A DNA stretch of 32,000 bases from Planctopirus limnophila DSM 3776. GTDB taxonomy: Bacteria; Planctomycetota; Planctomycetia; Planctomycetales; Planctomycetaceae. The DNA lies in the NCBI RefSeq assembly GCF_000092105.1, contig NC_014148.1, forward strand, positions 4,830,001 to 4,862,000, read 5' to 3'. The position numbers were made by a program, and so were the translations under genes. Positions 1-32,000 of the stretch are shown here, in pieces. The notes below the pieces were generated by a model. The model did no database searches. It worked only from the letters and a program-made list of their open reading frames with translations, and was not told where the DNA came from. Within the stretch, counting starts at the first letter, position 1, and every line of letters begins with the position of its first letter.

Positions 1-248
1 GGGCGCACAGCCGCCTTGTTTGTCATCATCGGCACGACCGCGAACAGCCATCAGCGAAATGGATTCTGCAGCAGAAAATTGAACATAAGCACAGGTATTC
101 TTCGTTCGAGTTCTTCCCAGCATCGTTTCCTCAGCAGCAGTTTCTGCCGGTTCAATCAATCAACTTTTCTCTCGTGAGATGGATATATTCACAGTTCCAA
201 TCCATCACCGGCATTGATTCGCACTGCAGAAGGCGGTCAGGAGATCTC

Positions 249-1115
249 ATGAAACGCATACTGATTCAGCTCGATACCGATCCTCTGGCCAGCGTGTTTG
301 ACCGGGTTGTCGCCGTCGATGCCGGCGTCGATGAGCTCTTCAGCTACGGAAGCGTTTCACCCGAAGCTGCCGTGGGCCTGACGCATGGGGCGATCTTTAC
401 CCGCAAAGTGGCTGACCTGAAATCCACCGCGATCTTTGTCGGTGGCAGCGATGTTCAAGCCGGAGAAGCGGTCTACGCCAAAGTTCTGCATTCGTTCTTC
501 GGGCCCATGCGTGTCAGTGTCATGCTCGATTCGAATGGTTCCAACACCACAGCCGCTGCAGCTGTCGCCTCTGCCGGCAAACATCTTGCACTGAAAGAGA
601 CACAAGCGGTCATTCTGGGTGGCACCGGCCCCGTGGGATTTCGAGCAGCACAACTCCTGGCTTCTCAAGGTGCGCGTGTCAAACTGGTCTCACGTCATGC
701 CGCCAAAGCCAGTGAAGCCTGCGTCCAACTGAAGCTGCTGGAACTTCCGGGAACCGTTTCGCCGCATGTCTCGACCAGTTTTGAGGAGACGATCGCTCTG
801 TGTGCGGGAGCGGATCTGTTAATCGCAGCCGGTGCAGCTGGGATCGAAGTGGCAGCACTCGAAGATTTGAAAGCAACCGGAATCCGGGTGGTGGTCGATG
901 TGAATGCCGTTCCGCCCTTGGGAGTTCGAGGCGTTGAATCCACCGATAAAGCCAAAGAGCGGGAAGGGATGATCTGTTACGGCGCACTGGGTGTCGGGAA
1001 CCTCAAGATCAAGGTTCATAGAGCAGCGATCGAAAAGCTGTTTACTTCAAATGACCTGAAGCTCGATACCCAGGCCATGCTGGAAATTGCTCGCGAATTG
1101 ACAGCATTGGCCTAG
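249..1115 (+). CDS. mtdA: NAD(P)-dependent methylene-tetrahydromethanopterin / methylene-tetrahydrofolate dehydrogenase (MtdA/MtdC family)
   Basis: The ORF spans 174..1115. The internal ATG at 249 follows AGGAG (239-243) and gives 288 aa. It aligns by eye over its full length with Methylobacterium MtdA: LIQLDTD..SVFD, IFVGG, FGPMRVSVMLDSNGSNTTAAAAV, GGTGPVG Rossmann motif, GALGVGNLKIKVHRAAIEKLF. Confidence 0.85.
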   Translation: MKRILIQLDTDPLASVFDRVVAVDAGVDELFSYGSVSPEAAVGLTHGAIFTRKVADLKSTAIFVGGSDVQAGEAVYAKVLHSFFGPMRVSVMLDSNGSNTTAAAAVASAGKHLALKETQAVILGGTGPVGFRAAQLLASQGARVKLVSRHAAKASEACVQLKLLELPGTVSPHVSTSFEETIALCAGADLLIAAGAAGIEVAALEDLKATGIRVVVDVNAVPPLGVRGVESTDKAKEREGMICYGALGVGNLKIKVHRAAIEKLFTSNDLKLDTQAMLEIARELTALA

Positions 1116-1119
1116 CGAT

Positions 1120-2742
1120 TCAACTCGGCTCCAGAGACGTCCACTGCTCTCGAAGCTCTTTGGCACGCTGTGCGATTTCTTGAAGTTCCAGTTCGGTCTT
1201 CCGATCCACGTTCTTCAGCTGCATCGCCATCCGCTGATTCCCGCGCAATTGTTCCCGATGACGCGAAAGAAAATCCCAGTAAAAGGTGGTGATCGGGCAA
1301 GCGTCTTTCCCTGTCGATTTCTTGGGATCGAACTGGCAGCTCTGACAGAAGTTACTCATCCGGCTGATGTAAGCACCCGTGGCACAATAAGGCTTGGTAC
1401 CGACAATTCCACCATCACCAAACTGACTCATCCCGAGTGTGTTCGGCAACGACACCCAGTCAATGGCATCCAGGTACATCGCCATATGCCACTGATGAAA
1501 CTGATAAGGATGAGCACCAAAGGTCTGAGAAAGATTGCCCAGCACCATCAGCCGATGGATATGATGGGCATACCCATGCTTGAGCACATGGCTCATCGAT
1601 TCACGCACACAGACCATCTCCGTCTGGCCATCCCAGAAGAACGAGGGCAACGGTTGCTGATGTTCAAAGAAGTTCAGTTCCGCATATCGGGGCATATGGC
1701 TCCAGTAAATGCCGCGAATGAACTCACGCCAGCCAAGAATTTGCCGCACAAATCCCTCAGTACTCGCCAGATCGACATGGCCCGCCTGATAAGCCTCCAC
1801 GGCCACCTGCACACATTCCCGCGGATTGAGCAGTTTGACATTGAGATAAACCGATAGCCGGGAGTGATGCAGAGTGGCCTCTCCCGTCCACATCGCATCT
1901 TCATATCGACCAAATCGCGGGAGATGGTGCCTGACAAAATGCTTGAGGAGTTTCAGTGCATCGACCCGTGTCACCGCTAACGTTTCATCAAACACCTCCC
2001 CGGGGTTCGATGGAAACCTGGCACGCACCAGGTCAGTCACTTCTTGAGTGATTGTATCAGCGGAGAACTTAAGCGGAGCTGGCAACTTGCCCGGCCCGCT
2101 CGAACCAAAGCTCTCACGATTCTCATGATCGAAGTTCCATTGCCCACCTTCCGGCTGTCCTGCTTCATCAACCAGAATCTGATGTTTCTTTCGCATCTCG
2201 CGATAGAAGTATTCGAGAATCAGCTTCTTCTTGCCTGAGGCGAACTTTTGAAAGTCCATATGCGTGGCAAAGAAGTGCGTATCGTCGAGATACGTCAGTG
2301 GGACACCCAATTTCTGGGCCGCAGCTTCGAGTCGCTGCTTGACCCGCCAATCTCCGGGTTCGACAACCACCAGTTCCCTGATCCCAACCTCATGGGCATC
2401 ACGCAACAGTAAGTCCGTGAATGTCTGCCCTTCATCCTTCGCCGGATCCTGGTTCATCTCGCGATAGTGCACACGAAACTTTTTCGCTCGCAGTTCATCA
2501 CGAAAATGCCGCATGGCTGAAAAGAAGAACGTGATTCGCAGTCGATGACACCAGATCTGCTCGACCTCTTCCGGTGTTTCGGCCATCCAGAGAATGTCCG
2601 TCTCAGGGCAATACTGCGAAAAGATAGCGGAGTTTACATCGAGCTGATCGCCCAGAATGATCAGGAAGCGATGAGCCCCCGGAGGCGGCGTGTGACTGAC
2701 GGCAGACCGGCGCGGCATATCATGACCCTGAAAATGGCTCAC
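1120..2742 (-). CDS. Iron-sulfur cryptochrome/photolyase family protein (FeS-BCP; PhrB/CryB-like (6-4) photolyase)
   Basis: 540-aa ORF of the deoxyribodipyrimidine photolyase-related type. Its C-terminal Cys set (MVCVRES ... YCATGAYISRMSNFCQSC ... DACPITTFYWDF) fits the 4-Cys [4Fe-4S] signature of the FeS-BCP clade. It converges on mtdA with only 4 nt between the stop codons. Confidence 0.8.
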   Translation of the reverse strand: MSHFQGHDMPRRSAVSHTPPPGAHRFLIILGDQLDVNSAIFSQYCPETDILWMAETPEEVEQIWCHRLRITFFFSAMRHFRDELRAKKFRVHYREMNQDPAKDEGQTFTDLLLRDAHEVGIRELVVVEPGDWRVKQRLEAAAQKLGVPLTYLDDTHFFATHMDFQKFASGKKKLILEYFYREMRKKHQILVDEAGQPEGGQWNFDHENRESFGSSGPGKLPAPLKFSADTITQEVTDLVRARFPSNPGEVFDETLAVTRVDALKLLKHFVRHHLPRFGRYEDAMWTGEATLHHSRLSVYLNVKLLNPRECVQVAVEAYQAGHVDLASTEGFVRQILGWREFIRGIYWSHMPRYAELNFFEHQQPLPSFFWDGQTEMVCVRESMSHVLKHGYAHHIHRLMVLGNLSQTFGAHPYQFHQWHMAMYLDAIDWVSLPNTLGMSQFGDGGIVGTKPYCATGAYISRMSNFCQSCQFDPKKSTGKDACPITTFYWDFLSRHREQLRGNQRMAMQLKNVDRKTELELQEIAQRAKELREQWTSLEPS

Positions 2743-2995
2743 CTCTCGAACCGGCAGATCATCTCATCAAACAATGACAGTGCGGCTGAGCGATGATCCA
2801 GCGGGGCAGGCAACCCCGATTCAGGGAATGGTAGATCGATGATGGTCACTGACAACCTGGCGACCATGAGCCGAATGCTGGTTTTATCGGCATCAATAAG
2901 CCAGGCGGGTATTCACACTGCCTCTGCAAGTAACAGCAACGCGAGGACACATCTTCCAATCATCTGATGCTGCTATCGAAAGCTCGCCAGCAGCC

Positions 2996-3187
2996 TCAGG
3001 CCATTTCACTCAGCGAATCGTAACCCAGATAAACAATCACGGCGGCAGAGAGCAGGAAGAGCACATCGAACACGACATTCCCGCCAAAGGGCATGCCAAT
3101 AATCAGATCGAGAATGGCAGCCAGACCCACCAGCCCGCAGGCGGCAAATGAAGCGTAGATGATCTTCTTGGGCATACTCAAAGCCAT
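2996..3187 (-). CDS. Small hydrophobic membrane protein (63 aa, two predicted TM helices), function unknown
   Basis: ATG start at 3187 with GGAAGG about 12 nt upstream. The product has two clear hydrophobic segments (IIYASFAACGLVGLAAILDLII and VVFDVLFLLSAAVIVYL). I recognise no homology. Confidence 0.45.
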   Translation of the reverse strand: MALSMPKKIIYASFAACGLVGLAAILDLIIGMPFGGNVVFDVLFLLSAAVIVYLGYDSLSEMA

Positions 3188-3604
3188 ATTGATGCCGACC
3201 TTCCAGAATCACTTTGCCATGTGGGAGATGCAACCAGAGGTTACGCTGAAAAAATAGGAGTGCTGGTGGAACAGTACCCATTCACAGAATAGCCCATGTT
3301 TCCTGACTTCTTAATTAGAGTATAAGGTGAGACAACGGGCTGACGCCAGAGCAGGCCCCGTTGACGAGCCGTAACAGCTCTGCTGCAGGGCGAGTTCGAC
3401 GAAAGAGAGGAATAATCCGCCCTTCACCGCACTCCGACACCTCATTGATACATGATCGCTTGTATATATTCAATCAGGGGTTTCCAGGAGACAAAAGTCG
3501 TCACGAGCACACAACAGTCTCGATGACTATAATCCGACGGTATCTTCCGTACAGTAGATGGATGGGGGCGATCTTTGGCTCAGGTTGTCCTCTGAGGAAC
3601 CAGT

Positions 3605-4501
3605 ATGTCGAGTGTCCTGACAGAATCGTGGAGCACCGTGACCAGGCTGTTGGGGTTGATCCGCTTCAGCCACACGGTCTTTGCTTTGCCGTTTGCTCTT
3701 CTGGCAGCAATTCTCGCCTGGCAAACGCCCGGCATCACTTTTCGCTGGCAGGATCTGGCTGGCATTTTACTTTGCATGGTCTTCGCACGCTCCGCAGCGA
3801 TGGCTTTCAATCGCTGGATTGATCAGGACATCGATGCACTGAATCCACGGACGGCAGGTCGTCATCTTCCGGCAGGGTTACTTTCCAATGCCGCCGTGCT
3901 GCTTTTCACCGTGATTTGTTCGATTGGTTTTGTCCTTTCCACACTTTGCTTCTGGCCCAATTGGCTACCTCTGGCACTTTCTCTCCCTGTGCTGATCTTT
4001 CTGCTGGGGTATTCACTGGCGAAGCGATTTACGGTGTTGTGCCATTACTGGCTATCGGCTGCGCTCATGCTTTCACCCATTGCCGCCTGGATTGCCCTGA
4101 CAGGCCGGGTGGATGCTCCACCCCTGTGGATGGCAGCGATCCTGTTCTTTTGGGTCGGTGGTTTCGACTTGCTTTATGCCTGCCAGGATGCCGATTTTGA
4201 TCGACAGAAGGGTCTTTTCAGTATCCCGGGCCGCTGGGGCATTCCGGCAGCTTTGAAGCTGGCTGCCGCGAGCCATCTGATCGTGGTGCTCTGCCTGTTT
4301 GGCCTCTGGTGGAGTGCTGGATTTGGAATGATCTTTCTCGTGGGGATCGCCTGTATTTCGCTCTTGCTGATCTATGAGCATGCGATTGTCAGCCCAAAGA
4401 ATCTTTCGCGAGTTAATGAGGCGTTTTTCCAGGTGAATGCCGTAATCAGCCTCGGAATTCTGGGTCTCGCCATTCTTGACCGATGGATCAGCCCTGTTTG
4501 A
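3605..4501 (+). CDS. UbiA-family aromatic prenyltransferase (4-hydroxybenzoate polyprenyltransferase-like; possibly menaquinone MqnP-type)
   Basis: 298 aa and polytopic. It carries the first Asp-rich UbiA motif NRWIDQDIDALNPRTAGRHLPAG and a second Asp-rich stretch, YACQDADFDRQKG. GAGGA lies 8 nt upstream of the ATG. Confidence 0.85.
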   Translation: MSSVLTESWSTVTRLLGLIRFSHTVFALPFALLAAILAWQTPGITFRWQDLAGILLCMVFARSAAMAFNRWIDQDIDALNPRTAGRHLPAGLLSNAAVLLFTVICSIGFVLSTLCFWPNWLPLALSLPVLIFLLGYSLAKRFTVLCHYWLSAALMLSPIAAWIALTGRVDAPPLWMAAILFFWVGGFDLLYACQDADFDRQKGLFSIPGRWGIPAALKLAAASHLIVVLCLFGLWWSAGFGMIFLVGIACISLLLIYEHAIVSPKNLSRVNEAFFQVNAVISLGILGLAILDRWISPV

Positions 4502-4929
4502 TTCATAGATGATATCTCTGAGGCAGAACGAAATGCCGTGAGACATCCTGTTGTTCGCATTGTCGGGGCGTTCCTGTGCATTATTGAGACACAATGCCAA
4601 TCGTCTGGAATTGCATGAAAAAATCTCTGCGGACTGAATTTCAACTTGAGAAATCTTTCGAGAGTTCATGAGCCCAACATGGCGAAGAAACTGCGCGCGA
4701 CCTAAAATCTGCTAATTAATTCGCTTTCCATGTAACGACAGCGCTCTGTGTGCCATGCTTGCAGCTCTGGGCAAGCATGTCTTCGCGACCAACAACGCGC
4801 AGTTGTTTCCTGAGAGCCGTTTAACAAGCCCTTTGCCAACATGCTTTACGAGCCGGATCAACCTGCTGAATGCCTCGAGAGAGGAGTGATCAGGTGGGCC
4901 GCTTCCACAGAATTGAAAGAGGATCGAAC

Positions 4930-5415
4930 ATGCAAGGTAGCCAGGCAGTCATCGATGCACTGAACGCCGGTTTGACAATCGAACTGACAGCCATCAACCA
5001 GTACTTCGTTCAGGCCAAAATGTGTGCCAACTGGGGCCTGCACAAACTGGCCAAAAAGCACTACGAAGAGTCGATTGGTGAAATGCGTCATGCCGAGAAG
5101 CTGATTGACCGCATTCTGTATCTCGAAGGGATCCCTGAAATCGCCCGCTACGACGTGATCCGCCCGGGGACGAATGTGGAAGAACAGTTCAAGTTCGACC
5201 TCGAACTCGAATCCAAAGGCGTGAAGACCTACAACGAAGCGGTCGAAGTTTGTATGGCCGAGAAAGATCACGGCAGCCGCGAAATCATCGCCCCGATCCT
5301 CGTGGAATCAGAAGGCCATGTCGACTGGCTGGAATCCCAGATTGATCTCATCAGCAAGATGGGCATCCAGCACTATCTCGCCCAGATGATCGGCGAATTC
5401 CCCGAAGAGCATTAA
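4930..5415 (+). CDS. bfr: Bacterioferritin
   Basis: The ORF spans 4870..5415. The internal ATG at 4930 follows AAAGAGGA. The 161-aa product matches Bfr end to end (MQGSQAVIDALN..LT.ELTAINQYF.QAKM..NWG...LAK..Y.ES..EM.HAE.LI.RIL.LEG), including the heme-ligand Met context and the di-iron E/H residues. Confidence 0.9.
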   Translation: MQGSQAVIDALNAGLTIELTAINQYFVQAKMCANWGLHKLAKKHYEESIGEMRHAEKLIDRILYLEGIPEIARYDVIRPGTNVEEQFKFDLELESKGVKTYNEAVEVCMAEKDHGSREIIAPILVESEGHVDWLESQIDLISKMGIQHYLAQMIGEFPEEH

Positions 5416-5455
5416 TTCAGCTCTTGCATCATTCAGCACTGCAGGATCATGTATC

Positions 5456-5500
5456 AACGGGTCGAGAATGCATTCCCTGCGTTCTCGACCCGTTTTGTTT
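5456..5500 (+). terminator. Rho-independent terminator downstream of bfr
   Basis: Perfect 13-bp stem AACGGGTCGAGAA (5456-5468) / TTCTCGACCCGTT (5482-5494) with a 13-nt loop, followed by a T-rich tail TTGTTT. It lies between the convergent genes bfr and 5539..6573. Confidence 0.75.
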
Positions 5501-5538
5501 CATGTAGTGCTCATCTTTCGACACCCACTCGCCAAAGT

Positions 5539-6573
5539 TTATGCACCTGACGGCGGGGGTGGAGGGTCTTTCTCGACTTGTGGTTCAGTCTCAATCTGAA
5601 AATCAGGTACAACGGGAAGAGGTGCTGGCTCCGCAGCCGGTGAGGCGAAGTTTTCCAGGTTTGAACCAAAAGTCAGCCTGGGTGCATCTGTCGTTTCATC
5701 CGGGGAACTAAAGTATTGAGGCTTGGTGGCGACCTTTCTCGAAGCCGGCGCCAGAGCACGGCGTACCATCATGAAGCCCAACCCGATGGTGATCGCGAAT
5801 CCAAACCCATAGATCCAATAAATCGTCGGATCCTGTGCCTCCTCAGCCATTTTCCGGCGAACCTTCTCAATAGGTGCCAGCTTGATGCGGCCAATCAGCA
5901 GCGGTGCTCCACGTTTCACGTCGTAGGTTTTGTAGGCCATGATTTTCAAGAAGTAACCCGCGAAGTCGATATCTGCCCAGACTTCCGGGCCGATCGGCAA
6001 ACCGGCTGGCTTTTGAGTAAAGACAATCACATAAGGGTAAGACTGCGAATCATCGGTGATCCCCCATGCCTCATAGACTTTTTTGATTCCCTGTGGGTTC
6101 TCAGGAGCATCGAACTCCAGGACACGTCGGACATGAACTCGCATCCGCAAAGGCTGCGTGCGAAATTTATCCGGCTGCTCCCACAGTTGAGAGAATGTTA
6201 CCTTCTTCGATCGAGTCCATAGCTCATCGAAAGTTTGAGAGTTAGCCCATGCCACCAGCCGCCAGTAGAGCGGCATCTCCCGCGGACGAAGTTCCAGCTT
6301 GTCTTTGAGCAATTCTTCGAGACGATGGAACTCGGCGACTTCGGCCTCATCCTGATCATTAGGCGCAGGAACAACCTGTTCCTTTTCCTCGACATCCCCG
6401 GGGCCCACGACTTCGGCTGTTGCCGGAAGGTTATCTTTTTCCAGCCACCGCCAACGCAGTGGCTGACGGATCGTATCGTACATCACCCATAGGATGACGA
6501 GCACCAGCAGCAGCGAAAAGACCCTGTTACCAGGGATCGACATGCCAAAGGGATGGATGATTCGCCTTGCCAC
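5539..6573 (-). CDS. Hypothetical two-TM membrane protein with Pro-rich C-terminal tail; last gene of the exbB-exbD-exbD operon
   Basis: GTG start at 6573 preceded by GAGGTGA at 5-nt spacing. It has an N-terminal TM (VFSLLLVLVILWVMY), a soluble domain of about 230 aa, a second TM (IYWIYGFGFAITIGLGFMMV), and a tail rich in P/E/A that ends PPPPPSGA. I recognise no family. Confidence 0.7.
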   Translation of the reverse strand: MARRIIHPFGMSIPGNRVFSLLLVLVILWVMYDTIRQPLRWRWLEKDNLPATAEVVGPGDVEEKEQVVPAPNDQDEAEVAEFHRLEELLKDKLELRPREMPLYWRLVAWANSQTFDELWTRSKKVTFSQLWEQPDKFRTQPLRMRVHVRRVLEFDAPENPQGIKKVYEAWGITDDSQSYPYVIVFTQKPAGLPIGPEVWADIDFAGYFLKIMAYKTYDVKRGAPLLIGRIKLAPIEKVRRKMAEEAQDPTIYWIYGFGFAITIGLGFMMVRRALAPASRKVATKPQYFSSPDETTDAPRLTFGSNLENFASPAAEPAPLPVVPDFQIETEPQVEKDPPPPPSGA

Positions 6574-6640
6574 AATTCACCTCGCTCAAATTCTGTCGAG
6601 GTGTCTCCCCGTCAGAACGCCGCACGTTCTGAGCTGTCAA

Positions 6641-7156
6641 TCACTTCGTTTTTTCGACAAAGCTCACCTTGCTGAGCTGAGTTCCATCGGGAAGCGTTTG
6701 GATTGTGCACAGATCGACGATCTTCATCAGCTCTTCGTAGCGTAACTGGCTATCGACATGGAGCTGCACTTTATCGAAGGACGTTGTCCCGGATGAAAGT
6801 AACGACTTCAGTTGCTCTCCCAAGACATCGGCTGCTGCCGGTGTAAAGGGGCCTTGAATAATCGTTCTCAGCCCGGTTTTTACTCCGACGAGCTGACCAG
6901 CCGCATCACTCTCCAGATAGATGTTCAGCGTCTGAAGATCGGGTGGAATCCCCCCACTGTCTGTGGAAGGTTTGATCTTCTCTGTTTCCATCTGCGTCAC
7001 AGGTGTCGGGGGCGGCATCTGCAGTTGCAGATGTCCTTCCACCGGACTGGGACGAAACGTGAGAATAAAAAATGCCAGCAGCTGAAATGCCATATCCAGC
7101 ATCGCTGCCATATTGAGTTCAACAGTTCCTGGCCCGCGCTGTTTTCTCTTTCGCAT
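6641..7156 (-). CDS. exbD: Biopolymer transport protein ExbD/TolR (second copy)
   Basis: N-terminal ExbD signature ELNMAAMLDMAFQLLAFFILTF. The start lies 1 nt after the upstream exbD stop, suggesting translational coupling. Confidence 0.85.
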   Translation of the reverse strand: MRKRKQRGPGTVELNMAAMLDMAFQLLAFFILTFRPSPVEGHLQLQMPPPTPVTQMETEKIKPSTDSGGIPPDLQTLNIYLESDAAGQLVGVKTGLRTIIQGPFTPAAADVLGEQLKSLLSSGTTSFDKVQLHVDSQLRYEELMKIVDLCTIQTLPDGTQLSKVSFVEKTK

Positions 7157-7157
7157 C

Positions 7158-7613
7158 TTATCGTCCCTCCTGCTTACTCATGGCACTGAGGGCAAAACTG
7201 CGGAAGCCATTCTTCTGGCAAGTCCGAATAATCTCGTTGATTGTCGAGAACGGTATCGAATGATCGGCCCGAATGATGATGGGTGTCGTCAATTCATCGG
7301 AGGCTTTCTTGCCGGAAACACCCTCCTGTTGCAACTTCTGCAGGCGAGCTTCCTGTGCGATGAATTTCTCAGGGTCGATCAGTTCGCCATAAGACTTCAC
7401 AGTTCCATCTTCGGCTATGTTGAGAGTGATCGGCTCGTTATGACCAATGTATTCCAGTGGCCGCGCTGAACCTAAAACAGGCAACCTCAAAGAGAGATCC
7501 AGAGCCGCACCCTTAAAATTAATCACCAGCATGAAAAAGGTGATCAACTGAAAGACCATATCCAGAATGGGCGTCAGATTGGGCTCGTAACCTTCGCCAG
7601 AATGCCCCGACAT
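7158..7613 (-). CDS. exbD: Biopolymer transport protein ExbD/TolR (first copy)
   Basis: 151 aa with the ExbD signature NLTPILDMVFQLITFFMLVINF and a periplasmic alpha/beta domain of typical length. Confidence 0.85.
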   Translation of the reverse strand: MSGHSGEGYEPNLTPILDMVFQLITFFMLVINFKGAALDLSLRLPVLGSARPLEYIGHNEPITLNIAEDGTVKSYGELIDPEKFIAQEARLQKLQQEGVSGKKASDELTTPIIIRADHSIPFSTINEIIRTCQKNGFRSFALSAMSKQEGR

Positions 7614-7689
7614 GCACTGACCCTTCCCGAACGACGCTTAACGGCCTTAACCACTTGAGACTGACTGGCACCCACCTTTGAATCGATCG

Positions 7690-8496
7690 CTACGTCGTGG
7701 CAGCAGGTCGAGAAGACGCCGTATTCTGAATGCGACGAATCAATTCATTGGCGGCACTGACAGCACCCAGGCTCAGTGTCGCTACACGGTTACGAAACAG
7801 CGCGAAGAAGAAGATCGCCGGAACAGAGAGCGCCACTCCTTCGAACGTAATCAGAAGTGCCTCAGAAATACCGCCAGCAACTTCACTGGCTTTCATCTGA
7901 GTTTCCGACATGGCAATCACGCTGAAGCTCGCGATCATCCCTTTCAACGTACCCAGCAATCCAATCAGCGGCCCCAGTGAGCCAATCACTGCCAGCATGC
8001 TGATTTGCTTTTCCATCTCCACAGCCACCAGCTCCCCGTGTCGATCAATACTGTCTCGCGCTTCGGCCAGACCTCCATTGAGAGAGGTAATCCCATTGGC
8101 AACCAGCATTCCCAGTTCGCTGTCGCTTTCTTTGGCTGTCCGGTAGATCCCTTGATAGTCTCGCTTATTCAGCATTTCACCCCACTCTTCAAGCAGATCC
8201 TCCGGCATGATGTTCTGTGGCCTGAGCCTCATGAAGAGTTGCGTAATCTTGGCCACGAGATAAATCGACATCACAAAGAGCACAAAACCAATCCAGCCCG
8301 AGGTATGGATCAGCCAGGCTAGCGTTGACATCTTTTGAGCGGGTGGGTGCTCACCGGCTTCAGCAGCCGGTTTTGCAGCAGCAGCGTTTTCTTCTTGAGA
8401 AAATGCCACTTGATGAGGGAGAACGATCGTTAAGGCAATCAGAATCGCTAATGGGTAAACAAATGTGGCTGCGATTCTTCTGGTAACGAAGCTCAT
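7690..8496 (-). CDS. exbB: MotA/TolQ/ExbB proton-channel protein
   Basis: C-terminal MotA_ExbB signature LAVIGSLGPLIGLLGTLKGMIASF ... GGISEALLITFEGVALSVPAIFFF. The longest ORF starts at 8589, but I prefer ATG 8496 (MSFVTRRIAATFVYPLAILIAL...). It gives a signal-peptide-like N-terminus and has AAAGG upstream. The 8589 start sits against a palindrome rather than an RBS. Confidence 0.85.
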   Translation of the reverse strand: MSFVTRRIAATFVYPLAILIALTIVLPHQVAFSQEENAAAAKPAAEAGEHPPAQKMSTLAWLIHTSGWIGFVLFVMSIYLVAKITQLFMRLRPQNIMPEDLLEEWGEMLNKRDYQGIYRTAKESDSELGMLVANGITSLNGGLAEARDSIDRHGELVAVEMEKQISMLAVIGSLGPLIGLLGTLKGMIASFSVIAMSETQMKASEVAGGISEALLITFEGVALSVPAIFFFALFRNRVATLSLGAVSAANELIRRIQNTASSRPAATT

Positions 8497-8597
8497 GAAA
8501 GGCCTTTGGCTGTCGCTATGATGGCTGGATGTAATTTCGCGTCGATATTTCAAATCACCAATCTTCGATAGAGAATGGTGCTCAGTCATCCAGAGGA

Positions 8598-8612
8598 TTT
8601 CCTGTCAGGAAA
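8598..8612. promoter_or_regulatory. Perfect 7-1-7 palindrome TTTCCTG-T-CAGGAAA in the exbB / histidine-kinase divergent region
   Basis: Read directly from the sequence. A related half-site, CTTGTCAGGGA, recurs at 8625-8635. Confidence 0.4.
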
Positions 8613-8680
8613 AACGGTAATCTTCTTGTCAGGGAGAACACCGACATCGTCTTCCGGCGTGACTATGAGATCATCAGGTT

Positions 8681-9865
8681 ATGAATCCTTCTGATACCAA
8701 CATCTCCGCCCATTCGAGCTCCATGTCCGAACGGGAGACTACTGAGAAATCACATGCGAGTTTTCAGTGGCCGCAGTACCTGCTGGCGATTGTGCTCGTG
8801 GTTCTCGCAACATTTCTCCGGGCAATTGTCGATCCACTCTTTGGCGAAAAATTTCCTTACATCACTTATCTGGCTGCCACCTCGACCATCGCCTGGTACT
8901 GCGGTCCTCGTCCTGCGACCTTCGCGCTCACTCTGGGTTTTCTTTCGGCTTTTTACTTCTTTGCCAGCCCGAGAGGTTCTTTCTATGTCAGCGGGATCGA
9001 TGCACAGGTTGGTGCTGTCTCATATATCGCCACAGGTGCAGGGATTATCTATTTGTTCTTTCTTGTCCAGCGAGCCGAATGGGAAGCCCGAGAGAACGCA
9101 GATCGACTGTGGAGAAAGCAATCGCTGCTGCAGAACGAAATGCGCGAAAAAGAATCGGCCCAGCAAGCTGTGGTGGGACTCCTGAGAAAGCTCGTTCAGG
9201 CTCAAGAGGAGGAACGACGGAGAATTTCCCGGGAACTGCACGATCAATGTGGACAGGATCTGACGGCTTTAAGACTGGCACTTAAACTGATCGAGGATTC
9301 GCTCCCGAACGAACCAGGCCAGACGGCATACTTTCGCACAGCCTCCGAATTGATTGATCGCATCTCCAGCGAGATTCATACGCTGGCCCTCAATCTCAGG
9401 CCTCCCGAACTTGATGATCACGGACTCGTTTCCGCGATTCGCAGTCACCTGTTGACATGGTGCGAAATCTCGGGTCTGCGGGCTGACTTTGAATCTCGAA
9501 TCAGTCCTGAAGTGGTCATTCCTGAAGAGGTCGAAATTGCCCTCTACCGCACATTTCAGGAATCACTCACCAATGTGGCCCGGCATGCCCAGGCCAGTCA
9601 CGTCAGTGTTCTGCTGATGGCCCACGATCAACGCCTGGATCTGATCATTGAGGATGATGGCGTGGGTTTCGAGGTTCATCGGCAGCAGATTGTCGAGGTG
9701 CGTCCCTCACGCCTGGGTTTACTGGGAATGCAGGAGCGACTTCTAGCAGTGGGTGGATCGCTCGAAATTGAATCATCCCCCGGCAACGGTACAACTGTGT
9801 TCGCGAAAGTCCGGTTGGATCACTTCGGAAAGCTATCGCATGACGATTCAAGTCGCGCTCATTGA
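8681..9865 (+). CDS. Sensor histidine kinase, NarL/DegS type (DUF4118-like membrane domain + HisKA_3 + HATPase_c)
   Basis: N-terminal 4-TM region resembling the KdpD/DUF4118 module, then a coiled-coil linker. H-box is ERRRISRELHDQCGQDLTAL (HisKA_3). ATPase motifs are ESLTNVARHA, EDDGVGF and GLLGMQERL..GG. Confidence 0.85.
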   Translation: MNPSDTNISAHSSSMSERETTEKSHASFQWPQYLLAIVLVVLATFLRAIVDPLFGEKFPYITYLAATSTIAWYCGPRPATFALTLGFLSAFYFFASPRGSFYVSGIDAQVGAVSYIATGAGIIYLFFLVQRAEWEARENADRLWRKQSLLQNEMREKESAQQAVVGLLRKLVQAQEEERRRISRELHDQCGQDLTALRLALKLIEDSLPNEPGQTAYFRTASELIDRISSEIHTLALNLRPPELDDHGLVSAIRSHLLTWCEISGLRADFESRISPEVVIPEEVEIALYRTFQESLTNVARHAQASHVSVLLMAHDQRLDLIIEDDGVGFEVHRQQIVEVRPSRLGLLGMQERLLAVGGSLEIESSPGNGTTVFAKVRLDHFGKLSHDDSSRAH

Positions 9866-10493
9866 AGATCACGAACTCGTGCGTACGGGCTTAAAACTGC
9901 TCATTGAACGCCAGAAGGATCTTCAAGTCGTTGGAGAAGCCGCTGATGGAGCCGAAGGGCTCAAGATTATTGCGCGCACATTGCCTGATGTCGTCGTTCT
10001 CGATTTGAGTATCCCGCATCTCAATGGGTTTGAACTACTTGAACAGCTTCAACATCAGAAGCGTCCCCCTAAGGTTCTTGTGGTCACTGCCAATGAAGAC
10101 CTCGACTCTCTGCAAAGATCATGGAACCTGGGTGCTGCAGGACATCTGGCCAAAAGATCTGCAGCCGATGAACTCATCGTGGCCATTCGCAAAATTGCAG
10201 CTGGCGAGAAAGTTTTCCCTTCGAAGGAAGAATCGAAAGCGGTGAAAACTCTCGGTTTCAACGAAACTTCAGGTCGTCTGACCGGCGCGGAAAGTCTGAG
10301 CGAGCGAGAAACGGAAGTCCTGAAGCTGATTGCTGCCGGACACATGGCCAAGGAAATCGCTGCCAAACTCGATATCAGCCTGAAAACTGTCGAGACGTAC
10401 AAATCCCGCGGTATGCAGAAACTCTCTCTGAGAGGTCGCACGGAGCTGGTGCGTTTCGCCATGAAGATGGGCTGGTTGAACGATACCCCTTGA
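9840..10493 (+). CDS. Response regulator, NarL/LuxR family (REC + LuxR-type HTH)
   Basis: ATG at 9840 gives MTIQVALIEDHELVR... The REC domain has the acceptor context VVVLDLSIPHLNG. The C-terminal LuxR HTH is LSERETEVLKLIAAGHMAKEIAAKLDISLKTVETYKSRGMQKL. It overlaps the kinase stop by 26 nt. The longer 9753 start would sit deep inside the kinase gene. Confidence 0.85.
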   Translation: MTIQVALIEDHELVRTGLKLLIERQKDLQVVGEAADGAEGLKIIARTLPDVVVLDLSIPHLNGFELLEQLQHQKRPPKVLVVTANEDLDSLQRSWNLGAAGHLAKRSAADELIVAIRKIAAGEKVFPSKEESKAVKTLGFNETSGRLTGAESLSERETEVLKLIAAGHMAKEIAAKLDISLKTVETYKSRGMQKLSLRGRTELVRFAMKMGWLNDTP

Positions 10494-10613
10494 TTGGCAC
10501 ATCTCCCTCAAAAGCCTTCTACGCAGCACATCAAGCTCACTCAACAGAAAAGGCAGCTCAATGTCATAAAACGACACTGAACTGCCTGAGTGCTTAACTG
10601 ATCGAGCGACGGA

Positions 10614-12170
<1,557 letters not shown>

Positions 12171-12335
12171 GATTCAGTCCTCGGAGGATTGAAGGAGACA
12201 AAATGCAAAAAACAAATACTGGGAAAACTTGCTGGCAATATTTCGATAGCCCGAGATCAACCCGTCAGGTAACTCGCAGTGAGGGATACGAACATCACCA
12301 CAAGGATGCCTGAAGAACTTGAACCTCAGGGAAAT

Positions 12336-13550
12336 TTAGTCTCTGGATTTTTGACGGCTTTTCCAAAAGCTGTAAATCAGCCCATCCAGTCCAAACCAGC
12401 GACCGGTGGGCATGGCAGCAATCGCCAGAAGCGTTAAAGCTTCCATATTGACTTTGTTGACAATGTAATTGTGCTCGATCCCCGGAGCTTCGGGAGTTCC
12501 CGGCCAGGGTGGTGCTGCCAGATAAAACAGCATCAACAGACCGGCACCCCCCACAGCAGCAAACCGGGTTCCCAGACCGATAATCAGCAGGAAACCAAAA
12601 ATCGTCAGGCTCCACATGGTTCGCCAACTGAGAACTCGACCTTCGGTCCAAGGTTGAGGAACAGGCCCCATGGCCAGTTGATCTGAGGAAAGCAGCTTCT
12701 CGGCAGAATCACGCAGTTCCTGTTCAAGAGCCTGAACCGGCCCCACAACACGCCGGCGAAGATCCTGCAATTCACGCCACTGAGTTTCGAGATGATCCCA
12801 TTGGTACTTCGTTTTCGCCTGAGCATGATTGGCTTCGTAGCGTTCAATCTGTGCCTGATAAAGCTCAATGTCGCCAATCCGCTTCTCGATTTCTTTGCCG
12901 TCTTTCTCACGTTGAATGACGCCGACTCGCTCCGGATCGCCCTTCAACAGCACTGCCAGGCGCTCTTTGTAACTTAGCCTCGTTCCCTGATTGTAAAGCG
13001 AATTCACCGCATTCTTGTAAGCCACGGCAGGTGGTGTATCAGCCGCAGAAGCATCCACCAGACTCAAAAGTCGATCACGTTCGGCGGCCAGCAGATGCTG
13101 CTTCCCATCGACAGACAGGATCTTCTTCGCAGGATCGAACTGCGCCAGCCGACCCATTTTCTCCTGCGTAACTCCCGGAGGAAGTGCCTCGAGTTTCGCG
13201 CTGAACTGAGCAGGCCCATTGAGCAGATACATCAGGCGACCGGCTTCAGGAGCATCGTCAGCGATGTTGTAATGTGCCAGAAACCGATTGGCATAGTCGT
13301 CCCACTTGTTCGACATGTAATCGTAGTTGACCCAACGCAAGTCGTTGGGGTCGCCCAGCAGACTCCGGAAGAACCCACGCAAGGGCCCGGTTGCATTCTT
13401 CAGGTAGCCTTCGGCAGACCATGGTTGAGGCGACTTTTGCGTATCAATCTTCCACCAGCCTTCGTAAAGCAGGTGCCAACCGATAAACAATCGCAAAGTG
13501 ACCAGTAGCACACAGGCCAGTTGGGAGATCTTGCGGTCTTCGCCGTTCAC
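12336..13550 (-). CDS. DoxX/DoxD-like membrane protein interrupted by a soluble coiled-coil insert of about 270 aa
   Basis: GTG start with GAGG 7 nt upstream. The N-terminus LRLFIGWHLLYEGWWKI ... AEGYLKNATGPL resembles the first DoxX/DoxD helix and loop. Three further TM helices occur only after about residue 305 (WSLTIFGFLLIIGLGTRFAAVGGAGLLMLFYL ... ALTLLAIAAM). The segment between them is hydrophilic and heptad-rich. Confidence 0.6.
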   Translation of the reverse strand: MNGEDRKISQLACVLLVTLRLFIGWHLLYEGWWKIDTQKSPQPWSAEGYLKNATGPLRGFFRSLLGDPNDLRWVNYDYMSNKWDDYANRFLAHYNIADDAPEAGRLMYLLNGPAQFSAKLEALPPGVTQEKMGRLAQFDPAKKILSVDGKQHLLAAERDRLLSLVDASAADTPPAVAYKNAVNSLYNQGTRLSYKERLAVLLKGDPERVGVIQREKDGKEIEKRIGDIELYQAQIERYEANHAQAKTKYQWDHLETQWRELQDLRRRVVGPVQALEQELRDSAEKLLSSDQLAMGPVPQPWTEGRVLSWRTMWSLTIFGFLLIIGLGTRFAAVGGAGLLMLFYLAAPPWPGTPEAPGIEHNYIVNKVNMEALTLLAIAAMPTGRWFGLDGLIYSFWKSRQKSRD

Positions 13551-13591
13551 TCTCGAACCTCATGACTTCGACTCACTGGAACTGGATCTGC

Positions 13592-13621
13592 CACTGATCA
13601 ATCTCACACTGATCAATCTCA
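13592..13621. repeat. Perfect 15-bp tandem duplication (CACTGATCAATCTCA x2) 42-71 nt upstream of the DoxX-like gene start
   Basis: Read directly: 13592-13606 and 13607-13621 are identical. Each unit contains the palindrome TGATCA. Confidence 0.85.
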
Positions 13622-13795
13622 ATTGAAGCAGAATCACAGCCTGGGCAATCAAAGCCTTTCTCTCGGATGAAAATCTTAGGGTTGCAACAGAATCAGACCG
13701 AACCCACGGCCTGCTCGATTACTCTGACCACTGCGAATCAGTGATCATCATCATCAAACCAGCTTGGGAGCATCCAGAGAACTCAATCCATCAGC

Positions 13796-14884
13796 TCAGA
13801 ATGAGGCGGCAGGTGAGCGGGCAGGGTAAAGAATCTCTGGAGGGACGTTGATGATTGTGGCTTCCGCAGCCGTCTGACGACTGGACTGGGTAAACAACAA
13901 CACACCGACATCTGTTGAATTATCACAGAGAAGTCGAGTCTTTTCGACCCCCAGCACGAAAAAAGCCGTGGAAAGTGCGTCTGCCAGGGCCGCTCGTGCC
14001 GTTAATACGCTGACAGAAAGGACGTTTTCGACAGGCCAGCCCGTGCGAGGGTCCAGAATATGACCATACCGCCGTCCACCGACTCGAAACCCCTGTGCGG
14101 CTGTTCCGCTGGTTCCCAGGGCCTGATTCTTCAATAAAATCGTGCCCCACGAATGCTGCGGCAACAGAGGATCGCGTAATCCGACAGGCCAGCCGCCATG
14201 CCCCGCATGGTCTCCCAGAGCCAGGACACTGCTCTTTCCACCATGCACCAGCCAATGGTCGATCCCACGCGAACTCAAATGCCTCCCGGCACAATCGACC
14301 GCATATCCTTTACCAATCGCACCCAGATTGAGCTCCACACCGGGCTGGCGATATCGGACCGTTTTTGACGCCACATCCAACTGAATCTGGTCCATGCCCG
14401 TCAGTTGCCGTGCAGCTTCAAGTTCGGCTGTACTTGGCAGGCGACCTTCCTTCCGAGCTGTTCTCCAGACGGCAATCAGTGGCCCAGTGGTGGGATCAAA
14501 CGCCCCTTCCGTTTTCGCGACCAGATCCCGGGCTTCGATCAATAAGTCGAACAGTTCACCGCTGACTTCGACAGGCTCAAGCGCTGCCGTTTGATTAATG
14601 ATCGCCAGCTCGGCTTCGGGACGATAGATCGTCATCATCGCTTCGAGCTGATGCACCAGATCCAGTGCTTCGGAAGCGGCCTCCACCTGCAGAGCCGGGC
14701 CATCAGGATTCAGGATCACGTCGAAATGGCAGGCCATGGCTGTGGTTTGCAGCAGCAGGACTGGCCCACGAGTTGGTACCTCTGTAGTTGGCAAGTCGGC
14801 AGATCGAAGTGCCGCTTCAGCAGCAATCTGTTGTGCCAGCCGACCCGTCAGAAAATCACGTCGATCAGCCGAAGGATTCGTCAC
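13796..14884 (-). CDS. apbE: FAD:protein FMN transferase (ApbE family), Tat-type signal
   Basis: ApbE motifs are NLGAIGKGYAVD, ALGTSGTAAQGF and HILDPRTGWP. The longest ORF starts at a TTG at 15049. I prefer the GTG at 14884, which gives MTNPSADRRDFLTGRL (Tat motif near the N-terminus) and 362 aa, a typical ApbE length. The start remains uncertain. Confidence 0.8.
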   Translation of the reverse strand: MTNPSADRRDFLTGRLAQQIAAEAALRSADLPTTEVPTRGPVLLLQTTAMACHFDVILNPDGPALQVEAASEALDLVHQLEAMMTIYRPEAELAIINQTAALEPVEVSGELFDLLIEARDLVAKTEGAFDPTTGPLIAVWRTARKEGRLPSTAELEAARQLTGMDQIQLDVASKTVRYRQPGVELNLGAIGKGYAVDCAGRHLSSRGIDHWLVHGGKSSVLALGDHAGHGGWPVGLRDPLLPQHSWGTILLKNQALGTSGTAAQGFRVGGRRYGHILDPRTGWPVENVLSVSVLTARAALADALSTAFFVLGVEKTRLLCDNSTDVGVLLFTQSSRQTAAEATIINVPPEILYPARSPAASF

Positions 14885-15352
14885 TTCTGTTACCTGCCAA
14901 ACCTTTAATTGTTTTTGAATTATCTTCGGTGAACAGAGCCCAAAGCAACTGAGTCTCTCGGGATTGTCACTGAGAAAAGTGCGGCCAGAGAGGCGATCAA
15001 AATCAAAAATTCGCGATTCCTTCGCTAAAACGGTCTTGCCGTTGTTCAAAACTCAGTAAATAATCCCGACAGTTCGCACAAACGTAGTGCGACGGTAGAC
15101 CGGCTGGAGATGTGATCGGAGGTGACCCCGATCGAATCCGGCGGACGATCTATAAACTGTAGAAAGGAGGTGGTCGTTTGAATTGTCTTAGTTCTAGTCG
15201 CCAGCGAGGTGGCAAATCCTAGTGACAGTCGACGGACTGGCTTAGAGCCACCGTCTCGTAGCGGCCATGTCCTTAGAGAACGTTCTGCGAATTCGATTCT
15301 TCGTGATCCCGAATTCCACTAAGAACACTCGATAGGGTATCGCACGAGCCTC

Positions 15353-15390
15353 GGGGTTGGAAATCGCAAGGTTTCCAACCCCTCGCTCTT
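15353..15390 (+). terminator. Orphan intrinsic-terminator-like hairpin inside a 650-bp ORF-free region
   Basis: Perfect 11-bp stem GGGGTTGGAAA (15353-15363) / TTTCCAACCCC (15372-15382) with an 8-nt loop. On the + strand it is followed by TCGCTCTTT. No protein gene on either strand ends next to it. Confidence 0.45.
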
Positions 15391-15702
15391 TGATAGCCCC
15401 GCAATTTTACAGTCCCGCAAATTGAACCTCGCGCATCATCGGGCGACTTCCCCGAAGCACATCAGTTTGCATGAGACACTTAGACATCACAGATCGACGT
15501 CTGCAGTTTTCACAAGCCCTTAGCCTGGCTTCCCATCTTCAGCCTGCATTTCCGAAGAATTTTGCACGGCGTGTCACCTTTCTCACATCTTCCTGATCTC
15601 AATGGTCATGTGGCCTGACTGGCCAATCGAATTCGTGGCAAAGGGTATGAGCTTGCGAGAACTTTCTCTACGTTAAGCTCACCCGGTATTGAGGAAAATC
15701 AC

Positions 15703-16020
15703 ATGCATCGTCGTACCGTCTGGATGTGGGCTGGCGCAGGTTTGATGGGTCTGGTGGTTGGTTGTGGTCAAGCAGCCTCAACCACAAGTTCAGCCCCCGC
15801 AGGAGGAAGTGGTGCTGCCATGGCTCCCATGATGGGAGAGCCGAAGATGAGTGAACCGAAGATGAATGATGGCATGATGGCCGGCGAAAAAATGGCTGGC
15901 GAAAAGATGATGGCAGATCCCAAAATGTCAGATGGTATGATGGCACCAGCCATGAAAAGTGACGATAAGATGAAACCTCCCGCGATGATGGCACCAGATA
16001 TGGCCGGCGAGAAGAAGTAA
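15703..16020 (+). CDS. Methionine-rich lipoprotein (MrpX-like candidate periplasmic oxidant sink)
   Basis: GAGGAAA lies 6 nt upstream of the ATG. It has a signal peptide with a lipobox (LMGLVVGC). There are 18 Met in the last 68 residues, in short repeats (EPKMS/EPKMN, DGMMA x2, AGEKM x2). It sits directly upstream of msrP on the same strand. Confidence 0.75.
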   Translation: MHRRTVWMWAGAGLMGLVVGCGQAASTTSSAPAGGSGAAMAPMMGEPKMSEPKMNDGMMAGEKMAGEKMMADPKMSDGMMAPAMKSDDKMKPPAMMAPDMAGEKK

Positions 16021-16080
16021 GCTTCCGGCTGTCAGCACTGGCCCACATTCGTCTTTTGAAACGTCGAGAGTGAGGTGGGA

Positions 16081-17067
16081 ATGTCCACAGATCCAAAGAT
16101 TTCTGATGCGGAAGTAACACCGCCTGAACTCTATTTCAATCGCCGGCAGATCATGCGGGCAGCCATTGCATTGGGCACTGTCGGTGCCACAGTTGGCATC
16201 TATCGTGCATTCAAACAACCTGCCCAGAAAGAGGCCAACACCGCCGCGATCGAGGGTCTGGTACGTCCTGCTGATACGGATGCCAATCTGGCCAGCCAGG
16301 GGTTCAAAGTGGATGAACCTTTGACCCCCGAGATTGACATTATCAATTACAACAACTTCTACGAGTTCACCACTTCGAAAGAAGGGGTGGCCAGAGCCGC
16401 TGCAAATTTCAAGACTGAGGGCTGGAAAATCGACGTCGGTGGGTTGGTCGATAAGCCCACCACTTTCACCATGGATTCGCTGAAAGCACTCAGCCCACCC
16501 GAAGAACGCATCTATCGCATGCGCTGCGTCGAAGCCTGGTCGATGGTCATTCCCTGGGCCGGCATTCCCTTAGCCCGAATTCTTGAAGCCGTTCAGCCCC
16601 AATCTGCAGCCAAGTATGTGGCGTTCGAAACATTGTTCGATCCTGTCCGCATGCCCGGGCAGGCCTCGCCTGTTCTCGACTGGCCCTATGTCGAAGGTTT
16701 GCGGCTCGACGAAGCCATGCATCCTTTGACTCTGCTCGCAACAGGACTGTATGGCAAAGAATTACCACCCCAGGATGGTGCTCCCGTGCGGCTGGTCGTT
16801 CCCTGGAAGTACGGCTTCAAAGGCATCAAATCGATTGTCAAAATTTCGCTGTTGGCCGACGAACCCCCCACCAGTTGGAATCGGTTCGCACCTCACGAGT
16901 ACGGTTTCTTTGCGAATGTGAATCCGGAAGTCGATCATCCCCGCTGGAGCCAGGCGACTGAACAGCGTATTGGCGAACTGGGGCGTCGCAAAACCCTCAT
17001 GTTCAACGGTTACGAAGAGCAGGTCGCTTCTCTCTATACAGGAATGAATCTGCGAAAATTCTACTGA
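16081..17067 (+). CDS. msrP: Protein-methionine-sulfoxide reductase catalytic subunit MsrP (YedY; molybdopterin enzyme)
   Basis: Near-collinear by eye with E. coli MsrP: Tat motif FNRRQIM, then NNFYEF, ERIYRMRCVEAWSMVIPWAG, KYVAFETL, YVEGLRLDEAMHPLTLL, GAPVRLVVPWKYGFKGIKSIV, VDHPRWSQATE, NGYEEQVASLY. The start is ATG 16081 or GTG 16075. Confidence 0.9.
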   Translation: MSTDPKISDAEVTPPELYFNRRQIMRAAIALGTVGATVGIYRAFKQPAQKEANTAAIEGLVRPADTDANLASQGFKVDEPLTPEIDIINYNNFYEFTTSKEGVARAAANFKTEGWKIDVGGLVDKPTTFTMDSLKALSPPEERIYRMRCVEAWSMVIPWAGIPLARILEAVQPQSAAKYVAFETLFDPVRMPGQASPVLDWPYVEGLRLDEAMHPLTLLATGLYGKELPPQDGAPVRLVVPWKYGFKGIKSIVKISLLADEPPTSWNRFAPHEYGFFANVNPEVDHPRWSQATEQRIGELGRRKTLMFNGYEEQVASLYTGMNLRKFY

Positions 17068-17186
17068 TCCCTGTCCGCCGATAGGGGGCCGCCGCTCAGG
17101 AGCAGCCATCAGGGCAACTTTCCGTTGGCTTCGAAGATGGAATTGAATTGTCCGCGTTAATCCATGCATCTCGGGAAGGCCGCCGC

Positions 17187-18944
17187 GTGAGTGAGATTCA
17201 GTTCTGGAAGCTGCTGCTGATTATCAATGGTCTCATCCCCCTGGCACTTTTGGGCTGGGATGCGTTACAGGGTAAAACCGGTGGCAACGCCATTGGACAG
17301 GCCATCCATACCACAGGCTACGTCTCCCTGCTCTTCATCATGGCGTCCCTCGCTGTGACACCACTTCGAGTTGTCACGGGTTGGACGACCCCGGTCGCCT
17401 TTCGTCGTATTCTCGGGTTGTTTGGCTTCTTCTATGCGGCCATTCACTTCGGAATTTACTTTGGATTTGATCGCGCTTTGAGCCTGTCGAGTACCTTCGA
17501 CGAAATCGCGAAACGCAGGTTCCTACTTGTAGGCATGACCGCACTGATGCTCATGGTCCCCCTGGCTGTCACTTCCACAAACGCCATGATCAATCGACTC
17601 GGCGGCAAACGCTGGAAGCTCTTGCATCGCACAGCCTACATCGTAGGAGCACTGGCCGTCCTCCATTACTTCATGCAGGTGAAAGCCGATATTCGCCAGC
17701 CCCTCGCCTTTGCTGTTGTCCTGGGCGCCTTTCTGCTCATGCGTCTTCCTTTGAAAAAGCTCCTGCAAACTTCCAAGTCTCACTCTCCCGTCCACACCTC
17801 CGTCAAATCACCAGCCACTGCGACAGGTCGGCCCAGGTTCTGGACAGGTGAACTCAAGCTGGCGCGTGTCTTTCACGAAACTTCTCTTGTAAAGACCTTT
17901 CGCTTCGTGGCTCCCGATGGCAACAACCTGCCGTTTGCCTTTGAACCCGGACAGTACCTGACATTGAAAGTACTCATCGACGGAAAGTTCGTCAGTCGCT
18001 CGTACACCATCGCATCATCCCCCAGCCAATCGGGCTATTGCGAAATCTCTGTCAAGCGGGAGGAACATGGCCTCGTCTCGCGGTATCTGCACGAGCACCT
18101 GCAAGAAGGCGATCTTCTCTCAATATCGGCACCAGGTGGAAAGTTCTTCTTCAATGGTCGCCAGGCGAAAAGTGTCGTTTTCATCTCGGGTGGTGTGGGA
18201 ATCACACCTCTCATGTCGATGACTCGTTACCTCACCGATACCTGCTGGCCCGGCGAAATCCACTTTCTCGTTGTCGATCGATCACCCAAAGATTTGATCT
18301 TTTACGACGAATTGCGACATCTGGCCCATCGATTTCCCAATCTTCATGTGGCCGTCACATTGACTCGATCTCCAGAGATGGATGATTGGATGGTGCCGGA
18401 TGGCTGGCGGCGAGGTGAAGGACGGATCAATACCTCGTGGCTGCGCGAATGCCTGCACGATTGGCCCCAGCGCCAGGTCTATCTCTGCGGCCCCGACGCC
18501 ATGATGGATGCCACTCGTGAGCTTCTGACTGAACTTGGAGTCCCTGCCGAGCAGATCTTTACCGAAGCCTTCGTCTCACCAGCTGCACAAAAAGAGGCGA
18601 CTGAGATTCTGCCTGTGGAGTCTCCAGCCAATACCACAGCGACCTCCTCACGCGAACTCACCACGCACTCCGCAACTCCGGGCGAGTTTCAAGCCACCTT
18701 GCAATCGTCCCGGCAAACCATCGAATTGAGTGGCTACAACAATCTGCTCGAAGCGGCTGAAGCCGCGGGACTCGACTGGCCCTACGATTGCCGCTCCGGT
18801 GTTTGTGGCCAGTGCCGTGTGCGACTCATCAGTGGCGAAGTCGTGATGGATGTCCACGAAGCTCTTACGCCACAGGAACGAGCACAAGGCCATATCCTCC
18901 CCTGCCAGGCCCGCGCCTTCAGCCATCTGGTGATTGAGGCCTGA
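17187..18944 (+). CDS. msrQ: MsrQ (ferric-reductase-type heme-b membrane domain) fused to an FAD/NAD(P)H oxidoreductase and a plant-type 2Fe-2S ferredoxin domain
   Basis: The N-terminal 200 aa or so align with E. coli MsrQ, including the His ligand contexts (FYAAIHFGIYF; WKLLHRTAYIVGALAVLHYFMQV, with the two His 13 residues apart). Next come the FNR-type motifs RSYTIAS, VVFISGGVGITPLMSM and YLCGPDAMM. Last is a C-terminal ferredoxin, CRSGVCGQCRVRL...LPCQA. It is one uninterrupted ORF. The longest ORF starts at TTG 17148, and GTG 17187 has GGAAGG 7 nt upstream. Confidence 0.85.
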   Translation: MSEIQFWKLLLIINGLIPLALLGWDALQGKTGGNAIGQAIHTTGYVSLLFIMASLAVTPLRVVTGWTTPVAFRRILGLFGFFYAAIHFGIYFGFDRALSLSSTFDEIAKRRFLLVGMTALMLMVPLAVTSTNAMINRLGGKRWKLLHRTAYIVGALAVLHYFMQVKADIRQPLAFAVVLGAFLLMRLPLKKLLQTSKSHSPVHTSVKSPATATGRPRFWTGELKLARVFHETSLVKTFRFVAPDGNNLPFAFEPGQYLTLKVLIDGKFVSRSYTIASSPSQSGYCEISVKREEHGLVSRYLHEHLQEGDLLSISAPGGKFFFNGRQAKSVVFISGGVGITPLMSMTRYLTDTCWPGEIHFLVVDRSPKDLIFYDELRHLAHRFPNLHVAVTLTRSPEMDDWMVPDGWRRGEGRINTSWLRECLHDWPQRQVYLCGPDAMMDATRELLTELGVPAEQIFTEAFVSPAAQKEATEILPVESPANTTATSSRELTTHSATPGEFQATLQSSRQTIELSGYNNLLEAAEAAGLDWPYDCRSGVCGQCRVRLISGEVVMDVHEALTPQERAQGHILPCQARAFSHLVIEA

Positions 18945-19092
18945 CAAGCTGACCTGGACTCCTCTTGATGGGTTGATCTCACGCACCCACGCCGGCTTTG
19001 TGCTAACATAAGGCCTGAGCCGTCAGCCGATGATTTGTCGGTGAAATTCAAATTCTGCACGCTGACGTTGGCTCGTTCGAACTCCGCGCGGA

Positions 19093-21213
19093 ATGAATCA
19101 TCGGGAAAGCCTCGCAATGCAACCGGCGACCTTTGAAAGCCTTGTCGATTCACAGACTCCTGATCTCTGGCAGATTGAAACTCGTGGCCCTGGCCCGCAA
19201 GGTGCTTTGCCACTCACCGACGAACTGTTGAGAAATGCTCCCAGTGGCGATCTGTTTGGTCTCACTCAAAATGCCGGCATGGGCTGGCCTGTCGCCGAAG
19301 TCTTGAGGCCGCAATACCTCATTTTAAGTACACAAGGTGGTATTCGCGGCGAAGATGGCCGCCCGATTGCTCTGGGTTATCACACGGGCCATTACGAAGT
19401 CGGCCTGTTGATGCGTGCTGCTGCCGAAGAAATCGATCGTCTGGAGGGATTACCCTTTGCCGGGTATGTGAGCGATCCTTGTGATGGCCGTACCCAAGGC
19501 ACAACGGGGATGATGGACAGCCTGCCCTATCGGAATGACGCCGCCATTGTGCTCCGCCGGTTGATCAGGTCACTCCCAGTGCGGGAAGGTGTCGTGGGTG
19601 TGGCTACGTGCGACAAAGGCCTTCCCGCCATGATGATGGCACTGGCTTCGATGCACGATCTGCCGTGTGTGATTGTCCCTGGCGGAGTCACTTTGCCTCC
19701 TGTTTCGGGCGAAGATACCGGGAAAGTCCAGAGTATCGGTGCCCGTTATGCCAAAGGCGAAATCTCGCTGGAACATGCTGCCGAAGCAGGCTGCCGCGCC
19801 TGTGGTTCAGCAGGTGGTGGTTGCCAGTTTCTCGGGACAGCCGCCACGTCGCAAATTGTGGCTGAAGCGTTAGGAATGTCTTTACCACATGCCGCTCTGG
19901 CACCTTCAGGCCAGCCGATCTGGTTGGATATTGCCGTCCGTTCAGCCAGAGCTGTCGTGACACAGCGGCTGACAGGTCTTTCGATGAACAAGATCCTCAC
20001 TGCCGATTCGCTGCATAATGCGATGGTCGTGCATGCAGCCTGCGGTGGCTCGACCAACTTGCTGCTGCATATCCCGGCTATCGCCTTTGCTGCCGGTCTC
20101 GAGCGGCCCAAGGTCGAAGAGTGGAACCGGATCAACCTCGCGACACCCCGGTTGGTGGATTGCCTTCCCAATGGGCCCGTAGGTCACCCCACTGTGCGAT
20201 TCTTCCTGGCTGGAGGTGTTCCGGAACTCATGCTCCATTTGCGTGCCTTAGGCCTCCTCAAGCTGAATGCTTTGACAGCCACTGGCAAACCACTCGGTGA
20301 CGTTCTCGAATGGTGGGAAAAGAGTGAACGTCGCGAACGTGTCCGTCAGGTATTGCATGAGCGGGATGGCGTCGATCCCGATGACGTGGTGATGCCCCCC
20401 GCACTGGCGAAGGCTCGTGGATTGACCAGTACTGTCTGCTTCCCTCGCGGGAATATTGCCCCCGAAGGTTCGGTTGTCAAAGCCACTTCCATCGACAAGT
20501 CCACATTGGATGCGAATGGTGTCTACCACAAGATTGGCCGCGTGCGGTTTTTTGCAACGGAACGGGAAGCGATTCGTGCGGTCAAAGGCCAGTCTCAGCC
20601 CGCAGTCCAGGCAGGAGATATTCTCATTCTTGCCGGGCGTGGGCCCTTGGGCTGTGGGATGGAAGAAACGTATCAAATCACGTCCAGCCTGAGGTATCTC
20701 CCCTTCGGAAAAGAGGTGACATTGATCACGGATGCCCGCTTTTCGGGGGTTTCGACGGGGGCCTGCATTGGTCACGTCGGCCCGGAAGCTCTCGCGGGTG
20801 GCCCGATTGGGAAACTCCGCGATAATGATCTCATCGAAGTACGGATCGATACGCGGAACTTGACGGGAAGTATAAACTTCATTGGCGAAGGTGATGCCAC
20901 GTTCACAGCCGAACATGGTGCTAGAATTCTAGCAGGGCGTACACCTCACCCGAAATTAGCTCCAGACCCAGAACTTCCGGCCGACACCAGGCTCTGGGCA
21001 GCATTGCAGCAGTTAGGAGGCGGAACCTGGGGAGGATGTGTCTACGATGTCGACGCCATTGTCAACGCCCTCGCAAATGCACCTCGGATGGGGACTGCTC
21101 CCTGCAGTTTATCTGGTGAAGGAAGTTCCAGCAGCAACCCCGCGGCTGGCTCCTCAAATCCAGAATCCGGCACAGACCTGCTCGCCACCACGCATGGACG
21201 AAGCAGCTGCTGA
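19093..21213 (+). CDS. IlvD/Edd-family sugar-acid dehydratase, YjhG/YagF (D-xylonate dehydratase)-like
   Basis: Collinear by eye with E. coli YjhG: [121 protein letters not shown] low-complexity tail of about 45 aa (S/G/P/N-rich) extends past the homologous end. Confidence 0.88.
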
Positions 21214-21319
21214 TGTTGATCAATCGGAGCATCGCCAGAACATGAACTGCCTTCGTGCCATGTTTGCGGCTCTGAGCAAGCATGCCTTACCAATCCTCAA
21301 TGCCCCATTAGCTTTCGGG

Positions 21320-22840
21320 ATGAGTACAAGACGGCATCTGGCGAATCTCTTGATCGCGTTGGCACTTCTGCTGATCGCTGGTTTTTTTGCTCCGCTCACC
21401 CAGGCCAGCGATTCACCCACAGTCTTAATTCCACAGCAGGCCAATCCTCAGGAAGTCACCGCAGAGGATGGCTATCGGATCCTCAAATCCAAACCTTTTC
21501 TTCCGGCAGACTTTCATGATCGCCACCTGGAGCAGCTCTGGACCGTCTGGCCCGAGCCCTGGAAAACGAAGTATGCACAGGCTGCCCCGCACGAGAAGCG
21601 GCAGCTTCTCTTCTCGTACTATGGCTTGATTGAAGATCCCCAGCAAAAGTCTGCCGAATCCAGCAAGGAGAATGCTGTTTCTGGGACTCCCGCATTGGGA
21701 TATCTCAAAACAGAATCCGGGAATTGGGTGATGACCTGCCTCGCCTGCCACGGCGGTAAAGTGGCCGGCCAATCACAGGCGGGCCTTCCCAATTCACACT
21801 TTGCCCTGCAAACGCTTGCCGAAGATCTTCGTCAGGTGAAGCTCGCTAACAAAGAGACTCTCGCACATCTGGAAACGGCCTCACTGACGATTCCACTCAA
21901 TGTGACCAATGGCACGACCAATTCCGTCATCTTTGGAGTGATCCTGGGGACCTTCCGCCGCCCGGACATGTCGGTTGATCTGGCACGAACAGTTCCGCCA
22001 GTCATTCATCACGATGTCGATGCTCCACCCTTCTGGAATGTCAAATATAAAACCTCGCTCTACTGCGATGGTTTCGCTCCCAAGTATCACCGCCCTCTCA
22101 TGCAGTTCATGCTCTTGCCAGTGAACGGCCAATCGACAATCTACAGTTGGGAAGATGATTTCCGAGCCATCGAAAAATGGATCGAATCTGTCGAGGCACC
22201 GGCCTATCCCTTCCCCGTCGATGACACACTGGCCGCCTCAGGCCGAGTCGTCTTCGAGAAAAACTGTGCCAGCTGTCATGGCACTTATGGCCAGGGAACC
22301 CTCGTTTCAGATCGGGAATTTCCCGCCGACACCCCGCTGCATGCGCTCACCACAGCCAAACGCGATGTTGTGAAGTACGAACAGAAAGTCATTCCCATCA
22401 GCGATGTGGGAACTGATCCGGTTCGACTGCAGGCATTAACGGCTACACATCGCCAATGGATGAAAGATGGCTGGATGAGCGATTACGGCAATCATCCAGT
22501 GATCATCGAACCCGCCGGTTATGTCGCACCTCCACTGGTCGGTATCTGGGCCAGTGCTCCGTATTTTCATAATGGCAGCGTCCCCACGCTCTGGCATGTC
22601 CTTCATCCCGAGAATCGCCCTGCCGTCTGGAAACGAACTGAAAATGGTTACGATACGAACAAAGTAGGTCTCGAAGTGGAAGAGTTCGGCCGATTGCCGA
22701 CAGGTATCAAAACTCCCGCTGAAAGACGCCGCTACTTCGATACGAAGCTCAAAGGCAAGTCATCTGTCGGGCACGATTACCCGAGTGCACTGACCGCCGA
22801 TGAGAAAAAAGCTCTCCTGGAATACCTCAAGACTTTGTGA
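21320..22840 (+). CDS. Exported diheme c-type cytochrome (distant cytochrome-c-peroxidase/MauG-like features)
   Basis: ATG 21320 gives a signal peptide, MSTRRHLANLLIALALLLIAGFFAPLTQA. There are two CXXCH motifs (CLACHGG, CASCHGT). SAPYFHNGSVPTLWHVL resembles the conserved PYFHDGS..TL segment of the CCP/MauG family. The upstream part of ORF 21038.. overlaps the dehydratase and is probably not translated. Confidence 0.7.
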   Translation: MSTRRHLANLLIALALLLIAGFFAPLTQASDSPTVLIPQQANPQEVTAEDGYRILKSKPFLPADFHDRHLEQLWTVWPEPWKTKYAQAAPHEKRQLLFSYYGLIEDPQQKSAESSKENAVSGTPALGYLKTESGNWVMTCLACHGGKVAGQSQAGLPNSHFALQTLAEDLRQVKLANKETLAHLETASLTIPLNVTNGTTNSVIFGVILGTFRRPDMSVDLARTVPPVIHHDVDAPPFWNVKYKTSLYCDGFAPKYHRPLMQFMLLPVNGQSTIYSWEDDFRAIEKWIESVEAPAYPFPVDDTLAASGRVVFEKNCASCHGTYGQGTLVSDREFPADTPLHALTTAKRDVVKYEQKVIPISDVGTDPVRLQALTATHRQWMKDGWMSDYGNHPVIIEPAGYVAPPLVGIWASAPYFHNGSVPTLWHVLHPENRPAVWKRTENGYDTNKVGLEVEEFGRLPTGIKTPAERRRYFDTKLKGKSSVGHDYPSALTADEKKALLEYLKTL

Positions 22841-22967
22841 TGGTTCTGGACAATCGCCAGCTGGTCGTTCAGTGTGAGTGAATGGCTGAAAAAGTGTTTA
22901 TCATTCTCAAGTTTCATTTGTCATTTCAGTTTGATTTCGTGAACGGGCGGCTTCCGGGAGTTCAGGC

Positions 22968-24149
22968 ATGCAGAAACTTTTTCGGCAACTGTTGAATTCC
23001 TCGATGGTATACTCTGCCCGTGTGGTCTGGCTGTGCACAGTCGCTTTGACCACGGTATCAGCAGCAGGCCAGGAAGAGGGATCAGCCCCAAAGCAGGCAG
23101 GCCAGCCACCATTGGACCGACGCGCTGAAGTTCTTCCTCCCAACGGATTGTCATTGGTCAAATCTCTGGTGGAGGCCCAGCCTGCCGAAACCCCCGCTGG
23201 TGAGGATGATCCGATGGCAGCCATGTTTCGAGACCCCAAGGGAAGCATCTGGTCGAGCACTTTGGGTGGCCGCCAATTCTGGGGTGATGTCCATTTCTTC
23301 CATCACTTCCGAATTCAAAAGAATGTCTTCACGGGCCACTATCGATTACTCGACAGTCACGATCGTCGTCTGGCCAGCGGGACGCTCGAAGCTTGCCATC
23401 AGGCACTGAATGAACTGCGAAAGAAGGACCACATTCCGTCGATGTCCGGCACTGTGGTCATCTTCGTGCATGGAATCGTCAGGTCATCCAAGTCGATGTC
23501 GACACTGGCACGCCTGGCGGAAAAGCATGACATGACCGGGCTGGAGTTCGATTATCCCAGCACTCAGATCGATATTCGTGAGTGTGCCGAGTACCTGCAT
23601 CAATGCATCAGCGGGCTGGAAGGTGTCGAGAAGATTCATCTGGTGGTGCACAGCATGGGTGGACTGGTGACGCGGGCTTACTTCGAGAAATATCATGATC
23701 CCCGCATTGGACGGCTCGTCATGCTGGGCACTCCGAATCAGGGAGCGCGGATGGCTGACCATTTGAAGGGCACTCTGCTCTTCAAAACCGTCTTCGGGCC
23801 GGCAGGTCAACAGCTTGTCACAGATCCTGAGGGAGTGATCCCCAGTCTCCCCATTCCGCCGTGTGAATTCGCTGTCATTGCTGGTGTTCGCGGCGACGGA
23901 AAAGGTTGGAACCCGTTCATCGCAGGGGATGACGACGGCACAGTCGAAGTGACCAGCACACGCCTGCCCGGAGCAGCCGACTTCATCACCATCCCGGTGA
24001 TCCACGCTCTGATGATGCGTGATCAGGCCGTTGGTGAACACGCCCTGCGGTTTCTGCAAACCGGGTCACTGCGTGCGGAGGGACAAAACGAACCGATTTT
24101 CAGGGTCGACCAGAAACTCCCGCCACCTCCAGAGTCTCCCAGAGACTGA
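22968..24149 (+). CDS. Secreted alpha/beta-hydrolase (lipase/esterase-like)
   Basis: Signal peptide, then an oxyanion-type VIFVHGI, the nucleophile elbow VVHSMGGLV (GXSXG) and LGTPNQGA. The fold assignment comes from motifs only. Confidence 0.7.
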   Translation: MQKLFRQLLNSSMVYSARVVWLCTVALTTVSAAGQEEGSAPKQAGQPPLDRRAEVLPPNGLSLVKSLVEAQPAETPAGEDDPMAAMFRDPKGSIWSSTLGGRQFWGDVHFFHHFRIQKNVFTGHYRLLDSHDRRLASGTLEACHQALNELRKKDHIPSMSGTVVIFVHGIVRSSKSMSTLARLAEKHDMTGLEFDYPSTQIDIRECAEYLHQCISGLEGVEKIHLVVHSMGGLVTRAYFEKYHDPRIGRLVMLGTPNQGARMADHLKGTLLFKTVFGPAGQQLVTDPEGVIPSLPIPPCEFAVIAGVRGDGKGWNPFIAGDDDGTVEVTSTRLPGAADFITIPVIHALMMRDQAVGEHALRFLQTGSLRAEGQNEPIFRVDQKLPPPPESPRD

Positions 24150-24260
24150 TCAGCAAGCAACAATCTCTCCTATCTCCGACTGGGTGGCTGGGGCCAGATC
24201 TCTTCATTTGCACCCGAGTTGAGTTGACTCCGATCGTACCATGCAGACATGGCCTTTTCT

Positions 24261-24286
24261 CCTTCTCCCGTTCCGACGGGAGAAGG
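24261..24286. repeat. REP-like perfect hairpin (11-bp stem, 4-nt loop) between convergent genes
   Basis: CCTTCTCCCGT (24261-24271), loop TCCG, ACGGGAGAAGG (24276-24286), followed by CCGGGATGAGGG. It reads as ...SPSPVPTGEGRDEG... in a spurious ORF, which is characteristic of a widespread intergenic repeat class. Confidence 0.6.
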
Positions 24287-24431
24287 CCGGGATGAGGGAA
24301 ATTCGCACGTTGTTGGCGAAAAATCCACCAGTGACTTCATCGCAGTACGCTTCTTAATGAGTGGCGACCCAGAGTATATATACGCAAGAGATTCACATCG
24401 ATTAGAAAGACCCTCGCCCGGCCCGTCGCAA

Positions 24432-25865
24432 CTACACACTTACAAATCGCATCAAGAAAAATGCACTTGCCGAAAGCGTGAGGATAAATGCCACACACGT
24501 AACAATTGCGGCAGCCATGGCGAAAGGCAGCGGAGCCGGGGCGGGCGTCGCTGTCGTCGCTCGCCGAATAGTCGCACGGATCAGAGGGTAGATATAGACA
24601 AAGTTGAGAAAACTACCGATGAGTAAAAATCCTGCAGCGGCGTAGTGATGCCGATGAACTTCCTCCAACAGCATAATGTCCTTGCTATAGTAACCGGCAA
24701 AAAACGGAAAGCCGCTGATGGATAATCCAAAGAGCACACCCGCCACGCCGAGCCACCGCCGACCGGGAATCGCGTTGGCCACTTGAGGGGCCTGGACACT
24801 TCCAAATGATGTGAGAAAGGCTCCGGCACAAAAGAATAATCCCAGCTTGGCGATCGAGTGCGTGATAATGTGCAGCATCGCCCCCTGCATGCTCTCCGGC
24901 GTTCCGACCAGAATCGCAGTAATAATGTAGGATAACTGGCCGACGGTCGAGAACGAAAACCGCTCTTTCAAATCCGGCGTCTTCCACGCTCGATACGCCG
25001 TATAGATGGCCGTAAAGCCACACAAGTAAATCAGCCACCCCGTCTCAAGAAAGTGATCGCTCAATTCACGAAGCAATTCCATGCCGTAAACATGCTTGGC
25101 GATCTTGAATAACACGATGCTTCCCACCTGCACCGACGCGACCGAGTGAATCATGGCAGTCACAGGTGCCGGGGCGATAGAAACAGTTGGTAGCCACAAG
25201 TGGAACGGGGCGACACAGTTCTTCGAAAGCCCCACAATGATCAGGGCGAGAATGATGGACGCTTTGCCATGGCTCCACCCGAAGTCTGTAATACTGATCT
25301 GTTCAAAAGGGGTGCCCAGCGGAAAATTCCATGCGACGACAGGGAGCACAATGAGCAGTACAGGCCAAAGTGTTGATTTGACATAGAATCTTGCCGCGCG
25401 GTGGGCAGCGTCTCCCCCTCTGAGAGTAATGAGCGGAACAATCGTTGGTATCGCCGCAATGTAGAAAAATAGCAGTGTGAAGAAGTTATCAGAAAGCCCG
25501 GCCCCCACCGACAATCCTACGGTCGCATTCATGTACTTGTGAAATGATTCAGCCTGATTTGAAAGGTGGGCTGATATATAGCCCACGGAATAGAGTAATG
25601 TGACGCTCCAGCATAAATAGACAACAATCACGAACATCCACGAGGATCTGTCAAGAGAGAACGAAATCCAGTTACCCAGACGAATCGAACCGCTTTCAGG
25701 GCCATGCAGAACCGCAATGACCGCCATACAAGCGGTGGATATTATGGAAATCGAGTAAAATGAGAGCTTCGATTTTGACTTGATGATCGTCAGCAGGTTA
25801 AGAATCAGCGGCCAAGCCAGCAGCAACAGTGCCATGGAAGTAGGATCGAGAATAGCCCTGACCAT
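24432..25865 (-). CDS. Orphan NuoL/M/N- or MnhD-like antiporter-type membrane subunit (Proton_antipo_M family)
   Basis: 477 aa and polytopic. The family core is GLSKNCVAPFHLWLPTVSIAPAPVTAMIHS and ITHSIAKLGLFFCAGAF. No other complex I or Mrp subunits are nearby. It lies downstream of and co-directional with arsR. Confidence 0.8.
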   Translation of the reverse strand: MVRAILDPTSMALLLLAWPLILNLLTIIKSKSKLSFYSISIISTACMAVIAVLHGPESGSIRLGNWISFSLDRSSWMFVIVVYLCWSVTLLYSVGYISAHLSNQAESFHKYMNATVGLSVGAGLSDNFFTLLFFYIAAIPTIVPLITLRGGDAAHRAARFYVKSTLWPVLLIVLPVVAWNFPLGTPFEQISITDFGWSHGKASIILALIIVGLSKNCVAPFHLWLPTVSIAPAPVTAMIHSVASVQVGSIVLFKIAKHVYGMELLRELSDHFLETGWLIYLCGFTAIYTAYRAWKTPDLKERFSFSTVGQLSYIITAILVGTPESMQGAMLHIITHSIAKLGLFFCAGAFLTSFGSVQAPQVANAIPGRRWLGVAGVLFGLSISGFPFFAGYYSKDIMLLEEVHRHHYAAAGFLLIGSFLNFVYIYPLIRATIRRATTATPAPAPLPFAMAAAIVTCVAFILTLSASAFFLMRFVSV

Positions 25866-25998
25866 TACAGATGTTTCCCTATAAGAGGCGGAAGCAGTTC
25901 AGCAGACCCGGCTGAAAACAATTCAAGAAGTGTGCCCCAGGTGGGTTGCACTGGCCGGTTACAACACCGCCAGGTGGTGTGGACGGAGTGGACGCGTC

Positions 25999-26358
25999 TC
26001 ATCGCCTGGCTTTCTGTTCGGACTTTTTCGCTCCCTTTTTCTCTTCCTGCATCATCTCCATCACTTCACCGAGGTGGGCGAAGAAATACTCCCGCATTTT
26101 CTCCAACACCTCACCCAACAGGGGGTCGCGAAGGCGGTAGAAGATCTGATTGCCATCCCTGCGGGTTTCAACGATGTGTTTGTTTCGCAGGATGGCCAGG
26201 TGCTGAGAGATGTTGGCCTGTTCCACACCGATCTTTTCGCAGAGCACGCCGACCGACATCTCGCCGTGACTCAGAAACTCGACAACAGCGACTCGTGTCG
26301 GGTGGCCAAGTGCCTGAAAAATCCCCGCCTTGAATTGCCGCAGCGACTCCAACATCAC
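25999..26358 (-). CDS. ArsR/SmtB-family transcriptional regulator
   Basis: The winged-helix core ALGHPTRVAVVEFLSHGEMSVGVLCEKIGVEQANISQHLAILRNKHIVETRRDGNQIFYRL is a textbook ArsR HTH. It has neither the CXC alpha3 site nor the DxHx10HxxH alpha5 metal site. GTG 26358 and ATG 26355 are adjacent candidate starts. Confidence 0.9.
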   Translation of the reverse strand: MMLESLRQFKAGIFQALGHPTRVAVVEFLSHGEMSVGVLCEKIGVEQANISQHLAILRNKHIVETRRDGNQIFYRLRDPLLGEVLEKMREYFFAHLGEVMEMMQEEKKGAKKSEQKARR

Positions 26359-26368
26359 GACCTGCCCT

Positions 26369-26404
26369 TACATTCGATTCTGTGTACATTCGCATAATCG
26401 AATA
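26369..26404. promoter_or_regulatory. Candidate ArsR operator: inverted repeat ATTCGATT-N16-AATCGAAT just upstream of arsR
   Basis: ATTCGATT lies at 26372-26379 and its exact reverse complement AATCGAAT at 26396-26403, 14-46 nt upstream of the arsR start. TACATTCG also occurs as a direct repeat at 26369-26376 and 26385-26392. Confidence 0.45.
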
Positions 26405-26679
26405 TACGATGCGGCTCAGAAAATCAATCCGATCTACCTGACAGTCCCGTAAGGTGGTAAGGCATCCATGGCATCTCCGTTTCCCAGGACCTCTCAGTCC
26501 ACGACCTGTCGCAACGAATTGGACCGGCATGCGGAAAAAATTGACAATTTCATCCCGCATCCGCAATCTGTGATGGGGCAATGCGGTCTAGCGACAGTCG
26601 AATATCCACCCACAGGCAAAGCTCAAGCGGTAGTTTTATTCGAATCGACTGCGTACAAACTTTTGTCAGGAGCAGGGCT

Positions 26680-26964
26680 GTGCGGCATCTCAAAACCATC
26701 TCGCTCGCCCTGGGAATGATCAGTCTTCTGATCTCTTTGCTACCCCTCGGTTTTGCTGCTCTGGGGTTTCTCGGAATCCTTGCGGACATTGGTCCTGCCG
26801 AGAATCGCGAGATAGGCGTTCATTTGCTCGACTGGGGCTTACCCCCCTTCATTGGCGGTGTCGTGCTATGTGCGTTCGGTCTCCTGGCACACGTCACAAA
26901 TCACTGTCATACACACGCAGCGCCGAGCACAGCTTCCAATAACAGAAGCACGCAAGATTTATAA
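26680..26964 (+). CDS. Small membrane protein (about 94 aa, 2 TM) with His/Cys-rich C-terminal segment
   Basis: GTG 26680 follows AGGAG at 7-nt spacing. There are two hydrophobic helices (ISLALGMISLLISLLPLGFAALGFLGIL and FIGGVVLCAFGLLA), then HVTNHCHTH. It is divergent from arsR. I know of no homology, and the longest ORF starts at 26581. Confidence 0.45.
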   Translation: MRHLKTISLALGMISLLISLLPLGFAALGFLGILADIGPAENREIGVHLLDWGLPPFIGGVVLCAFGLLAHVTNHCHTHAAPSTASNNRSTQDL

Positions 26965-27028
26965 AACTCAATACTCACTCGGCACCCGCTGCGATTGAGC
27001 CTGTTCGTTAGTCAGAAGCTTGGAGAAC

Positions 27029-27994
27029 ATGATGCGAATACCGATTCTCGCAACGATTGTGCTGATGATCTTTATCCCCTCTGCTTCTTTCTCGCAACTG
27101 GTTCCTCCCGAACAAGTCGAACCTGTTGGGCCACCCCTCTTTGTTGTGACGGTCAACGGCAAAGCGGGGTTTATGGATCCCGAAGGCAAGATTGTCATCA
27201 AGCCTGCTTTCGAACAGGCACTGCCTTTTCACGATGGACTCGCAGCCGTTCTTCAGCAAGGCCAGTGGGGGTTTATTGACACAACCGGGCGCATGGTCAT
27301 CGAACCGCAATTCATCAGCGTGGGTTCCTTTTCCGAGGGTCTGGCCAAGTTTCAGGACAAGCGGCACACCGACAAACTGGGCTACATCGATAAGACGGGC
27401 CAGGTGGTCATTCAACCACAGTTCGATGCTGCGGAAGAGTTTCGCAATGGAATCGCCCGGGTGGGTGTTGCCACTTACAAAGGGATCCTGCTCAGTCTGA
27501 TTGCCGACGTGGGGGTCGAGTGCAGTTACAAGTTTATTGACCGTGCCGGCAATCGTGTCCCGGAACCTCTTCCCGAACATTACGCCACGGGCGAGCAGGA
27601 CGAACTCATTCCTTTCCGCAAGCAGGGTCTGTATGGCTATGTGAATGCTGAGGGACAGGTCGTCATCGAGCCGCAATTTGAGTACGCCGCTGCTTTCTCC
27701 GAAGGGCTGGCCAGAGCTTATAAAAACCGGTTAAGCGGCTACATCGACAAACGCGGCGAGTGGGCCATTCCCCCACGCTTCGAGTACGCCAACGATTTTT
27801 CGGAAGGGCTTGCTGGCGTCAATCTCGGCGAAGAAGGCTGGGGTTTCATCGATCGCTCGGGCCAACCAGTGATTCCTGGTCGATACGGCTGGATCTACGG
27901 CGGCTTTCGCCACGGCGTGGCCGAGGTCGCTTTTGACCGCAAACAGGGCTATATCAACAAAAAAGGCGAATGGATCCGACCACTCGGCGAATAG
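27029..27994 (+). CDS. Secreted WG-repeat (KWG-like) beta-propeller-type protein
   Basis: Signal peptide MMRIPILATIVLMIFIPSASFS. About eight repeats have the form G(F/Y)(I/M/V)(D/N)..G..VI.P.F., for example GFMDPEGKIVIKPAFE, GFIDTTGRMVIEPQFI, GYIDKTGQVVIQPQFD and GYVNAEGQVVIEPQFE. Confidence 0.8.
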   Translation: MMRIPILATIVLMIFIPSASFSQLVPPEQVEPVGPPLFVVTVNGKAGFMDPEGKIVIKPAFEQALPFHDGLAAVLQQGQWGFIDTTGRMVIEPQFISVGSFSEGLAKFQDKRHTDKLGYIDKTGQVVIQPQFDAAEEFRNGIARVGVATYKGILLSLIADVGVECSYKFIDRAGNRVPEPLPEHYATGEQDELIPFRKQGLYGYVNAEGQVVIEPQFEYAAAFSEGLARAYKNRLSGYIDKRGEWAIPPRFEYANDFSEGLAGVNLGEEGWGFIDRSGQPVIPGRYGWIYGGFRHGVAEVAFDRKQGYINKKGEWIRPLGE

Positions 27995-28263
27995 GAGATC
28001 TTCAACACATGTAACGACGCCATCGTCAAGAGAAGTGCGGCCGGGTGGAGTTAAGGCTCTGCGCAACCCACCAGTTCTTCTGCTCATCCTCGAAGCGTTC
28101 ATCAACTCCGGACGGGATCATACTATTCACCGGGGCAGAATTTGCCCAGACGTAGCTCGGCACGTCGTGAGTGACGGCCGCCATACAAAACGCCAATAGA
28201 TCGCTAAAATTCTTCGACACAAGTTAATTCCTGCAGGTAATCAATAGGCAAAGGTTAAGTTCG

Positions 28264-29316
28264 ATGATCTTTCGATGCGGGCTCATCATCGCTGCGTTGC
28301 TGCTGGTCGCTCAAATCGCGGATGCTCGGCCGAAGGATTTTCTTAAGAAGAGCGATGCCTGGTTTGCGGGAGACGAGGCACAGCGAATTGCGAAAAGTAT
28401 TCTCTCGTTCCAGAGTGAAACCGGCGGCTGGCCCAAGAATGTTGATACAACGGCCGCTCGCTATACCGGCGATCGCTCACAGCTCAAAGGGACTTACGAT
28501 AACGGAGCGACGACCGATGAATTGCGATTTCTGGCTCGTATCTATAAGGCCACAAAAGATTCCAAGTACCACCAGTCGTTTGACCGTGGCCTCGCATACA
28601 TCCTGAAAGGGCAATACCAGAACGGCGGCTGGCCCCAATTCTCACCGCCGGGTGCGGGCTATCATCGCCATATCACATTCAATGATGGTGCGATGGTGCG
28701 TCTGCTCGAATTCCTGCGGGAAGTCGCGACAGCAGATCGATACGAGTTCGTCGATGACCATCGCCGCCAGGCGGCAACCATTGCTGTGAGCCGGGGAATC
28801 GACTGCATTCTCAAGTGTCAGATCCGGGTTGAGGGCACATTGACAGTCTGGTGCGCGCAGCACGACGAAATCGACTTTCGCCCACAGCCTGCGAGAACGT
28901 TTGAACTGGCAACGCTCAGCGGGTGCGAATCGGCAGGAATCACCCGCTTTCTGATGAGCATTGATGATCCATCGCCCGAGATTGTGCAGTCTGTGGATGC
29001 CGCGATCGCGTGGTTCGAGCGATCAAAACTCACAGGCATTCGCGTGGCCACCGAGAAAGACAAGAAAGGCCCCGAAGGGATCAATCGAGTGGTGGTGGCT
29101 GATGAACATGCTCCTCCGCTATGGGCTCGTTTCTACCAGATCGAGACCAATCAGCCGGTCTTCGTTGATCGCGACGGGATTCCTAAAGCGACGCTGGCTG
29201 AGATTGGCTACGAACGACGCAATGGCTACGCCTGGTACGGCACCTGGCCGCAAAAACTCCTGAGCGATGATTACCCCAAATGGAGGCGGAAAATCTCGCT
29301 CAAAGTGAGTTCATAG
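28264..29316 (+). CDS. Pectate lyase, PelA/Pel-15E family (polysaccharide lyase family 10)
   Basis: Signal peptide followed by the PL10 hallmarks SETGGWPKNVD, YDNGATTDELRFLARIY and YQNGGWPQFSP. Confidence 0.85.
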   Translation: MIFRCGLIIAALLLVAQIADARPKDFLKKSDAWFAGDEAQRIAKSILSFQSETGGWPKNVDTTAARYTGDRSQLKGTYDNGATTDELRFLARIYKATKDSKYHQSFDRGLAYILKGQYQNGGWPQFSPPGAGYHRHITFNDGAMVRLLEFLREVATADRYEFVDDHRRQAATIAVSRGIDCILKCQIRVEGTLTVWCAQHDEIDFRPQPARTFELATLSGCESAGITRFLMSIDDPSPEIVQSVDAAIAWFERSKLTGIRVATEKDKKGPEGINRVVVADEHAPPLWARFYQIETNQPVFVDRDGIPKATLAEIGYERRNGYAWYGTWPQKLLSDDYPKWRRKISLKVSS

Positions 29317-29348
29317 CGACGATATCTATTGAATAACTGATGCCGCGC

Positions 29349-31820
29349 TTATGGAGAATTTTCGTCAATCGCAAGCTGGGGAAGTTTGGCACCGTAATAA
29401 ACAGCTCGGTGACGGTTATCGTCGTAAGCAAAGTGGAGATAACCATCCTCGCTGACAAACCCATCCGGATAATTCAGTCGCCCCTGAGAGCCATCTGAAG
29501 ACTCTTTAACCAGCACCCTTCGATAAGGCCATGTTTTCATCCCATCATAGCTGACCCATAAGGAAAGGGGACTGCGGTGACTGGAATTGGGATTATGCAG
29601 CATGGCGACACCATTATCACGCAGCTTGTAAATGGTCGCCTTCGAACCAGGATTCGGAATCTCGGTTTTTTGAGCAAAATTTGGCCAGGTCTTGCCGCCA
29701 TCTATTGATTCGGCCATGTATAGCACACCACCGAGTCGATCCCCACGAATGATCATTTTGATCGTACCGTCGTCCAGCTCGACGATATTGTTCTCAGCCC
29801 AGCCATGGTAGCGATCATCTGTGGTGAGACGGATGTTGCCGTACTCTGTCCACGTTTCCCCCTGATCACTGCTGATGAGCACTCCGTTTCGCGGATTGCT
29901 CACATAATGCCTTAGCGCCTTGTGCCAGGGGCGATCTTCCGCGGGTGGCGGAGGAACATCTGGTCCCGGCCCTTCATAATGCTGGAAGGGAACCATAATT
30001 CGCCCATCCTTCGTGACGATGTGGTTGCGAATGAACGTGAACTGGCCCAATCGTCCTGGCAGCAATCTGGGTTTGCTCCAGGCCCGGCCCTGATTGGGAC
30101 TGGTCATGATCCATGATTGCCAGTTTCGGCCCCACGTTTCAGAGTGCGTCGAAAAGAACATGGTTAACTTGCCGCGATGCACCATCACCTCGGTCGCACC
30201 TTGTCCACTGGTGAGACCACTGCGCGGCAGACCGGTGGGAACCTCCTGGATCGCAGACCAGGTCTTTCCCTGATCCAGACTTTTGACGACGCCTATGTAG
30301 TTCCCTGGCGATGGTTCGATGTCGTCACCCGCCAGCAGGTAGAGCGCCCACGATTTATCCGGCAACTGACGCAGTGTCGTGTCGCAAACCAATTTGTTCG
30401 GTGTGATACCATCATAGGCAATCGTTGTACGGTCGAACTCCGCATTCTGCAGAGCTTTGTCTTTCCATCGACCCTGCGAACCTTCGACCATGGCGAGAAG
30501 TTTCACGTCAATTGGCTGCGCCACGGGGTCTTTTTTCACGCCGGGCAATTTTGATTCGAGAAGCCCGCCCATGGCCTTGGTGATCACTCCCTGAAGGCGT
30601 GCATCGTGTGAAACAATTTTTCCAGCTGCCACATCCTCTTCCCGAAAAACAGCCAGCTGCACTTCCCGCTCTTTCGCCCGCTCGCGGTCATACGAAATGT
30701 AGATTCTTCCATCGGGAGCCTGAAAACCATCCGGGTAGGAAACTCCTCCCCGGTCATCGAGCATCAGTCCGCCGCCCCAGGTTTGGCCCTCATCATGTGA
30801 GAGGAACGCCATCAGTCGTGTCCGATGTTTTGTGCGTTCATCCACCTGGCCATGCCTGACCAGCAGCAGGCTTCCTGAAGCCAACCGACGGATATGAAAT
30901 CTCGTCGGGATATGCGGCATCGCCATTTCAGGCTGACTCCAGGTCTTTCCCTGATCTTGCGAGAGACTTTCAAACATCCCTTCTGTGGTGCGGGCCAGCA
31001 TCCAGAGTGTGCCATCCTTGCGTTCGATAATCATATGTTCGTCAAACTGCGGGCCAGGAAAGGCGACGCCGCCACGATAGTTCCACGTCTTTCCTTGATC
31101 TTGGGAAACCAGGACATTGGCCTTGCGGTAAGGGTCGAGTTCTGGAGCAGCGGTTTTGAGTTCCGCAGGACCGATCTTGCCGCGATCCCATAATGAAACG
31201 GGAAGCATCCATTCCCCCGACTTGAGGACAGTCGGTTTATTGAGCGTGCAACCATCCCAGATCCGGCGTGGAGCCGACCAGACAGGAGATGCAGCATCGG
31301 GGTCATCGCACGTGATCGCCCAGTTCCCGGCACGACCATCAAAATAGCCCATCGATTGATCGAAAAAGAGCCAGAGTCTGCCGGTGGGATCAGTCCATAA
31401 ATTTCCGACAAGAATCCGACGCTTCAAACCTGTGGGTGCTTCGGGTGGATCAATGACCAGTTGTGGCGACTTCCACGTCTGGCCATCGTCATCACTCAGG
31501 CCCAGCACAAAAAATCCTTTCTCGCTGTCTCCACCCGCCACCCAGGCGGCCCACAAACGTCCTTTGGACGTTCGTTCAATCCCGATGGTCATGGAGTAGT
31601 CAAGCTGCTCCGGCGAATATTCGGGCCCGGGATGGGTCTGAATCACCGGTGGAACCAGCGAAAGATCCAGAATCTCGCGTCCGGGCAAAGTCTCTGCCCC
31701 CAGAGTGACTTGCCCTCCCAGAAAGCAGCACACTCCTCCCAGGAATAACAAACTCAGACAGCGGGTGAACTCTTTGAGGTTCTCAGAAACAACAATGTAT
31801 AAAGCGCGCGACCGAGGCAT
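29349..31820 (-). CDS. Tandem Asp-box (BNR) sialidase-like glycoside hydrolase, two propeller modules
   Basis: Nine S-x-D-x-G-x-(T/A)-W Asp-boxes: SDDDGQTW, SQDQGKTW x2, SHDEGQTW | SLDQGKTW, SPNQGRAW, SSDQGETW, SIDGGKTW, SYDGMKTW. Four fall in the N-terminal half and five in the C-terminal half. I prefer ATG 31820 (GAAAGG upstream, with a signal-like hydrophobic segment LSLLFLGGVCCFLGG) over the TTG at 31859. Confidence 0.8.
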   Translation of the reverse strand: MPRSRALYIVVSENLKEFTRCLSLLFLGGVCCFLGGQVTLGAETLPGREILDLSLVPPVIQTHPGPEYSPEQLDYSMTIGIERTSKGRLWAAWVAGGDSEKGFFVLGLSDDDGQTWKSPQLVIDPPEAPTGLKRRILVGNLWTDPTGRLWLFFDQSMGYFDGRAGNWAITCDDPDAASPVWSAPRRIWDGCTLNKPTVLKSGEWMLPVSLWDRGKIGPAELKTAAPELDPYRKANVLVSQDQGKTWNYRGGVAFPGPQFDEHMIIERKDGTLWMLARTTEGMFESLSQDQGKTWSQPEMAMPHIPTRFHIRRLASGSLLLVRHGQVDERTKHRTRLMAFLSHDEGQTWGGGLMLDDRGGVSYPDGFQAPDGRIYISYDRERAKEREVQLAVFREEDVAAGKIVSHDARLQGVITKAMGGLLESKLPGVKKDPVAQPIDVKLLAMVEGSQGRWKDKALQNAEFDRTTIAYDGITPNKLVCDTTLRQLPDKSWALYLLAGDDIEPSPGNYIGVVKSLDQGKTWSAIQEVPTGLPRSGLTSGQGATEVMVHRGKLTMFFSTHSETWGRNWQSWIMTSPNQGRAWSKPRLLPGRLGQFTFIRNHIVTKDGRIMVPFQHYEGPGPDVPPPPAEDRPWHKALRHYVSNPRNGVLISSDQGETWTEYGNIRLTTDDRYHGWAENNIVELDDGTIKMIIRGDRLGGVLYMAESIDGGKTWPNFAQKTEIPNPGSKATIYKLRDNGVAMLHNPNSSHRSPLSLWVSYDGMKTWPYRRVLVKESSDGSQGRLNYPDGFVSEDGYLHFAYDDNRHRAVYYGAKLPQLAIDENSP

Positions 31821-31866
31821 GAGCACGTGCCTTTCTCGCAAAAAAGGAGGAGATGTCAATCCGTGA

Positions 31867-31930
31867 TGTAAACAAACCAGCTGTCAAACAAACCCAGGTG
31901 GCAAACAAAACCGAGTGGCAAAGAGCAAAG
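31867..31930. repeat. Three to four imperfect direct repeats TG(T/G)(C)AAACAAA(A)CC at 15-18-bp spacing upstream of the sialidase-like gene
   Basis: TGTAAACAAACC (31867-78), TGTCAAACAAACCC (31882-95), TGGCAAACAAAACC (31898-911), and a degenerate TGGCAAAGAGCAAAG (31916-30). Confidence 0.6.
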
Positions 31931-32000
31931 TCATTGACCAGCAGCAACTTCTTTGTAACGACTTGCCCGGCTCAAGGACAGAGGCCACAAGGCTCCCCAA

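Follow-up and report, generated by a model that had tools for sequence, protein, structure and literature searches.

A recurrent MsrQ-reductase fusion encoded with MsrP and a methionine-rich lipoprotein in Planctopirus limnophila: a candidate envelope methionine-redox module

Analysis of a 32,000-nucleotide stretch of the genome of the freshwater planctomycete Planctopirus limnophila DSM 3776 (the window) revealed three neighbouring genes that, on balance, would form an envelope methionine-redox defence module of three parts: MsrP, an MsrQ fused to a reductase, and a Met-rich lipoprotein acting as sink. The domains of the proteins, the linkage to msrP, the recurrent Met-rich ORF and the redox-related neighbours fit a methionine-based oxidant-defence module that is fed from the cytoplasm. 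The concept of a sink plus MsrPQ is already established with unfused MsrQ; the main value of the locus is the natural MsrQ-dehydrogenase fusion.

In the ORF list of the window the three co-directional ORFs of the + strand occupy positions 15703-16020 (ORF1), 16075-17067 (ORF2) and 17148-18944 (ORF3). The true starts are most likely ATG 16081 for msrP and GTG 17187 for msrQ, in agreement with the public records ADG69581.1 (328 aa) and ADG69582.1 (585 aa). With these starts the gaps are 60 nt between ORF1 and msrP and 80-119 nt between msrP and msrQ, very close to the values (about 60 and 80-120 nt) given in an earlier annotation made from the letters alone (the sequence-only reading). No terminator-like sites were found between the three genes on the + strand, which, together with the short gaps, suggests co-transcription. 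In the window no sigma/anti-sigma pair adjoins the genes. The ApbE gene beside the fused msrQ is conserved only within Planctopirus among the fused loci compared. The features were assigned as follows.

15703..16020, + strand: gene of a Met-rich putative lipoprotein, 105 aa, MrpX/BcrX-like in composition (ORF and Met content)
15703..15765, + strand: predicted signal peptide with lipobox VVG/C, Cys21 being the would-be lipidated residue (read from the translation)
15820..16017, + strand: Met-rich region of degenerate pentapeptide repeats, aa 40-105, 27% Met (composition, lag-5 periodicity)
16081..17067, + strand: msrP, predicted Tat-exported periplasmic Moco-dependent protein-methionine-sulfoxide reductase, 328 aa; GTG 16075 is the first codon of the ORF (profile match, homology)
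17187..18944, + strand: fusion of msrQ with an FNR-like reductase and a ferredoxin domain of 2Fe-2S type; 585 aa when read from GTG 17187, 598 aa in RefSeq from TTG 17148
17187..17777, + strand: MsrQ/YedZ-type ferric-reductase membrane domain, six TM helices (alignment with E. coli MsrQ, invariant columns, hydropathy, AF2 helices)
17775-17831, + strand: predicted disordered linker, aa 210-228 (pLDDT <50, no consensus residue)
17871..18518, + strand: FNR-like module, predicted cytoplasmic: FAD_binding_6 (aa 242-334, RSYTIAS) and NAD_binding_1 (aa 345-457, GGVGITP) (Pfam, invariant motifs)
18576..18677, + strand: predicted disordered, poorly conserved linker before the ferredoxin domain, aa 477-510 (pLDDT <50, no consensus residue)
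18696..18917, + strand: plant-type 2Fe-2S ferredoxin domain, aa 517-590, with invariant C548, C553, C556 and C586 (Pfam, invariant columns)

Homology shows ORF2 to be MsrP, as the sequence-only reading had stated with little hesitation, and its product is expected to have the corresponding enzymatic activity, reduction of protein-bound Met-R-O and Met-S-O. The NCBIfam MsrP equivalog NF003767 gave 459.8 bits (cut-off 207), with residues 3-330 covering profile positions 5-320 of 320, and Pfam assigned the domain Oxidored_molyb. Full-length alignment with E. coli MsrP (51% identity) revealed the Tat motif RRQIM, within NRRQIMRAA, and the conserved Mo-ligand cysteine motif RMRCVEAWS, within the stretch YRMRCVEAWSMV. 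The best solved structure was YedY (1XDQ, E 4e-100), and MsrP is also the name given in the public record ADG69581.1 / WP_013112012.1.

The third gene had been described as MsrQ carrying C-terminal FAD/NAD(P)H and 2Fe-2S domains, and profile searches led to the same architecture. Residues 16-210 of ORF3 matched the NCBIfam MsrQ equivalog NF003831 with 150.4 bits (cut-off 130), and the Pfam matches were Ferric_reduct (57-170), FAD_binding_6 (242-334), NAD_binding_1 (345-457) and Fer2 (517-590). Stand-alone MsrQ has about 200 aa, whereas ORF3 has about 370 residues beyond the MsrQ domain, which hold the last three of these matches; ORF3 is thus a fused variant of the MsrQ family. The automatic UniProt name of the fusion protein is also MsrQ. 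The residues R86/R87, H100, H160 and H173 do not vary among 25 homologues; in E. coli MsrQ the aligned residues are R77/R78, H91, H151 and H164. In this alignment R86/R87 and H160 are the counterparts of the E. coli FMN-site residues R77/R78/H151. In the reductase part R284/Y286/T287, G348-P354 and C548/C553/C556/C586 are invariant in the same set. Hydropathy and the AF2 model indicated six TM helices; because of this number and of the K/R-rich N-terminus and post-TM6 segment (positive-inside), the dehydrogenase was placed in the cytoplasm. The closest solved relatives of the FNR-like module were MMOR, Hmp, BenC and PDR, with 2PIA, 7YLR and CYP116B among the best structural matches of the reductase part, and the module also matched the NCBIfam Fre model (1.4e-18). 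In the AlphaFold model the domains were confident, domain packing was not (pTM 0.48).

The fusion is widespread and old. The same four-domain architecture was found in at least 120 protein clusters, all matches listed having 47-53% identity, and in at least 80 species-level genomes of five or more phyla, among them Planctomycetota, Verrucomicrobiota, Acidobacteriota and Myxococcota; the 80th locus listed still covers residues 16-598. In all 79 informative loci, i.e. those listed that reach far enough upstream, msrP lies directly upstream of the fused msrQ on the same strand, mostly less than 100 nt away.

The product of ORF1 has the N-terminus MHRRTVWMWAGAGLMGLVVG directly before the lipobox Cys, with a positive n-region, then a hydrophobic core, then V-V-G-C. 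There are 21 Met in 105 aa, 18 in the 85 aa of the mature part (21%) and 27% in the last 66 aa, in keeping with the lipoprotein whose mature C-terminal region had been put at about one quarter Met. At a background of 3% Met the binomial probability of this count is 7e-11, and no other ORF of the window has comparable Met richness. The Met residues are spaced with a period of 5 (lag-5 periodicity, shuffle p about 0.0008), and 25% of the mature residues are charged. ORF1 thus shares with MrpX/BcrX-type proteins small size, predicted secretion, 21% Met, charged residues, the period of 5 and a position 60 nt upstream of msrP. It did not match TIGR02953 (MXKDX repeat, cut-off 41 bits) even at E values up to 10; positional counterparts in loci L024, L009 and L005 scored 37.9, 22.2 and 17.7 bits.

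A survey of gene neighbourhoods, proposed in the sequence-only reading, revealed a Met-rich secreted ORF, usually a lipoprotein, on the same strand within 2.5 kb upstream in 34 of 73 fused loci (within 700 nt in 28, within 2.5 kb in six more). Only 39 of the 6934 ORFs in these 73 loci are equally Met-rich, and the upstream Met-rich ORF recurs far more often than by chance. Most of these ORFs have an xxGC lipobox, and in four of six nearby cases (L019, L020, L063, L062) a DUF1223 or redoxin gene is inserted between the Met-rich ORF and msrP. The repeats vary by lineage (MMKDDK, KMGSD, NMS-type, a family of roughly 260 aa), so that composition, not sequence, is retained in the Met-rich partner. 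In the remaining 39 of 73 loci such a gene is absent from this upstream stretch of the strand. The lipoprotein is therefore an optional accessory and a dedicated sink is not required, the msrP-msrQ pair being the conserved core. The earlier claim that sink, reductase and electron wire are encoded together was thus borne out in the window, where all three genes are present, but the sink is not an integral part of the system. Recurrent neighbours of the fused loci are secreted AhpC/redoxins, DUF1223, MsrBA and ECF sigma factors.

These features allow us to propose the following mechanism. MsrP, exported by the Tat pathway, would use its Moco to reduce methionine sulfoxide in periplasmic proteins. 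The fused MsrQ would be its membrane partner, a YedZ/MsrQ-type cytochrome b that keeps the three His and the Arg-Arg pair which in E. coli hold one haem and FMN. Its C-terminus probably forms a cytoplasmic unit similar to phthalate dioxygenase reductase: FAD domain, NAD(P)H domain, flexible linker and 2Fe-2S ferredoxin. Electrons may pass from NAD(P)H to FAD, [2Fe-2S], an inner-leaflet flavin site, haem b, the Moco of MsrP and finally Met-O; the tethered ferredoxin domain would take the role proposed for the separate flavin reductase Fre in E. coli. The ORF1 product, a presumably membrane-tethered and intrinsically disordered lipoprotein, most likely acts in an MrpX/BcrX-like manner: HOCl, chloramines or oxidants of that kind would first oxidise its thioethers, which MsrP would then bring back to the reduced state. 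In effect the cell would draw on reducing power from the cytoplasm to quench oxidants at its envelope. From these features we infer a catalytic cycle between Met and Met-O, NAD(P)H as donor and independence from quinones. A stronger form of the proposal is tentative, though we consider it a real possibility: the fused MsrQ may constitute a transmembrane chain that is fully self-sufficient and needs no quinone, an NAD(P)H:protein-methionine-sulfoxide reductase, which with the tethered lipoprotein would act as a catalytic oxidant-quenching shield at the surface of the membrane; taken as a Rosetta-stone fusion, it would point to cytoplasmic NAD(P)H, not to the respiratory quinone pool, as the general physiological donor of MsrPQ.

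Other readings were weighed against the module. The locus could encode ordinary MsrPQ repair serving many envelope proteins, the lipoprotein being either a protein that binds or buffers Cu(I)/Ag(I) and that MsrP keeps in its reduced form, as has been shown for E. coli CusF, or simply one substrate among many. We think this unlikely, but it has substance: E. coli MsrPQ works without any Met-rich partner, and 39 of the 73 fused loci lack the upstream gene; Met-rich domains are established Cu(I) recruiters (PMC11494321), and in E. coli CusF is protected by MsrPQ under copper stress (PMC9302797). However, the mature ORF1 protein contains no His or Cys, and in its composition and its repeat period of 5 it is similar to the MXKDX/MrpX type. 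The recurrent neighbours listed above are envelope redox genes such as thiol peroxidases/redoxins, with no copper-export, multicopper-oxidase or CusF-like gene among them. Also, the Met-rich sequences that different lineages have recruited to this position are unrelated to one another.

It is much less probable still that the fusion is a NOX-like or ferric-reductase-like enzyme whose NAD(P)H electrons end on O2, Fe(III) or some other acceptor in the periplasm, with msrP nearby by accident. Long forms combining FRD and FNR domains, e.g. SpNOX, do produce superoxide and can reduce cytochrome c (PMC5676040), iron-related clusters include MsrQ-like proteins that have NAD-binding domains (PMC8238504), and both SpNOX and DUOX were among the Foldseek matches. 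An incidental neighbour, however, would hardly adjoin the gene in 79 of 79 loci across phyla, and ORF3 passes the curated MsrQ cut-off. YedZ has three His and an Arg and long NOX-like forms have four His (Zhang 2013); ORF3 bears the YedZ signature, with Arg(-Arg) in TM3 replacing the first His, plus three His. Its dehydrogenase is of PDR type (FAD_binding_6/NAD_binding_1 with Fer2), not NOX type: NAD_binding_6 gave 21.2 bits, below the cut-off of 22.2, and the NOX-type combination FAD_binding_8/NAD_binding_6 was not recognised. An assembly, frameshift or annotation artefact, which the sequence-only reading had named as a danger for the fusion, was refuted: the exact 105-aa sequence has no match in a collection of 15 billion proteins and the start codons differ between public records (585 or 598 aa), but the four-domain protein recurs in independent assemblies with msrP always adjacent, the 105-aa gene was called at the same site in the independent assemblies L082 and L084, and its orthologues in L001, L002, L003 and L071 keep the reading frame although the number of repeat units varies.

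The quinone pool was reportedly proposed by Gennaris in 2015 as the electron source of MsrQ. The sequence-only reading had adopted quinone-derived electrons for E. coli MsrPQ as its premise, which is no longer settled: the potentials of the E. coli MsrQ haem (-242 mV) and FMN (-340 mV) are too low for quinols, and the protein is reduced by Fre, an FNR-family enzyme (PMC12525009). Nevertheless, in a 2026 review (PMC13488963) the sulfoxide reductases that contain Mo are still said to receive their electrons from quinols. A genuine MsrQ that is fused to an NAD(P)H dehydrogenase and a ferredoxin, and always stands beside msrP, is an independent argument, drawn from genomes, for the NAD(P)H route; judged by its domains, the natural fusion favours NAD(P)H over quinol as electron source of MsrQ. 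The single polypeptide makes this disputed point testable, and with it one could reconstitute the whole electron chain and solve its structure.

The novelty of the arrangement was overstated in one respect: sink, MsrP and unfused MsrQ are already characterised together in Azospira and Brucella. It held in another, as a literature search yielded no description of this MsrQ-reductase fusion family. E. coli MsrPQ has the same gene order, msrP then msrQ, its MsrQ is 31% identical to the domain of ORF3 and shares the conserved Arg and His residues, and in both systems an FNR-superfamily enzyme would feed the membrane cytochrome with electrons from NAD(P)H, for P. limnophila as judged from the domains. 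Here, however, the reductase is covalently joined to MsrQ and has an extra 2Fe-2S ferredoxin domain, whereas E. coli MsrQ (211 aa) is explicitly described as having no dehydrogenase domain (PMC12525009), and the E. coli operon lacks a Met-rich gene.

In proteins of the SpNOX-type long-form FRD group and of the Actinobacterial MsrQ-like/ApbE clusters, too, a six-TM ferric-reductase domain at the N-terminus and an NAD(P)H-binding dehydrogenase at the C-terminus share a single chain, but these proteins have four haem-ligating His (two haems) and NOX-type FAD/NAD domains, and lack both the ferredoxin domain and the MsrP partner. The order flavin, NAD, C-terminal plant-type 2Fe-2S is that of PDR-type (class IA) reductases and of the CYP116B P450 reductase domain, whose motifs RxYS/T, GGxGxxP and CX4CX2C...C are present in ORF3; in CYP116B, too, fusion makes the acceptor self-sufficient. 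Unlike these enzymes, ORF3 has as probable acceptor not a soluble oxygenase but a membrane cytochrome b that would pass electrons across the membrane, and its reductase is C-terminal to the membrane domain, joined by long predicted disordered linkers.

The closest parallels to the whole locus are the three-gene sink cassettes yedY1Z1-mrpX of Azospira suillum (PMC4436054) and bcrXQP of Brucella melitensis (PMC8315932), which serve HOCl defence under an ECF sigma factor, the Met-rich partner being proposed as a sacrificial sink recycled by MsrP (PMC4436054, PMC8315932). They too combine a secreted protein of about 20% Met with MsrP and MsrQ, the repeats share the pentapeptide periodicity, and the fused loci likewise have ECF sigma genes as recurrent neighbours. 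In these cassettes, however, MsrQ is unfused and the gene order differs, the Met-rich gene standing first in P. limnophila, where the protein fails the TIGR02953 model and the sigma/anti-sigma pair is missing beside the genes. MrpX is a soluble periplasmic peptide with a reported 44% charged residues (PMC4436054), against a predicted lipoprotein with 25% in its mature part. The recurrent, sequence-divergent Met-rich lipoproteins would carry the MrpX/BcrX idea of sacrificial methionines from Proteobacteria into Planctomycetota, Verrucomicrobiota and Acidobacteriota, and would add forms tethered to the membrane.

The sequence-only reading of this region had proposed a self-powered periplasmic Met-oxidation and oxidant-scavenging module, encoded by three co-directional genes with short gaps. 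The genes were found in this arrangement:

15703-16020, + strand: gene 1, Met-rich lipoprotein (ORF calling)
16075-17067, + strand: gene 2, msrP (longest ORF, from GTG 16075)
17148-18944, + strand: gene 3, msrQ fused to a reductase (RefSeq start TTG 17148, 598 aa)

The annotated msrP start is ATG 16081 (328 aa, ADG69581.1), which is preceded by a ribosome-binding site. For msrQ the public records differ: RefSeq places the start at TTG 17148, whereas GenBank/UniProt place it at GTG 17187 (585 aa, ADG69582.1, UniProt D5SWI9). The 585-aa product opens with MSEIQFWK, as does a protein homologue (P0002), homologues share the start position of this shorter form, and the fused product is 100% identical to WP_148227192.1. 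We favour ATG 16081 and GTG 17187 on the basis of public records and closer homologues, and the gaps are then 60 nt and 119 nt (80 nt for the second gap with the RefSeq start). Scanning of positions 14900-19300 revealed no + strand terminator-like hairpin between the three genes, no convincing sigma-70 promoter (comparison with the consensus) and no match to an Rfam family.

Gene 2 is an MsrP on every available sequence test, as had been read. It scored 459.8 bits against the NCBIfam MsrP equivalog (cut-off 207), carries the Pfam Oxidored_molyb domain and matches the YedY structure 1XDQ with an E value of 4e-100. The alignment with E. coli MsrP runs end to end at 51% identity and includes the Tat motif and the cysteine of RMRCVEAWS.

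The N-terminal 200 residues of the gene 3 product scored 150.4 bits against the MsrQ equivalog (cut-off 130) and contain six hydrophobic helices. Since the N-terminus and the segment following TM6 are rich in Lys and Arg, both ends of the membrane domain are predicted to face the cytoplasm. The domain is 31% identical to E. coli MsrQ, and R77/R78, H91, H151 and H164 of the E. coli protein align with R86/R87, H100, H160 and H173, which are invariant in 25 fused homologues. R77, R78 and H151 are required for FMN binding by E. coli MsrQ (PMC12525009). In the YedZ/STEAP signature the first His is replaced by Arg and three His are retained, whereas bacterial long forms of the ferric-reductase membrane domain (FRD) with a dehydrogenase have four His (Zhang et al. 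2013). The pattern in gene 3 (Arg plus three His) fits the former exactly, and by this pattern the membrane domain is of YedZ type, yet it is part of a long protein. The remainder of the gene 3 product is built as follows, in N- to C-terminal order:

aa 210-228: disordered linker 1, between the membrane domain and FAD_binding_6
after linker 1: FAD_binding_6, with the motif RSYTIAS
after FAD_binding_6: NAD_binding_1, with the motif GGVGITP
aa 477-510: disordered linker 2, unconserved, preceding the 2Fe-2S domain
after linker 2: plant-type 2Fe-2S domain, with four invariant Cys

The MsrQ equivalog match and the Pfam domains thus bear out the reading of gene 3 as an MsrQ with C-terminal FAD/NAD(P)H and 2Fe-2S domains. 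The closest solved relatives of the reductase module are FNR-superfamily reductases; the order flavin-NAD-Fer2 is shared by phthalate dioxygenase reductase (PDR, 2PIA), 7YLR and the CYP116B reductase domains. The protein also matches the NCBIfam flavin reductase Fre model (1.4e-18). An AlphaFold2 model of the whole fusion, in which docking of the ferredoxin under the membrane domain was sought, had confident domains and disordered linkers but gave no reliable domain packing (pTM 0.48), and Foldseek with this model re-identified the domains only.

The same four Pfam domains were present in all of the at least 120 homologues among the matches listed, at 47-53% identity. With each species represented by a single genome, a scan yielded at least 80 full-length fused loci; it reported 533 relatives, but as one of the two search patterns lay in a generic ferredoxin motif, we limit the claim to the full-length loci. 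Those listed belong to Planctomycetota (Planctomycetaceae, Pirellulales, Isosphaeraceae, Gemmata-like, Phycisphaerae), Verrucomicrobiota, Acidobacteriota and Myxococcota, and include one Fibrobacteria MAG; the 80th still covers residues 16-598. In 79 of the 80 loci listed msrP directly precedes the fused msrQ in the same orientation, at a distance of -19 to +921 nt (mostly below 100 nt), and the lone exception (L037) has just 77 nt of upstream sequence. This is the tightest coupling that comparative genomics can reveal for two genes. It excludes an assembly or frameshift artefact and also makes an MsrP-independent role of the fusion unlikely. The identities of the parts, their topology, the cofactor-binding motifs and the gene coupling can be read from the sequence, and comparative genomics strongly backs the anatomy and functional coupling of the putative module.

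The gene 1 product begins with MHRRTVWMWAGAGLMGLVVG followed by CGQ (signal peptide and lipobox), and its remainder is of low complexity. Its C-terminal region had been described as about one quarter Met; we counted 27% Met in the last 66 residues and 18 Met in the 85 residues of the mature part (21%), a number with a probability of 7e-11 at a background of 3% Met. No ORF elsewhere in the window comes close. The protein has 25% charged residues and no His, and its Met residues are spaced with a period of 5 (lag-5 count 10, p about 0.0008 by shuffling). In the orthologues of other Planctopirus-like genomes MAGEK units were gained or lost with the frame kept. None of the 105-, 98- and 91-aa versions has an exact match in a large protein collection; despite this, gene 1 is a real gene. 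Independent assemblies call a 105-aa gene at this position. Membership in the MXKDX pentapeptide family (TIGR02953) was rejected, as the product did not match the model at all.

Met-rich ORFs were searched in six frames (stop-to-stop segments, at least 7 Met per 40-residue window) in the 73 listed loci with enough upstream sequence. A same-strand Met-rich ORF ending within 700 nt 5′ of msrP was present in 28 loci (the one in L064 looks spurious), and six further loci had one within 2.5 kb upstream. In 39 of the 73 loci the same scan found no such ORF. With a slightly stricter criterion 39 of 6934 ORFs (at least 40 aa) qualified, 24 of them at that position upstream of msrP. Most upstream Met-rich ORFs have a lipobox. 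The order in Schlesneria is Met-rich lipoprotein, DUF1223, msrP, msrQ, and a Limnoglobus MAG has a gene for a redoxin lipoprotein between the Met-rich gene and msrP. Because the repeats are not homologous across lineages (MMKDDK, KMGSD/KMSSD), it is composition and position that are conserved; G/N/S-rich NMS types occur in Verrucomicrobiota and Acidobacteriota, and a further example is a conserved family (about 260 aa, 24-27% Met). Some upstream ORFs come close to the NCBIfam pentapeptide MXKDX model, at up to 37.9 bits (cut-off 41).

A second secreted Met-rich family (about 260-290 aa, 22-27% Met in full-length members) has a conserved non-repetitive core including MQMLFQELVARHIA and no Pfam match. 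The BLAST cluster holding it comprises 8 loci, and members were located upstream of the pair of msrP and fused msrQ in four related loci:

L013, 4109-4540, + strand
L022, 9-659, + strand
L023, 3774-4562, + strand
L024, 2129-3001, + strand

Other recurrent neighbours of msrP-msrQ were secreted AhpC/TSA-redoxin proteins (three clusters, with 15, 12 and 5 loci), ECF sigma factors (13 loci in one cluster and 9 in another), DUF1223 (12 loci: L019, L020 and L063 from Schlesneria and 9 others) and an MsrB-MsrA fusion (5 loci). Among the loci compared no recurrent copper-handling family was found beside msrP-msrQ. DUF1223 proteins are secreted and have a CSSCP motif; their genes lie beside or inside the cassette, and this recurrence suggests a role of the uncharacterised family in envelope redox defence.

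The module is flanked by the following features:

12336-13550, - strand: 404-aa protein beside apbE, DoxX/DoxD-like membrane part restricted to the C-terminus
13796-15049, - strand: apbE, encoding a flavin transferase (Tat-like motif RRDFLTGR), divergent and upstream of the module
15066-15395, + strand: conserved non-coding element of about 330 nt, between apbE and the Met-rich gene
21038-22840, + strand: secreted protein of 600 aa, two cytochrome c motifs, RoxA-like cytochrome-c domain

Dps/ferritin, ExbBD, the two-component system, DoxX, xylonate dehydratase and the RoxA-like cytochrome c were rejected as module parts, being absent from the recurrent neighbour families of related loci. The RoxA-like domain belongs to a rubber-oxygenase-like fold family, and the called ORFs of this protein and of the xylonate dehydratase overlap at the end of the latter. 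The apbE gene and the gene for the 404-aa protein are a pair that lies upstream of the module and is divergent from it. An ApbE-flavinylated MsrQ-like system (as in Meheust 2021, PMC8238504) was also rejected: apbE is incidental, because among the 80 loci listed only two, the Planctopirus relatives L001 and L002, have it as an adjacent gene, and no FMN_bind protein was found. The true apbE start probably lies about 55 codons 3′ of the longest-ORF start, judging by the 362-aa form called in the independent assembly L082. Where 13 kb were compared with Planctopirus hydrillae, the non-coding element is the best-conserved stretch (identity of 100% at 15095-15244 and 97.3% at 15245-15394; 91.8% overall). 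Its + strand folds strongly, with -132.5 kcal/mol (z = -5.0; - strand, z = -2.4), and its 3′ end, a perfect hairpin of 13 bp and then CUCUUUGAU, looks like a terminator. It matched no Rfam family, tRNA or tmRNA, and among the 80 loci listed it occurs in Planctopirus only. The element could represent a small RNA of unknown type or a long operon leader.

In the proposed mechanism electrons would enter the fused MsrQ from NAD(P)H through FAD to the 2Fe-2S centre, pass to an inner-leaflet flavin site (R86/R87/H160) and reach Met-O via haem b (H100/H173) and the Moco of MsrP. The long, unconserved linker preceding the ferredoxin domain suggests that this domain is a mobile one-electron shuttle from FAD to the membrane domain. 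The lipoprotein may be a tethered, disordered thioether array that takes up the oxidation first and is then restored by MsrP, the role shown or proposed for MrpX (Azospira) and BcrX (Brucella), Met-rich peptides encoded with MsrPQ. The catalytic cycle of the sequence-only reading, its NAD(P)H dependence and its quinone independence are an inference. The observation in the sequence-only reading is confirmed, and its interpretation is partly supported.

Databases already auto-name the fused protein MsrQ, which makes the gene visible, though it is uncharacterised. Going by the title of von Rozycki 2004, YedZ can reportedly be fused to electron carriers. In the literature searched (von Rozycki 2004 and Juillan-Binard 2017 lying outside it) there was no description of a genuine MsrQ that has the YedZ signature and is fused to a PDR-type FNR and 2Fe-2S unit, of its invariable pairing with msrP, or of Met-rich lipoproteins frequently accompanying it outside Proteobacteria. 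The general concept of the cassette is not new: the combination of Met-rich peptide, MsrQ and MsrP has been characterised as bcrXQP and yedY1Z1-mrpX (PMC8315932, PMC4436054). Brucella bcrXQP is co-transcribed, HOCl-induced and protective (PMC8315932), and Azospira yedY1Z1-mrpX is controlled by SigF (PMC4436054). Known FRD-FNR fusions are the bacterial NOX (PMC5676040) and the MsrQ-like proteins encoded in ApbE clusters of Actinobacteria (Meheust 2021, PMC8238504). In the MsrQ field, MsrQ is said to be without a dehydrogenase domain (PMC12525009), and it is regarded as the sole prokaryotic FRD protein of known function. For E. coli, biochemical work currently proposes that an FNR-family protein passes NAD(P)H-derived electrons to MsrQ (PMC12525009), and the natural fusion provides both evidence and a tractable model on the disputed electron supply of MsrPQ.

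Follow-up and report, generated by a model that had tools for sequence, protein, structure and literature searches.

A predicted methionine-rich lipoprotein encoded upstream of msrP in Planctopirus limnophila is a candidate sacrificial methionine sink

The locus described here poses the question of what a small, extremely methionine-rich protein with a predicted lipid anchor might do directly upstream of msrP, the gene for a periplasmic methionine-sulfoxide reductase. To our knowledge, work on sacrificial methionine sinks that are coupled to MsrPQ has been confined to three proteobacteria, in which the sinks are soluble peptides without exception. The protein encoded in the window (the whole stretch of 32,000 nucleotides of P. 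limnophila DNA that was analyzed) is probably, by analogy, a lipoprotein variant of the sacrificial sinks MrpX and BcrX that is recycled by MsrPQ. We infer its function, which would consist of oxidation by HOCl and re-reduction by MsrP, by analogy and from genomic context; its translation, its lipidation and the electron route are predictions. The principal features are as follows.

15691..15695, + strand: Shine-Dalgarno-like GAGGA, 7 nt 5' of the ATG, read from the sequence and invariant in loci L001-L003
15703..16020, + strand: methionine-rich lipoprotein gene (MrpX-like candidate sacrificial methionine sink), ATG start, 105 aa, from the ORF and its translation
15703..15765, + strand: type II lipoprotein signal peptide ending in the lipobox LVVGC, with Cys21 the predicted lipidation residue, from a PS51257-type pattern match
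15817..16017, + strand: methionine-rich low-complexity tail, residues 39-105, with 18 Met in pentapeptide phasing, rich in Lys, Asp, Glu, Gly, Pro and Ala, predicted to be disordered
15841..15914, + strand: 15-nt tandem units coding for EPKM[SN] and AGEKM pentapeptides, from Tandem Repeats Finder, where close relatives have gained or lost whole units in frame
16081..17067, + strand: msrP, periplasmic molybdopterin methionine-sulfoxide reductase (NCBIfam NF003767, 460 bits; Pfam Oxidored_molyb), with a twin-arginine leader NRRQIM
17148..18944, + strand: msrQ, encoding a haem-b membrane domain fused with FAD- and NAD-binding domains and a 2Fe-2S ferredoxin domain, from Pfam and NCBIfam

The N-terminus of the methionine-rich ORF is MHRRTVWMWAGAGLMGLVVGC, with Cys at residue 21, where it matches a lipobox pattern of the PROSITE PS51257 type, {DERK}(6)-[LIVMFWSTAG](2)-[LIVMFYSTAGCQ]-[AGS]-C. 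By eye, Arg3/Arg4 lie in the first seven residues and the Cys lies between residues 15 and 35, as that rule further specifies; the lipobox LVVGC after a signal peptide, proposed in the initial annotation, is thus confirmed. On inspection only, the RRTVW stretch in the signal peptide bears a loose resemblance to a twin-arginine motif. The final 68 residues of the translation contain exactly 18 Met (26%), the number originally counted, against a background of 2.3% Met in the long ORFs of the window (binomial P ~1e-14 for 18 of 68). The mature part of 84 residues is composed, after Cys21, of 18 Met, 15 Ala, 10 Gly, 10 Lys, 9 Pro, 7 Ser, 6 Asp, 5 Glu, 2 Thr, 1 Gln and 1 Asn (21.4% Met, 25% Lys, Arg, Asp or Glu, and 0 aromatics), and the composition count agrees with the annotation in that Cys, His and the aromatic residues (Phe, Trp, Tyr) are absent C-terminal to the lipobox Cys. 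The short repeats that had been quoted (EPKMS, EPKMN, two copies each of DGMMA and AGEKM, and PAMMAP) are all present. The period-5 score of Met is 26, compared to 11.7 +/- 2.7 in 20,000 shuffles (p = 5e-5); MxxxxM occurs ten times in the tail, MxxM once and MxM not at all, so that the characterization of the tail as an 'MxxM-type' tract has to be abandoned, and there are five MM pairs. AlphaFold2 gave the tail a pLDDT of 56 and no secondary structure in a single-sequence run, which is weak evidence for disorder, and the mature tail is predicted to be intrinsically disordered.

A concentration of methionine also raises the alternative of a lipoprotein that handles Cu(I) or Ag(I), either as a periplasmic sponge or as a chaperone like CusF, PcoC, CopA, PcoE/SilE or Ctr1, the ligand Met residues of which MsrP would keep reduced. 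Peptides that offer only Met as a ligand are known to bind Cu(I) (Ctr1-type 'Mets' motifs), and many of the Met residues in the tail are close together, the five MM pairs among them. In Escherichia coli, msrPQ is reported to be induced by copper stress, and the Met ligands of CusF to be maintained in the reduced state by MsrP (PMC9302797); therefore, linkage to msrP is compatible with a metal role. Like the Met-motif copper proteins (CusF, PcoC/CopC, the Met-rich loops of CueO/CopA, PcoE/SilE and Ctr1), the window protein would be periplasmic with clustered Met, but it differs from them in having no fold or family match (none to any copper-protein family in Pfam or NCBIfam), in the absence of His, Cys and Trp from its tail, and in the dominance of MxxxxM spacing where MxxM and MxM are almost lacking.

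Neither the window protein nor P0001 matches any family in Pfam or NCBIfam, even at E = 10. A search of 5.8 billion clusters for sequence homologs gave two matches, and an exhaustive phmmer search of 1.84 billion representatives gave four, of which two are long unrelated repeat proteins; homology being unusable with so few matches, a synteny search anchored on MsrP was undertaken. The family nearest in character is TIGR02953, the 'pentapeptide MXKDX repeat protein', which resembles the window protein in its period-5 Met repeats with Lys and Asp/Glu between them and in its small size and its export signal at the N-terminus, but the units of the window protein are xxKMx, GEKMA and DGMMA rather than MxKDx. 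Against the cutoff of 41 bits for this family, the window protein has no reportable score, C3568 of uropathogenic E. coli (UPEC), which is the MrpX homolog described for that organism, scores 35 bits, and the positional analog at locus L166 scores 25 bits (E = 1e-5); among the five analogs for which family matches were listed, four had none. A profile built from the planctomycete proteins has 27 matches, almost all of them with a lipobox; they include proteins under the JGI name 'pentapeptide MXKDX repeat protein', and several of the lipobox-bearing matches are already so named. For low-complexity repeats such as these, homology with MrpX and convergence cannot be told apart from sequence.

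Near-identical orthologs with the same synteny are present in L001-L003, the only relatives with an alignable ORF, which are too close for a meaningful dN/dS. Their indels fall at the 15-nt repeat site and consist of whole pentapeptide units (30 nt gained in L001, 15 nt lost in L002 and L003). In the two near-identical metagenomic relatives L002 and L003, a deletion of one nucleotide in an A6 run splits the ORF, which may be an assembly error or could indicate that the gene is dispensable. Beyond these relatives, 13 other msrP loci of planctomycetes were fetched, all by means of MsrP alone, and nine of them have upstream, on the strand of msrP, a methionine-rich ORF with a lipobox or near-lipobox (L004, L164, L165, L166, L168, L170, L171, L174 and L175). 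The distance to msrP is 32-220 nt in eight of the nine, where the ORF is directly upstream, and 2.3 kb in Pirellula staleyi DSM 6068 (L168), a cultivable organism in which the analog occupies 1369..1662 of L168, approximately 1,566,486-1,566,779 of CP001848. No such ORF was found upstream of msrP in L006, L169 or L173, and L005, counted among the 13, has just 448 nt upstream of msrP and is not assessable. With the window included, the planctomycete total is 10 of 14 independent msrP loci; the genome and metagenome scans, which ended at 600 stretches, are samples rather than censuses. The suggestion that similarly biased ORFs would adjoin msrP in related genomes has therefore held, and this synteny supports the proposal of a lipid-anchored, MrpX-like sacrificial methionine peptide tied to msrP.

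The expectation that composition rather than sequence would be conserved was also borne out: sequence homologs are essentially absent while the methionine-rich lipobox design recurs. In relatives with MsrP 67-85% identical, the alignment of the methionine-rich ORFs is limited to the lipobox and a small number of Met columns, and their repeats (MMKDDK, MMAGDK, DGMAKD, KPMMEE) are unrelated at the DNA level. The eight analogs that were measured have 18-23% Met, 26-55% charged residues, no aromatics and at most one His, and Lys, Asp, Glu and Gly are abundant in the analogs. The lipobox was found in eight of nine planctomycete members run through the PS51257-type pattern and, by eye, in L174 and L175 also; a lipid-anchored form would thus appear to be the rule in Planctomycetota, with the predicted anchor almost always present among the sampled loci. 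In 175 msrP-anchored sequences (1.46 Mb), 21 of 22 hydrophilic methionine-rich segments are upstream of msrP and on its strand, and the 22nd is an antisense artefact. Unrelated methionine-rich ORFs also lie upstream of msrP in L013, L093, L098 and L138, one of which is from a Verrucomicrobiota MAG and three of which are metagenome contigs. Selection appears to act on the reading frame, composition and periodicity, not on the sequence, which would make this class of genes invisible to homology searches.

These comparisons also bear on whether the ORF is a gene at all. It might instead be a non-functional ORF in the leader of msrP, due to chance or in decay, with methionine richness as a by-product of the 15-nt DNA repeat; the lack of a family match, the absence of the exact sequence from the protein collection, the frameshifted version in L002 and L003 and the overlap of a 150-aa ORF on the opposite strand would all be consistent with this. 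However, the lipobox and the methionine-rich design are found at the same position in lineages with unrelated DNA repeats, the indels are whole codon pentads, a Shine-Dalgarno-like site is present, and the Met count is far from chance at P ~1e-14. The antisense ORF (15668..16120) was rejected as a shadow ORF, being rich in Ser, Leu, Arg, Pro and His and devoid of conserved features. A chance or decaying ORF is thus a very improbable explanation, and a gene for a methionine-rich lipoprotein is preferred.

The next gene in the window encodes MsrP, as the initial annotation had it, with a score of 459.8 bits to NF003767 (cutoff 207) that covers residues 3-330. Although the listed msrP ORF, 16075..17067, begins at a GTG, the ATG at 16081, which matches the 328-aa relatives, is more likely to be the start. 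The gap between the methionine-rich gene and msrP is 60 nt, on the same strand and with msrQ next, and the methionine-rich gene and msrP are probably co-transcribed; scans that found no terminator-like site between the two genes, and that looked for sigma-70 promoters, performed at chance level and are uninformative. The product of msrQ is a fusion of Pfam domains Ferric_reduct, FAD_binding_6, NAD_binding_1 and Fer2 (150 bits to NF003831 over residues 16-210), which is presumed to be the electron supply to MsrP. The same fusion is encoded 3' of msrP in nine related loci (L001, L003, L164-L166, L168, L170, L171 and L174); in L169 and L175 its parts are encoded by separate genes. A connection with the ApbE flavin transferase, whose gene is divergently transcribed, was considered and rejected: the flavinylation motif (D..[ST]G[AS][ST] or [ST]GA[ST]) was not found in the candidate partners, namely the methionine-rich protein, MsrP, the MsrQ fusion, a DoxX-like protein and a GFO-family oxidoreductase, and the ApbE gene adjoining msrP is not conserved outside the window's own lineage among the related loci compared.

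The neighbors of the methionine-rich gene in relatives suggest what it may be for. Six related lineages (L166/L167, L168, L169, L170, L171 and L175) have a gene for an ECF sigma factor, a gene for a Cys-rich protein of ~80 aa that carries HxxxCxxC, and a shared promoter-like motif. In L004, L166 and L170 the motif GTAAGA-N14/15-GCGTC is located at most ~110 nt upstream of the methionine-rich gene; in L171 the distance is ~250 nt, and L165 has a close variant that ends in TCGTC. The motif also precedes the ECF sigma factor gene in L169, L170 and L171. The Cys-rich proteins have no match to Pfam zf-HC2 at E = 1, and may be zinc-binding anti-sigma factors, judging from HxxxCxxC and gene position. 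AhpC/TSA peroxiredoxins are recurrent neighbors in the related loci, and methionine-rich tracts are fused to peroxiredoxin or thioredoxin domains in L013, P0152, P0155, P0160, P0164 and P0166. This context in relatives points to oxidant defense. It argues against the copper alternative, as the recurrent neighbors are msrPQ, the ECF sigma factor and the peroxiredoxins and the fusion partners are not metal domains; no HMA, multicopper-oxidase, CusF, CopC or CopD domain was found in the 17 main ORFs scanned in the window or in the called genes of 11 related loci. With one MxxM and no His besides, the copper-handling role that the initial annotation had kept as its second reading finds no support, and it is unlikely.

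In the window itself, no ECF sigma factor was found among the main ORFs scanned, and GTAAGA-N15-GCGTC was not found upstream of the ORF even with two mismatches. The promoter GTAAC-N14-20-CGAA of the SigF/ECF16 type was likewise not found upstream of the ORF, and the rest of the window has two matches to it, no more than expected by chance. Since the lineage of the window lacks the ECF sigma factor, the Cys-rich partner and the promoter motif, oxidant-responsive regulation is unsupported here. One further feature of the upstream region is the following.

15646..15677, + strand: possible ECF-type promoter remnant GTATGAGCTTGCGAG, resembling by eye the -35 and spacer of the motif of the L171 analog; uncertain

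The spacing of this sequence to a -10 of the CGT type is wrong, and therefore no promoter is claimed.

The closest known counterpart is MrpX of Azospira suillum PS, encoded in a yedY1-yedZ1-mrpX operon of the SigF/NrsF regulon (Melnyk et al. 2015, PMC4436054), which is oxidized by hypochlorite and the reduced form of which is restored in vivo, regeneration by YedY/MsrP having been proposed there rather than directly demonstrated (PMC4436054). MrpX is a small exported protein of ~20% Met with many charges and little sequence conservation, believed to be unfolded in its native state, that shares one transcription unit with msrP (yedY) and msrQ (yedZ) and is the proposed regenerated sink for hypochlorite; the mature window protein, at 21% Met, resembles it in these respects. 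The differences are that MrpX is soluble in the periplasm and has a signal peptide, whereas the window protein has a lipobox; that the gene order is msrP-msrQ-mrpX in Azospira but X-msrP-msrQ in the window; that MrpX is 44% charged, compared to 25% for the window protein, which is richer in Ala, Gly and Pro; that the SigF/NrsF pair and GTAAC-N-CGAA promoter of the MrpX system were not found for the window ORF; that MsrQ of the window, unlike that of the Azospira system, is fused to an FAD/NAD/2Fe-2S reductase; and that the window comes from Planctomycetota but Azospira belongs to Proteobacteria. In Brucella melitensis, BcrX, an MXKDX repeat protein compared here by its published description, is encoded ahead of the reductase genes, as in the window. 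The bcrXQP genes are induced by HOCl through an ECF sigma/anti-sigma pair and are protective (PMC8315932), which is similar to the planctomycete relatives that have an ECF sigma factor gene with a shared promoter-like motif beside the methionine-rich gene. BcrX and C3568 of uropathogenic E. coli CFT073 share the pentapeptide Met phasing; C3568, which is ~17% Met and 40% charged after an assumed signal peptide of 20 residues, has a type I signal peptide (…NAQA, followed by AD) and contains His and Cys, neither of which is found in the window protein after Cys21. The UPEC system is regulated by a two-component system (PMC8550376).

According to the mechanism proposed by analogy with these systems, export and lipidation at Cys21 would place a disordered tail of ~84 residues on a membrane face of the periplasm, where its exposed thioethers would react rapidly with hypochlorite-type and other oxidants to form methionine sulfoxide, and oxidant would be consumed by the tail before reaching the proteins and lipids of the envelope. 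MsrP, which favors unfolded substrates and clustered Met in polar stretches (bioRxiv 10.1101/243626) and is predicted to be co-transcribed, would reduce the sulfoxides of the tail back to Met. The electrons would come from the haem domain of MsrQ, fused here to an FAD/2Fe-2S reductase of the NAD(P)H type, and re-reduction in this manner would make each tail reusable many times.

The position of the anchor permits another role, in which little oxidant is removed and the protein is instead an accessory or a sensor: the tethered tail might hold MsrP near MsrQ, or its oxidation might signal to a regulator. The anchor would put the tail at the membrane surface, where MsrQ sits, and it is kept in eight of the nine members tested with the pattern and in L174 and L175 by eye; the published MrpX-type proteins are soluble (PMC4436054), so that anchoring of the planctomycete proteins suggests that location matters. 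A substrate with multiple Met could also retain MsrP through successive cycles, an idea found in bioRxiv 10.1101/243626. However, the sequence outside the Met pattern drifts freely and repeat number varies between near-identical genomes, for which reason bulk chemistry is a better fit than a specific interface between proteins. No membrane sensor is consistently adjacent in the related loci, and the Cys-rich protein of ~80 aa that accompanies the ECF sigma factor has by eye no evident hydrophobic segment, so that it would not be expected to contact a periplasmic tail. An accessory or sensory role is therefore considered improbable, and a sacrificial sink regenerated by MsrPQ is preferred.

A broader model can be put forward only tentatively, as one that is rather doubtful at present. 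Planctomycetes and some other lineages may carry out a self-contained antioxidant cycle of methionine oxidation and reduction at the membrane surface, in which a carpet of disordered, lipid-anchored poly-Met tails takes the oxidation that would otherwise fall on the envelope and is regenerated by MsrP with electrons drawn not from the quinone pool but from cytoplasmic NAD(P)H through a single polypeptide that joins MsrQ to the FAD/NAD and 2Fe-2S domains, under the control of an uncharacterized ECF sigma factor and its HxxxCxxC partner acting at GTAAGA-N15-GCGTC; the anchor would be the innovation. If this were true, the lipid anchor might protect the membrane locally, or might retain the protein within an envelope that is leaky or compartmentalized.

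The methionine-rich lipoprotein of planctomycetes reveals no new principle. The window gene and its relatives would extend the picture of the methionine sink to a form that is widespread in Planctomycetota, lipid-anchored, and accompanied by an MsrQ with its own reductase. They would thus offer a testable system for whether the location of a decoy matters and for how MsrQ obtains its electrons, and for the finding, by synteny, of genes that are defined by composition.

The Met-rich ORF and the DNA features associated with it are as follows.

15703..16020 (+): Met-rich lipoprotein ORF, ATG start, 105 codons
GAGGA, 7 nt before the ATG of this ORF
15841-15914: 15-nt tandem units at the DNA level, within the ORF
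15887-15892: A6 run, whose equivalent has a 1-nt deletion in L002 (~8186) and L003 (~1901), two metagenome assemblies of an organism nearly identical to that of the window

The product of the ORF, MHRRTVWMWAGAGLMGLVVGC|GQAASTTSSAPAGGSGAAMAPMMGEPKMSEPKMNDGMMAGEKMAGEKMMADPKMSDGMMAPAMKSDDKMKPPAMMAPDMAGEKK, matches at its N-terminus a lipoprotein pattern of the PROSITE PS51257 type with the lipobox Cys at position 21; inspection by eye confirmed Arg3/Arg4 and the placing of the Cys. In the mature part, 21.4% of the residues are Met and 25% are charged, while Cys, His, Phe, Trp and Tyr are absent. Eighteen Met lie among the last 68 residues (binomial P ~1e-14 for at least this number, given the 2.3% Met background of the window's long ORFs) and are phased with a period of five (p = 5e-5 versus shuffles). 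Thus every factual statement of the initial annotation on the ORF is borne out, except that it called the tail MxxM-type in its copper alternative: the spacing MxxM occurs once and MxM never, against ten occurrences of MxxxxM and five each of MxxxM and MM. Met-only peptides are capable of binding Cu(I), and in E. coli MsrP is reported to service CusF (PMC9302797), but motif pattern, composition, domain content and neighbourhood lend a copper-binding role no support, and Pfam scans of the 17 main window ORFs found neither a copper-handling domain nor an ECF sigma factor; such a role is unlikely. AlphaFold2 predicted a tail devoid of secondary structure (pLDDT 56), which is consistent with disorder, a single-sequence model being weak evidence. 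An antisense ORF of 150 aa that spans the whole gene (15668-16120, minus strand; rich in Ser, Leu, Arg, Pro and His) was rejected as a probable shadow ORF, the sense strand being rich in ATG.

A search of 5.8 billion clusters yielded only two relatives of the protein, each in a near-identical genome that keeps the gene order, and an exhaustive phmmer search of 1.84 billion representatives gave no further usable relative. The sole non-trivial phmmer match, P0141 (176 aa; type I signal peptide, N-terminal region of ~60 residues, ~20 KMAD[GA] pentapeptides), also belongs to the Met-pentad class and is longer. Relative to the window ORF, that of the syntenic locus L001 has a 30-nt insertion (two AGEKM units) and those of L002 and L003 a 15-nt deletion (one unit), so that these indels are whole pentapeptide units. 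The A6 deletion in L002 and L003 splits the ORF into ORFs of 63 and 37 aa and could be a homopolymer assembly error, real decay or slippage-based switching; that the ORF is not a gene at all is very improbable.

Because homolog searches fail for the Met-rich protein, synteny was anchored on MsrP instead. The best named matches of the window MsrP (Caulifigura, Planctomycetaceae, Rubripirellula and Pirellula staleyi; 65-73% identity) place the window in Planctomycetota. The loci, chosen blind to what lies upstream of msrP, comprised 80 genome and 80 metagenome loci among the matches listed, which are samples and not censuses, and 11 further distinct loci retrieved through exact matches to ten MsrP homologs from planctomycetes. 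The planctomycete loci below have a Met-rich ORF upstream of msrP and on its strand.

Met-rich ORFs upstream of planctomycete msrP genes (locus; MsrP identity to window; lipobox; repeat)
L164; 85%; LVSGC; window-like, with ADPK[MV]SDGMMAP in common
L165; 70%; LIVGC; MSKDDKGMM
L166/L167; 72%; TVVGC; DGMAKD
L168 (Pirellula staleyi DSM 6068); 70%; LLAGC; KPMMEE
L170; 71%; near-lipobox GLWGC; ten MMAGDK units
L171; 69%; LVVGC; MKDG
L174; 69%; VVCGC; DGKM
L175; 69%; TLVGC; MMK[GD][EG]A
L004 (Mariniblastus); 68%; VVSGC; MMKDDK

The P. staleyi ORF (17 Met in 97 aa) is 2.3 kb upstream of msrP and adjoins AhpC/TSA and ECF sigma genes. No Met-rich ORF was found upstream of msrP in L006, L169 or L173. 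Counting the window lineage once and leaving aside L005, which with 448 nt of upstream sequence is not assessable, ten of 14 independent planctomycete loci have the gene. A uniform six-frame scan of 175 sequences (1.46 Mb) for stretches in which 30 aa include five or more Met and no less than 90% of the residues are hydrophilic or small returned 22 segments, of which 21 lie upstream of msrP on its strand; the other (L056) was dismissed as an antisense artefact. The linkage to msrP is thereby established, and the similarly biased ORFs that the initial annotation proposed seeking beside msrP in relatives do exist. As it also anticipated, what is conserved is design and composition rather than sequence: alignment of the planctomycete proteins is confined to Met1, the Gly-Cys of the lipobox and a small number of Met columns, and the window protein, its L001 counterpart, seven analogs and that of L004 share 18-23% Met, 25-55% charged residues, no aromatics and no more than one His.

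The association is less common outside Planctomycetota, where it takes other forms; it was found at ~5 of the 160 loci sampled, a count that includes the planctomycete L004. L098 encodes a lipobox-like protein in which PAM and AGM motifs abound, L093 a Met-rich protein of 195 aa, and L138 (metagenome contig Ga0247837_1003778, 1135-1959, ~1 kb upstream of msrP) a 274-aa ORF segment, ~242 aa of which count from the likely start MINKLKF…, with a type I signal peptide, as many as 16 Met in a stretch of 30 residues, MMMMKDGKMM repeats and a longer super-repeat of ~65 residues. A profile built from eleven planctomycete Met-rich proteins retrieved 27 proteins, nearly all with a lipobox; four carry the JGI name 'pentapeptide MXKDX repeat protein' and six are fusions with thioredoxin or AhpC/TSA domains. 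Fusions of Met-rich pentapeptide tracts to redox domains (L013, P0152, P0155, P0160, P0163, P0164, P0166) take three forms: signal peptide, Met-rich tract and peroxiredoxin (Q/BCP-like; a 33-member cluster); lipobox, Met-rich tract and thioredoxin-like domain; and thioredoxin or AhpC/TSA domain with a Met-rich C-terminal tail. In L013, a Candidatus Udaeobacter MAG and another of the loci that show the association outside Planctomycetota, the tract fused to peroxiredoxin lies at 4363-5058.

In the window, msrP (NCBIfam equivalog NF003767, 460 bits versus a cutoff of 207; twin-arginine leader) begins 60 nt 3' of the Met-rich ORF, with no terminator-like site found between them. The neighbouring features are as follows.

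17148-18944 (+): gene after msrP, encoding a 598-aa MsrQ fusion
10614-15049 (-): divergent cluster upstream of the Met-rich gene, encoding ApbE, a DoxX-like protein and a GFO/IDH/MocA oxidoreductase

The first ~210 residues of the 598-aa protein are MsrQ (NF003831, 150 bits; Pfam Ferric_reduct, haem-b membrane domain) and the remainder is FAD_binding_6, NAD_binding_1 and 2Fe-2S Fer2, so that the fusion would be a one-polypeptide conduit for electrons from NAD(P)H to MsrP in the periplasm. The same fusion is present in L001, L003, L164-L166, L168, L170, L171 and L174, and MsrQ and reductase are split genes in L169 (5042-6770) and L175 (4987-6737); L173, which also lacks the Met-rich gene, is the sole planctomycete locus with plain MsrQ. 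The divergent cluster, which adjoins msrP in the window's own lineage only, comprises a flavin transferase (ApbE), a 404-aa membrane protein with a C-terminal DoxX/DoxD domain and an oxidoreductase whose leader is twin-arginine-like; a flavinylation motif was looked for in the neighbours and found in none. Farther upstream is a HisKA_3 histidine kinase, followed in L001 by a GerE-type response regulator.

In six lineages an ECF sigma gene adjoins the module (the Met-rich gene or msrP). In five it is followed by a gene for a Cys-rich protein of ~80 aa (CDGC…HxxxCxxC); in P. staleyi its place is taken by a different Cys-containing protein of 111 aa, whose gene runs in the opposite direction to that for the sigma factor.

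ECF sigma and partner genes
L166 (one lineage with L167): 2242-3119
L168: 2410-3747
L169: 3104-3971
L170: 2423-3298
L171: 2500-3365
L175: 2524-3368

The small partners, putative anti-sigma factors, do not match Pfam zf-HC2, and the ~80-aa type has no Pfam match at E = 1. The promoter-like motif GTAAGA-N14/15-GCGTC precedes the Met-rich gene by ~110 nt at most in L004, L166 and L170 and by ~250 nt in L171; a near-variant with TCGTC at its end is present in L165, and P. staleyi has the variant CTGTAA[CT]-N16-GTGCATCCAAAG. Copies of the motif also stand in front of the sigma genes of L169, L170 and L171 and of a divergent gene for AhpC/TSA in L170, and AhpC/TSA peroxiredoxin genes recur near the module in relatives. 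The placing of the motif in planctomycete loci is striking, not its frequency, which over all loci shows no enrichment (47 found versus ~65 expected). Sigma factor, Cys-rich partner and promoter-like motif look like an uncharacterised oxidant-responsive ECF regulon. The window lineage has neither the gene pair (17 main ORFs) nor a GTAAGA-type motif upstream of the Met-rich ORF; 15646-15677, which by eye has an L171-like -35 and spacer, is not taken as a promoter, its spacing to a -10 being wrong.

MrpX of Azospira suillum (20% Met, 44% charged, signal peptide, yedYZ-mrpX unit) is induced by chlorite and hypochlorite via SigF/NrsF; it is oxidised by hypochlorite and regains its reduced form in vivo, with regeneration by YedY/MsrP proposed by the authors (PMC4436054). 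In Brucella, the bcrXQP operon, which is induced by HOCl and under ECF control, encodes BcrX ('MXKDX repeat protein'; PMC8315932), and C3568 of UPEC is considered homologous (PMC8550376). C3568, retrieved from CFT073, has a type I signal (NAQA|AD), MxKDx-like pentads, and both His and Cys. It scores 35 bits against NCBIfam TIGR02953 'pentapeptide MXKDX repeat protein' and the L166 analog 25 bits, whereas the window protein has no match to this model at all and differs from the MrpX type in its lipobox signal. By every feature readable from sequence and context it is predicted to work like MrpX; for such repeats, common descent and convergence are inseparable. Lipobox, composition and recurrent msrP synteny support the MrpX-like, membrane-anchored protein envisaged in the initial annotation.

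MsrP is not stereospecific, and its preferred substrates are unfolded, with Met clustered in polar stretches (bioRxiv 10.1101/243626). In the best-supported reading, which is probable and whose every chemical step we infer, the exported, lipidated and disordered poly-Met tail at the periplasmic membrane surface would be oxidised to Met sulfoxide by HOCl-type oxidants and re-reduced by MsrP, with electrons supplied via MsrQ and in this case probably drawn directly from NAD(P)H through the fused reductase. Lower weight is given to a role as tether or sensor, which is doubtful. The locus illustrates no new principle; the Met-rich lipoprotein is likely to be a lipid-anchored, phylum-typical variant of the MrpX/BcrX Met sink, unrecognisable by sequence and coupled to an unusual MsrQ fusion.

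Follow-up and report, generated by a model that had tools for sequence, protein, structure and literature searches.

The source of the electrons that MsrQ passes to the periplasmic methionine-sulfoxide reductase MsrP is debated, as early genetics pointed to quinols and later biochemistry to cytosolic NAD(P)H delivered via the flavin reductase Fre. MsrQ has been characterized as a protein that "lacks a soluble cytosolic dehydrogenase domain", and quinols have been described as thermodynamically unsuitable donors (2025 study, PMC12525009). A locus of Planctopirus limnophila DSM 3776 raises the question of which donor is used when an MsrQ-type membrane domain and an NAD(P)H-dependent reductase are encoded in one polypeptide. 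The window analysed here is a stretch of 32,000 nucleotides containing this locus, and all coordinates are positions within it.

Extent and Integrity of the Fusion Gene

The open reading frame and the parts assigned to it are as follows.

17148..18944, + strand: MsrQ-FNR-ferredoxin fusion, full open reading frame, 598 codons from the TTG at 17148
17187..17780, + strand: MsrQ/YedZ-type ferric-reductase domain with six TM helices, aa 14-211 (Pfam, NCBIfam and AF2)
17781..17834, + strand: cytoplasmic linker from TM6 to the FAD domain, aa 212-229 (low confidence)
17835..18149, + strand: FAD-binding beta-barrel (FAD_binding_6), aa 230-334, with the R284-S-Y286-T287 motif
18168..18575, + strand: NAD(P)H-binding Rossmann domain (NAD_binding_1), aa 341-476, with the G348-GVGITP and C447-G-P motifs
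18576..18677, + strand: disordered linker tethering the ferredoxin domain, aa 477-510
18678..18944, + strand: plant-type [2Fe-2S] ferredoxin domain (Fer2), aa 511-598, with C548, C553, C556 and C586, then the stop codon

The first-pass annotation had described one uninterrupted frame of 598 codons spanning the MsrQ and reductase parts, and reading-frame translation of 17148..18944 (+) bears this out, with 0 internal stops. The GTG at 17187 is probably the true start of the fusion, which would give a product of 585 aa; this start is preferred because the GenBank entry ADG69582.1 has 585 aa and most homologues start at the equivalent "MSEIQF", and a second database entry, WP_148227192.1, has 598 aa. 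A stop or frameshift between the two parts, which would have undone the original claim, is absent, and the identical architecture is present in 3 Planctopirus species, in 120 of the 120 listed homologues (~50% identity), and in 32 species genomes. It could be supposed that the two parts were joined by an assembly error or a frameshift, or that the gene is a pseudogene in decay, but the contig is a complete 5.42-Mb genome and the architecture recurs in the 3 Planctopirus species and in more than 120 sequence clusters with the cofactor residues all kept. No support for an artefact or a pseudogene was found in the comparative data, which are taken to refute this reading and leave it a negligible probability.

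The Membrane Domain and its Predicted Haem and FMN Sites

The N-terminal part had been annotated as a six-TM MsrQ domain, an assignment upheld by a score above the curated MsrQ threshold (NCBIfam equivalog NF003831, 150.4 bits against a cut-off of 130, aa 16-210) and by agreement with E. coli MsrQ at every position to which a function has been mapped. The Pfam model Ferric_reduct matches aa 57-170 above its gathering score, and the AF2 model contains helices at aa 16-40, 48-77, 81-108, 124-141, 153-176, and 183-211. The domain has 17 Lys and Arg residues facing the cytoplasm and 7 facing the periplasm, and no hydrophobic segment occurs beyond aa 230 of the fusion. With six helices, this charge bias, and no later hydrophobic segment, the N- and C-termini and the reductase half after TM6 are predicted to lie in the cytoplasm, the side of the membrane on which the first-pass annotation had expected the reductase domains.

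The MsrQ domains of the fusion and of E. coli share 31% identity, and in the alignment residues R77/R78/H91/L131/S135/W147/H151/H164 of E. coli MsrQ correspond to R86/R87/H100/L139/S143/W156/H160/H173 of the fusion. E. coli MsrQ contains one haem, with H91 and H164 as ligands, and its FMN is held by H151, R77, and R78, with W147, S135, and L131 as further pocket residues (PMC12525009). By homology with E. coli MsrQ, the single haem of the fusion would be ligated by H100 and H173 only, and R86, R87, L139, S143, W156, and H160 would form a conserved FMN pocket. The haem and FMN-pocket residues are invariant or ≥90% conserved across the 120 listed homologues, with R86, H100, and H173 invariant among them. 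TM3 and TM5 of the fusion contain only three His (H100, H160, and H173), and the presence of R86 at the first His position, together with H100 and H173, constitutes the YedZ/STEAP signature, in which Arg takes the place of the first haem His of TM3 and one periplasm-proximal haem is bound by a TM3 His and a TM5 His (Zhang 2013).

Two details of the earlier reading of this region need to be revised. The His pair in WKLLHRTAYIVGALAVLHYF had been given as H-x13-H, and the actual pair is H160-x12-H173. The role of haem ligand applies to H173 (with H100) but not to H160, which is conserved and is assigned to the FMN pocket by E. coli homology. From these correspondences, the MsrQ domain of the fusion would be expected to bind haem b and FMN and to pass electrons to MsrP.

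The Reductase and Ferredoxin Modules

All of the motifs that had been quoted for the reductase part were found, namely RSYTIAS (R284/Y286/T287), GGVGITPLMSM (G349-P354), YLCGPDAMM (C447-G448-P449), and C-x4-C-x2-C...C. The Pfam models FAD_binding_6 (aa 242-334), NAD_binding_1 (aa 345-457), and Fer2 (aa 517-590) match above their gathering scores, and NAD_binding_6 gives a weak match of 21.2 bits, under its cut-off of 22.2. Among the 120 listed homologues, conservation of the FAD and NAD motifs is complete or ≥90%, and Fer2 is the C-terminal domain in every complete family representative. The cluster motif of the fusion is C548-x4-C553-x2-C556-x29-C586, and its four Cys, like the haem His, on whose conservation the first-pass annotation had staked its interpretation, are invariant in the 120 listed homologues. 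Conservation of the cofactor sites in these homologues indicates purifying selection on every one of them. In the NAD domain, the positions that follow the second strand were inspected for a preference between NADH and NADPH, and they vary within the fusion family.

Searches with Foldseek and phmmer matched the reductase half to FNR-family structures, phthalate dioxygenase reductase, and CYP116B reductase domains (2pia, 6laa, and 7ylr), and with Foldseek the whole chain also aligns with SpNOX (8qt6) and DUOX1 (6wxv). The designation of this half as a PaaE/Hcr-type reductase holds at the level of class, as the domain order of PaaE, Hcr, and GbcB and the Fer2 motif are shared, but does not extend to orthology, as all of the named equivalog scores fall under their cut-offs (GbcB, 235 against 500; Hcr PRK10684, 182 against 383; PaaE, 179 against 421). 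Similarly, the Fre model scores 67 bits on the fusion against a cut-off of 230.

The two linkers have AF2 pLDDT values below 50, at aa 211-226 and at aa 477-508; the linker between TM6 and the FAD domain is variable in length and sequence in the alignments, and nowhere does the alignment vary more than in the stretch preceding the ferredoxin domain. The AF2 model of the fusion has a pTM of 0.53, at which its inter-domain geometry is unreliable, and a sequence search of the PDB returned no solved structure of MsrQ or of the fusion.

Gene Neighborhood

Two genes precede the fusion on the same strand.

15703..16020, + strand: small Met-rich lipoprotein-like open reading frame, 105 aa, with a signal peptide and an LVVGC lipobox
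16075..17067, + strand: msrP, catalytic subunit of the periplasmic molybdopterin methionine-sulfoxide reductase (NF003767, Oxidored_molyb; twin-arginine signal RRQIM)

The msrP gene ends 80 bp upstream of the fusion frame, and its product scores 460 bits with the NCBIfam MsrP equivalog NF003767 (cut-off 207), matches Pfam Oxidored_molyb, and carries a TAT-like motif at aa 23. All 29 related loci with upstream DNA, which come from Planctomycetota, Myxococcota, and Acidobacteriota, have msrP directly upstream of the fusion on the same strand (61-69% identity), and none of the other window neighbors (ApbE, IlvD, DoxX-like, and RoxA-like) is conserved across the related loci. The earlier proposal that the fusion feeds the periplasmic MsrP is supported by this adjacency (29/29) together with the MsrQ-threshold score of the membrane domain.

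The mature part of the product of 15703..16020 consists of 21% Met, and no identical sequence was present in the protein collection searched. In at least five of the related loci (L003, L006, L007, L018, and L024), msrP is likewise immediately preceded by a Met-rich secreted open reading frame of the same orientation, and in L008 one is found nearby. This gene is probably the first of an operon with msrP and the fusion; a promoter and terminator scan of 15000-19200 returned nothing beyond shuffled expectation. In the MrpX/YedY scavenging system of Azospira suillum, a Met-rich secreted protein is encoded beside msrP/msrQ (Melnyk 2015, PMC4436054), and by analogy with MrpX the product of 15703..16020 probably serves as a sacrificial sink for oxidants and as a substrate of MsrP.

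Proposed Electron Path and Alternative Readings

The overall explanation that is considered likely is that the fused NAD(P)H/FAD/[2Fe-2S] reductase powers the MsrQ domain and, through it, MsrP. In such a path, NAD(P)H would reduce FAD by hydride transfer, and the [2Fe-2S] cluster would receive electrons from FAD one at a time. Carried on a flexible linker of ~30 residues, the ferredoxin domain would dock at the positive cytoplasmic face of the MsrQ domain and reduce the FMN bound there, from which electrons would proceed to the periplasm-facing haem b and further to the Mo-molybdopterin of TAT-exported MsrP. Envelope proteins would then have their methionine sulfoxide reduced by MsrP; the upstream Met-rich lipoprotein is probably among them and would serve as an oxidant sink that can be recycled. 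In this scheme, the attached reductase would stand in for Fre, the flavin reductase proposed to act in trans in E. coli. The first-pass annotation had given the path as NAD(P)H, FAD, [2Fe-2S], haem b, and Moco; the overall order is retained, but an FMN step had been left out, and this step is probably part of the path between [2Fe-2S] and haem b, because R86, R87, and H160 of the predicted FMN pocket do not vary within the fusion family.

The haem of MsrQ and the Moco of MsrP are reported to have potentials of about -250 mV, too low for quinols (PMC12525009), and these potentials therefore favor a cytosolic NAD(P)H donor. They bear directly on the reading in which the MsrQ domain draws its electrons from the quinone pool and the fused reductase either drains electrons to NAD(P)+ or another partner or senses redox state. 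Quinols were proposed from E. coli genetics (Gennaris 2015, as cited by later work), and ubiquinone co-purifies with E. coli MsrQ, but the measured potentials make transfer from a quinol to the MsrQ haem unfavorable (PMC12525009). An attached NAD(P)H/FAD/[2Fe-2S] module with invariant motifs is most simply understood as an input module, as in PDR, PaaE, and CYP116B-type proteins, and a quinone donor is accordingly held to be quite improbable. It is also unlikely that the protein is a bacterial NOX-like enzyme or ferric reductase acting on O2, Fe(III), or another periplasmic acceptor instead of MsrP, with the adjacency of msrP being secondary. Like SpNOX and DUOX, it has an FNR-like dehydrogenase placed after a TM ferric-reductase domain, the weak NAD_binding_6 match points the same way, and the exposed outer haem of MsrQ and of SpNOX can reduce varied acceptors (PMC11031084). 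However, the fusion has an Arg for the first haem His and only three His, the YedZ/STEAP signature (Zhang 2013), and Arg86 with three His therefore implies one haem and a flavin pocket, not the bis-haem core of NOX; in addition, its MsrQ equivalog score exceeds the cut-off, and msrP stands upstream in every one of the 29 loci.

A further gene near the fusion prompts another alternative reading.

13796..15049, - strand: apbE, two genes upstream of the fusion (Pfam ApbE, 233 bits; TAT-like signal)

The fusion might belong to an ApbE-dependent, flavinylated "MsrQ-like" system of extracytosolic electron transfer as described by Méheust et al. (2021), in which PF01794 proteins with C-terminal NAD-binding domains adjoin apbE, and here apbE lies within 2.1 kb. 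The systems of that study are, however, two-haem and mostly actinobacterial, and apbE in the window is divergent and forms part of a separate gene string, the other products of which include a DoxX-like protein and a Gfo/Idh/MocA oxidoreductase with a TAT signal. An ApbE homologue occurs within 6 kb in 0 of 32 related loci, and neither an FMN_bind gene nor a flavinylation motif was seen in any open reading frame of the window, so that this reading is given a very low probability. The link between ApbE and the fusion was rejected because tblastn showed the ApbE of the window to be conserved in none of 80 related loci and a scan for flavinylation motifs was empty.

Distribution and History of the Family

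The first-pass annotation had left it to a domain-architecture query to show how common the fusion is, and in which phyla. It is not unique, as the sequences fall into at least 120 clusters when grouped at 90% identity and into some 45-50 at 50% identity, and the loci with upstream DNA come from Planctomycetota, Myxococcota, and Acidobacteriota. Stand-alone MsrQs exist with 45-64% identity to the MsrQ domain of the fusion, which indicates that fusion is not needed for function. In a rough, unsupported NJ tree of MsrQ domains, most fusions group together, and a few stand-alone and fused sequences are intermixed.

Automatic names already reflect parts of the architecture; for example, UniProt names D5SWI9 as MsrQ, and homologues are named [quoted passage not shown] by JGI. 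The survey of ferric-reductase-domain (FRD) proteins by Zhang et al. (2013) includes an architecture with a Fer2 domain; no mention of Fer2, PF00111, or Planctomycetes was found in the supplementary text searched for the composition of its model M8. Ferredoxin fusions are not mentioned in the ACRATA paper, and a literature search found no paper that describes or experimentally tests the MsrQ-FNR-Fer2 architecture. The fusion is a variant of a known system and not a new kind of system, with hundreds of copies already in databases.

Implications for the MsrPQ Donor

A conserved fusion of MsrQ to an NAD(P)H/FAD/[2Fe-2S] reductase beside msrP provides direct comparative evidence for a cytosolic donor, and the variant, which is fairly widespread, suggests that periplasmic protein repair is powered straight from NAD(P)H in Planctopirus limnophila and the other carriers. 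A wider interpretation, towards which the analysis leans with less assurance, is that the protein constitutes a naturally self-sufficient, NAD(P)H-driven transmembrane wire (FAD to [2Fe-2S] to FMN to haem b) for periplasmic methionine-sulfoxide repair, which with the Met-rich lipoprotein would form an NAD(P)H-fuelled oxidant-scavenging cycle, would serve as Rosetta-stone evidence against a quinone donor, and would contain a new iron-sulfur relay. If true, this would amount to independent evidence for NAD(P)H over the quinone pool as the physiological source in MsrPQ systems generally, and to an iron-sulfur relay of a type unknown in the NOX/STEAP/MsrQ superfamily. It would add a fourth route of electron input in the FRD superfamily to the C-terminal FNR of NOX, the N-terminal F420-like domain of STEAP, and MsrQ with Fre in trans. 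As one polypeptide spans the distance from NAD(P)H to haem, spectroscopy and cryo-EM could be carried out without rebuilding the transient Fre-MsrQ complex.

Comparison With Known Systems

The closest counterpart is E. coli MsrPQ (YedYZ), which has the same msrP-msrQ pair, a six-TM MsrQ domain, and identical haem-ligand and FMN-pocket residues. E. coli MsrQ was correctly described in the first-pass annotation as a stand-alone protein, as msrQ is a separate gene of 211 codons. The donor proposed for it, Fre, is also an NAD(P)H enzyme of the FNR superfamily and acts in trans (Juillan-Binard 2017; Caux 2021; Carpentier 2025), whereas in the fusion the donor is attached, belongs to the PDR/PaaE class, and would carry prosthetic FAD and [2Fe-2S]. 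As a flavin reductase, Fre is itself cofactor-less; in the fusion, no shuttling of FMN would be needed.

The NOX enzymes (SpNOX, CsNOX, NOX2, and DUOX) share the N-terminal six-TM ferric-reductase domain followed by a cytoplasmic FAD/NAD(P)H domain, but they contain two haems bound by four His (two H-x12-14-H pairs), have neither a membrane flavin pocket nor an iron-sulfur domain, and reduce O2. The fusion possesses the FRD and the cytoplasmic FAD/NAD(P)H dehydrogenase expected of a NOX (of the FAD_binding_6/NAD_binding_1 type) and lacks the four His; as judged from its residues, it would differ further in having Arg86 for the first His, one haem with an FMN pocket, an extra C-terminal [2Fe-2S] domain, and MsrP as the proposed acceptor. 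STEAP2-4 likewise combine a single-haem YedZ/STEAP-type domain and a flavin site on the cytoplasmic side with a fused NAD(P)H dehydrogenase (Zhang 2013; PMC12525009), but unlike in the fusion this dehydrogenase is N-terminal and F420-oxidoreductase-like, an Fe-S cluster is lacking, and metal ions are reduced.

The order of FAD/FMN barrel, NAD(P)H domain, and Fer2, with the same motifs, is found in GbcB, Hcr (PRK10684), PaaE, phthalate dioxygenase reductase, and CYP116B, and in the "self-sufficient" P450 CYP116B the reductase is also fused to its acceptor. The acceptor in the GbcB/Hcr/PaaE class is an oxygenase, whereas here it would be a membrane haem-flavin domain, by which the module is membrane-anchored. 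The MrpX-YedY1-YedZ1 system of Azospira suillum (Melnyk 2015, PMC4436054) resembles the present locus in encoding a Met-rich secreted protein beside msrP/msrQ; the SigF/NrsF pair of that system was not seen in the window, the Met-rich protein here is a predicted lipoprotein, and MsrQ here is fused to a reductase. Another natural fusion of an MsrQ module is the Sco3746-type protein of Streptomyces (PMC5449189), which unites MsrQ-like and MsrP-like parts and is dual-targeted by Sec and Tat. MsrQ is joined there to its periplasmic catalytic partner, whereas in the fusion of Planctopirus limnophila it is joined to what would be its cytoplasmic electron donor.

Domain architecture of the MsrQ fusion

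The first-pass annotation proposed a natural MsrQ-FNR-ferredoxin fusion, and the ORF concerned is a single uninterrupted frame of 598 codons without an internal stop, in which four Pfam domains score above their gathering thresholds.

17148..18944, +, fusion ORF
aa 57-170, Ferric_reduct
aa 242-334, FAD_binding_6
aa 345-457, NAD_binding_1
aa 517-590, Fer2

The first 200 residues score above the curated cut-off of the NCBIfam MsrQ family NF003831 (150 bits vs 130), so the MsrQ half of the proposal stands; the last 360 are similar to GbcB, Hcr (PRK10684), and PaaE, yet reach none of the three cut-offs, which makes the reductase one of this class without placing it in any of these families. The quoted motifs RSYTIAS, GGVGITPLMSM, and YLCGPDAMM are all present, as is the 2Fe-2S motif (C548-x4-C553-x2-C556-x29-C586). 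WP_148227192.1 matches the protein at 100% identity. Translation probably begins at the GTG at 17187, for a product of 585 aa, because this agrees with GenBank ADG69582.1 and most homologues begin at the equivalent "MSEIQF" (residue numbers here follow the 598-aa form).

Conservation and distribution

Among 5.8 billion protein clusters, a word-indexed search returned at least 120 homologues (47-74% identity), each with this set of four Pfam domains; several carry the JGI name [quoted passage not shown]. The RR-x12-H, H-x12-H, and four-Cys motifs occur in 120/120, and the haem His and ferredoxin Cys residues, whose conservation had been proposed as a check, are invariant in the 120-sequence alignment, which fixes R86, R87, H100, S143, W156, H160, and H173 in the MsrQ part, R284, T287, G349-V-G351, T353-P354, and C447-G-P449 in the reductase part, and C548, C553, C556, and C586 in the cluster. 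A junction query (aa 86-345) gave 88 matches at E ≤ 1e-30 among 1.84 billion 50%-identity representatives, ∼45-50 of which span both halves in one alignment; the ferredoxin domain forms the C-terminal end of every full-length representative, and the shorter matches stop mid-domain and appear truncated. At least 32 full-length fusion loci were found by scanning one genome per GTDB species. Among the matches listed, the fusion occurs in Planctomycetota (Pirellula, Schlesneria, Limnoglobus, Mariniblastus, Rubripirellula, Phycisphaerales, and Tepidisphaeraceae), Myxococcota (Kofleriaceae, Archangium, and other Myxococcales), and Acidobacteriota.

An assembly artefact is excluded because the same architecture is conserved in homologues from many genomes, including three Planctopirus species. 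In a rough NJ tree of junction-search sequences, the fused MsrQ-reductases P0170 (530 aa) and P0156 (542 aa) fall among stand-alone MsrQ, and the stand-alone P0194, P0236, and P0259 are placed inside the main fusion cluster. This intermixing may point to repeated fusion or fission, although limited tree resolution or truncated gene models would also explain it.

Topology and nature of the membrane domain

An AlphaFold2 model built on the 120-sequence alignment (mean pLDDT 85, pTM 0.53; inter-domain geometry unreliable) has six TM helices (16-40, 48-77, 81-108, 124-141, 153-176, and 183-211) and disordered linkers at 211-226 and 477-508. Since the predicted cytoplasmic side carries 17 K+R residues and the periplasmic side 7, and no hydrophobic stretch follows residue 230, the FAD, NAD, and Fer2 domains are predicted to be cytoplasmic, the location for which the first-pass annotation had suggested a topology check. 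In Foldseek searches, the reductase half matches phthalate dioxygenase reductase (2pia), the CYP116B46 reductase domain (6laa), and 7ylr, and the whole chain aligns to SpNOX (8qt6, 481 columns) and DUOX1; the PDB holds no MsrQ structure.

The MsrQ domain shares 31% identity with E. coli MsrQ (NC_000913), and R77, R78, H91, L131, S135, W147, H151, and H164 of the latter align with R86, R87, H100, L139, S143, W156, H160, and H173 of the fusion. E. coli MsrQ holds one b-haem via H91 and H164 and a cytoplasmic-side FMN via R77, R78, and H151, in a pocket lined by W147, L131, and S135 (Carpentier et al., 2025, PMC12525009), and an Arg in place of the first haem His is the YedZ/STEAP signature (Zhang et al., 2013). 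Because the fusion matches these sites and carries this Arg, its membrane domain is, by residue correspondence, a true MsrQ with a predicted single haem and flavin pocket, not a bis-haem NOX core. The same mapping corrects an H-x13-H pair formerly read as haem ligands: the pair is H160-x12-H173, H160 is the FMN-pocket His and H173 a haem ligand.

Gene neighbourhood

8681..10493, +, HisKA_3 histidine kinase (with DUF4118) and NarL/LuxR-type response regulator, ∼5 kb upstream of the msrP operon
10614..12170, -, TAT-signal Gfo/Idh/MocA oxidoreductase
12336..13550, -, 404-aa protein with DoxX/DoxD-like C-terminal membrane domain
13796..15049, -, TAT-signal ApbE (FAD:protein FMN transferase)
15703..16020, +, Met-rich ORF (105 codons), signal peptide and lipobox, 54 bp upstream of msrP
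16075..17067, +, msrP (NF003767, 460 bits vs cut-off 207), twin-arginine signal, directly upstream of the fusion (80-bp gap)
19093..21213, +, IlvD/Edd-family dehydratase downstream of the fusion, C-terminal tail of ∼110 residues without domain match
21038..22840, +, RoxA-like dihaem cytochrome c (longest ORF), ∼175 bp overlap with the dehydratase ORF

An msrP gene (61-69% identity) lies directly upstream on the same strand in 29/29 full-length loci with upstream DNA. In five related loci (L003, L006, L007, L018, and L024), msrP is directly preceded by an ORF for a Met-rich (17-28% Met) secreted protein or lipoprotein, and another, L008, has a Met-rich secreted ORF near msrP. From this recurrence, the functional unit is predicted to be [Met-rich protein]-msrP-msrQ::reductase. 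The window's Met-rich ORF (lipobox LVVGC; mature part 21% Met; repeats such as GEKM, PKM, and DGMM) may be unannotated, since its exact sequence is absent from a 15-billion-protein collection. The MrpX/YedY hypochlorite-scavenging system of Azospira likewise places a Met-rich protein beside an msrP-type gene (PMC4436054), and by analogy the predicted lipoprotein resembles a sacrificial oxidant sink of the MrpX type (Melnyk, 2015).

The apbE, DoxX-like, and Gfo/Idh/MocA genes form a minus-strand string upstream of the Met-rich ORF; this string is not conserved beside the fusion in the other genomes compared, and among the matches listed from tblastn of the window's neighbour genes, ApbE, IlvD, DoxX-like, and RoxA-like neighbours are conserved in none of 80 loci. 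No window ORF contains a canonical flavinylation motif, and an ApbE substrate is not evident. The RoxA-like cytochrome probably starts further downstream than its longest ORF. In E. coli, the HprSR two-component system adjoins and controls msrPQ.

Related reductases with another N-terminal part

The closest non-MsrQ relatives of the reductase half among the matches listed (40-48% identity, 620-720 aa) occur in Planctomycetota, Alphaproteobacteria, Gammaproteobacteria, and Nitrospirota.

L057 4909..7053, Stieleria magnilauensis
L035 5458..7347, Novosphingobium soli
L039 1100..3154
L071 4960..7029
∼40 further loci within L034-L081

In these proteins, FAD_binding_6, NAD_binding_1, and Fer2 follow, in that order, an N-terminal part of ∼330 residues in which Pfam finds no domain; this part comprises a signal peptide, the conserved motif "EEHAxHHP", a segment rich in Met and Gly, and 2-3 hydrophobic helices. 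In L035 the next gene, and in L057 the next but one, encodes a multihaem cytochrome c resembling MtrC/MtrF domain II/IV (2/2 loci examined), and L057 also carries a NOX-like FRD-FNR gene. These relatives may form a further module, as yet uncharacterised, that exports electrons from NAD(P)H to the periplasm.

Proposed electron path

NAD(P)H would reduce FAD by hydride transfer, FAD would pass single electrons to the [2Fe-2S] cluster, and the ferredoxin domain, on its ∼30-residue linker, would deliver them to FMN in the MsrQ pocket. From FMN the electrons would go to the periplasm-facing haem b (H100/H173) and on to the Mo-molybdopterin of MsrP, and MsrP would reduce Met-SO in envelope proteins, the Met-rich lipoprotein probably among them. 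As far as [2Fe-2S], the path is modelled on the established chemistry of PDR/PaaE-class reductases. Those from FMN through haem to Moco follow E. coli MsrPQ biochemistry, and the MsrQ haem and MsrP Moco potentials, reported at ∼-250 mV, fit a low-potential NAD(P)H/Fe-S input, not quinols (PMC12525009). The path from NAD(P)H to MsrP as a whole is considered quite probable; its least certain step is the hand-over from [2Fe-2S] to FMN, which we infer because both sites are invariant.

Comparison with known systems

In NOX enzymes, an FNR-like domain is fused to a bis-haem FRD, and in STEAP2-4, an N-terminal F420-type dehydrogenase is fused to a YedZ-like domain; the title of a 2004 paper by von Rozycki and colleagues refers to fusions of YedZ with electron carriers. 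In Streptomyces Sco3746, an MsrQ-like module is joined to an MsrP-like one (PMC5449189), and "Ferredoxin/Fer2 (M8)" is among the modular extensions of bacterial FRDs (Zhang et al., 2013). PF01794 proteins with NAD-binding domains occur beside apbE (Méheust et al., 2021), a link that is not conserved for the Planctopirus fusion. A literature search found no paper analysing or testing this architecture or citing it in the electron-donor debate, the words "fused" and "fusion" are absent from the 2025 MsrQ paper (Carpentier et al., PMC12525009), and the UniProt automatic name of D5SWI9 is MsrQ. The fusion represents a known system in an uncharacterised form; it is moderately widespread, and databases already contain it. 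It makes a clean Rosetta-stone case that NAD(P)H supplies the electrons of MsrPQ, and as a single chain it is convenient as a model system. In E. coli, MsrQ is a stand-alone protein, as previously noted and now confirmed from the NC_000913 gene, and Fre has been proposed as its electron donor in trans, whereas in Planctopirus the reductase is fused to MsrQ.
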